DNA of 46,155 nt from Chitinophagaceae bacterium. GTDB taxonomy: Bacteria > Bacteroidota > Bacteroidia > Chitinophagales > Chitinophagaceae. Below the pieces are notes generated by a model. That model saw only the letters and a list, made by a program, of their open reading frames with translations, was not told where the DNA came from and made no database searches. The translations under genes and the position numbers were made by a program. The stretch covers positions 1 to 46,155 of the forward strand of contig JBDSBL010000088.1 of NCBI GenBank assembly GCA_039921625.1, read 5' to 3'. Numbering within the stretch: the first letter of the stretch is position 1; every line of letters starts with the position of its first letter. Shown one piece after another: positions 1 through 46,155 of the stretch.

Positions 1-165
1 CAAAATATTATCCCTTCTTAATGGGCTGAAAATGAAAGAATGTTTTTACCTTGCCGCTCTACTCAGTTACTTCTTTTAGCCCGGCCCACCTGCTTGTTGC
101 ACTGGAAGTTTACAACCCAAAATGCTGAATAGAATTTATTTGTTGACTTCAAAAAAAAATCAAAA

Positions 166-621
166 ATGGAAGAGGTAAAAACTGGTGACAAAATAAAAGT
201 TCACTATCATGGAAAACTTAATAACGGTGATACTTTTGACAGTTCTGAAGGCCGCGAACCTTTAGAATTTACAGTAGGAGAAGGCCAGGTGATCAAAGGC
301 TTTGATGATGGGGTAAAAGGAATGAAAGTAGGAGATAAAAAGACAATTGAAATACCGGTGGTTGATGCCTATGGTGAAAAAAATAAGGAAATGCTGATTG
401 AGTTTCCAATGACTCAATTTCCTCCTGATATGAAACCGGAAGAAGGCATGCAATTGATGATGAATAATGGTGCAGGGCAATCTTTTCCGGTGGTAGTTGC
501 AGAAGTAAAAGACGATTCTGTGATCCTTGATGCGAATCATCCGTTAGCCGGCCAGGACCTAACTTTCGATTTGGAGCTTGTATCTATAGATCCACCAAAA
601 TCCAAAATAATAATGCCTTAA
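166..621 (+). CDS. FKBP-type peptidyl-prolyl cis-trans isomerase (SlyD/SlpA-like, no His-rich tail)
   Basis: KVHYHGKL..G.TFDSS, G.GQVIKGFD and DANHPLAGQDLTF motifs of FKBPs with an insert-in-flap domain. Confidence 0.93.
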   Translation: MEEVKTGDKIKVHYHGKLNNGDTFDSSEGREPLEFTVGEGQVIKGFDDGVKGMKVGDKKTIEIPVVDAYGEKNKEMLIEFPMTQFPPDMKPEEGMQLMMNNGAGQSFPVVVAEVKDDSVILDANHPLAGQDLTFDLELVSIDPPKSKIIMP

Positions 622-684
622 TTTTTTAGAGTTGATTCAGTTACTTTAAAAAATTTAGACGCAAAGAATACTGTTTATCTAAAA

Positions 685-2013
685 ATGCAAAACAATCAAA
701 ATGATGCTCCGGGTGCTTTCAATCCGGTAGGTCTAAAAGAAGAACTTCCTTATCAATTTACAGCAGCGGATCGCTTTATGCGGTATGTGCAAATAGACAC
801 GCAAAGTGATCCGCTTTCTTCTTCCTTTCCAAGCACAGAAAAGCAAAAAGACCTGTCACGACTTTTGGTAGCAGAGTTAAAAGCAATTGGAATTATAGAT
901 GCGCATATGGATGAATGGGGTTATATATATGCTACCATTCCGGCAACTTCTAAGAAAGACGTTCCGGTCATTTGTTTTTGCAGCCATGTAGATACGGCCC
1001 CGGATGCTAGTGGTACCAATGTAACTCCCATTCGTCACAACAACTATTCAGGCCAGGATATAACACTGCCAGATGATCCCTCTCAGATTCTTAAAGTATC
1101 AGATCATCCTTATTTGAAACAATTAATTGGGCATGATATCATTACGGCAAGTGGCCATACTTTATTAGGTTCAGATGATAAAGCAGGAGTAGCCGCCATA
1201 ATGGATGCAACAAATTACCTGGTGACGCATCCGGAAATAATGCACGGAACTATTAAGATTTTATTTACACCGGATGAAGAAGTAGGGAAGGGAACAGCCA
1301 AAGTGGATCTAGTAAAATTAGGTGCTGATTTTGGCTATACACTCGATGGTGGTGAAGCCGGTTCGCTGGAAGATGAAACATTTAGCGCTGATGCCGTAAA
1401 GTTGGTGATTCATGGAGTCATCACGCATCCCGGATCCGCAAAAGGCAAGTTGGTCAATGCATTAAAATTAGCTGGGGAAGTAATTTCTTCTTTGCCAAAA
1501 AACACCTTATCGCCCGAAACTACTGAAGGCATGGAAGGCTTCATACATCCCGTTCGCGTAGATGGTATTGCAGAGAAATGTACTCTTGATTTTATCATCC
1601 GCGACTTTGTAACGGATGGTCTGAAAACAAAAGAAACGTTGTTGGAAGACACCGTGAAACAAGTATTAAAAAATTATCCTCAGGCTTCCTATACCTTTCA
1701 AATAACAGAGCAGTACCGCAATATGAAAGAGGTGTTGGATGAATATCCGCAAGTGGTACAGTATGCGCAGGAAGCTATTGAGCGGGCAGGCCTGCAGGTT
1801 AAAAGAGAAAGCATTCGCGGGGGCACAGATGGTAGCCGGTTGTCGTTTATGGGATTACCTTCTCCCAATATTTTTACAGGGATGCAGGCCATACATTCTA
1901 AGTTGGAGCACATAAGCGTGCAGGATATGAATAAGGCAGTTGAGACTCTGGTGCACCTTGCTATGATTTGGGAAGAAAAAGGAGAGGCGTCACAAACAAC
2001 ATCCATTCCTTAA
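685..2013 (+). CDS. pepT: Peptidase T (tripeptide aminopeptidase, M20B)
   Basis: RFMRYVQIDTQSD, SHVDTAPD, LLGSDDKAG, FTPDEEVG, YTLDGG and IRGGTDG motifs. Confidence 0.95.
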   Translation: MQNNQNDAPGAFNPVGLKEELPYQFTAADRFMRYVQIDTQSDPLSSSFPSTEKQKDLSRLLVAELKAIGIIDAHMDEWGYIYATIPATSKKDVPVICFCSHVDTAPDASGTNVTPIRHNNYSGQDITLPDDPSQILKVSDHPYLKQLIGHDIITASGHTLLGSDDKAGVAAIMDATNYLVTHPEIMHGTIKILFTPDEEVGKGTAKVDLVKLGADFGYTLDGGEAGSLEDETFSADAVKLVIHGVITHPGSAKGKLVNALKLAGEVISSLPKNTLSPETTEGMEGFIHPVRVDGIAEKCTLDFIIRDFVTDGLKTKETLLEDTVKQVLKNYPQASYTFQITEQYRNMKEVLDEYPQVVQYAQEAIERAGLQVKRESIRGGTDGSRLSFMGLPSPNIFTGMQAIHSKLEHISVQDMNKAVETLVHLAMIWEEKGEASQTTSIP

Positions 2014-2028
2014 TACCGTTTACGTAAC

Positions 2029-3135
2029 ATGAGATTTGGATATGTGTTGTTACTCTCCTTTTTTTATTACCATGGTGCTGCACAAAACCTGGTAGTAAAT
2101 GGAAGCTTTGAAGATGAAAATATTTGCACCGAATACGCAAAAAACTGTGCGCCGGAAGGGTGGATGATCTCCACCCTTTTAAGTAATTTTTATTTTGATG
2201 ATTCCGTGAATGCTTACGAAGGGCGCCACTTTATAGGAATGGTAGCCGGCGGCAATGGAAGATACGGCAGCCGCAATTTTTTAAGTTGCCAGTTATTGTG
2301 TGGGCTGCAGCCGGGTTCTTCCTATCAATTACAATTCTTTATTCGTGCCGGTGAGGAAAACCTGGACAGTGTAGGCATTCTTTTTTCTGATGACGATTTG
2401 ATGAACCGCAAGTGGGGGATTAAAAATGTACTTCCTGATTTCTGGCTTTCTAATAAATACATTTTTTCAAAACGTCTTCCGTGGATGCAAGTTTCTACTA
2501 TATATAAAGCCACTGGTAAAGAATCATTTTTGAACGTTGCCTTATTTAAAAAAAATCCGCCTGACCGGTATCGTTCTCCTTCCAATCCTGACTTTTCATT
2601 TTTTATAGATTCTGTATCGCTAACTCCTTTGGATCCCAACGAAAAACTTTGTGCATCTTATTCAACCGTGAAAGAAGCACTTTATGCACAGGACGAGCGG
2701 CACACCTTGCTGGATCGTAAGATTTATGCTTTGCAAAAGAAACCACCTGTAGCTGTAGTGCTTGCTAAAACAAAAAGAATCCGAATTGATACATTGGTAC
2801 TTTCTGATGTTTTGTTTGCTACCAATAGTTTTTCACTTACAAATGGTGCCACCGCCATGCTTGATTCTTTTTTTGGCAAATGGAGGAATGGTAGGATTGA
2901 TAGCATTGTAGTAGAAGGGCATACCGATAACGTTGGCAACCTCCTGGCAAATGAAAAGCTCTCCCAAAACAGGGCAACTTCAGTAGCTAATTATATCAGC
3001 TCTATTCCTAATTCAGACAAAGTTCCAATGGACGCAAAAGGTTGGGCAGATAAAAAACCGGTAGCTACTAATGACACGCCAAATGGCCGCCAACAAAACC
3101 GTAGGGTAGCCATTTATTTTTACCTCAAATTGTAA
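2029..3135 (+). CDS. OmpA-family protein with N-terminal beta-sandwich (QNLVxNGSFE) and C-terminal peptidoglycan-binding domain
   Basis: Signal peptide; C-terminal VEGHTDNVG..N..LS..RA..V and N.T..GR..NRRV OmpA_C motifs. Confidence 0.85.
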   Translation: MRFGYVLLLSFFYYHGAAQNLVVNGSFEDENICTEYAKNCAPEGWMISTLLSNFYFDDSVNAYEGRHFIGMVAGGNGRYGSRNFLSCQLLCGLQPGSSYQLQFFIRAGEENLDSVGILFSDDDLMNRKWGIKNVLPDFWLSNKYIFSKRLPWMQVSTIYKATGKESFLNVALFKKNPPDRYRSPSNPDFSFFIDSVSLTPLDPNEKLCASYSTVKEALYAQDERHTLLDRKIYALQKKPPVAVVLAKTKRIRIDTLVLSDVLFATNSFSLTNGATAMLDSFFGKWRNGRIDSIVVEGHTDNVGNLLANEKLSQNRATSVANYISSIPNSDKVPMDAKGWADKKPVATNDTPNGRQQNRRVAIYFYLKL

Positions 3136-3219
3136 TTGCTCATAATTATTTTACCGTTCACACCATTCTTATTTTCTCCTTCTTAGTTTGCCTATCTTTA
3201 AAAATTCCAAACGGCAACT

Positions 3220-4221
3220 ATGATATTATTACAAGAAAATGCAACAGGAGGACTCATCTACTTACTCGCTAATTATTGGTGGCTAATTTTATTGATACTT
3301 ATCATTTTTAGCGGTTTGTTTACCATCAACCAGGGTTATGTTGGCGTGGTAACCATGTTTGGCAAATACAGGAGAGCCGCACGTCCGGGTCTTAACTTTA
3401 AGATTCCCATTTTTGAGCAGGTAATGAAAAAGATTTCGGTTCAAAATCGCTCTGTAGAAATGGAGTTTCAAGCAGTTACTATAGATCAGGCTAATGTATA
3501 CTTTAAAAGCATGCTTCTTTATTCGGTACAAAATCAGGATGAAGAAACTATCAAAAGGGTCGCATTTGTATTTATAAGTGACCGTGACCTAATGCAGGCT
3601 TTAACCCGCACCATTGAAGGTTCTATTCGTGCTTTTGTGGCTACCAAAAGACAAGCTGAAATTTTGGGTCAGCGGCAGGAGATTGTAGAATACGTAAAAG
3701 ACCAAATTGACCACACACTGGAAAAGTGGGGGTATCATTTGCAGGATCTGCAGATAAACGATATCACATTTGATAAAGTGATCATGGATTCCATGAGTAA
3801 AGTGGTAGCCTCCAACAACTTAAAAGCAGCTGCAGAAAATGAAGGTCAGGCGCTATTAATTACCAAAACAAAATCAGCAGAAGCAGAAGGAAATGCAATA
3901 AAAATAGCAGCCGAAGCAGAAAGAGAAGCTGCCCGGCTGCGGGGTATGGGTGTTGCCTTATTTCGGCAGGAGGTGGCAAAAGGGATGACGGAAGCGGCAG
4001 AGCAAATGAAACAAGCCAACCTCGATACCAATGTAATTTTGTTTAGTATGTGGACAGAGGCAGTTAAGAATTTTGCGGAATACGGCAGAGGTAATGTGAT
4101 CTTTTTGGATGGCTCTCCGGATGGAATGGAAAGAACGATGAAACAAATTCAGGCTATGATGATGAAGCCTGCCGGTATGGACTCCAATGCAGTCATTAAC
4201 CGGGATAATTTAAAATCCTAA
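3220..4221 (+). CDS. SPFH/Band 7 domain membrane protein
   Basis: N-terminal TM helix, VVTMFGKY..PGLNFKIP, and Ala/Glu-rich coiled coil (AEAEGNAIKIAAEAERE). Confidence 0.9.
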   Translation: MILLQENATGGLIYLLANYWWLILLILIIFSGLFTINQGYVGVVTMFGKYRRAARPGLNFKIPIFEQVMKKISVQNRSVEMEFQAVTIDQANVYFKSMLLYSVQNQDEETIKRVAFVFISDRDLMQALTRTIEGSIRAFVATKRQAEILGQRQEIVEYVKDQIDHTLEKWGYHLQDLQINDITFDKVIMDSMSKVVASNNLKAAAENEGQALLITKTKSAEAEGNAIKIAAEAEREAARLRGMGVALFRQEVAKGMTEAAEQMKQANLDTNVILFSMWTEAVKNFAEYGRGNVIFLDGSPDGMERTMKQIQAMMMKPAGMDSNAVINRDNLKS

Positions 4222-4321
4222 AAACAATCAGAAATACTAACCTAAATTAACCTGGTATAAAAAGTTTTTCCTTAAATTTCAATCTTATATTTTCCCAATT
4301 TTTAAAATCAAAAAAATCATA

Positions 4322-6871
4322 ATGCTAATGACGTTTCGTGTTCCGATCATTGCATCAAGTTTTCTTGTTGCATCACTAACATCTTTTGCGCAAAGGCCGC
4401 AACAGCAAGTGCCTCCGGCAAACCCCAATGCCCCGGGAGCTAGTGCCATGCCTGCTGCTCCACGCACAGGCCCTAAGCCGTACAATGAAGTAATTACCAG
4501 TCGTGCCCGTACCGATAAAGGGATGTTGACGACACACTTTGTTGATGATAAATATTATTTTGAAGTACCGGATTCTATGCTAGGTCGTGAAATACTGGTA
4601 GTAAACCGCATTTCTAAATCTGCCGCTGGTTCCCGTGCCGGATTTTTGGGTTATGCCGGTGATCAGATTTCTGATAATGTAATCACTTTTGAAAAAGGAC
4701 CAAACAATAAGATCTTCTTAAAAAGTATATCGTACCAGGAAGTAGGCCGCGATTCCTCGGGTGGTATGTACCAGTCCGTACGCAATTCAAACCTGCAACC
4801 AATTGTTGCCTCCTTTGATGTAAAGGCTTTTGCCCGCGATTCCATAACCGGAATGAAAGGATCTGTAATAGATGTAACAGATTACATTATGGGTGACAAT
4901 GACATTTTTTTCTTTGACCCACGTGCTAAAAGACAATTGGGATTAACTGCTTATCAAAAGGATAATTCTTACATTGTAAACGTACATTCTTACCCATCTA
5001 ATACTCAGATAAAAACGGTAAAAACGTACATGCGCACTCCTCCAGCCGCACCGGGCTTGCCGGCACAAGCTGCCTTTGGAGCTGCTTCAGGTTCGCCTAC
5101 TACCTATGAGCTGAATAGCTCTATGGTGATGCTTCCGAGAGCCCCAATGCAACCTCGTTATTTTGATCCGCGTGTTGGCTATTTTGCCACCGGATATACA
5201 GACTTTGATGTAAACCCTCAAGGTATTGAGCGGGTAAGCATGATCACACGTTGGAGATTAGAGCCAAAGGCAGAAGATATAGAAAAATACAAACGCGGTG
5301 AATTGGTAGAACCTAAAAAGCCTATCATTTATTACATAGATCCGGCCACTCCAAAAAAATGGATTCCTTACCTGATACAAGGTATTAATGATTGGCAGGT
5401 GGCTTTTGAAAAAGCAGGTTTTAAGAATGCGATCATGGGAAAAATGGCCCCAACCAATGATCCGGAGTGGAGCATTGATAATGCTAATTATTCTGCCATT
5501 GTTTACAAGCCATCTGATGTAGCCAATGCGAGCGGACCGCACGTGCATGACCCAAGAACTGGTGAGATTTTAGAATCGCATATCAACTGGTATCATAATG
5601 TAATGAACCTGGTGCGCAACTGGTACCTGATACAAACGGCAGCAGTAGATCCTAATGCAAGAACAATCCGTTTTTCTGATTCTTTGATGGGTCAGTTGAT
5701 TCGTTTTGTTTCATCTCATGAAGTAGGTCATACCCTTGGATTGAGACACAACTTCGGATCTTCTTCTACCATACCTGTTGAAAATTTGCGTAATAAAGCA
5801 TGGGTGGAAGCTAATGGCCACACGCCATCTATTATGGATTATGCCCGTTTTAATTATGTGGCGCAGCCCGAAGATAACATTACTGAAAAAGGATTATTTC
5901 CAAGGATTGGAGATTACGACAAATGGGCTATTGAATGGGGTTACCGTTGGTTGCCAGAAGCTAAATCGCCGGAAGCAGAAAGACCAATCTTAAACAAAAT
6001 GGTGGTTGAAAAACTAAAAGACAAACGCTATATGTTTGGTACCGAGGTAGACCCTGACGATCCTCGTGAGCAAAGTGAAGACCTTGGAGACAATGCAATG
6101 CTGGCAAGTGGTTATGGCATTAAAAATCTAAAGCGCATTCTTGTAAAATTGCCTGAGTATACAAGGGAAGCTAATAAGGATTATTCAAGCCTTGAAGAAT
6201 TGTATGGTCAGATAGTTGGTCAGTTTAGCCGGTACATGGGCCATGTTTCTAAAAACATTGGTGGCATTATGACCACTCCAAAAACAGTAGAGCAATCTGG
6301 AAGTACTATTGAGTTTGTAGCCAAAGCCCGCCAAAAAGAGGCAATGACCTTTTTACAACAGCAATTATTTAATACTCCTAAATGGTTGATTGACGAGAAC
6401 ATCACCAAATACACCGGTAACAATGGAATTACTACCATTGCCAGTTTGCAGGATGCTGTGCTTGGCCGCTTAATAAATAATAGCACCATTACTAAATTGC
6501 TTCGTTTTGAGGCAGAAGGTGATAATGCGTATTCTGCTATGGAAATGATGGCGGATCTGAAGCGTGGTATTTGGAGTGAGTTGTCTACCCGTCAACCCAT
6601 TGATATTTACCGTAGAAATCTTCAGAAGTCGTATGTTGATCGCTTAACACGCATAGTAAACCCTGAAGCTCCTTCAGCCGCATTAGCAGCTGCCGGTTTT
6701 GGTGGGTTGCAGGCAAGCAGAAACAATGACGTGATTTCTATTTCCAAAGCACAGCTACGGTCATTGGCCAGCGAGATCAAAGGGGCTTTACCATCATACA
6801 AGGATGGCATTACCCGTGCTCACCTGATGGATGTTTTGGATCGTATTGACAATGCATTAAACCCAAAATAA
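4322..6871 (+). CDS. Secreted zinc-dependent metalloprotease (DUF5118/DUF5117/DUF4953, EcxA-like)
   Basis: Signal peptide; PRYFDPRVGYF, KPIIYYIDPATP, DPRTGEIL, HEVGHTLGLRHN (HExxHxxGxxH) and SIMDY Met-turn. Confidence 0.92.
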   Translation: MLMTFRVPIIASSFLVASLTSFAQRPQQQVPPANPNAPGASAMPAAPRTGPKPYNEVITSRARTDKGMLTTHFVDDKYYFEVPDSMLGREILVVNRISKSAAGSRAGFLGYAGDQISDNVITFEKGPNNKIFLKSISYQEVGRDSSGGMYQSVRNSNLQPIVASFDVKAFARDSITGMKGSVIDVTDYIMGDNDIFFFDPRAKRQLGLTAYQKDNSYIVNVHSYPSNTQIKTVKTYMRTPPAAPGLPAQAAFGAASGSPTTYELNSSMVMLPRAPMQPRYFDPRVGYFATGYTDFDVNPQGIERVSMITRWRLEPKAEDIEKYKRGELVEPKKPIIYYIDPATPKKWIPYLIQGINDWQVAFEKAGFKNAIMGKMAPTNDPEWSIDNANYSAIVYKPSDVANASGPHVHDPRTGEILESHINWYHNVMNLVRNWYLIQTAAVDPNARTIRFSDSLMGQLIRFVSSHEVGHTLGLRHNFGSSSTIPVENLRNKAWVEANGHTPSIMDYARFNYVAQPEDNITEKGLFPRIGDYDKWAIEWGYRWLPEAKSPEAERPILNKMVVEKLKDKRYMFGTEVDPDDPREQSEDLGDNAMLASGYGIKNLKRILVKLPEYTREANKDYSSLEELYGQIVGQFSRYMGHVSKNIGGIMTTPKTVEQSGSTIEFVAKARQKEAMTFLQQQLFNTPKWLIDENITKYTGNNGITTIASLQDAVLGRLINNSTITKLLRFEAEGDNAYSAMEMMADLKRGIWSELSTRQPIDIYRRNLQKSYVDRLTRIVNPEAPSAALAAAGFGGLQASRNNDVISISKAQLRSLASEIKGALPSYKDGITRAHLMDVLDRIDNALNPK

Positions 6872-6889
6872 GTAATAGTTACTTGATAC

Positions 6890-6919
6890 AAAAAGCCCCG
6901 CAATTTGTGGGGCTTTTTT
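6890..6919. terminator. Rho-independent terminator, probably bidirectional
   Basis: AAAAAGCCCCGCAA/TTTGTGGGGCTTTTTT hairpin between convergent genes. Confidence 0.85.
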
Positions 6920-6974
6920 ATTTAGTGTACCAATGAAATTTTATAAATGAACTCAATTTAAAATTGATGTGGGA

Positions 6975-7409
6975 TCAATACGTTTTTTCTTTTCTTACAG
7001 ATAAATGAGGAAAAAGAAAGGATATAACATAACCGGCAACTAAAATTAATAGAGAAGTATAGGATTCAAAAAGGGCAAAATAAATAATTAGGCTATATGC
7101 CATTGCGGGCATAGCTATTAATAAAGAATATACTAAAACTTTGTAAAACGGTTCCCTCTCTTCTCTTTTTTGATCGTCATCCCACCAGGCCTTTTTATTT
7201 CTTGGATGAATAATTCCTACTATTATCGCAATTACAACCGGTATCAAAGAGATAATTATTATTATTTGTAAAAAGGATTTAAGTAACGCAAATAAGTCAT
7301 CTTGCCCGTCAAACAAATCAGAATTACCTCGTAGCAATCGAATAAAGAAAAAAACTACTGCTATTGCTAAAAAGGTATACTTATTAAAAATCCATTGATT
7401 CAATTTCAT
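6975..7409 (-). CDS. Hypothetical membrane protein (about 4 TM helices)
   Basis: 144-aa ORF with four hydrophobic segments, 29 bp downstream of the co-oriented serine hydrolase. Confidence 0.7.
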   Translation of the reverse strand: MKLNQWIFNKYTFLAIAVVFFFIRLLRGNSDLFDGQDDLFALLKSFLQIIIIISLIPVVIAIIVGIIHPRNKKAWWDDDQKREEREPFYKVLVYSLLIAMPAMAYSLIIYFALFESYTSLLILVAGYVISFLFPHLSVRKEKTY

Positions 7410-7438
7410 CTATTTATTTTAAAAGTTTTGAAGACTTA

Positions 7439-8956
7439 TTAATTGTCCTTTTTGAATGTGTATGGATCGTATTCCACAAATGGATTTTGTTTTGTTGTTA
7501 CTCCTTTTACTTTTTTACCTTCTATGTCAAACTTAATTGTAAAAATGCCGTACTCAATATTATTGTATTCCATCAGCCAGTCTCCACTATCCAAATAAGT
7601 TAATTGAGCATTTAAGTCCGGCTTTGTTTCAAAAAATAGTTGAAGACCTTTACCAGATTGTTTAATTCTGATCTTTCCATATAAATTATTGGAATAGCTG
7701 CCCAGGTAAGCAGATAGTGGGAGAGTAGGCGTATTCCCTTTCAGGCGGTCTTTCCATCCCTTTATTTCTTCCAGTTGCTGGTTCATTTCTGAAGTAAAAG
7801 AAGGCAATCGCTGGGTACTTCTGTTTACATAGGGTGTGCCGGTGTAGGCATCTAAAATTTGATAACGCAGGGCTTCGAAAAAGTTCTGATTGTCATTATT
7901 AGTCAAAATGACAATCCCCAATTTCTCCTCCGGCATAAAGCAAACATTACTTACCATACCTCCGGCACCGCCGGTGTGCCAATACAGTTGCTTCCCATTA
8001 TAGTCGCCTGCAAAAAGCCCAAGTCCATATCCTCTAAAATGCATTGGATATACCTCAGACTTTCGGGAACCTATACTAATGTTTACATCTCTCGTTTGTA
8101 GCAGCACCGAAAACGGAATGACCTGATGGCCCTGAAAACGGCCACTGTCTAACTGAAAAAGTAGCCAGTGGCTCATGTCTTTTACATTACTTATAATACT
8201 TGCTGCAGGGGCCAGGTTATTCCAATTATCAAAAGGCACTTTTTTTAAATTGCCGCTATAGCTGGTGGTATAAGGGATCGCAGCATTTTCCTTTTTTTCA
8301 ATACCGGTAGAAAGTACTTGGGTATTGACCATTTGTAACGGGGACACAATAGAATCATACACAAACTTTTCCCAGCTTTGGCCGCTTACTTTAGGAATTA
8401 CTTCCCCTGCCGTCAAAAAACAGCTATTGCAATAACCAAAGTCCTGGCGGAATTGCTGCGTTGGTTTCAGCAATCTCATTTTCTGCATTATTTGGGCACG
8501 ACTGAGGCCCGTATTCCAAAAAGTAAAATCTCCCTGAAAGGTTTTGGTGCCAATGCGATGGCTAAGGAGGTCGCGGATGGTTACTAAATCAGTTGTCGTT
8601 TTATAGTACAGCCTGTAGTCTGGAAAATATTTTACAATTCTATCATTTAAGGAAAGCTTGCCCCTATTTTCCAAAAGGGACAAAGCAGTGCCGGTAAAGA
8701 GTTTGGTATTGCTGGCAATCATAAAAAGTGTTTCCTCATCCACGGGTTTTTTACTTTCAAGACTGCGCACGCCATACCCTTTTTCTACAATCACTTTTCC
8801 ATCTTTTACTATAGCTATGGCCAGACCTGGAATATTCCAGTCCTGCATTCCTTTTTTTATATAAGCGTCCAGGCTATCTGTTATAAAGGAAGGCTGTTGG
8901 GCAAGGCAAAAAATGGTGCAAAAAATAACACTAAGGGTAATAACTAACTTCTTCAT
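7439..8956 (-). CDS. Serine hydrolase, beta-lactamase/AmpC-like family with C-terminal DUF3471-like domain
   Basis: Signal peptide; SxxK (ASNTK), LLSHRIG, YxN (YCN), HTG; C-terminal YLGSYSNNLYG. Confidence 0.88.
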   Translation of the reverse strand: MKKLVITLSVIFCTIFCLAQQPSFITDSLDAYIKKGMQDWNIPGLAIAIVKDGKVIVEKGYGVRSLESKKPVDEETLFMIASNTKLFTGTALSLLENRGKLSLNDRIVKYFPDYRLYYKTTTDLVTIRDLLSHRIGTKTFQGDFTFWNTGLSRAQIMQKMRLLKPTQQFRQDFGYCNSCFLTAGEVIPKVSGQSWEKFVYDSIVSPLQMVNTQVLSTGIEKKENAAIPYTTSYSGNLKKVPFDNWNNLAPAASIISNVKDMSHWLLFQLDSGRFQGHQVIPFSVLLQTRDVNISIGSRKSEVYPMHFRGYGLGLFAGDYNGKQLYWHTGGAGGMVSNVCFMPEEKLGIVILTNNDNQNFFEALRYQILDAYTGTPYVNRSTQRLPSFTSEMNQQLEEIKGWKDRLKGNTPTLPLSAYLGSYSNNLYGKIRIKQSGKGLQLFFETKPDLNAQLTYLDSGDWLMEYNNIEYGIFTIKFDIEGKKVKGVTTKQNPFVEYDPYTFKKDN

Positions 8957-9146
8957 CTGATCCTATTTAAGAGCAACAAATTAAACTAAATAGAAAGAGA
9001 ATAGCCCGACCCTGCTGTTCACTTTCTATATTATTTTAGGCGAATGACAGAAGATTTTCTATCAAGGCTTGATTGGCACAATATTTTAATATATAGGTTG
9101 CATCACTAAAATGCAAAAAAACCTTTGCTTAATTAAAAAAATTTTT

Positions 9147-9764
9147 ATGAAAAAAAATCACATTTCGCTTGCTCTTATTATTGCAGCAGGTGTTTTTGCG
9201 TCTTGCAATGACAGCGCAAACACTACCACTACATCCATGGACAGTAACTCCTCTAAAATGAGCGACAATACTGCCAATATGGATACAACAAATAATATGG
9301 GGGCAAACAATATGAGCAACACCCCACTTTCTGCTGATGATAGAAGCTTTGTAACGAAAGCTGCTATGGGTGGAATGATGGAAGTGCAAGCTGCCAATAT
9401 TGTGTTGAAAAACTCAAGCAATGAGCGTATTAAAAACTTTGCATCCATGATGGTACGTGATCATTCCAATGCAAATAATGAACTAAAATCACTTGCATCT
9501 GCCAAAGGCCTCATGATACCAGAGGATAGCCTGAACATGAAAAATAAAGCGCATGTAGATGCAATGGAAAAGATGCAGGGAAAGGCTTTGGACAATCATT
9601 ATGTAGGGATGATGCTTAATGATCATAAGAAAGATGTAGCTGAATTTGAAAAAGAATCAAATGCTGCCAACGATGCAGATTTGAAAAATTGGTCAGGAAA
9701 AATGGTTCCTACTTTAAAAATGCACTTAGATTCTATTCAAGCTATTTCTAAAGGAAAAATGTAA
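9147..9764 (+). CDS. DUF4142 domain lipoprotein (ferritin-like, stress-associated)
   Basis: Lipobox FASC after MKKN start; FVTKAAMGGMMEV, FASMMVRDHS and MLNDHKKDV motifs. Start moved to ATG 9147. Confidence 0.88.
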   Translation: MKKNHISLALIIAAGVFASCNDSANTTTTSMDSNSSKMSDNTANMDTTNNMGANNMSNTPLSADDRSFVTKAAMGGMMEVQAANIVLKNSSNERIKNFASMMVRDHSNANNELKSLASAKGLMIPEDSLNMKNKAHVDAMEKMQGKALDNHYVGMMLNDHKKDVAEFEKESNAANDADLKNWSGKMVPTLKMHLDSIQAISKGKM

Positions 9765-9787
9765 ATCTATTTTTTACAGTTAATTGT

Positions 9788-9816
9788 AAATGCACCTAAG
9801 AGGGTGCATTTTTTTT
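9788..9816 (+). terminator. Rho-independent terminator
   Basis: AAATGCACC/GGTGCATTT stem followed by a T run, between convergent genes. Confidence 0.8.
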
Positions 9817-9825
9817 GGAGTAAAT

Positions 9826-11385
9826 TTATTTATGTTCCCCAAAAACAGCCCGAAGCTCGTCTGCAACTTCACCTAACGTACAATGGTTTTCTACTGCCTC
9901 AATCACAGCAGGCATCAGGTTTTCACCGGTAATAGCTTTATCCCGAACACTGCTTAAAAGCTGCGTGCAACTTTCATTATTTCTTGTTGCCCGCAATTGG
10001 AGAAGCTTTTGAATTTGCTGTTCCCTTATGCTGTCGTCAATTTTGAATCCAGGTATTTTTGATTCATTTTCAATAGCAAATTTGTTAACTCCTACAATGA
10101 TCTTTTCTCCTTTTTCAATATTCAATTGGTATTCATACGCACTTCGTGCTATTTCATCCTGAATAAAGCCTTGCTCAATAGCAGCAACACTTCCACCCAT
10201 GGCATCTATTTTCTGTAAGAGCTCCCAGGCCTTTTTTTCTACCTCGTCCGTCAGCGCTTCTACAAAATAAGAACCTGCCAATGGGTCCGCCGTATCTGCT
10301 ATCCCGCTTTCAAATGCAGCAATCTGTTGGGTGCGCAAAGCAATGCGGGCCGCTTCTTCCGTTGGCAAGCTCAAGGCTTCATCATATCCATTGGTGTGTA
10401 ATGATTGGGTGCCGCCCAGCACAGCGGCCAAGGTTTGTATAGTTACTCTTGATATATTATTGAGCGGTTGTTGCGCTGTAAGGGTACTTCCTCCGGTTTG
10501 GGTATGAAATCGGAGCATCATTGCTTTTGGGTCTGTAGCGCCAAGGTCTTTCATAATGTGGGCCCACATGCGTCGGGCTGCCCGAAACTTTGCTACCTCT
10601 TCAAACAAATTATTATGAGCATTAAAAAAAAAGGAAAGTCGTTTTCCAAAAACATTGATGTCCAAACCTTTTTTTAACGCGGCTTCCACGTATGCCTTTC
10701 CATTGCTTAGAGTAAATGCAATTTCTTGTACCGCTGTGCTTCCTGCTTCGCGAATATGGTACCCCGAAATTGAGATGGTATTCCACCGCGGCAACTCTTT
10801 GCTGCACCATTCAAAAATATCTGTAATGATACGCATGGAAGGTTTTGGCGGATAAATAAAGGTGCCTCTTGCAGCATATTCTTTTAAAATATCATTTTGT
10901 ACCGTGCCCGATAATTTCATTAAATCAGCTCCACCTTTTTTTGCTTCTGCTACATAAAATGCAAGGAGAATAAAGGCTGTGGCATTGATGGTCATTGATG
11001 TTGATACTTCATCTAGTTTGATGCCTTTAAAAAGGGCGGTCATATCATCCAAGGAATTAATGGACACACCCACTTTGCCAACTTCTCCTTCAGCTAATGG
11101 ATGGTCACTATCATAGCCTATTTGTGTGGGCAAATCAAACGCAACACTTAGGCCGCTTACACCCTGACTAAGTAAATAATGATACCGCTGATTGCTTTCT
11201 TCCGCTGTAGAAAAGCCGGCATATTGCCGCATGGTCCATAGTTTGCCGCGATACATGTCTGGCTGCACTCCACGGGAAAAAGGGTAGCGGCCGGGAAGCT
11301 CCTCTGCATGCTGCGGCACGTCTGCTGCGGTATATACTTCTTTCACTTCTATCCCTGAATCCAACTTTACTTTTTTATCAATCAT
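9826..11385 (-). CDS. Methylmalonyl-CoA mutase, substrate-binding large subunit (no B12-binding domain)
   Basis: [48 protein letters not shown] and GGTQSLHTN; no DxHxxG motif. Confidence 0.92.
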
Positions 11386-11427
11386 AAGTGCCCGTTTTTA
11401 GGTTGCAATACGTCCTCATTCTCTCCT

Positions 11428-11931
11428 TTAATGCATTAATTTTTTGGCTTCAAAGTTCAATGCATTCAATACTATCGTGTGCAAGGCGGCTTCTTTTTGG
11501 TTAATGATCACTTCTAAAAGTTGCTTGTTTAAATCACTTGCTTTCGCATCGGCCGGCAGAATGTTTGCTACCTGGTTAATGATCAGCATACTTTGATCCC
11601 GCAAATTACGGACTGCCTCCCAGGCAATGGAACTTACATATATCTGCTGCGAGGTGTTGTATTCAAATTCCTGTTTAATATTATCGGTCAATAAAAGCTG
11701 CATTTCTTTAGCTGTAAAATTTGGCTGGCTCACCCGGCTGATCAGGTTTGGGATGGAAATGCGTTCGCATAATAATACCAGTCGTTCATAGGCCTGCAAT
11801 TGAAGCGGAACATAGGTTCCGTTTACTTCCTGTTTTGGAACTTTTTTATCTGGTTTATTATAAAATAAGGAAATGCTGGCTACAAGAAGTGCTACTATGG
11901 AGATAATAAGGCTGATCGTTGTTTCGTCCAT
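11428..11931 (-). CDS. Bacteroidota-type hypothetical protein with N-terminal TM helix
   Basis: LQAYERLVLLCERI..EFEYNTSQQIYVS..AWE pattern; TACTTTTG promoter at 11949-11956. Confidence 0.8.
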   Translation of the reverse strand: MDETTISLIISIVALLVASISLFYNKPDKKVPKQEVNGTYVPLQLQAYERLVLLCERISIPNLISRVSQPNFTAKEMQLLLTDNIKQEFEYNTSQQIYVSSIAWEAVRNLRDQSMLIINQVANILPADAKASDLNKQLLEVIINQKEAALHTIVLNALNFEAKKLMH

Positions 11932-12028
11932 TTTAATTATTAAGTGAGCAAAAGTAATAAAGATGCAGAATGTTGATTTTTTAAAATACGGTCTATTTTA
12001 ATTAGCAAAAGTTGTAGATCACATTAAA

Positions 12029-12036
12029 TAACTTTG
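12029..12036 (+). promoter_or_regulatory. Bacteroidota -7 promoter element (TAACTTTG) of the IscA/HesB gene
   Basis: Matches TAnnTTTG and sits 4 nt before the ATG. Confidence 0.7.
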
Positions 12037-12040
12037 CCGT

Positions 12041-12388
12041 ATGGAAACAACAACACAAGCACCGGTGCGGTTTACTGCCGGGGCGGTGCACGAGATAAAA
12101 CGGTTGATGCAGGCCCCGGACTTTGATGCCACTAAAGACCTGCGCATTGGGGTAAAAGGTGGTGGCTGCTCCGGTATGACTTATGTACTGGGGTTTGATG
12201 CTGCTAAAAAAGAGGGTGACCAACATTATGATTTTGAGGGCATCCCTTTTATAATGGATCAGGCACATGAAATCTACTTGCACGGGATGGAAGTTGATTG
12301 GCAAAATGGATTAAATAACAGGGGCTTTGTATTTAGTAATCCAAATGCTTCTGCTACCTGCGGTTGCGGCACTTCTTTCGCTGTTTAG
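12041..12388 (+). CDS. iscA: HesB/IscA family A-type Fe-S carrier
   Basis: LRIGVKGGGCSG and FSNPNASATCGCGTSF motifs. Confidence 0.92.
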   Translation: METTTQAPVRFTAGAVHEIKRLMQAPDFDATKDLRIGVKGGGCSGMTYVLGFDAAKKEGDQHYDFEGIPFIMDQAHEIYLHGMEVDWQNGLNNRGFVFSNPNASATCGCGTSFAV

Positions 12389-12407
12389 GCTTTTAAAAAA
12401 AATATAT

Positions 12408-12442
12408 AAAAAAAGGCTTGCATTGATTGCAAGCCTTTTTTT
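12408..12442. terminator. Bidirectional Rho-independent terminator
   Basis: A7-GGCTTGCA/TGCAAGCC-T7 between convergent iscA and secDF. Confidence 0.9.
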
Positions 12443-12458
12443 ATACCCGTTATTTAAA

Positions 12459-15400
12459 TTAAGATTGTTTGGCAATTACCGGCTTAACTTTTAGACTTTG
12501 TTTTTCGTCTGTTTTAGCCTCTCCACCAAGTCCTTTTTTACCACCAAGGTCCACCAGTATTGGCGCGGCCACAAAGATGGAAGAATAGGTACCTGTCACC
12601 ACACCAATCAACATCGCAAAAGCAAAACCTCTCGTTACTTCACCACCCACCAGGAATAAAATTAAGAGGGTAAGAAATACGGTTAATGAGGTCATGATGG
12701 TACGGCTCAACGTATCGTTTATGGCTTTGTTGATGATGGTTGACTTTGGCAGACCAACCATTTGGCGGCTGTATTCTCTGATACGGTCAAATACAATTAC
12801 CGTATCATTCATTGAGAAACCAATTACCGTAAGCACGGCCGCAATAAAATGCTGGTCAATCTCCAATGGAAAAGGAACTACATTTTTTAAGAAAGAAAAT
12901 ACAGCAAGAGTTACCAATACATCATGCAGCAAAGAGAAGAGGGTTCCCACTGAATATCTCCAATCGCGGAAGCGAATAAATATATAAAGGGAAATAATAA
13001 GTAAGGACCAGAAAGTAGCCCATTTAGCACCATTCTTCAAGTCATCAGAGATTGTAGGCAAGACCGTGTTAGATCCTAATTTATATTGCTTGTCAAACTG
13101 CTGGTAGGTGATTCCGGCAGGGATATGCTTTTGTAAGCCAGCAAATAATTTTTTCTCAACAATAGTATCAACACCCGGACGAGCATCAGATATTAAATAA
13201 GAAGTAGTAATGTCTAACTGGTTATTTCCACCAATTGTTTTGATCACCGGGCTTTCACCAAATTCATTCTTCAGATCATCCCGTACACCTTCTACATTTA
13301 CTGCTTTATCAAAACGAACTATGTAACTGCGTCCTCCTTTAAACTCCACACCTTCATCAAAACCATTAAAGAAAGAGGCAATACCTAAAATGAGCACTAC
13401 TAATGAAATGCCATAGGCTACTTTGCGGTACTCAATAAACTTGTAACTCGCATGCTTAAATATCTTACGGGAAACACCAGTAAAATATTCCATGTGGCGC
13501 TTCTTATTGGTAAACAAATCAGAAACCCAACGGCTCACCAGGATACCGCAAAACAACGACAATAGAATACCAATGATTTGCGTAGTGGCAAAGCCTTTTA
13601 CAGGCCCAAGGCCAAATGAAAATAAAATGATAGCCGTTAATAAAGTAGTGACGTGGGCATCTAAGACCGGAGGCAATGATCTTCTGTACCCTTCGGAAAT
13701 AGCCAGCTGGTAAGGTTTGCCTTTTGTCAACTCCTCCTTGATACGTTCATAAATAATTACGTTCGTATCTACAGCCATACCAATTGTCAATACCAAACCT
13801 GCAATACCTGCGGCCGTCAATGTAGCACCGAGGCCTGTAAGTACACCAATGGTAAATAAGATATTTAAGGTAAGGGCAATGTTGGCAATCCATCCTGCTG
13901 AATTATAATAAACCAACATCAAAAGAAAAATAACAATGAATGAAATAACGAAGGCCATTAAACCTCCATTTACTGCATCTTTTCCCAATGTAGGTCCAAC
14001 TACCTGCTCCTGTACAATTTTGGCAGGTGCCGGCAATTTTCCAGCTTTTAATATGTTGGCAAGATCTTGTCCTTCCTGCTCGGTAAAGCTTCCGGAAATG
14101 CTAGAATTCCCGCCTTCAATTACATCGTTCACTCGTGGCGCAGAATACACTACATTATCCAAAACAATGGCGATGGAGCGACCTTTATTTGCCTGAGTTA
14201 AATCTTTCCAGGTGCGGGCACCGGCAGTATTCATTTTCATACTTACTTCCACACCACCATTGGAAGGGTTATAATCCTGGCGTGCATCTACTACTGCTTC
14301 TCCTTCCAGTTTGGCTTTTTCACGGCCAAAAGTTTTAATACCATAAAGAGGTACGTAGTTAACTTTTTTATTGTTCTTTCCAGTTTCTGCAATGCCATAC
14401 ATAAATAAAACATCAGCAGGAAACTGACGGCGAACCGTTGGGTTTTCAAGGAAATCTCTTGTGATAGCTGTATCCTTAATAGCTACATAACCAATTTGCC
14501 CATTGTCAATTGGTTGCCCTTGTGGAGTAATATTAAATTGAATATATTCTCCTAATGACTTTTTTGCAGTAAGGTTTTTAGAGGCTGTATCCGCACCCAG
14601 CTGGGCCAGAAGCGTATCTTTTACTGTAGTATCTTTTTTTGCAGTGGTTGAATCAACCGGTTTTAAAGAAGATGAATCACCCCCCTTTCCACCCATCAAT
14701 GCATTAAATGCTTCATCGGCTTTACCAATGCTGGCACCTAACTCGCTTATATTATACACTTCCCAAAACTGAAGGTTAGCCGATGACTGCAAATATTTAC
14801 GAACCCTTTCCTGATCTTGTATTCCGGGCAGTTCTACTGTAATCGTTCCACGGTCGCGGTCCGGATTGATATTAGGCTGCGCGACACCGAACTGGTCAAT
14901 ACGGGTTTGCAATACACGGAAGGTGCGGTCAAATGCCTGGCCAACTTCTTTCCTTATTTCAGAAACCACTTTATCATCCGTATCCGTAATTTTTATACGC
15001 TCAGGATTGGCGGCAGCAAATAGGGAAGCTAACCGGCCGGAAGGGTTTAGTTTTTTATATTCTTCTCTAAATAAAGTCACGTAATCTGCATCGCTATTGG
15101 CTTTGCGCAGGTTAGCATTATCTATAGCTTTTAAAAAGATAGGATCTTTAGTATTGTTGGCCATGGAGCGTAAAAGCCCGGACAATTCAACCTCCATGGT
15201 TACGTTCATTCCGCCTTGCAGGTCAAGACCAAGATTTAATTCATTTTCTTTTGCTTGCTGGTAAGAGATAGGACCACTAATACCGTAATGAATGGTTTCA
15301 TCTTTGGTACTGTCCAATAATCTTTTCAAGCGTTGTTTGTACTCGTGATCTTTTGTAGTACTGTCAGCGGCAGCAAAGTTTTGGCTTACAAATTGATTTG

Positions 15401-15515
15401 CCTTTGCTTCCATCTTTCTTTCATGGCTTTTGACCACCCAGGTAAAAGACAATTCATAAATAGAATAAAGAATAAGCAGAATAGTAAAAAAGCGGACTAA
15501 GCCCTTTAATTGCAT
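12459..15515 (-). CDS. secDF: Fused protein translocase subunit SecDF
   Basis: LGLDLQGGM, RIDQFGV, IAIVLD, VGPTLG, GMAVDTNVIIYERI, GFSMNDTVIVFDRIRE and TLSRT motifs. Confidence 0.97.
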   Translation of the reverse strand: MQLKGLVRFFTILLILYSIYELSFTWVVKSHERKMEAKANQFVSQNFAAADSTTKDHEYKQRLKRLLDSTKDETIHYGISGPISYQQAKENELNLGLDLQGGMNVTMEVELSGLLRSMANNTKDPIFLKAIDNANLRKANSDADYVTLFREEYKKLNPSGRLASLFAAANPERIKITDTDDKVVSEIRKEVGQAFDRTFRVLQTRIDQFGVAQPNINPDRDRGTITVELPGIQDQERVRKYLQSSANLQFWEVYNISELGASIGKADEAFNALMGGKGGDSSSLKPVDSTTAKKDTTVKDTLLAQLGADTASKNLTAKKSLGEYIQFNITPQGQPIDNGQIGYVAIKDTAITRDFLENPTVRRQFPADVLFMYGIAETGKNNKKVNYVPLYGIKTFGREKAKLEGEAVVDARQDYNPSNGGVEVSMKMNTAGARTWKDLTQANKGRSIAIVLDNVVYSAPRVNDVIEGGNSSISGSFTEQEGQDLANILKAGKLPAPAKIVQEQVVGPTLGKDAVNGGLMAFVISFIVIFLLMLVYYNSAGWIANIALTLNILFTIGVLTGLGATLTAAGIAGLVLTIGMAVDTNVIIYERIKEELTKGKPYQLAISEGYRRSLPPVLDAHVTTLLTAIILFSFGLGPVKGFATTQIIGILLSLFCGILVSRWVSDLFTNKKRHMEYFTGVSRKIFKHASYKFIEYRKVAYGISLVVLILGIASFFNGFDEGVEFKGGRSYIVRFDKAVNVEGVRDDLKNEFGESPVIKTIGGNNQLDITTSYLISDARPGVDTIVEKKLFAGLQKHIPAGITYQQFDKQYKLGSNTVLPTISDDLKNGAKWATFWSLLIISLYIFIRFRDWRYSVGTLFSLLHDVLVTLAVFSFLKNVVPFPLEIDQHFIAAVLTVIGFSMNDTVIVFDRIREYSRQMVGLPKSTIINKAINDTLSRTIMTSLTVFLTLLILFLVGGEVTRGFAFAMLIGVVTGTYSSIFVAAPILVDLGGKKGLGGEAKTDEKQSLKVKPVIAKQS

Positions 15516-15538
15516 AAACGGTTTTTTTTAAAGAGGTG

Positions 15539-15546
15539 CAAAGATA
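15539..15546 (-). promoter_or_regulatory. -7 promoter element (TATCTTTG) of secDF
   Basis: TAnnTTTG 23 nt upstream of the ATG. Confidence 0.7.
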
Positions 15547-15636
15547 GTTTTTTCAGCTTAATTTCATAACCTTAAAAAGGGCATTAGCAGTCCTTTAACC
15601 CGCCTTTTTTTGTGGGGTAATTTGAACCATAATAGT

Positions 15637-16959
15637 ATGAAATTCAACCCGTTAATTCTTAGATGTTTCCTTGCCATCTTTATTGTAATGGGCTGCACCT
15701 CCACCCGCAGGGCGGCCGTACCGGCAACTACCGACGCAAAAAGAGAGGTGCCTGGCGAGAGTAAAAAAGGGGACAGGACAACCTCACGTTCAGATTCTTT
15801 TCTAGTACAATTGCTGGAAAGTAACCCGAATCTTTTTGGTTCCCTGTTGCATAACAAAGACGCGCAAATTCAAATAATATATACGCAAATAAACCGTGAT
15901 GTAGAAAACAAGCCAACGCTTAGCTCCTATTATTATGGGGTAGATCCGGCTGTTTATTTTTATCCCGCCTCAACCGTAAAAATGCCGGTAGCCTTGTTAG
16001 CATTGCAACGCATCAATGAATTATCCATTCCCGGCCTTGATAAAAATACAACCATGATAACTGACGCGGCAGGGGCAGGTCAAACGGCAGTGTATAATGA
16101 TCCATCCGCGGAAGATGGCCGGCCTTCTATTGCTCAGTATATAAAAAAAATATTTTTAGTTAGTGATAATGATGCCTTCAATCGGTTGTATGAATTTTTA
16201 GGTCAGGAATATATCAACAATACACTCCACCGAATGGGATACGCTGATGCTCAGATATTGCACCGGCTTAATATCAGCAGAACCGTAGAGCAAAATAAAG
16301 TAACTAACCCCGTTACATTTTATTCTTCAATAGCAAAACCTATATATATTAAACCTGTAACCAATAGCAAGTTTTCATTTGCTTCGCGCAAAAATTTGAT
16401 GGGAAAAGGATATTACAGCAATAAGGTAATGGTTACGGAACCATTTGATTTTTCAAAGAAAAACAGGCTTTCGCTCCTGGATATAAACTCCATTTTACAA
16501 AGCATTATTTTTCCCGAAACGGTTAGCAAAAAACAACGCTTTAATGTAACCGAGGAAGACCGACAATTTGTATGGAAGTATATGTCCATGAAGCCAAAAG
16601 AATCTCCTTTTCCATCTTATGATTCTACCTACAATGATTCCTATTCAAAGTTTCTGTTGTACGGTGGTACGGAACCAATGAATGAAGACATGCGCATTTT
16701 TAATAAGGAAGGTGATGCTTATGGATTCCTTACAGATGCGGCTTACTTTGTTGATTTCAAAAACGGAGTTGAATTTATGTTGAGTGCTACTATTCTTTGC
16801 AACAGTGACGGCATTTTTAATGATGATCATTATGATTATGAAACTATAGGTTATCCTTTTTTGAAAAACCTTGGGAAAGTGATTTATCAATACGACCTGA
16901 AACGCACACGCAAATACAAACCAGACCTTTCTGTATTTAAATTAGACTACACAAAATAA
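15637..16959 (+). CDS. Serine hydrolase lipoprotein related to class A beta-lactamases (Beta-lactamase2-like)
   Basis: Lipobox VMGC; YPASTVK (SxxK), SDN, NKEG (KTG-like). Start moved to ATG 15637. Confidence 0.8.
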   Translation: MKFNPLILRCFLAIFIVMGCTSTRRAAVPATTDAKREVPGESKKGDRTTSRSDSFLVQLLESNPNLFGSLLHNKDAQIQIIYTQINRDVENKPTLSSYYYGVDPAVYFYPASTVKMPVALLALQRINELSIPGLDKNTTMITDAAGAGQTAVYNDPSAEDGRPSIAQYIKKIFLVSDNDAFNRLYEFLGQEYINNTLHRMGYADAQILHRLNISRTVEQNKVTNPVTFYSSIAKPIYIKPVTNSKFSFASRKNLMGKGYYSNKVMVTEPFDFSKKNRLSLLDINSILQSIIFPETVSKKQRFNVTEEDRQFVWKYMSMKPKESPFPSYDSTYNDSYSKFLLYGGTEPMNEDMRIFNKEGDAYGFLTDAAYFVDFKNGVEFMLSATILCNSDGIFNDDHYDYETIGYPFLKNLGKVIYQYDLKRTRKYKPDLSVFKLDYTK

Positions 16960-17150
16960 GACCTTACCTAAACCTTTATTTTGCTGTCTGCATCTCACTT
17001 ATACTGGAAATACCTAGAATAAAAAGGCAAATAAAAAGTGATTCATCGCTTCATTTATTTGTAATTAAAATGAAGATTTTTAGGTGCTGTTTTGTATCCA
17101 TTTTTCAAAAGTGTTTAAGTATTACATTTGTTTTCTTCTAAAATAAAAAC

Positions 17151-18341
17151 ATGAATCTATCCTCTCGATTATTGCTGTTTAGTGAGCCCGAAACTTTAAA
17201 GATGGCAAGGCTGGGCAGGGAACTCAGGGCACAAGGAAAAGATATTGTTGACCTTAGTTTAGGCGAACCTGATTTTGATACACCCGAACACATAAAAGAA
17301 GCTGCCAAAAAAGCAATCGATGATAATTTTAGTCATTATACGCCTGTATCTGGATATCTTGATTTGAGGGAAGCAATATGTCACAAGTTTAGTCGCGATA
17401 ATAGCCTCGATTATACAGCTGAAAACATTGTCGTGTCTACAGGGGCTAAGCAAAGTTTAGCCAATGCGGTATTGAGCATTATTAGTAAAGGAGATGAAGT
17501 AATAATACCCACTCCTTTTTGGGTTACTTATGCAGCCCTTGTACAATTGGGCGAAGGAGAAGTAAAGTTGCTTAAAACAACCTTGGAAAGTGGTTATAAG
17601 ATTAGTCCGGAGCAATTGGAAAGAGCTATTACACCCAAAACAAAACTGTTTATATTTTCTTCTCCCAGCAATCCCACAGGTGCTATTTATACTAAGGAGG
17701 AACTGCAGGCATTAGCAGCAGTTTTTATAAAACATCCCCAGGTATTTGTCATTTCAGATGAAATATATGAATACATAAATTACTGCGGTTGCCACGAAAG
17801 TATTGCCCAATTTGATGAATTAAAAGAACAGACCATAGTGATCAACGGACTAAGCAAAGGCTTTGCTATGACCGGTTGGAGGCTTGGGTATATGGCCTCA
17901 CCCAAGGAAGTAGCAAAGGCATGCGAAAAGTTGCAGGGACAATTTACAAGCGGTACCAATGCCGTTACACAACGGGCAGCAATTACAGCACTTACCTCTC
18001 CGCTTGATGCTACCTATAAGATGGTAGAAGAATTTAAACGCAGAAAAATACGGGTAATGGAACTATTGAAAGAGATTGATGGATTTGAATACATTGATCC
18101 GGATGGAGCCTTTTATGCTTTTCCAAGAGTGCAGACTTATTTTGGCAAGTCGGACGGAAAAGAAGTCATTAAAAATGCAGATGATCTAACCATGTATTTG
18201 CTTAATAAGGCCGCCGTTTCTACAGTTACCGGATCTGCATTTGGCGACGATGAATGCATCCGAATTTCTTATGCTAATAACATGAACAATATAGAAAAAG
18301 GTTTTGCCCGCATCAAACAAGCTTTACAGGAGTTGCATTGA
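17151..18341 (+). CDS. PLP-dependent class I aminotransferase (aspartate aminotransferase-like)
   Basis: LSLGEPDF, SPSNPTG, SDEIYE and NGLSKGFAMTGWRLG (PLP lysine); TACATTTG promoter at 17123-17130. Confidence 0.93.
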   Translation: MNLSSRLLLFSEPETLKMARLGRELRAQGKDIVDLSLGEPDFDTPEHIKEAAKKAIDDNFSHYTPVSGYLDLREAICHKFSRDNSLDYTAENIVVSTGAKQSLANAVLSIISKGDEVIIPTPFWVTYAALVQLGEGEVKLLKTTLESGYKISPEQLERAITPKTKLFIFSSPSNPTGAIYTKEELQALAAVFIKHPQVFVISDEIYEYINYCGCHESIAQFDELKEQTIVINGLSKGFAMTGWRLGYMASPKEVAKACEKLQGQFTSGTNAVTQRAAITALTSPLDATYKMVEEFKRRKIRVMELLKEIDGFEYIDPDGAFYAFPRVQTYFGKSDGKEVIKNADDLTMYLLNKAAVSTVTGSAFGDDECIRISYANNMNNIEKGFARIKQALQELH

Positions 18342-18932
18342 TTTTTCTTGCGCTTTTTTTAATAAAAACTCGTGCAATTTTAATACTTGAGGGATCACCA
18401 ACTGCTGCTCATTATTGTGAATTATAAAATCGCAAAGCCTCATTTTAATACCTTCATTTATTTGACGGCTCATACGGTTTTGTACTTCTTCCCTGCTTAC
18501 TCCATCGCGTTGCAAAGCGCGATGAATACGTAAGGCTGCCGGTGCCGCTACTCCAATTACATAATCCAAACCTTCCGCAGAGCCGCTTTCGAAAATAAGC
18601 GCTGCTTCTTTTAAAACGTAAGTTGTTTTTTGTTGGTTCATCCAGTTCCTTGCATCCGTTATAGTGAGTGGATGTACGAGGCTATTTAGTAAGGCTAATT
18701 TTGCCGGATCACTAAAAACAATTTGCGCCAGCGCTGCTTTATTTAATCTATTTCCAGAATATATTTCTTTACCAAATTCCTGTATAATACGCTCTCTTAA
18801 TGAAGCATCGGTTTCATACAACCGCTTAGAAGCTGCATCAGCATAGTACACGGGAACCTGCAACAATTCAAAGATTTTTGCAACTGTTGTTTTGCCGGAT
18901 CCAATGCCTCCTGTAATTCCAATTTTCAACAT
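18324..18932 (-). CDS. coaE: Dephospho-CoA kinase
   Basis: IGITGGIGSGKTT P-loop, LNSLVHP and EAALIFE; TACTTTTG promoter at 18984-18991. Confidence 0.95.
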   Translation of the reverse strand: MLKIGITGGIGSGKTTVAKIFELLQVPVYYADAASKRLYETDASLRERIIQEFGKEIYSGNRLNKAALAQIVFSDPAKLALLNSLVHPLTITDARNWMNQQKTTYVLKEAALIFESGSAEGLDYVIGVAAPAALRIHRALQRDGVSREEVQNRMSRQINEGIKMRLCDFIIHNNEQQLVIPQVLKLHEFLLKKAQEKSMQLL

Positions 18933-19009
18933 TTATGAAGCGTTCTAGTATTAAAGTTATGGGTAAAGCATTTTCGCATTATACAAAAGTAAAGTGGCTT
19001 ATTTTCCAT

Positions 19010-19043
19010 AAAAAAAATCCTGAAGCAAGCTCCAGGATTTTTT
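19010..19043 (-). terminator. Rho-independent terminator after yajC
   Basis: AAAAATCCTG/CAGGATTTTT stem with a T run on the minus strand. Confidence 0.8.
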
Positions 19044-19074
19044 ATGTCAGAATTAAAATTTCCGGTATTTCAAT

Positions 19075-19404
19075 TTATTTTTTATCAATTACTACGGCCG
19101 TTGCGGGTTTGTTCAATTGGTTTGTCCATTCCATGGAAATGGAGCTTCTTTCAATTTTAATATAACTACCCGGGTTAATTTCTAAACTAAGGGTACCATC
19201 ATCATTTACTTTATTGATAATTCCATGAATGCCTGCAATGGTCACAATTTTATCACCACGATTCAGGTTTTCAATAAAGGTTTTTTGCTGCTTTGCTTTT
19301 TTAGCCTGCGGACGAATAAAAAACAACCAGAACACAAGGATCATTAATCCCATAAAAATGGGAGTCATTCCTATACCGCCGGATGTTGCTTGTAATAAAA
19401 ACAT
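19075..19404 (-). CDS. yajC: Preprotein translocase subunit YajC
   Basis: TM helix followed by FFIRPQ and GDKIVTIAGIHG. Confidence 0.95.
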   Translation of the reverse strand: MFLLQATSGGIGMTPIFMGLMILVFWLFFIRPQAKKAKQQKTFIENLNRGDKIVTIAGIHGIINKVNDDGTLSLEINPGSYIKIERSSISMEWTNQLNKPATAVVIDKK

Positions 19405-19428
19405 ATGCTGTTATTTGTATTTGAAAAA

Positions 19429-19890
19429 TTATTTCTGTACTACTTCTCCTCTGAAAGAAAGCTGGTGGGTCATTCCATTTTTGGTATTGGTTTGCACTGT
19501 CACTGTTTTTTCCTTTATACCAACGCCTTGTCCTTTAGAGTCAAATTTTGCTTTTATAACACCTTCTTTGCCCGGAGCAATTGGTTCTTCCGGTTTGTCT
19601 GCCACGGTGCATCCGCAACTTGGCGTCACAGATACAATAACCAAAGGGGTGGTTCCTGTATTTTTAAAATGCCAGGAAACTTCCGCTACCTGTCCTTCAT
19701 TTATTTTTCCAAGGTTTTGCGCAGTTGAGTCCAGCCATTGAATGGAGGTGAATTGTGCGGTATCATTTGCAGCTTCACTTATCCTTGCATTTTTCAAAGA
19801 ATCTTCTGCAGATGCAGCTGTTTTTGTATCACTATTGCTGCATGCAAAAAGTAAAAAAGAAGGAAAAACTAACAGGAAAATATATTTCAT
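19429..19890 (-). CDS. DUF1573 domain lipoprotein
   Basis: Lipobox LFAC; FKNTG..PLVI..V..SCGCT..PIAPG; typical position between nusB and yajC. Start moved to ATG 19890 because the upstream TTG lies within the TACATTTG promoter. Confidence 0.88.
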   Translation of the reverse strand: MKYIFLLVFPSFLLFACSNSDTKTAASAEDSLKNARISEAANDTAQFTSIQWLDSTAQNLGKINEGQVAEVSWHFKNTGTTPLVIVSVTPSCGCTVADKPEEPIAPGKEGVIKAKFDSKGQGVGIKEKTVTVQTNTKNGMTHQLSFRGEVVQK

Positions 19891-19928
19891 TTTTTTGCTG
19901 TTTAAACGGTGCAAATGTATAAGGAAAT

Positions 19929-20858
19929 CTAATGTTGTTTTTTAAAATCTATTTTATGCAATTTATTTTGCTGTAATAATTCTTTATGAATATTATCTAA
20001 AATACCATTTACAAACTGACCACTTTGCTGCGTGCTGTAATCTTTTGCCAGCTCTATGTATTCGTTGATAGTTACTTTGGGTGGAATGGTTTCAAAATAA
20101 AGAAATTCGGCAACTCCCATTTTCATAAGGATCATATCAAGTGCTGCAATTCTTTCGCTATCCCAGTTTTTTAGTTTGGGAAAAATATACTCTTCCAACT
20201 GAGCATCTTTTTCTAATACGGTAGCTAAAAGAAGTTTTGCAAACTGGGCTTTGTCTGCACTTACAAACTGACCAAAATCGGCAGAACCCGGTTTTTGCAA
20301 ATAGGCCTTTACGAGCTGCACTACCATTTCTCCATCGTCGTCCCAATTGTTATAATGTTCTTCCAAATGAGAAATAAAGGATTCATTGGGCAGCAGCAAT
20401 TCTTCGAAAATATAATCCATCATTTCCTTTTCTTCCTTTTTATCGCGGGTAGAGGAGGTGATGTATTTTTTGTAAGCATCCGTTGCTGAAAGGGCAAGGT
20501 ACATTTTGCGTACCAGGGTTTTATCGAGCTGGTGTTCGGGCTTATTTCGATCCCACTCTGCTTTTAAAGAAGCATCTTCTTTTATCTTCCAAAGCCACTC
20601 ATTGCCGGCAATTTTAATATTGACATTAAGGTCTGCTTCATTAGGCAAATGCTTGCTAATGCGGTTGTAGGAGTCTTGCTCCGCATAGGCGGCTACTTCG
20701 GTAATAAAGTAAATGAAATATTGAAAAAGTTCTTTCGAACCATCAAAATGTTTTTGAAGTATTTTCTGTGGTTCGCCGGGTTTTACATTATTATCAAGGG
20801 TACTCAATGTGTACAAAGCCTGCATCACTTTCACCCTGATATTCCTTCTGCTGATCAT
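19929..20858 (-). CDS. nusB: Transcription antitermination factor NusB (long Bacteroidota form)
   Basis: MISRRNIRVKVMQ, WDSERIA, IPPKVTINEYIELAK.YS and FVNGILD motifs. Confidence 0.95.
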   Translation of the reverse strand: MISRRNIRVKVMQALYTLSTLDNNVKPGEPQKILQKHFDGSKELFQYFIYFITEVAAYAEQDSYNRISKHLPNEADLNVNIKIAGNEWLWKIKEDASLKAEWDRNKPEHQLDKTLVRKMYLALSATDAYKKYITSSTRDKKEEKEMMDYIFEELLLPNESFISHLEEHYNNWDDDGEMVVQLVKAYLQKPGSADFGQFVSADKAQFAKLLLATVLEKDAQLEEYIFPKLKNWDSERIAALDMILMKMGVAEFLYFETIPPKVTINEYIELAKDYSTQQSGQFVNGILDNIHKELLQQNKLHKIDFKKQH

Positions 20859-21168
20859 ACTTTAAGAGCTATTTGGGCGGCGAAGATAGGGAAGGGCGAC
20901 CACTAAAGGTTGGTGAAAACGGCTTTTTTAAAGCTGCGGAATTTAAGGTTTAATCAAAATTTTATTATAGCAAGAGAGATAACTACATTTCAAATCGCAC
21001 ACGTTCCTTTTAAATAAAACAAACCCTTCCGTATTATAAGGCTACCTTTAAAAAACATTTGAGTTCGGCCATTAATAATTGGTTTGCCCCTCGTCCGTTC
21101 ATTCTTCCGATCACTTATTACTACTCTTTTTACTGCCCTTCATCAAATAGAAATTATAAACGTTTTTT

Positions 21169-21465
21169 ATGAATATATATGTATCAAGCCTAAGCCCTAA
21201 TATTACTGAAGCTGCTTTAAAAGAATTATTTACTTCAGTGGGTGAGGTGAGTAGCCTTAAGTTAATTACGGATCGTTTTTCCGGTGCATCCAGAGGTTTT
21301 GCTTTTGTAGAAATGCCTAATGAAGAAGAAGGGCAGGCTGCCTTAGATAAATTAAATAATACTGAAATGGAAGGCAAATTGATATCAGTAAAAGTTGCCC
21401 GTCCCAAAGAAGAAAATCCAGGATCATTTGGACCAAGAAATAGCGGTGGATATAAAAAGTTTTAG
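21169..21465 (+). CDS. RRM-domain RNA-binding protein
   Basis: RNP2 (NIYVSSL) and RNP1 (RGFAFVEM) motifs, with a Gly-containing tail. Confidence 0.93.
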   Translation: MNIYVSSLSPNITEAALKELFTSVGEVSSLKLITDRFSGASRGFAFVEMPNEEEGQAALDKLNNTEMEGKLISVKVARPKEENPGSFGPRNSGGYKKF

Positions 21466-21532
21466 GTATTGAAGCAGAAGGCTGAAACCAATTTTTATTT
21501 AAGTCATCACCTATATTTATTTATAATTTTTT

Positions 21533-21832
21533 ATGAATGCACTTCCTAAAAATTACACGATCTCCCCTTTTGTTCCTTCCAAGTTTTTTGAAAATAATCC
21601 AAACATCACTTTCAACTACACCTCATTAAGCCTTTGGCAAATGATGGAATTGAAACGGTTTGCACGGGTTACTTTCCTGTTCTTATTTTATGATTACGGC
21701 TATAATTGTTCTACACAAAAAGGAAGAGGTACCCTAAAGGTTAGCCGCTTGAAAGCCTGGAACAAAAATGAATTAGCTGAATTTGAATTGATCACCGGGC
21801 AGAGCTGGGCAAATTTCTGTTCCTACTTATAA
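21533..21832 (+). CDS. Hypothetical protein (orphan, 99 aa)
   Basis: ATG-started ORF filling the gap between the RRM gene and the groES promoter; no recognisable motif. Confidence 0.45.
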   Translation: MNALPKNYTISPFVPSKFFENNPNITFNYTSLSLWQMMELKRFARVTFLFLFYDYGYNCSTQKGRGTLKVSRLKAWNKNELAEFELITGQSWANFCSYL

Positions 21833-21954
21833 AGATTTCCATTTTAGAAAAGCATTACTAAGAAAAGTGCAAAAATGGCACAAACTATAAAATGGAAGGC
21901 AATTGTTTATGCCAATCCAATACTAACCTGTAATTTTTTCCGCTTCTGAGGGCA

Positions 21955-21978
21955 TGGCACACTATTCGCCTACCTTTG
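21955..21978 (+). promoter_or_regulatory. groESL promoter region: sigma54-type -24/-12 (TGGCAC-N6-CGC) next to the housekeeping -7 element TACCTTTG
   Basis: GG at 21956-57 and GC at 21968-69 are 10 nt apart; TACCTTTG at 21971-21978. Confidence 0.55.
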
Positions 21979-22040
21979 CCGTCCTGCAGAACGCAGATAA
22001 AGACATTAATTTTTTCATTAAACCCCAAAATCATAAACGT

Positions 22041-22322
22041 ATGGCTAACAAAGTAAATGTTACCCCATTGCACGACAGAGTGATCGTAAAAGCTGCCGCT
22101 GCTGAAGAAAAAACTGCCGGTGGTATCATTATCCCGGACACTGCAAAAGAAAAACCTCAAAAAGGTGTTGTAATAGCAGCAGGGCCTGGCAAAAAAGATG
22201 AGCCGGTAACAGTAAAAGAAGGTGACACCGTGTTGTATGGTAAATATGCCGGAACAGAAATCTCTATTGAAGGTGAAGAATACCTTATTATGAGAGAGAG
22301 CGATATTCTTGCTATCGTATAA
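22041..22322 (+). CDS. groES: Co-chaperonin GroES
   Basis: [32 protein letters not shown] and MRESDILA; true start at ATG 22041. Confidence 0.98.
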
Positions 22323-22350
22323 TCCTTTTCAAAAGGAAAAAACAAAAATA

Positions 22351-22378
22351 AAATCGTTAATCTAAAATCGTAAATCGA
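22351..22378 (+). repeat. Degenerate heptamer tandem repeat (AAATCGT-like, 4 copies)
   Basis: aaatcgt taatcta aaatcgt aaatcga in the groES-groEL spacer. Confidence 0.6.
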
Positions 22379-22384
22379 ATTAAT

Positions 22385-24025
22385 ATGGCTAAGCAATTAT
22401 TTTTTGAAACCGATGCCCGCAATAAAATGAAGAAGGGTGTTGATGTTTTAGCAAATGCTGTTAAGGTTACATTAGGCCCAAAAGGTCGTAATGTAGTGAT
22501 CGAGAAAAAATTTGGTTCTCCCTCTGTTACTAAAGATGGTGTGACCGTTGCTAAAGAAATTGAACTGGAAGACGCTATCGAGAATATGGGAGCGCAAATG
22601 GTAAAAGAAGTAGCTTCTAAAACAGCTGATATAGCTGGTGATGGTACTACTACTGCTACTGTATTGGCTCAGGCAATCATTACCGAAGGCTTGAAAAACG
22701 TGGCTGCAGGTGCCAATCCAATGGATCTGAAGCGTGGTATTGATAAAGCAGTGAAAGTAGTTGTAGCTAATTTAAAAGCACAGTCACAGGAAGTTGGAAA
22801 CGACAACCAAAAGATTGAGCAGGTAGCCACTATCTCTGCTAATAACGATAGCGAAATTGGTAAACTGATTGCTGAGGCAATGGCTAAAGTTTCTAAAGAT
22901 GGTGTGATCACTATTGAAGAAGCTAAGGGAATTGAAACTGGTATTGAAGTAGTAGAAGGAATGCAGTTTGACCGTGGTTACATCTCTCCTTACTTTGTTA
23001 CCAATAGCGAAAAGATGGAAGCAGAATTAGAGAATCCTTACATCCTTATTTATGATAAGAAGGTAAGCTCTATGAAAGATATTTTGCACATTTTGGAGAA
23101 AGTTGCGCAGCAAGGTGCTCCTCTAGTAATAATTGCAGAAGATCTTGAAGGCGAAGCCTTAGCTACATTGGTAGTAAATAAATTACGTGGAACGTTGAAA
23201 GTAGCTGCTGTTAAAGCTCCTGGCTTTGGCGACCGTCGTAAGGAAATGCTACAGGATATTGCTATCCTTACAAAAGGAATCGTGATCTCTGAAGAGCAAG
23301 GGTACAAATTAGAAAATGCAGACCTTACTTATTTAGGTCGTGCAGAAAGAATTGTAATTGACAAAGACAATACCGTTGTGGTTGGTGGCAAAGGTGAGAA
23401 GGAAGCAATTAACGGACGTATCAACCAGATCAAAGCGCAGATTGAAACAACTACATCTGATTACGATAAAGAAAAATTACAAGAGCGTTTAGCCAAGTTG
23501 AGTGGTGGTGTGGCTGTATTGCATGTAGGTGCTGCTACAGAAGTAGAGATGAAAGAAAAGAAAGACCGTGTGGATGATGCATTGCATGCAACCCGTGCTG
23601 CTGTTGAAGAAGGTATTGTACCAGGCGGTGGTGTAGCGTATGTACGTGCAATTGCTGCTTTGGATTCTATTGAAACGTTGAATGATGACGAGGAAACAGG
23701 GGTACAGATTGTACGTCGTTCTTTGGAAGAACCTCTTCGCCAGATTGTTGAAAACTGCGGTATTGAAGGTAGTGTAGTAGTTAATAAAGTAAAAGAAGGC
23801 AAAGGCGATTTTGGTTTCAATGCACGCACAGAGGTTTATGAAAACCTGATTGGTGCTGGTGTTATTGACCCAACCAAAGTAAGCCGTATTGCTCTTGAAA
23901 ATGCAGCTTCTATTGCCGGTATGTTATTAACAACCGAGTGTGTGATTGCTGATAAGCCGGAACCAAAATCTGCAGCAGGTGCTCCTCATGGAATGCCGGG
24001 TGGCGGAATGGGAATGGATTATTAA
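22385..24025 (+). CDS. groEL: Chaperonin GroEL
   Basis: [42 protein letters not shown] and GGM tail. Confidence 0.99.
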
Positions 24026-24050
24026 TCCCCAGATTATTAAGTATTGTTAT

Positions 24051-24081
24051 AAAAAAGCCCCAAATTATATTGGGGCTTTTT
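24051..24081. terminator. Bidirectional Rho-independent terminator
   Basis: AAAAAAGCCCCAA/TTGGGGCTTTTT between groEL and the KGG gene. Confidence 0.9.
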
Positions 24082-24127
24082 ATTTACGGTAAAAATAATT
24101 AAATCGAAGATTAAGTATTTAGAAAAC

Positions 24128-24436
24128 TTAACCTCTTTCCTCGCTTGTTGTTCGTTTACCTCCTTGTTGTCCTCCTTTTTTTCCTGCCTTCTTTGCTTCT
24201 TCTGATGTCCATCGGTGCGCCACACCTTGCAAGTGTGCTGCTTTTCCGCCTTGGCGGGCAATGTCCTTTTGCTTTTGCGGATCCATGGCGGCAAAGCCCC
24301 GATTAGCAGTTCGTTTGCCGGATTTTGCTTCCCCGGAACGTTCCTGCATCAATTCATTTTCCCGGCCATTTGTATTAGATAAATTTTGTGATTCTTGGTT
24401 ATCGCTATTGGCGGGCGTATAAATTTCTTCATTCAT
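24128..24436 (-). CDS. KGG-repeat general stress protein
   Basis: RGFAAMDPQKQKDIARQGGKA..AHRWTSEEAKKAGKKGG. Confidence 0.9.
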   Translation of the reverse strand: MNEEIYTPANSDNQESQNLSNTNGRENELMQERSGEAKSGKRTANRGFAAMDPQKQKDIARQGGKAAHLQGVAHRWTSEEAKKAGKKGGQQGGKRTTSEERG

Positions 24437-24890
24437 GGCATTTTTATTTAAGGGTTTAAATAGGGCACAAAAAAATAATGCCGACGTATTTTATTAAGAT
24501 TCAAAAGCTGTTTTTCGTAGCCCCAATTACCTTGAATCCCAATTGTTTTATAATTGGTTTTAGAATTCTAAAAAACAATAAACAATACGGGAAATGTACT
24601 GAAGAATATTTTGCACATGTGCAATTGAAACTGTTTTGAAATAGGTATCAATTTTCTTAAAAACTGTGCGTAATTGCGGCTTTTTCGTAATAAACCTTTG
24701 AATGCATTTTGATTAACATATATATCGATTACTTTTGCGCTCGAATTAGCAATGGTAGGTTGTAGAATCCCATAAAACTTAATTCAATAAAGCCTGCTGA
24801 GTAAAGAGTAATACTAGTTCCATCGGGCTTTGTACGTATTAAACTTTCTAGAAGGAGGTTTGTCTATAGTCACAATTAAATCGTATAAAT

Positions 24891-25586
24891 ATGAAAATCA
24901 AAATTGTATCGTTTTGCGCAGCTGCTTTCTTGTTTTTATCTAATGGTGCATCTGCACAATCAGGCACTCAGTTACGAGGTGGTCTGAATCTGGCCAATAT
25001 TTCTGTTACTGATAATGGAAGAGTGGATGAAGCCAACACATTGACTTCGTTCCATATTGGGTTTGTAAAAGATATATCTTTTGGAAGTGTTGTTTCCATT
25101 CAGCCGGGCATTTTATTTACCGGAAAAGGTTCTAAAACCCAGAAAGGAACGGAAACATCTGCCACCTATTATAAATCTACTTTCAATCCTTACTATATAG
25201 AAGTGCCGGTAAATCTGGTATTGAAAGCGCCGATTGGTATGGGTTCTAAGTTTTTTGTAGGCGCAGGTCCTTATGCTGCAGTTGGTGTATCTGGCAAAAA
25301 CAAAGTAGAAGGAAAATATTTAGGAGTTGGTTTTAATAGAGAAAAAAATATTGAATTTTCTAACGATGACCCAACTACTTTAAATTATGAAGAGGGTGCA
25401 GGTTTCGGAATTGTGAAGCGTTTTGATTACGGCCTAAATGGTACTGCTGGAATTGAAGGAAAATCAATAGTTCTTGGTGCCAATTATGGTCTTGGATTAG
25501 CTAAAATTCAATCTGGTGGTAATAGCTCAGCAGACAATAACAATAAGAACAGAGTGCTGTCTATTTTCGTAGGAATTAAATTGTAA
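24891..25586 (+). CDS. Outer-membrane beta-barrel protein (porin family, OMP_b-brl_2-like)
   Basis: Signal peptide; GGLNLAN, SIQPGILF..KG, YIEVPVNL, GAGPY, and alternating C-terminal strand SIFVGIKL. Confidence 0.88.
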   Translation: MKIKIVSFCAAAFLFLSNGASAQSGTQLRGGLNLANISVTDNGRVDEANTLTSFHIGFVKDISFGSVVSIQPGILFTGKGSKTQKGTETSATYYKSTFNPYYIEVPVNLVLKAPIGMGSKFFVGAGPYAAVGVSGKNKVEGKYLGVGFNREKNIEFSNDDPTTLNYEEGAGFGIVKRFDYGLNGTAGIEGKSIVLGANYGLGLAKIQSGGNSSADNNNKNRVLSIFVGIKL

Positions 25587-25603
25587 GAGAATATTATTTA
25601 TTT

Positions 25604-25642
25604 AGAGCCCGATCAGAGGTATGGCACTTCTGATCGGGCTTT
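25604..25642 (+). terminator. Long-stem terminator after the beta-barrel gene
   Basis: AGAGCCCGATCAGAGGT-ATGGC-ACTTCTGATCGGGCTTT. Confidence 0.8.
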
Positions 25643-25704
25643 ATTGTTTGTGTTACTAGGTTTTTGATTCAGCATAAAAAACACCGAAGAGTTATCTTCG
25701 CAGC

Positions 25705-26106
25705 ATGCGGTATGTAAAAGGATTAGCAGTGGTGACTTGTATTGTATTGTGCATTTCTTGTTTTTTCCCTTGGGCAGGAATTCCATCAAAAAATCTAATG
25801 ATCACCGGTGTAAATACAACCGGAACTTCTTTTGGTAAACCCGGATATTTACATTTATTTTTTGCAGGTCTGTTCCTTTTATTTTTATTAATTAATAGGA
25901 TAGGAGCATACCGCGCCAATATATTCATTGCCGGTTTTAATATGGGTTGGGCGTTAAGAAATTATATTTTAATAACAGCTTGTGAGGGTGGAGAATGCCC
26001 TCAAAAATATGGTGCATTGTACCTGGTGGTTTTGAGTTCCGTTGCACTTCTTACTCTTTCCTTTTTTGGTGGAAAACTAAAAGTAGTGCCTTCACAAAAA
26101 GATTAA
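25705..26106 (+). CDS. Hypothetical membrane protein
   Basis: Four hydrophobic segments, FGKPG and C-x4-CP motif; TATCTTCG -7 element at 25693-25700. Confidence 0.78.
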   Translation: MRYVKGLAVVTCIVLCISCFFPWAGIPSKNLMITGVNTTGTSFGKPGYLHLFFAGLFLLFLLINRIGAYRANIFIAGFNMGWALRNYILITACEGGECPQKYGALYLVVLSSVALLTLSFFGGKLKVVPSQKD

Positions 26107-26139
26107 GTCATCAAATTTTTTAAATACTAAAAAGGGCGA

Positions 26140-27396
26140 TTATTTGGTTTGTACCTTTTCCCCAAATGCAAGGAAAACCTTTGATATAATATTGATGCAT
26201 TCATCCATTTGATCCTGTGTTATTACAAGTGGTGGAGCCAGCCGGATCTTATCTCCATGTGTTGGTTTGGCCAACAAACCTTCCTCTTTTAAACGAAGGC
26301 ATATTTTCCAGGCAGCATCTTTATCAGTATGCACAATTTCAATGGCATTTAATAATCCCTTACCTCTTACCACTTTAATAAAAGGTAAGTCCAGGCCTGA
26401 TAACTTTTTTCTAAAATAAAGGCCAAGTGTTGCTGCATTATCGGCAAGTTTCTCATCCATTAATACTTCCAGTGCTGCAATGGCCACTTTGCTGGCAAGG
26501 GGATTGCCACCATAGGTTGAACCATGTTCACCGGGTTTTATAGTTAGCATTATATCATCATTGGCAAGCACTGCACTTATGGGTAGGAAACCTCCGCTTA
26601 ATGCTTTTCCAAGTATTAAAATATGTGGATGTACTTCTTCATGATCGCAGGCAAGGAGCTTTCCCGTGCGGCATAATCCGGTTTGAATTTCATCAGCTAT
26701 AAAGAGTACATTGGCGCGGTCACACAGTTCTTTTGCCTTTTTTAAATAACCATGATCCGGTACCACCACGCCGGCTTCGCCCTGTATTGGTTCCACTAAA
26801 AAACCTGCAATATTTTTAGATTGTAATACTTCTTTCAAGGCCTCCAAATCATTGAACGGAATCTTTATAAATCCAGGACTGAAAGGACCAAAATTGGTAT
26901 AAGCAGAAGGGTCTGTACTAAAGGAAATTACGGTGGACGTTCTTCCGTGAAAGTTGCCATCACATACAATAATAACCGCTTCATTTTCTGGAATACCCTT
27001 TACCAGATAGCCCCAATGACGGGCTAATTTAAGCGCCGTTTCTACTGCCTCTACTCCAGTATTCATCGGCAATACCTTGTCATATCCAAATAGTTGGGTT
27101 ATGTATTTTTCATAAAGTCCCAGCTGATCATTGTGAAAAGCCCTACTGGTAAGCGTAAGCTGTTGCGCCTGTTCTATTAATGCCGCTAATATTTTTGGAT
27201 GGCAGTGGCCTTGGTTTACAGCAGAATAACCGCTTAAGAAATCGTAATATCTTTTGCCGTCCACATCCCACAAAAAAACTCCTTCTCCCTTTTGCAATAC
27301 CACGGGCAGCGGGTGATAATTGTGTGCACCGAATTGCTCCTCTAATTGTAAAAAATACTGCGAACTATTGATGGGTGTTGTATTCGTTGTCATCAT
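26140..27396 (-). CDS. rocD: Ornithine--oxo-acid aminotransferase
   Basis: [47 protein letters not shown] and HGSTYGGNP motifs. Confidence 0.96.
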
Positions 27397-27530
27397 GAAA
27401 ATTGATAAAAGATTAAATAAAAAGATGTAAAAAAGAATTGAATCTTTTAACCAACATGATCGAGGAAATCAAGGTTCAGGTCGAGAAAGTGAAAGAAAAA
27501 AATAGAGGATAATTTCATTGCTACCACAAG

Positions 27531-28349
27531 TTAACACTCTTTCACAAGATAAGAAGTTGGAAGCGGCACATTGAATAAAATCTCTTTTTCAAAAATACCA
27601 AAAACGGTAGCGCCACTCCCAGTCATAGAGGCATACAGCGCACCAGCGCCATATAAGGTTTCTTTAAGTTTATGAATAGGTGGGTAGGCTACAAAAACTT
27701 CCTTTTCAAAGTCATTTACCAATCCCTCTTTCCAATACTGTATAGGCTGCGAAATAACACTGTCAATTGATTCTTTGTGCGCACCCAATTTAATCTGACT
27801 AAATGCCCAGGCTGTAGGAATATAGATTCCGGGATTTACAATGACTATTTTATAAGAAGAAAGGTCAAGTGATATTTCTTTCAAATCTTCTCCTCTTCCA
27901 CCCGCAAGGCAAGGTTTATTTTTAATAAAAAATGGGCAGTCGCTACCAAGAAGTAGTGCATAGTTTAAAAGCTGTTGTTCTTCCAGACCCAGATTAAATT
28001 TTTGGTTGAGCAACAGTAAAGTAAAAGCACCATTGGCACTTCCACCGCCTAGTCCGGCACCGATGGGCACAGTTTTGTGCAGGTGAATAAGTACGTGAGG
28101 TAAAAGTGGAAAATCTTTTTTTAAAAGCTGATACGCTTTGTAGCAAGTGTTTTCGGCCTTGCTAGCGTTGATGGAAATCCCAGATATCTGCACTTCGCAA
28201 GCTTCCTTACTTTCGTCATTTCTTATTATTTCCACCGCATCATACCACTGAACAGGATAAAAAACGGTTTCAAGATTGTGATAACCATCGGTTCTTTTAC
28301 CGGTGATGTGCAGCCCTAAATTAATTTTGCAATTGGAGAAAAAGATCAC
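27531..28349 (-). CDS. ispE: 4-diphosphocytidyl-2C-methyl-D-erythritol kinase
   Basis: KINLGL, DGYHNLET, GAGLGGGSAN, LGSDCPFF and MTGSG; GTG start. Confidence 0.95.
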   Translation of the reverse strand: MIFFSNCKINLGLHITGKRTDGYHNLETVFYPVQWYDAVEIIRNDESKEACEVQISGISINASKAENTCYKAYQLLKKDFPLLPHVLIHLHKTVPIGAGLGGGSANGAFTLLLLNQKFNLGLEEQQLLNYALLLGSDCPFFIKNKPCLAGGRGEDLKEISLDLSSYKIVIVNPGIYIPTAWAFSQIKLGAHKESIDSVISQPIQYWKEGLVNDFEKEVFVAYPPIHKLKETLYGAGALYASMTGSGATVFGIFEKEILFNVPLPTSYLVKEC

Positions 28350-28414
28350 CGATTTTATGATTTATGATTGAAGTCGGTGTTTCCGATATGAATGTATTTA
28401 GCTGTGTGCTAATC

Positions 28415-29017
28415 TTATTGATTTTTTTTCCGGCTATTGATCTCATCGCGTATAGCAATGGCCCGGATGTAATCTTCCTGATCCAGAACTTCATTGAGTA
28501 ATGTATCTAATTCTTCAAGAGAAAGGGCCTTCAGGTCATGATTTACTCCCGGTTCTTCTTCAATAGTTGGTGTGGTTACTTTTCGTTTTTTTCCTGGTGT
28601 TCCCGTGTCTTCCATTAGTATGCCGGCACTTTCCAAAATATGTTCGTAAGTATAAACCGGGCATCCAAACCGTACTGCAAGGGCCAATGCATCTGAAGTG
28701 CGGGAATCAATTTCAATGGTGTCTGTATCTGATGAGCAAACCAATTTTGAATAAAAAATGCCTTCCTGTAAATCGGAGATTATTATTTCGTGCAGATCGA
28801 TATTAAAAGCTGACATGAAATTTTTCATCAGGTCGTGGGTTAGGGGCCGGCTTGGCTGCATTTTTTCCAATGCAACCGCAATAGCTTGAGCTTCAAATCC
28901 TCCTATCACTATGGGCAGTCTTCTTAATCCATTCATTTCTCCAAGTACTACAGCATAGGAATGGGTTTGCGTTATACTATGTGAGAGCGCTACTATTTCC
29001 AATTCTATTTTCTTCAT
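28415..29017 (-). CDS. Bifunctional nuclease family protein (DUF151) with C-terminal UVR domain
   Basis: LPIVIG.FEAQAI, RPLTHDL, IDSRTSDALALA and EDYIRAIAIRDE. Confidence 0.92.
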   Translation of the reverse strand: MKKIELEIVALSHSITQTHSYAVVLGEMNGLRRLPIVIGGFEAQAIAVALEKMQPSRPLTHDLMKNFMSAFNIDLHEIIISDLQEGIFYSKLVCSSDTDTIEIDSRTSDALALAVRFGCPVYTYEHILESAGILMEDTGTPGKKRKVTTPTIEEEPGVNHDLKALSLEELDTLLNEVLDQEDYIRAIAIRDEINSRKKNQ

Positions 29018-29203
29018 AACCTACTTCTACCTTTCAAAAAAATCAAAATTAACGAGTAATGTAAAAAGAATGAAATATGGTTTTAGCCTTCATCTCATTC
29101 CTTATTCCAAAAAAAATACCTCTTTCTATATTTCTTTTATTAACCTAATTGGCAAATTTATTTTTAAAAAAATAATTTATAAATTCAGCCTTAAGTATAA
29201 AAT

Positions 29204-29235
29204 AAAAGCCAAATGAAAATACGTCATTTGGCTTT
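29204..29235 (-). terminator. Rho-independent terminator after etfA
   Basis: AAAGCCAAATGA/TCATTTGGCTTT stem. Confidence 0.78.
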
Positions 29236-29259
29236 AGTATAAAGATTGATTTCAATGGT

Positions 29260-30225
29260 TTATGAGATGCCTTTCATTTTCTTCACAGCAGCCACCATCT
29301 TAGGCACTATCTCAAAAGCATCACCTACAATTCCGTAATCTGCAGCTTTGAAAAATGGTGCTTCGGGGTCTTTATTTATAACGACAATTGTTTTGCTGCG
29401 GTTCACACCTGCAAGGTGTTGAATAGCCCCGCTGATACCTACTGCTATATAAAGGTTTGGAGCAATGGCTACTCCCGTTTGGCCCACATGTTCATTGTGA
29501 GGGCGCCAATGAGCATCTGCTACCGGCCGGCTACATGCTAAGGCAGCGCCTAAAGTTGCCGCAAGGTCTTCTACCATCTTCCAGTTTTCCGGACCTTTTA
29601 ATCCCCGTCCGGCACTAACTACAGTTTCTGCCTCAGCAAGAGAAATGCTTCCGCTTGTTTTAGTACTGTCAATATACTTCACTTTTGGCTGATCAACCGT
29701 AGCTGCAAAAGGAACTACTTCCGCCGTACCGCCCGATTCAATCACTGAAAATGCATTTACATTCAGAGATATTACCTGCATATCACTCTTGACTAAAAGG
29801 CGGGCAAAGGCTTTACCGGAGAATACATTCTTCTTAACGATGAAACCATTTTCAGTGTCTGGCAAAGCTACTGCGCCAGATACAAGACCGGCTTTTAACC
29901 GTACGGCTAACCTTGGTGCAAGAGATTTGCCAGCGGCATTGTTGGAAAAAATAACAGTTGTTGCCCCAATTTTTTCAGCAACTTCTGCAATTACTTTTGT
30001 ATAAACTTGCGAATCAAAATGGTGCAGGATCTCATTGTCTATCTGGTAGATTTTCTTCACACCATATTTGCCTAAAGAAGGGAGGTCGTTAGTATAAGTA
30101 CCCAAGATCAAACCTTCCGCCACCACGCCCATTTGCTCTGCAAGCTTGGCACCGTAAGACATTGTTTCCAATGAGGCTTTTTTGATTTCCCCTTCTGTAT
30201 GTTCTATAAATATTAAAACACTCAT
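29260..30225 (-). CDS. etfA: Electron transfer flavoprotein subunit alpha
   Basis: VVSAGRG, SRPVAD, VGQTG, GISGAIQHLAG and INKDPEAPFF. Confidence 0.97.
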   Translation of the reverse strand: MSVLIFIEHTEGEIKKASLETMSYGAKLAEQMGVVAEGLILGTYTNDLPSLGKYGVKKIYQIDNEILHHFDSQVYTKVIAEVAEKIGATTVIFSNNAAGKSLAPRLAVRLKAGLVSGAVALPDTENGFIVKKNVFSGKAFARLLVKSDMQVISLNVNAFSVIESGGTAEVVPFAATVDQPKVKYIDSTKTSGSISLAEAETVVSAGRGLKGPENWKMVEDLAATLGAALACSRPVADAHWRPHNEHVGQTGVAIAPNLYIAVGISGAIQHLAGVNRSKTIVVINKDPEAPFFKAADYGIVGDAFEIVPKMVAAVKKMKGIS

Positions 30226-30281
30226 ATCAATTAAATAGTTATCAGTTAAAACTTGAAAATGGCAATGATGCCTATTTATTA

Positions 30282-31025
30282 TTAGATCACTCTTGCTTCT
30301 TCGTGCAGCAACCGAACGAGTTCTTCTACATTATCCGGAGCTATTAATTTTACCCCGGCTTTAGCAGGAGGTAATCCAAATTCTGCTACGGTGGTTAAAG
30401 AATCAACTGCTACAGGCTCTACTACTTTTAATGGTTTGGTTCGTGCTGCCATTATACCCCGCATATTTGGAATGCGTGCTTCTGCCATACCTTTTTGGCA
30501 ACTAACCACTACCGGTACTGCAACTTCCACAGTTTCTTCACCATCTTGCACTTCACTTTTTATGGTTGCCGTATTTCCAGATATTTGAAAACCACTGGCA
30601 AGAGCCACATACGGTAGGTCCAGCATCTCTGCCAGCATGCCACCAAGTGCTCCATTGTTATAATCAATAGTTTCTTTTCCTGTGAAAATAATGTCGTACG
30701 CACCGGTTTTTGCAACGGCTGCTATTTGGGCGGCTGCAAAATAGGTATCTCCCGGTGCTGCATTTACACGAATAGCTTCATCTCCTCCAAGCGCTAATGC
30801 TTTGCGAATGACCGGGTCTGCATCCGGACCTCCAACAGTTATTAAATGAATAATAGTAGCAGCATCTGCTTCTTTTAATTCAATGGCCCGAACTAGGGCA
30901 TACCATTCATCGTACGGGTTAATAATCCATTGTACCCCAGCTTCGGCAAATTTCGTGTTGTTATCCGTGAAGGCTATTTTTGCCGTTGTGTCGGGTGTTT
31001 TACTGATACACACCAATATTTTCAT
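30282..31025 (-). CDS. etfB: Electron transfer flavoprotein subunit beta
   Basis: MKILVCISKTPD, INPYDE, ALALGGDEA and RIPNMRGIMAA; TATATTTG promoter at 31069-31076. Confidence 0.97.
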   Translation of the reverse strand: MKILVCISKTPDTTAKIAFTDNNTKFAEAGVQWIINPYDEWYALVRAIELKEADAATIIHLITVGGPDADPVIRKALALGGDEAIRVNAAPGDTYFAAAQIAAVAKTGAYDIIFTGKETIDYNNGALGGMLAEMLDLPYVALASGFQISGNTATIKSEVQDGEETVEVAVPVVVSCQKGMAEARIPNMRGIMAARTKPLKVVEPVAVDSLTTVAEFGLPPAKAGVKLIAPDNVEELVRLLHEEARVI

Positions 31026-31116
31026 ATAGTCTATTTTAACTTAGTTGCTTATGCAACCAATTTGAGTACAAATATAGGTGCAAACCGGGCGCAAACATAA
31101 CAACGGAAATGAATCC

Positions 31117-31428
31117 ATGGACAGAATAGAAAAATTAAAAGAATTTTTAGTTTCATCACCCGACGATGCTTTTTTAATGCATGCGCTTGCCTTGGAATAT
31201 GTGAAAAAAGGGGATGATACCAGGGCCAGAGCCTTGTTTGAAAAGCTATTGCAAAAGGATGAAAATTATGTGGGTAGCTATTATCATTTGGGTCTGTTGC
31301 TGGAGCGGCAGGGTGAGGAAAAATTAGCCGCCTACTTTTATGAAAAAGGAATGCAAATAGCCAAAGCCACAGGCGAAAGTCATGCCTATAATGAGTTGCA
31401 GGCTGCCTACGAAAACCTAGTATATTAA
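31117..31428 (+). CDS. Small tetratricopeptide repeat protein
   Basis: P.D.F..HALALEY..YVGSYYHLG; start moved to ATG 31117. Confidence 0.85.
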   Translation: MDRIEKLKEFLVSSPDDAFLMHALALEYVKKGDDTRARALFEKLLQKDENYVGSYYHLGLLLERQGEEKLAAYFYEKGMQIAKATGESHAYNELQAAYENLVY

Positions 31429-31442
31429 CTTAAAAAATAAAA

Positions 31443-32771
31443 TTGCTTTCATCCTTTATTCTATTTTTTGAAAAGAGAAAATTGCTTCACCCCAAACCGG
31501 ATTTTTTAGTGGCGGTAAGTGGTGGTATTGATTCTGCCGTATTGTGCGAACTTTGCCACCAGGCGGTATTTGATTTTACTATTATTCATTGCAATTTTCA
31601 TTTGCGTGGCGACGAAAGTATGAGGGATGAAGCCTTTGTAGAAAGTCTTGGAGCAAAATATAAAGTGCCTGTAATTATAAAACATTTTAATACGCAATCA
31701 TTTGCAATGGAAAATAGCCTTTCCATTCAGGAGGCAGCCCGTGACCTGCGGTACCAATGGTTTGCAGAAATAAAAGCAGAGCGAAAAGCCAGTTGTACTT
31801 TGCTGGCGCACCATGCCAACGATAATATAGAAACGGTGGTAATGAACTTTTTTAGAGGCACCGGATTAGATGGTCTTTCGGGCATGCCGGAAGAAGTGAT
31901 CAAAAGTGATTGCCTGCGGCCACTATTAAAATGTACCCGAAAAGAGATTGAAGAATTTGCATATACCCATCAGATAGATTGGGTGGAAGATTCATCAAAT
32001 GCTTCAAACAAATACACCCGTAATTTTTTTAGAAATGAGGTGATACCAGCTATTCAAAATGTGTATCCGCAAGTGGAAGAAAATATAGGCAACAACATTG
32101 ACCGGTTTAAAAAAACGGCCAACCTATACCATCAATTAGTAAGCGAATTAAAAGAAAAATTAAATAAAGGAATTCCGCCGGAAAGCAGGTATCCCGCCAA
32201 ACAATTATTAGCGTACCGCCACACCGCATTGATCTTTGAAATAATAAAGGAATTTGGTTTTAGAGAAAAGCAAGTAGAAGCGGTAGAAAAACTTTGTAGT
32301 GGCGAAAGCGGTAAGTATATTGAAAATGAATTTTTCCAAATTATTAAGCATCGTGCCTGGCTGGTGATAGCTCCAAAAAGGGAATCGGCTAATACTATTG
32401 CGATAGAAAAAGAAGAAAAAGAAATCAGATTTGAGGGAGGTTTTATAGAAATAAAAAAAAGTAAAAAAGATAAAGGGAGGTTGCAAAAAGCGCCGCAAGT
32501 GGCTCAGGTAGATGGATCCAAAATTGTTTTTCCCCTACTAGTTCGGCGCTGGCAAACAGGCGACTATTTTTATCCATTGGGCATGCCAAAAAAGAAAAAA
32601 TTATCTCGGTTCTTTATAGATCAAAAACTATCTAAAATTGATAAGGAAAAGGTTTGGGTAATGGAATCGGGCAAGCGAATTGTATGGGTGATGGGCTACA
32701 GAATAGATGACCGTTTTAAGATAACAGACCAAACAAAAGAAGTGTTGGAAATAACTATAACCAACCCCTAG
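31443..32771 (+). CDS. tilS: tRNA(Ile)-lysidine synthetase
   Basis: AVSGGIDS PP-loop, AARDLRY, AHHANDNIET, EDSSN..YTRN and TilS_C motif RRWQTGD; TTG start. Confidence 0.95.
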   Translation: MLSSFILFFEKRKLLHPKPDFLVAVSGGIDSAVLCELCHQAVFDFTIIHCNFHLRGDESMRDEAFVESLGAKYKVPVIIKHFNTQSFAMENSLSIQEAARDLRYQWFAEIKAERKASCTLLAHHANDNIETVVMNFFRGTGLDGLSGMPEEVIKSDCLRPLLKCTRKEIEEFAYTHQIDWVEDSSNASNKYTRNFFRNEVIPAIQNVYPQVEENIGNNIDRFKKTANLYHQLVSELKEKLNKGIPPESRYPAKQLLAYRHTALIFEIIKEFGFREKQVEAVEKLCSGESGKYIENEFFQIIKHRAWLVIAPKRESANTIAIEKEEKEIRFEGGFIEIKKSKKDKGRLQKAPQVAQVDGSKIVFPLLVRRWQTGDYFYPLGMPKKKKLSRFFIDQKLSKIDKEKVWVMESGKRIVWVMGYRIDDRFKITDQTKEVLEITITNP

Positions 32772-33402
32772 AGTGCATATAATATTGGATGCTGGCAAGG
32801 CCATTTTGCAATACAGGGAAATTAATAACCTGGCAGGCCACCAAGGTAAAAACCAATCCGTAAACTGCTCCCCAGATATGTGCTGAATGGTTAATGTTGC
32901 CTTTGCCACTGCGACCCATCATTATTGAAAAAATCATATAAAGTGGTGCAAAAACAAAACCTGGCATTTTAATAAAATATACATACAGCTCTATGGTAGG
33001 CACCAACAACAAGCCGGCAAAGATGACCGCACTTACTGCTCCTGAAGCACCAAGACTTCTATAAGATGGATTATTTTTATTTTTTAAATAAGTTGGTAAT
33101 AAAGAAAAGAAAAGGCCGGAAATATAAAGGAGTAAATAAAGCCATTTGCCATTTGCTCCAAACAGATCTTCAAAACTACTTTCCACAAAACGACCTAAGA
33201 AATATAACGAGATCATGTTAAAAATAAGATGACCCCAATCTGCATGAATTAATCCACAAGTAAAAAAGCGATACCACTGATTTCTTTGCGTTATGGCAGG
33301 AGTATAAAAAATAAGGTCATTGATAACTTTGGGAGAAGAAAATCCACTGAAGGACACAAGAGCCGTGATAAGAATAATGATAACCGTGATGGATAATTGC
33401 AT
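32755..33402 (-). CDS. Rhomboid family intramembrane serine protease
   Basis: WYR, HADWGHLIFNM, GASG (catalytic Ser) and HSAHIWG (catalytic His). Confidence 0.93.
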   Translation of the reverse strand: MQLSITVIIILITALVSFSGFSSPKVINDLIFYTPAITQRNQWYRFFTCGLIHADWGHLIFNMISLYFLGRFVESSFEDLFGANGKWLYLLLYISGLFFSLLPTYLKNKNNPSYRSLGASGAVSAVIFAGLLLVPTIELYVYFIKMPGFVFAPLYMIFSIMMGRSGKGNINHSAHIWGAVYGLVFTLVACQVINFPVLQNGLASIQYYMHSRGWL

Positions 33403-33438
33403 GTATGATTGTTACGTTATAAATAGTTTGTACTACTG

Positions 33439-33912
33439 CTATTGATGATGGTATTTTTCGTTTCGCAAAATACTGCAGGCCCGGTACAATTGTTCTGCTA
33501 AAATAAGCCGTACCAACTGATGTGGAAAAGTTAATGGAGAGAGCGACCACATTTGCTTTGCCTTTTGCAACACCAAGTGGTCAAGGCCATAAGCTCCCCC
33601 AATTAAAAAAACCAAATTGCGGGCACTTTCATTGGCTCTTCCTTGTATAAATTGACCCAGGCCTTTTGAGGAAAAAAGGTGTCCCTTTTCATCTAATGCA
33701 ATAAGGTAATCTTCCGGTTTTAAAAGTTGAAGTATACTTTCACCTTCTTTTTTCTTTTGCTCTTTTTCGCCTAAGCTAGCGGCATTTTTTATTGGAGGAA
33801 TGATCGTCCATTCCACAGGATAATATTTTGAAATTCGTTTGGTGAAATCCTCAATGCCCATGGCTACATAAGCTTCATTGGGTTTGCCAACAGACCATAG
33901 GGAAAGTTTCAT
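33439..33912 (-). CDS. rlmH: 23S rRNA pseudouridine(1915)-N3-methyltransferase
   Basis: LDEKG, FLIGGAYG, SLSPLTFPHQLVR, EQLYRA and YHH. Confidence 0.96.
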   Translation of the reverse strand: MKLSLWSVGKPNEAYVAMGIEDFTKRISKYYPVEWTIIPPIKNAASLGEKEQKKKEGESILQLLKPEDYLIALDEKGHLFSSKGLGQFIQGRANESARNLVFLIGGAYGLDHLVLQKAKQMWSLSPLTFPHQLVRLILAEQLYRACSILRNEKYHHQ

Positions 33913-34231
33913 TTGTTTATTTGATTGGCCTTGTTAGGAATGTTTTTCCACAACGAAGATTATACATTATGTCGAAACCATTATAACCAATCGATTTTTC
34001 TTTTTAACGAAATTCTAAACATTATCCAAAAAAACTGTTTTGAAAAAAAAAGTTTGCTGTTTAAAATAAGATTAGGATCAACTTTAATCCGATCCAAGGT
34101 TGAAATGTAAATTATTGGTGGTGGCAATAAAGATTATTAAAGTAAATGGTATGATTCTTTATAAATAGGTAAAAAGCGATATTTACTTCTGCAAAGGCTG
34201 TTATGTAAAGACGTTTTAAGCTATAGAATCT

Positions 34232-35707
34232 ATGATCAAGCGTGGAATATTCTTTCTGTTTTTCTTTGGTTTTCTTTCCTGTGCCCAAGCTCAGTCTGTA
34301 TCAAAAAATACGGTTGTAGCAAAGGATTCTGTTGTTGCATCTATTAGCAAACAATACAGCGATCCATCCTTTTTACGCAAAATATTTTTAGGCTCCAATT
34401 ACCGGAAGACCTGGGAAACTCCGGTCCGTTTTCCTGTGTTTCATTTAAAAGAAAAGGGATTTACCATAAAGGATTTGGGGGGTGGCATGCAAACCAAATC
34501 GCTACGACTTGAAGATAAAAATGGCGAGGAATGGGTATTGCGCTCTTTGGAAAAGGATGTGGAAAAAGCAGTACCGGAAAAGGTGCAGGGTACTATCGGT
34601 CAAAAGGTGGCTCAGGATATGGTGTCTGGTTCCCAACCATATGCACCACTTACTATTCACCGTCTTGCAGAGGCAGTAGGGGTCGTTTCAGCTGATCCGG
34701 TTTATTATTACATTCCTGATGATCCCGCTTTTGGTGACTACAGAAAACAATTTGCAAACACCGTATGTATGTTGGAGCAACGGGAGCCCACACCTGACAA
34801 TTCTGAAACGGACAATACTGAAAAACTGGTAAAGGAATTATTGGAAGGAAAAGATCATATGGTATGGCAGGAAAACCTCCTAAAAGCCCGGTTGCTTGAT
34901 ATGTTGATTGCAGATTGGGACCGTCATGCCGACCAGTGGAGGTGGGGTAAGAAAGAAACTGATAGCGGCACTTATTTTTATCCTATACCCCGCGATCGGG
35001 ATCAGGCCTACTTTGAATCGAAAGGCTTGCTGGTAAAAACAGCGAAGTTTTTTTTATTGCATTTTTTATCAGAATTCAAACCAAAGGTTACTTCTTTTAA
35101 AGCCTTAAATACAAAAGCATGGAGTTTTGATGCATATTTATTAAATGATCTTGACAGGAAAGATTGGACGCGAATCACAACAAATTTTCAAAACCAGTTA
35201 ACAGATGATGTAATACACGAGGCAATCTTGAAAATGCCTGCTCCAATTTATGCACTAGATGGTCTTGAAACTGAATCCATTCTTAGAGCCCGCCGGGATC
35301 AGTTGCTGAAAGGTGCCTTGAATTATTACGATGATCAAGCGAGGTCCGTATCCATTATTGGCAGTGAAGATCCTGAACTTTATCATATCACCGGAGGCAA
35401 AGACAGCCTTACTGTAATGGTGTATAATTTATCCTCAAAATATAAGAACCTGGTAATGTATCACCGTACTTTTTTGCCAAAAGAAACTAAGCTTATTAAG
35501 CTAATGTCTTTAGATGGTGATGATCAATTTGTAATTGATAAATCTGTTTCGTCTAAAATAAAATTTGAAATTGATGGAGGTCAAGGCAACAACATTTTTG
35601 ATCTAAAAGGAAACGTAAAAACTGAAATTTTTTACAGTAACGAAACGGCAAAAACCTACTTAGAAATTTTAAAAACTTACTTACGCATTGGCATTCGATT
35701 TATTTAA
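34232..35707 (+). CDS. Secreted hypothetical protein with atypical kinase-like motifs, resembling the central region of Bacteroidota metallophosphoesterase-Omp85 fusion proteins
   Basis: Signal peptide ending AQA; GGGMQTKSLRL, WVLRS, LLDMLIADWDRHADQWRW and PIPRDRDQAY. Confidence 0.65.
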   Translation: MIKRGIFFLFFFGFLSCAQAQSVSKNTVVAKDSVVASISKQYSDPSFLRKIFLGSNYRKTWETPVRFPVFHLKEKGFTIKDLGGGMQTKSLRLEDKNGEEWVLRSLEKDVEKAVPEKVQGTIGQKVAQDMVSGSQPYAPLTIHRLAEAVGVVSADPVYYYIPDDPAFGDYRKQFANTVCMLEQREPTPDNSETDNTEKLVKELLEGKDHMVWQENLLKARLLDMLIADWDRHADQWRWGKKETDSGTYFYPIPRDRDQAYFESKGLLVKTAKFFLLHFLSEFKPKVTSFKALNTKAWSFDAYLLNDLDRKDWTRITTNFQNQLTDDVIHEAILKMPAPIYALDGLETESILRARRDQLLKGALNYYDDQARSVSIIGSEDPELYHITGGKDSLTVMVYNLSSKYKNLVMYHRTFLPKETKLIKLMSLDGDDQFVIDKSVSSKIKFEIDGGQGNNIFDLKGNVKTEIFYSNETAKTYLEILKTYLRIGIRFI

Positions 35708-35736
35708 AAAAAAACAAAAGCCTTTGTAATTTTTTT

Positions 35737-37611
35737 CTATTTAATAAACGATTGACTTATTCCTTTTTTACCAGAAGTAATCACGACCACATATTTCCCG
35801 TGCGCCAATTTCTCTGTATTTATTTCAAATGTATTAGACCCACTATAAGCCTTTAATTCTGTAGAAAACACAGTCACTCCACCACCATTTATCAATTGAA
35901 TTTTTACTTCCTCTGCAGCATCCGTGAGGTACGTTACGATTACCTTTTTTGATTGAGCAAGAGAATAAACCTGTAATAAGGTAGTACGTTCTTTTAAGGT
36001 AATGTTTGCTATTTCAGAATACGTGCAACTTCCAGAGTTGGTGCAATAGTTGACCCGGTAATATAACTTTTGATCCTGCGGTAAATTATTGTCAGTAAAA
36101 TGATATGTTGCTTTATTCCGCTTTGTTTCTTCTTTTCCAATGACGGTAAAAATTGCACCATTCACCGAACGTTCCAATATAAAATGGCCCCCTTCCGGTG
36201 CGTCACTCGCAGTCCATGCAATGTCCATTCCTCCAGCATTCTTTTTTAATGAAAGGGGAGAAAATGTAAGAGGCAAAACTGCATTAGCCATTCCTAAATA
36301 TTCTTTACGTGCAATAACAACTGTCGTGTGCGTATTGAAAATTATGCTGGCACCAGTCGCATCTATTTGGCTTGCCGTGTTGGTAGTATTGGGATGTTGC
36401 ACCGAAAGGAATAAGAATTTATAATCCGGTGAAAATGTAATTCCAGTTGGTTCAGAACCTTCCGGTAAGGTTGCAAATAACCGGACGCCTGGATTGGCTG
36501 CAGTGTGTGTGGGACTTACTACCCAAATGTAATGCAAGCCTCCATCTTGAAGCACCCACAAATTTCCTTCCCCATCAAAGGCCAGGTTATCAGCACCCGT
36601 GCCCCAGGGTATGGGTGCATACGGGCCACTGCCATCTACATCATAATCCGTTGATTCTACAAATACTTCTAATGAAGAAACCGAATTGCCGTCATCTGTG
36701 AACCGGTATATTCTGCCGGAAGTAGTTGCCGCAAAATATACTTTTCCATCCGGTCCTATTTCAATCCCTTCCACGCGGTTAAAATTATATCCACCTGCGA
36801 TGGTAGCTAATGAAGCTGTCGTGTTTCTCTCTCCTTTTGTGGTATTGGCAACTTTTTTCCATGTACCCGAACCCAGGCTCCCCGTAGTTTGTAGCACATA
36901 CAAATTTCCTGACGAAAATTGCCCGGGAACATCTGGCACAAATTTATAAACATAGCCGGTGGTGCTGTTATCGGCACTCCAGTAGGCTGCCGTTTCATTT
37001 TGGTTGATGGCAATGTCTTCATGCATTTCTCTACCAAGTGCCCACAGTTTATCTACCCCTCCTACACCATCCTGATTGATCACGGAATGCGTAGCAGGAT
37101 CTATTTCAATCATCCAACCAAGGTCCTGATATCCATCTCCATTATCATCTAGGTTGGGTGTAAATTCTTCACCTATTATTATTGTATTTCTGGCAGTGAC
37201 GGTTCCGGCACAAAACGCACCTACTTGTCCAATATCGGGTACTGGAAAAGATACCTTATTGCCACTTCCAATATTCCAGGTTTTAGTTGCAATATTCAAC
37301 GATATAGATAGTATAGCACACTCTGCGGGATAATCTTCACTGCTAATAGATAGATAACCATTGGAACTGCTTCCGGCAATTGGAACGTAACCGGTAAAGT
37401 CCAGATTACGACCAAGATTGCCACCTCCTGATAGGGCGTCACCGGTGCGTATGATGCGTTGAAATGTATGGGTGGATGGCAATACTAAATTTTGTGTTGG
37501 TGCTGTTGGTTGTACCGAATTGAATGAGCCTATATTTTGCCCATGCACTTCGGCAATGAAAAAGGAAAGCAAAAAAGAAAGAATGATAACGTAAAGCAGC
37601 TTGCACTTCAT
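35737..37611 (-). CDS. PhoX-family alkaline phosphatase with Ig-like domain and T9SS C-terminal sorting domain
   Basis: CAGTVT...GEE, LGREMHE, RVEG, ADNL and EPTGITFSPD..FLFLSVQHP; VLPL..W..FILERS linker; CTD ending LAHGKYVV...SFIK. Confidence 0.85.
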   Translation of the reverse strand: MKCKLLYVIILSFLLSFFIAEVHGQNIGSFNSVQPTAPTQNLVLPSTHTFQRIIRTGDALSGGGNLGRNLDFTGYVPIAGSSSNGYLSISSEDYPAECAILSISLNIATKTWNIGSGNKVSFPVPDIGQVGAFCAGTVTARNTIIIGEEFTPNLDDNGDGYQDLGWMIEIDPATHSVINQDGVGGVDKLWALGREMHEDIAINQNETAAYWSADNSTTGYVYKFVPDVPGQFSSGNLYVLQTTGSLGSGTWKKVANTTKGERNTTASLATIAGGYNFNRVEGIEIGPDGKVYFAATTSGRIYRFTDDGNSVSSLEVFVESTDYDVDGSGPYAPIPWGTGADNLAFDGEGNLWVLQDGGLHYIWVVSPTHTAANPGVRLFATLPEGSEPTGITFSPDYKFLFLSVQHPNTTNTASQIDATGASIIFNTHTTVVIARKEYLGMANAVLPLTFSPLSLKKNAGGMDIAWTASDAPEGGHFILERSVNGAIFTVIGKEETKRNKATYHFTDNNLPQDQKLYYRVNYCTNSGSCTYSEIANITLKERTTLLQVYSLAQSKKVIVTYLTDAAEEVKIQLINGGGVTVFSTELKAYSGSNTFEINTEKLAHGKYVVVITSGKKGISQSFIK

Positions 37612-37943
37612 AGCAGTAGATTTTGTCCGGTTTTTTACTAAGCTAATACTAAAAGTACCGGCACTGTTTTAAAAATAATCAGACCGCTAATTTATTGGAG
37701 CACCAGTAAGTATTTAGCTTATTATTTTTTTTATGTTTTTCGTCAAACCATTTATCATAATTGCACATGTAAAGAACACATTGTATTTTCATATTAAATC
37801 TTTTAATCTGCACCATAGGTAATTTAAATTTCATCTCTATTTATTCGATAGTTTTTCTCCTTACCAACATTACATCCATCCCCATCAAAGCTTATTCATT
37901 CCTCCGTACAGTTATTTGTTTTTAAATTTTTAAAACAAAAAAT

Positions 37944-38519
37944 ATGTCAGATTGGAAAGGTATTGTCGGCAAAAGTTTTTCTCCCACAGGCTTTGATACG
38001 TATTGTCACGAACTACAATGGACAGCATGGAGGCCCTCATTTATTGTGTTGCACAACACGGCCATTCCATCCCTTGCTCAAAGGCCTAATGGATTGACGC
38101 TGCAACACATAAAAGGCCTTGAATCTTTTTACAGGGATGTGCAAAAATGGAAAGGAGGCCCGCATTTATTTATTGATGATAAACAGATCTGGGTATTTAC
38201 ACCTTTGACATTATCCGGCACACATTCTCCTTCATGGAACAAGCTGGCATTGGGTTTTGAAATGCTGGGCAATTATGAAACGGAAGCATTTGACAGTGGT
38301 CGCGGGTTAAAAGTGCGAAAAAATGCAGTCGCGGCTATAGCAACTCTTAGTGGTGTATTGGGCATAGATCCGCATACATTACGGCTGCACCGCGAAGATC
38401 CGTTGACTACTCACGCCTGCCCTGGAAAAAATGTACGCAAGCTGGAGGTAATGCAGGAAGTAATGGATCTTCTTATTGCAAGGCATGCAGGAGAACATCC
38501 AATAAAACCCGTTGCGTAA
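37944..38519 (+). CDS. N-acetylmuramoyl-L-alanine amidase (Amidase_2/PGRP, T7-lysozyme-like), no signal peptide
   Basis: Zn ligands IVLHNT (H37), LRLHRE and HACPG; GPHLFID, GTHSPSWN and GFEMLG. Confidence 0.85.
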   Translation: MSDWKGIVGKSFSPTGFDTYCHELQWTAWRPSFIVLHNTAIPSLAQRPNGLTLQHIKGLESFYRDVQKWKGGPHLFIDDKQIWVFTPLTLSGTHSPSWNKLALGFEMLGNYETEAFDSGRGLKVRKNAVAAIATLSGVLGIDPHTLRLHREDPLTTHACPGKNVRKLEVMQEVMDLLIARHAGEHPIKPVA

Positions 38520-38571
38520 AAGAAGTATAATTATAAAGTTGGGTTTATTCAATTATTTAAAAATTTAAAAT

Positions 38572-39729
38572 ATGTCACATTGGGGATCATTAGCAGACCG
38601 TTATGAAAGTAAAAAAAGGCGGAAGATTTTAGCATTGGATGGGGGAGGCATTCGGGGAGTGATCACACTCCAAATATTGGCTGAAATGGAAAAGCAGTTA
38701 AAGGAAAAATCCGGCAAGGGAGATGCTTTTCGACTAAGCGATTTCTTTGATTATATAGGAGGCACCAGTACCGGGGCCATTATTGCTGCCGGCCTTTCTA
38801 TTGGCATGTCTGTACAGGAGTTGTTGGATTTTTATTTGCACAAAGGCAAAGATATGTTCGATAAGAATTTTTTATTGAAGCAGTGGAAATCCTTGTACGG
38901 ATCAGGACCGTTGATTGAAATGTTGAAGGAAACTTTTGGAGCAGATACAACTATGGAAATCGACAATGGTAAATTTAAATCTTTGCTATTGATAGTTACT
39001 ATGAACCGTACTACGGATTCTCCATGGCCTATTACCAACAATCCTTTAGCAAAATACAACGACCGTTCGAGGCCTGATTGCAACGCCAAAATAAAGTTGT
39101 TTCAATTGGTACGGGCCAGTACGGCTGCGCCGGTATATTTTCCTCCGGAAACAATGCAGTGGGACGAGAACGATCCGGCAAAAACATTTGTATTTGTAGA
39201 TGGAGGAGTAACGCCGTATAACAACCCGGCTTTCTTAATGTATCGGATGGCCACGCAACCTGCGTATAATTTGGAGTGGGAGATAGGAGAAGATAAATTG
39301 CTGATCGTATCAGTAGGTACGGGCTCTGCACCTACCTCAGGCGAGTACCACAATTTGTTGGAATCAGTAAAAGGATTGCCAACCAACTTAATGTATGCCA
39401 TGCAGGTTGATCAGGATATTAATTGCCGCACAGTTGGCCGTTGTACTTTTGGAGCTCCTATTGATCGGGAATTAAAAGACCTGGTACCAATGGATAGCAA
39501 TGGAAATGTGCTGGACCTTTCTCAAGATACAAAACGCCATTTTTTATATGTGCGCTACAATGCAGATTTAAGCCAGGAGGCGTTAAATGAATTAAATTTA
39601 AATCATATAGAATCGGATCATGTTCGGGAAATGGATTCTGTAAAATACATAGATCAACTGCAGGAAGTAGGAAAGGCAGTAGGAGAGAAACAAGTGTCAG
39701 TAACCCATTTTGGTTCGTTCGTTTCTTAA
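38572..39729 (+). CDS. Patatin-like phospholipase
   Basis: ILALDGGGIRG oxyanion loop, GTSTG (S66), RASTAAPVYF, VDGG (D210), NNP and VSVGTG. Confidence 0.93.
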   Translation: MSHWGSLADRYESKKRRKILALDGGGIRGVITLQILAEMEKQLKEKSGKGDAFRLSDFFDYIGGTSTGAIIAAGLSIGMSVQELLDFYLHKGKDMFDKNFLLKQWKSLYGSGPLIEMLKETFGADTTMEIDNGKFKSLLLIVTMNRTTDSPWPITNNPLAKYNDRSRPDCNAKIKLFQLVRASTAAPVYFPPETMQWDENDPAKTFVFVDGGVTPYNNPAFLMYRMATQPAYNLEWEIGEDKLLIVSVGTGSAPTSGEYHNLLESVKGLPTNLMYAMQVDQDINCRTVGRCTFGAPIDRELKDLVPMDSNGNVLDLSQDTKRHFLYVRYNADLSQEALNELNLNHIESDHVREMDSVKYIDQLQEVGKAVGEKQVSVTHFGSFVS

Positions 39730-39738
39730 TAAAATTTT

Positions 39739-41736
39739 ATGCAGGCATTTATTGTTCGACCATTTGGTATCAAGCAGGATATTGATTTTGAAAAGGTAGA
39801 AAGGGAATTAATCCAACCGGCCCTCAAGGCGGTAAATGTGGCTGGAGCTACTACTGCAAAAATTGTAGAAGCAGGCAATATCAGAGAAGATATGTTTAGT
39901 CAGTTGTTGCTGGCAGATTTGGTAATTGCAGATCTTTCTATTCACAACGCTAACGTATTTTATGAGTTGGGTATACGTCATGCGCTTCGCGATAAGAAAA
40001 CCTTCCTTATTCGCAGCAATAAAGACGAAATACCATTTGATTTAAAAACGGACCGTTATCTTTCTTACGATGCGGCAAACCCTGCCGCTTCAATACCTTC
40101 TTTAATAGAAGGTTTGAAAGCAACTCTTCTTTCAGACAGGCAGGACAGCCCCGTCTTTTTTATGCTCCCCAAATTAGCAGCTCAGGACCCTGATCTTTTT
40201 TTGGTAGTACCATCAGACTTTGGTGAAGAAGTAGAAGTGGCTAAAGCGGGCAAGCAATTAGGAAAACTTGCCTTGCTTGCCTTTGAAGCACAGGGTTTCC
40301 CCTGGGAAATGCAGGCATTGCGTAGCATTGGAGATGTACTTTATTGTTTGAAAAACTTTGAAGATGCGCTAATTATTTGGGAAAAAGTAAGAACGCGTTA
40401 TCCATTAGATTTGGATGCTAATGACCGATTGGCTACCTGTTATCAACGGCTGGCCGAAAGGGAAATGACTACTAACGAAGCCAATGGACTGGAATTACTG
40501 GCACTATCTGACCTGGCGGTAAAAAGAATTCTTGATAATTATTTGAAACTGGATAAAAACAAACGGGCTGAGATTTATTCATTAAAAGCAAGAAATGCAA
40601 AAACAAAATGGATCAATTCCTGGCGAAACTCTTCCAAAGAAGATCGAGCAAAAAATGCATTGCATTCCCCTTTTTTAGAAGAAGCGTATAAAGATTATTT
40701 GCATGGTTATACAGAAGATTTAAATCACTTTTATTCGGGCATCAACGCACTTGGTTTGCTCACTACCATTATTTCTTTAGCCCAAAGTGTACCACAGGAG
40801 TGGAGCGGTGAATATGATTCGGATGAGGAAGCCGCCAACGCATTGAAAAAATATATTGACCAACAAACAAAACTGATTACCGTAGTACAAATATCCATTG
40901 ATTCAGAAAAAATGCGGATGGAAAGTGAACAGAAAAAGGATCCCTGGCTGAGTATGACTGAAGCAGATTTTGCCTGCCTTACACAATCAAGACCGCAGCG
41001 CATTACCAGCATTTATCAGAAAGTAATAGGGGAAGCAAATGATCTAAATTTTGATGCCGCCAAAAGGCAATTACTAATTTATGAACAACTAAATGTGCTG
41101 CCTGCCAATATTAGTGCTGCCCTTTCTGCCTTTGCGGCTGTAAAAGAAAATGAAGTAGTTAAAAAACAATATTACTTTTTATTTACCGGCCATATGATTG
41201 ACAAAAGCGACCGGGCCATTCCAAGATTTCCCCCGGCAAAAGAAGCAGCTGTTCGTGCTGCTATAATGGAAGCAGTGGAAAAGGAAAAAGCATCCATTAG
41301 CGGGTCTATATTAGGAATAGCTGGAGGAGCTTGTGGTGGTGATATTATTTTCCATGAAGTGTGTGGTGAACTAGGCATTCCTAGCGAATTGCTATTGGCT
41401 TTGCCACGTGAATTGTTTGTGGTAAACTCAGTGCAACGTGCTGGTGTTGCATGGGTAAACAGGTTCAATAGTCTATTTACAAAACTTCCTAAAAAGGTGT
41501 TATCCCAAACCGAAGAGATGCCTAAATGGCTGCAGAAAAAAGAAAACTACAGCATTTGGGAACGCAATAATTTGTGGATGCTAAACAATGGGCTAGCCTG
41601 CGGCGGAATGCAGCTTTGCTTATTTGCTTTGTGGGATGGAAAGATGGGTGACGGCGTAGGAGGTACGCAACATATGGTGGAGGAAGCACAAAAAAGAGGC
41701 GCTAAAACAATCATTATTGATATAAATAAATTGTAG
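39739..41736 (+). CDS. Multidomain protein: NDT/deoxyribohydrolase-like N-terminus, DUF4071 (MAP3K TRAF-binding)/TPR sensor region, C-terminal SLOG-like domain
   Basis: AFIVRPFG, ADLVIADLS..NANVFYELGIRHA and IPFD; HFYSGINAL and DPWLSMTEAD; LFTGHMID..RFP, GACGGDIIFHE, WERNN and LWDG..GDG.GGT. Confidence 0.75.
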   Translation: MQAFIVRPFGIKQDIDFEKVERELIQPALKAVNVAGATTAKIVEAGNIREDMFSQLLLADLVIADLSIHNANVFYELGIRHALRDKKTFLIRSNKDEIPFDLKTDRYLSYDAANPAASIPSLIEGLKATLLSDRQDSPVFFMLPKLAAQDPDLFLVVPSDFGEEVEVAKAGKQLGKLALLAFEAQGFPWEMQALRSIGDVLYCLKNFEDALIIWEKVRTRYPLDLDANDRLATCYQRLAEREMTTNEANGLELLALSDLAVKRILDNYLKLDKNKRAEIYSLKARNAKTKWINSWRNSSKEDRAKNALHSPFLEEAYKDYLHGYTEDLNHFYSGINALGLLTTIISLAQSVPQEWSGEYDSDEEAANALKKYIDQQTKLITVVQISIDSEKMRMESEQKKDPWLSMTEADFACLTQSRPQRITSIYQKVIGEANDLNFDAAKRQLLIYEQLNVLPANISAALSAFAAVKENEVVKKQYYFLFTGHMIDKSDRAIPRFPPAKEAAVRAAIMEAVEKEKASISGSILGIAGGACGGDIIFHEVCGELGIPSELLLALPRELFVVNSVQRAGVAWVNRFNSLFTKLPKKVLSQTEEMPKWLQKKENYSIWERNNLWMLNNGLACGGMQLCLFALWDGKMGDGVGGTQHMVEEAQKRGAKTIIIDINKL

Positions 41737-41831
41737 CAAAACATTTTATCTACATCGGGAATTGCTTTAGCGCCTCTGATTATTTAATTAGAAACCAACG
41801 ATTGTTAGTTGATAAATAATTCATTAAAACA

Positions 41832-42614
41832 TTAGGAAGCTTCTTTCATAGCAAGTGGTTTTGCCTCGCTAATTGTTTCAGAAGCGACACCTGCTATTTT
41901 GATAATTTTTGCCTTCGCCAATAATTTAATGATTGGATAAGTAAAGTCAAATTCTCCTTTTTTAGCCGCAAAGTTGGTTCGGGAAGGGTGTACGTGGTGA
42001 TTGTTGTGATAACCTTCTCCCATCATCAAAACATCAACCTTGAAAAGATTTTTAGACGTATTATCTGTTTCAAAATTCACGTTGCCATACTTATGGGCAA
42101 ACCAGTTAATGATTACACCATGAAGCGGCCCCATCACACAATGAAAAGGGATAAGTAAAAACCACCAATAAGAAGGAGCAAAAGCTACATAAATCATAAT
42201 GTAGATACCAACCCACAACAAGCGGGCAGGCCAGTTATTAGCCCAAAGATCAAAACTTCTCCATTCAGGAACGTTTTTAGTAAACTTTTCTTCTACCGGC
42301 ACTCTTTGGTATAAAATATTTGTATATGCTTCTTTCGTCCGCCACATCATAGCAAACATATTCTTATCATAAGAAGGAGAATGAGGGTCGTTTTCCGTAT
42401 CAGTATACGCATGATGTATGCGGTGCATAATGCCATATGCCCACGGACTTAAATAAGAAGAACCCTGTGTGATGTAGGCAAAAACAAAAAAGAAACGTTC
42501 CCATCCTTTGCTCATAGAAAATGCTTTATGAGCAGCGTATCGGTGTTGAAAAAAAGTTTGGGAAAAAAGAGACAAATACCAATGGGCAATAAAGAAAAGA
42601 ATAATAACGAGCAT
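41832..42614 (-). CDS. Fatty acid (acyl-CoA delta-9-type) desaturase
   Basis: Three His boxes (HRYAAH, HRIHHAYTD..DPHSP, GEGYHNNHH); start moved to ATG 42614. Confidence 0.92.
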   Translation of the reverse strand: MLVIILFFIAHWYLSLFSQTFFQHRYAAHKAFSMSKGWERFFFVFAYITQGSSYLSPWAYGIMHRIHHAYTDTENDPHSPSYDKNMFAMMWRTKEAYTNILYQRVPVEEKFTKNVPEWRSFDLWANNWPARLLWVGIYIMIYVAFAPSYWWFLLIPFHCVMGPLHGVIINWFAHKYGNVNFETDNTSKNLFKVDVLMMGEGYHNNHHVHPSRTNFAAKKGEFDFTYPIIKLLAKAKIIKIAGVASETISEAKPLAMKEAS

Positions 42615-42705
42615 GGAAAATTGTATTAAATAAATTGCTTTTATAAATGGTAAGGGGTATATAAAATTTGCAATTAACAAACTAAACAAGATCTCATTTT
42701 TATTT

Positions 42706-42735
42706 AAAAACCTGCATCAATTCGGCAGGTTTTTT
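42706..42735. terminator. Terminator-like hairpin upstream of the desaturase
   Basis: AAAAACCTGC-N9-GCAGGTTTTTT. Confidence 0.6.
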
Positions 42736-42913
42736 ACATATTATGGGCTCCTCTTACCTATTTAAAGAACAGGCACAAAGGTGCATATTTTATCACGTAT
42801 TGGCGGCAGAAAATTGTTAATTAAAAGAAGAATCGTCTCTATTTATTAGATAGAAATAATTGGAAGTTGCCGCTAAGAATAGTTGCACATTGGGAAAAAG
42901 GAAATGCATCCTT

Positions 42914-43177
42914 TTACTTGGTGCCTATTTCTGCCATATGTTCTTTGATGGCGTCACTAAGTATGCTTTGCGAACTTTCAATCCAGGGAGGAAGATTAGG
43001 AACTTCTGTCACCCATTCACCTGCTGCACCTTTTACCATTTGAAAGGTAATTCTGTTGCCGCGATCGTCAGGAACATCTACATTGTATTTCAACTCATTT
43101 CCTGCGGTTAGCTGGCGAAAATTAAATTCACGCTGCCTTTCGCCTGCCTTCATCACTTTTGAAAAATAGATACTCAT
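42914..43177 (-). CDS. Small hypothetical protein
   Basis: 87-aa ORF with A-rich start context; globular-looking (REFNFR, YNVDVPDDRGNR, LPPWI). Confidence 0.8.
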   Translation of the reverse strand: MSIYFSKVMKAGERQREFNFRQLTAGNELKYNVDVPDDRGNRITFQMVKGAAGEWVTEVPNLPPWIESSQSILSDAIKEHMAEIGTK

Positions 43178-43183
43178 TTGTTT

Positions 43184-43216
43184 AAAAATAAAAGGGTTTC
43201 AATCGCTGAAACCCTT
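43184..43216 (-). terminator. Terminator downstream of tRNA-Arg
   Basis: AAGGGTTTCA/TGAAACCCTT stem followed by a T-rich tract on the minus strand. Confidence 0.75.
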
Positions 43217-43224
43217 ATAAAGTG

Positions 43225-43298
43225 TGACCGCGTCAGGATTCAAACCTGAAACCTTCTGATCCGTAGTCAGATGCTCTATTCAATTGAGCTACGCAGCC
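43225..43298 (-). tRNA. tRNA-Arg (ACG)
   Basis: Reverse complement is GGCTGCGTAGCTCAATTGAATAGAGCATCTGACTACGGATCAGAAGGTTTCAGGTTTGAATCCTGACGCGGTCA. It forms a cloverleaf with anticodon ACG; CCA is not encoded; TATTTTTG promoter at 43310-43317. Confidence 0.96.
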
Positions 43299-43472
43299 AT
43301 AGCGGGCAGCAAAAATAAGGATATTTACAAAACGAAAAAGTCAAATTTTAAACCTTTCCAATTTATTTTTTAATTACAGCTTTTTCCTGCGGTCTGTACG
43401 TTAAAAGGCAAATAATTAAACCAAACTTACTTTTCTAATATATCATCTTTAAAAAAGTTGTGGATTCAGCAT

Positions 43473-45401
43473 TTAATAATGGTGACGAACAAATGCCTCC
43501 ATGGCAGCATAATGCGTTAACCCAAGTTGTGCATACAAGCTCGCCGTAAAAGCGTTTCGCTCTTCCGCCCGCTGCCAAAACTCTCGTGCATCACTACCTT
43601 GAAACGGTACCATATCTTTTTGAGATTGGTGTATAAATATTCCATGGCGCTTTTTCATTACCTGATCCGGGCTCATGGGAATGGCCATTTCAATTTCCTC
43701 TATATTCCATTCTTGCCAGGCTCCTTTGTACAACCAAAGCCAGCAATCGCTTAGCCAGGAATCGCCATCTTCCTTTATTCTTTTTAGGGCTTCAAATACT
43801 ACATCAAGGCATACCCGGTGAGTGCCGTGCGGGTCCGCAAGGTCGCCGGCGCAAAATACCTGTTGTGGTTTTATTTGCCGTAGCAAATCTACGGTTCGCT
43901 GAATGTCCTCTTCTCCCATTGGGTTTTTTTCAATAGTGCCGGTTTCATAAAAAGGCAAGTTTTGAAAATGAATATTTTCTTCTTTAATACCTACATATCG
44001 GCAGGTTGCTTTCGCTTCTCCGCGTCGTATCAAACCCTTAATAGCTCTTATCTGCTGCGTATCTACTTCATTGGTTTTTTTGCGGGATAAATAATTGCGA
44101 ACCTCTTTATAAATGGCCGCACTTGCCTCATTATTATTGCCCGCAATTTCTTCAAAGCCTACGGCAAAATCAATAAAGCGGGTTACAAATTCATCAGTAA
44201 CGGCAATGTTGCCTGAGGTTTGGTAAGCCACATGCACATCATGTCCCTGATCGTGCAGGCGCTGAAAAGTGCCACCCATACTTATAATATCATCATCTGG
44301 GTGTGGAGAAAAGATAATAACCCGTTTTGGAAAAGGTGTAGACCGCTCCGGGTGTTTTGGAATAGCTACATTAGGTTTACCACCGGGCCATCCCGTAATG
44401 GTATCGCGAAGCATATAATAAACTTCTAAATTTATTTCATAAGCATCGCCCTTTTCAACCAAAAGATCACCAAGTCCAAATTCATTATAATCATTGTTTG
44501 TAAGCGACAAAACTGATTTTTTCAACTTAAGCGCCATGTTAACAACAGCCCGCCTTGTCGTTTTATCCGTCCACTCAATTTCGCCGGTCAGCCATGGGCT
44601 TTTAAACCGTGTAAGATCAGCAGCGGCCGGTTCATCCACTACAAAAACAGTATCACTGTGTTGCTGTAATAATGAGGCAGGAACGCTTTCTGTTACATTG
44701 CCTTCAACGGCCTTTTGTACTACAGCCGATTTGCCTTGTCCCCATGCTAATAAAATAATTTTTTTTGCTTTAAGTATCGTGCTGATACCAGCAGTAATGG
44801 CAAGCCGCGGCACTTCTGATATATTCGCAAATTCATAAGCATTAGCCAGCCTTGTTGAATTTTCTAAATTGATTAACCGGGTACGGGAATTAATACTTGA
44901 GCCAGGTTCATTAAAACCAATATGACCATTGTTCCCAATGCCTAAAATCTGGAGATCAATACCACCCGCTTCATCAATCTTTCGCTCATAATCTGCACAA
45001 TGTTTCTTGATACCATCTTTTGGCAATTCTCCATTGGGAATGTGTATGTTGGCAGGGTTTATATCTATCTGATCAAATAACAACCGGTGCATAAAACTAT
45101 TGTAGCTCTGTATCGCATCATTGTCGATAGGGTAGTATTCGTCCAGGTTAAAAGTGATAACATTTTTAAAACTTAATCCTTCATTCTTGTGCATCCGCAC
45201 CAGTTCTGAATAAAGTGTTTTGGGTGTGGAGCCCGTAGCCAGCCCAAGTACTACCTTTTCGTTATTGCTTTGTTTTTTCCGGATCAGTGCTGCTATTTCA
45301 TTGGCTGCAAAAAAGGAACCGTCCTTAAGATCGCTAAAAATTTTTACCGGAATTCGTTCAAAGGAATCAATCAAATTAATCTCGGCTATTTGGTCAGGCA
45401 T
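43473..45401 (-). CDS. nagB: Glucosamine-6-phosphate deaminase fused to a C-terminal PIG-L/LmbE-like domain
   Basis: LGLATGSTP, FNLDEYY and GIGNNGHIGFNEPGS; C-terminal FSPHPDDD and DPHGTH. Confidence 0.95.
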   Translation of the reverse strand: MPDQIAEINLIDSFERIPVKIFSDLKDGSFFAANEIAALIRKKQSNNEKVVLGLATGSTPKTLYSELVRMHKNEGLSFKNVITFNLDEYYPIDNDAIQSYNSFMHRLLFDQIDINPANIHIPNGELPKDGIKKHCADYERKIDEAGGIDLQILGIGNNGHIGFNEPGSSINSRTRLINLENSTRLANAYEFANISEVPRLAITAGISTILKAKKIILLAWGQGKSAVVQKAVEGNVTESVPASLLQQHSDTVFVVDEPAAADLTRFKSPWLTGEIEWTDKTTRRAVVNMALKLKKSVLSLTNNDYNEFGLGDLLVEKGDAYEINLEVYYMLRDTITGWPGGKPNVAIPKHPERSTPFPKRVIIFSPHPDDDIISMGGTFQRLHDQGHDVHVAYQTSGNIAVTDEFVTRFIDFAVGFEEIAGNNNEASAAIYKEVRNYLSRKKTNEVDTQQIRAIKGLIRRGEAKATCRYVGIKEENIHFQNLPFYETGTIEKNPMGEEDIQRTVDLLRQIKPQQVFCAGDLADPHGTHRVCLDVVFEALKRIKEDGDSWLSDCWLWLYKGAWQEWNIEEIEMAIPMSPDQVMKKRHGIFIHQSQKDMVPFQGSDAREFWQRAEERNAFTASLYAQLGLTHYAAMEAFVRHHY

Positions 45402-45511
45402 AATGTAATGGTTGAAGCTTTAAAGATAAGAAGCCATTCACAACGTATTTTATATTGTGCAATCGTTTGTACCAACAAAAGGTACCAACAATACATGCAG
45501 TGGTAATCCGC

Positions 45512-46155
45512 TCACTGCTGGAGTACCGGCAGTATAATGCCTGAAGGATATTTGCTGTTGTGATAAATTTTTATATCCGCTTTTTGAAAATCTTTTGCAT
45601 CGGCCTCATAAATATTGACAAACTTTTGCGGATTTCTATCTACCAATGGAAACCATGAACTTTGAATTTGCACCATGATGCGGTGTCCTTTTTTAAATGT
45701 ATGCGCTACATCGGGCATATAGAAATTTACCTTTTCAATAGTACCTGGCTTGAAGGGTTCCGGCTTTTCAAAACTTTTGCGAAACTTGCCGCGCATTACT
45801 TCTCCGCGAACCAACATTTGATAACCTCCCGCGGGGTAAGAGACACCAGTTGGTGATGGTCCTTCATATTTAAAATCATCGGGAAATACATCAATTAATT
45901 TCACTACAAAGTCAGCATCGGTAGTAGATATGGAAGCAAACAAATCTGCATATAGGGAACCGGCAAGCGTGACATCTTTTTCCAAATCAGGAGTTTGAAA
46001 TACCACTACATCCGGCCTGCGGGAAGCAAAGCGTTGGTCGTCCGTCATATACTCACGCGTACGCTGCAGGTGCACATCTTCTGTATAAGGAACTGGTTTT
46101 GCGGGATCGCTGGTATATTGTGAAAAACTGTTTCCATCTGTTGGTTTTTTCCAAT
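45512..46155 (-). CDS. CocE/NonD family hydrolase, C-terminal part (truncated by the window edge)
   Basis: Frame stays open to the window end; YTSDPAKPVPY, DQRFASRRPDV, DADFVVKLIDV and FKKGHRIMVQIQSSWFP. Confidence 0.9.
   Translation of the reverse strand, partial: WKKPTDGNSFSQYTSDPAKPVPYTEDVHLQRTREYMTDDQRFASRRPDVVVFQTPDLEKDVTLAGSLYADLFASISTTDADFVVKLIDVFPDDFKYEGPSPTGVSYPAGGYQMLVRGEVMRGKFRKSFEKPEPFKPGTIEKVNFYMPDVAHTFKKGHRIMVQIQSSWFPLVDRNPQKFVNIYEADAKDFQKADIKIYHNSKYPSGIILPVLQQ

Follow-up and report, generated by a model that had tools for sequence, protein, structure and literature searches.

Genes encoding a patatin phospholipase and a 665-aa NDT-TPR-SLOG protein (the core protein) form a recurrent side-by-side pair across many bacterial phyla; they are not two thirds of a conserved trio. 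The window analyzed here, 46,155 nucleotides of contig JBDSBL010000088.1 from a Chitinophagaceae bacterium, carries this pair behind an amidase gene that is probably an optional neighbor. The pair could be a nucleotide-signaling abortive-infection (anti-phage suicide) module, a role to which we give slightly less than an even chance. The features of the locus are:

37944..38519, + strand: Amidase_2 gene (PGRP-like N-acetylmuramoyl-L-alanine amidase, 191 aa; Pfam), a neighbor outside the conserved module
38572..39729, + strand: patatin phospholipase gene (385 aa, CapV-like fold, S66/D210 dyad; Pfam, Foldseek), predicted effector
39739..41736, + strand: NDT-TPR-SLOG core protein gene (665 aa; ORF)
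39739..40164, + strand: core residues 1-142, MilB/NDT-like N-glycosidase domain with N70-x-N72 and E76 (VIA-align, invariant columns)
40207..41163, + strand: core residues 157-475, TPR-S/ASK1-like TPR solenoid, predicted sensor (Pfam, ASK1 5ulm)
41164..41736, + strand: core residues 476-665, YpsA/YspA-type SLOG, predicted nucleotide receptor (YpsA 2nx2, Foldseek)

The initial annotation described three co-oriented genes between unrelated opposite-strand flanks. The ORFs confirm this arrangement, with gaps of 52 nt (amidase/patatin) and 9 nt (patatin/core), and minus-strand PhoX and fatty-acid desaturase genes border the trio. Catalytic-type motifs are intact in all three proteins, as had been stated: amidase residues H37, H74, E106, H149 and C159 are kept in 128/128 aligned relatives, patatin motifs GTSTG (S66) and DGG (D210) in 47/47 partner patatins of core loci, and N70, N72 and E76 of the core head are invariant in 33/33 sequences, the last being the fair count because core loci were fetched by the pattern NANVFYE, which biases NANVFYE counts there. 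Signal peptides are absent from the trio, as judged by a hydrophobicity scan alone. Promoter-like sites at the locus occur at chance level (11 versus 11.6 expected), and the terminator scan gave a similar result. The other 37 ORFs of the window yielded no real defense match and one OmpA cross-match, which counts against an abortive-infection role; the window is housekeeping DNA with no defense island. A mobile element was considered and rejected: terminal repeats were unconvincing and the GC content of the trio (0.41-0.45) is close to that of the window (0.39). Contig joining across the cassette was seen in none of 4 runs, no empty site was found, and within the genus neither the 29 desaturase loci nor the 5 PhoX loci were syntenic with the flanks.

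The AlphaFold2 model of the 665-aa protein (mean pLDDT 85.6) indicates three parts: a head resembling MilB/NDT, a TPR-S middle resembling ASK1 and a SLOG tail resembling YpsA. These fold matches, together with Pfam TPR-S, uphold the NDT-TPR-SLOG anatomy that had been read from the ORF. The Pfam search placed TPR-S (PF20308) at residues 206-340 (E 2e-9; 38.4 bits, cut-off 27.6) and assigned no domain to the NDT head or to the SLOG tail. In VIA-align comparisons of the model, residues 1-142 match MilB (Z 12.4, rmsd 3.5, 136 aligned) and NDT (Z 12.2); residues 157-476 match the central regulatory region of ASK1 (5ulm; Z 19.0, rmsd 3.7, 262 aligned), and residues 476-665 match YpsA (2nx2; Z 17.4, rmsd 2.8, 158 aligned; Foldseek prob 1.00). 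The best structural match, spanning core residues 5-472, is the N-terminal regulatory region of human ASK1 (MAP3K5), at 10-11% identity; ASK1 itself runs on into PH and kinase domains. A PDB sequence search with the core profile returned TPR matches alone, with E above 0.06. Among the core domains the head is the most conserved (mean identity 63%) and TPR-S the least (39%). SLOG is found in 79/80 core loci; its stand-alone relatives match YAcAr weakly, under the cut-off.

The partner protein is a patatin by Pfam (E 1.2e-27). It resembles CapV of type I CBASS in fold and catalytic dyad, AbCapV being its top Foldseek match (E 1.9e-20), but the two are only 24% identical, the CBASS_lipase model NF041079 scores 129.1 bits against a cut-off of 200, which places the protein outside the CBASS CapV family, and no CD-NTase was found in the window.

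Conserved linkage of patatin and core in other genomes, one of the checks set by the initial annotation, was borne out. Patatin is present in 52/80 core loci, and in 47 of the 70 with at least 1.5 kb of upstream sequence, over 12 phylum labels, and the pairing is scattered through the whole core tree (18 changes versus 19.9 in shuffles). Distribution, another of those checks, is patchy: the full-length core occurs in 0/60 relatives, and a close patatin in 9/400 genomes of the family. Counting against the proposed role of the pair, 23 of 74 scored cores lack patatin, 18/80 core loci have neither patatin nor TIR, and the core and patatin trees (the latter a quick tree, not maximum-likelihood) both group by phylum, a clustering that resembles old inheritance with loss more than recent transfer. 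A defense-type context holds elsewhere, where immune neighbors (TIR, SLATT, STAND, caspase/CHAT) occur, but not in the window itself. Immune domains among the neighbors and fusion partners of relatives comprise TIR, SLATT, nSTAND, NACHT, CHAT and DUF4062, and patatin-free cores sometimes adjoin SLATT or CHAT genes, which favors the proposed role.

The trio, by comparison, did not survive as a conserved system. The amidase (Pfam Amidase_2, E 1.9e-7; PGRP-LB match, E 0.0015) has no family member at any of 80 core loci, including 41 with room before patatin, or at 9 loci of the family chosen by patatin alone; conversely, patatin lies at 1/59 amidase loci and at none of the 38 with at least 1 kb downstream. 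Two of 44 core-bearing genomes encode the amidase, at the core locus in neither and on a separate contig in one; it is absent from 39 patatin fusions, and it was found beside the pair in this genome and one relative only. A phage endolysin was considered as its identity and rejected, since neither the 50,697 phage records nor the viral contigs contained a match. The linkage counts make it quite unlikely that the amidase is a lysis accessory, one of several interchangeable wall hydrolases, that cuts peptidoglycan after patatin opens the inner membrane. Such a role would suit the 52-nt gap, the intact motifs and the lack of a hydrophobic leader, and the gene order is retained at locus L089 though the flanking genes are just 64-67% identical. 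Non-homologous wall hydrolases also occur at other loci: on a Rhizobium plasmid an intact muramidase as the gene immediately preceding patatin, a broken one some 400 nt upstream of patatin (L028), an Amidase_2+SH3 gene two genes upstream (L042), a convergent CHAP+PG-binding gene (L015) and a muramidase about 7 kb away (L013). Amidase_2 and Muramidase together were observed twice in 1.03 Mb near the loci against 0.215 expected (P about 0.02), but this Poisson test takes variable islands as random DNA and a remnant is one of its two matches.

SLOG, in turn, accompanies this patatin clade in all the arrangements seen: fused to a sensor, alone, fused to patatin, and beside TIR genes. At the 9 patatin-chosen loci, SLOG lies directly downstream of patatin in 7, within a full core in 3, alone in 2, before NDT-TPR-S in 1, and before a ThsB-type TIR and TIR-TPR-S in 1. 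A Rhodococcus plasmid carries NDT-TPR-S followed by a SLOG-patatin fusion, and among 39 long patatin relatives 4 have the fused architecture patatin-TPR-SLOG. This tracking suggests from gene arrangement that SLOG may gate the lipase. Against the proposed role, SLOG has no nearby NDT or TIR gene at 2/9 of these loci, and 2/9 family patatins and 2 further patatins from the Acidobacteria phylum have no SLOG neighbor. Patatin occupies the slot of the NDT domain in the patatin-TPR-SLOG fusions, as would be expected if NDT were an effector and not the domain that makes the signal.

CD-NTase, TIR and reverse transcriptase are absent from the window, as the initial annotation held. NDT-like domains are effectors in retron defense; here no reverse transcriptase was found among the window ORFs, nor a CD-NTase, which sets the locus apart from retrons and CBASS. 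None of the three proteins has the SIR2 domain of the type I Thoeris SIR2-SLOG effector: SLOG is fused to SIR2 in ThsA, and a YpsA-type SLOG to the NDT-TPR protein here. The TIR census, which combined an HMM of the TIR_2 type with a single ThsB-like query and may miss other TIRs, found no match in six frames of the window, so the locus is not Thoeris by definition. Elsewhere in the host genome (84.8% complete) there are 2 TIR_2 proteins, on contigs C97 and C76 away from the locus, and no ThsB_TIR. TIR_2-type genes occur in 23/80 core loci, and 39/52 patatin loci have no TIR_2-type match within about 7 kb. PADLOC names no system at the locus, where phospholipase-effector and weak TIR-effector models alone matched; a weak NCBIfam match to DS-2, a CBASS with diadenylate cyclase, was rejected.

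The earlier statement that no known system fits was too strong. Burroughs and Aravind (2020; J Bacteriol 202:e00365-20) predicted a family of TPR-S conflict systems that takes in these parts, and the pair, with its TPR-S domain, NDT/MilB-like head with catalytic Glu, adjacent patatin and fused SLOG, is a variant of that predicted family. As cited in bioRxiv 10.1101/2023.05.26.542521, that study already catalogued NDT-TPR proteins partnered by patatin or YspA/SLOG. Its predictions, as given there, cover 78 operons, including 5 YspA-Tpr and 4 patatin-Tpr (one each from Bacteroidota), with a partner set of TIR, YspA/LSDAT SLOG, patatin and calcineurin. The accessible text of PMC8195603 and 10.1101/2022.07.19.500537 contains nothing on a patatin/NDT-TPR-SLOG system. 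The tested members of the family are BcTir/Tpr and type VIII Thoeris, whose effector type, ThsI, is that of the NDT-TPR core, contrary to the claim that no named system matches. As described by Yirmiya et al. (bioRxiv 10.64898/2025.12.03.692087), who count phospholipases among 29 predicted effector types, ThsI has a CMP-hydrolase (MilB-like) domain and a TPR predicted by Aravind and colleagues, and is activated by TIR-made cADPR, which counts against a signal-making core. The core shares this architecture by fold, ThsI being compared by description, but adds a SLOG tail and a patatin partner and lacks the adjacent cADPR-making TIR gene. BcTpr of Bacillus cereus likewise has a MilB-like head with an N-x-N...E motif followed by TPR, and its N82/E86 spacing equals that of core N72/E76 when compared by residue numbers, which favors the proposed role; it differs in being 415 aa long, without SLOG and with a TIR-protein partner. 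N82 and E86 are required for production of a cADPR isomer and for defense, and BcTpr is reported to make this isomer, depleting NAD+; BcTpr alone gave no protection, a point against the proposed role (preprint, bioRxiv 10.1101/2023.05.26.542521).

If the pair is an abortive-infection module, the variable TPR-S region would sense infection and release the head domain, and the head (N72, E76) would cut NAD+ to an ADP-ribose isomer, as BcTpr reportedly does. The SLOG tail would bind this product, much as the SLOG of ThsA is the receptor through which an NAD-derived signal, 3'cADPR, gates its effector (bioRxiv 10.64898/2025.12.03.692087), and ligand-bound SLOG would activate patatin, degrading the inner membrane and killing the infected cell. 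The absence of TIR from the window and from most patatin loci implies a non-TIR local signal maker; signal maker and receptor would be fused in the core protein, replacing the TIR gene of Thoeris. A rather unlikely alternative is that TPR-S and SLOG receive a signal produced elsewhere, from a TIR in trans or as a phage-induced metabolite, with NDT draining a nucleotide pool and patatin as second effector. The cADPR response of ThsI, the replacement of NDT by patatin in fusions, the TIR_2-type genes at some core loci and on other host contigs, and the many solitary cores favor such dual effectors, but TIR is missing from the window and from the surroundings of most patatin loci, ThsB_TIR is missing from the genome, and the close tracking of SLOG and patatin is left unexplained unless SLOG serves patatin.

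It is improbable that the pair instead serves in conflict between microbes or in a stress response unrelated to phage (such as sensing redox or envelope stress, as the ASK1 regulatory region does), remodelling lipids and not killing. The match of the first 472 core residues to human ASK1 (Z 17.8), the housekeeping surroundings, and the absence of full-length core relatives from both the 56 plasmid records and the 80 viral loci retained would agree with this; its immune-domain neighbors and fusion partners, the anti-phage activity of both tested relatives and the very patchy spread argue against it. A further extension of the abortive-infection scheme is a long shot: a TIR-free Thoeris-like system in which the NDT/MilB enzyme would make a new ADP-ribose isomer, a detachable YpsA-type SLOG receptor would activate the CapV-like phospholipase, and interchangeable wall hydrolases (amidase here, muramidase in Rhizobium) would finish self-lysis; the system would then also be a functional equivalent, in bacteria, of the regulatory region of ASK1.

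If the abortive-infection scheme is true, immune signals would be made by NDT/MilB-fold enzymes as well as by TIR and CD-NTase domains, and patatin, an effector known to respond to cyclic dinucleotides, could be wired to NAD-derived signals via a SLOG adaptor. The two preprints disagree on whether an NDT-TPR protein makes a signal or merely receives one. The pair bears directly on this question, and a locus that lacks TIR and whose effector is a separate protein open to assay offers a clean test of it. The core family is also large: at E up to 0.001 it numbers 3639 proteins, many of them matched via one domain only, and the fold of its first 470 residues is common to human ASK1.

The window encodes three co-oriented open reading frames, separated by 52 and 9 nt and flanked by genes on the opposite strand, as the initial annotation described:

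37944-38519, + strand: amidase
38572-39729, + strand: patatin
39739-41736, + strand: 665-aa NDT-TPR-SLOG protein (the core)

Pfam matches across these proteins are Amidase_2, Patatin and TPR-S. Structural alignment of a model of the core (33 input sequences; mean pLDDT 85.6) related residues 1-142 to MilB (Z 12.4) and nucleoside deoxyribosyltransferases (Z 12.2), with TIR domains scoring lower (Z 10.9), residues 157-476 to the central regulatory region of ASK1 (Z 19.0), and residues 476-665 to YpsA (Z 17.4). Conservation counts agree with the earlier description of intact catalytic-type residues in all three proteins: S66 and D210 of the patatin are retained in 47/47 sequences, N70, N72 and E76 of the core in 33/33, and H37, E106, H149 and C159 of the amidase, which we take to be zinc ligands and catalytic acid, in 128/128. 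The closest named homologues come from Chitinophagaceae. Elsewhere in the window's own genome, an NDT-like head occurs in another protein (G000:C194:20815-21174, locus L007; 34% over residues 4-121, open frame of 423 aa).

A patatin gene is present at 52 of 80 core loci, the best 80 of at least 592 relatives from 20 of 64 parts of the species genomes; the 52 include one short fragment, one convergent gene and two genes downstream of the core. The window's amidase, searched for by tblastn and with an HMM of 128 relatives, occurs at none of these 80 loci, 41 of which have at least 900 nt before an upstream patatin. Seen from the amidase side, a patatin comes next in 1 of 59 loci and the core is found in none, at least 1 kb of downstream sequence being available in 38. 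The single case, L089, has the same upstream gene order as the window, with identities of 64-67% for the flanking genes, 86% for the amidase and 89% for the patatin start, where its contig stops. Among the genomes behind the 80 core loci, 44 were selected and 2 of these contain the amidase; in G609 it lies on contig C29 and the patatin-core pair on C22. Because of these counts and the separate contigs, we regard the amidase as a lineage-level neighbour of the patatin-core pair. The proposed three-gene unit is not supported by these loci: the linkage of patatin and core stands, and the amidase as their conserved partner does not.

An optional lysis role for the amidase beside the pair appears quite improbable. 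It would be in keeping with other wall hydrolases near some loci, none homologous to the window's amidase: an intact muramidase directly before the patatin on a Rhizobium plasmid, a broken muramidase ~400 nt before the patatin in L028, Amidase_2+SH3 in L042, CHAP in L015 and a muramidase ~7 kb away in L013. Two Amidase_2 and Muramidase matches were seen in 1.03 Mb of loci against 0.215 expected from a background of 97 in 466 Mb (79 genomes; P ~0.02); however, this test is crude, and no more than a few percent of the loci come under it.

Six of the 59 amidase loci (L090-L092, L103, L133, L147) belong to a different setting: there the gene is transcribed divergently from the tail-sheath and tail-tube genes of a contractile injection cluster, for which the amidase family may provide the release lysin. 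Two 28-nt stretches spanning the amidase and patatin start codons (37928-37955 and 38556-38583) are 82% alike, which may reflect A-rich initiation regions or may be a trace of recombination joining the two genes.

Nine family loci were selected by patatin alone (one of them, G310, is also among the 80 core loci), and in seven a SLOG domain like that of the core lies directly downstream. In three of these it is part of a complete core and in two it stands by itself, whereas NDT-TPR-S comes after it in one and TIR genes in another. This last operon (L295:5255-13236, genome G966) encodes patatin, SLOG, ThsB-type TIR, TIR-TPR-S, SIR2-TIR and nSTAND, an arrangement like that of Thoeris but with SLOG split off and a patatin effector. 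The remaining two have a convergent NDT-TPR-S without SLOG and nothing, respectively. Close patatins were met in two plasmid records, each time next to TPR-S genes: the Rhodococcus plasmid (L277:123-7131) carries nSTAND-WD40, NDT-TPR-S and a SLOG-patatin fusion, and the Rhizobium plasmid carries SLATT, muramidase, patatin and NDT-TPR-S, preceded at a distance of a few genes by SLOG pieces. Of 39 longer relatives of the patatin, 4 have TPR and SLOG behind it, 7 have a TIR, about a dozen have ParA/nSTAND and none has a fused amidase. SLOG is absent beside two Acidobacteria-phylum patatins. In L292 and L293, a patatin and a stand-alone SLOG lie in a housekeeping neighbourhood, where 13 kb of sequence contains neither an NDT nor a TIR gene.

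Our tentative reading is that the TPR-S region would act as sensor, the NDT head would make an NAD-derived signal, and SLOG, on binding it, would activate the patatin. We favour it because domains are shuffled around patatin-SLOG, beside which NDT-TPR-S and TIR genes exchange places, and because one report describes BcTpr, a Bacillus cereus NDT-TPR protein with a TIR partner, as making a cADPR isomer via N82 and E86 (bioRxiv 10.1101/2023.05.26.542521). The main alternative, that the NDT head is itself the effector, seems rather unlikely; it is favoured by fusions in which patatin takes the place of the NDT head, and such a role is proposed for ThsI, the NDT-TPR protein of type VIII Thoeris, in the study defining that type (bioRxiv 10.64898/2025.12.03.692087).

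The locus is a member of the predicted TPR-S systems. The 2023 preprint, re-analysing 78 operons of Burroughs and Aravind 2020, counts five YspA-Tpr and four patatin-Tpr assemblies; given these, the initial claim that the locus matches no named system is too strong. By definition the locus is neither Thoeris nor CBASS, in line with the initial annotation, and no TIR was found in the window. Its mode of action would most likely be Thoeris-like. DS-2 is equated with CBASS-DAC in PMC13092281 and PMC13069673, and passages of PMC8195603 and 10.1101/2022.07.19.500537 gave nothing relevant to this locus type. A literature search, with most subscription journals outside its scope, found no published test of a patatin and NDT-TPR-SLOG locus.

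A TIR_2-type match occurs at 23 of the best 80 core loci, and at 13 of the 52 with patatin. A survey of 175 co-oriented neighbouring ORFs in other genomes, many of them spurious, included SLATT/DUF4231 in five loci, as well as TIR, CAP12-TIR, NACHT, nSTAND, iSTAND, caspase/CHAT and DUF4062 genes, the last described as an NADase in 10.64898/2026.09.04.749371. Many core loci are surrounded by ordinary DNA, as is the window, where PADLOC returned only one OmpA cross-match for the 37 other ORFs. In L039:5408-9004, L053:5420-9004 and L035:951-5300, a ParA-like ATPase and nSTAND1 are fused before the core or TPR-S-patatin, with a TIR gene upstream; the same ParA-nSTAND is also fused to close patatins. 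A recurrent TIR/NDT-like protein of 235-286 aa, without Pfam match, adjoins the pair in L025:8158-8862, L057:6144-7001 and L062:3387-4097.

A full-length core was found in none of 60 relatives, the amidase in 3 of 300 family genomes and a close patatin in 9 of 400; at a stricter cut-off, none of 300 genomes drawn across the order had the patatin. It occurs in 2 of 250 genomes of another phylum, not counting the centre genome. The patatin partners carry 12 phylum labels and group by phylum in a tree. On the core tree, patatin presence changes 18 times, no fewer than in shuffles, which fits what may be an old pairing, often lost. Pairwise identities of patatin and core are correlated (Mantel r 0.35), although this is weak evidence of linkage, as related strains have both proteins in common. 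The flanking desaturase is present in 58 of 71 genus genomes, a set that takes in the unpublished genome G660; no result outside this set depends on that genome. Upstream, at 34232-35707, a 491-aa secreted-type protein without clear Pfam family is syntenic in L089. A tRNA-Arg(ACG) gene (43224-43298), 1.5 kb past the cassette, borders a variable stretch that also carries a PhoX gene present in 4 of the 71 genus genomes.
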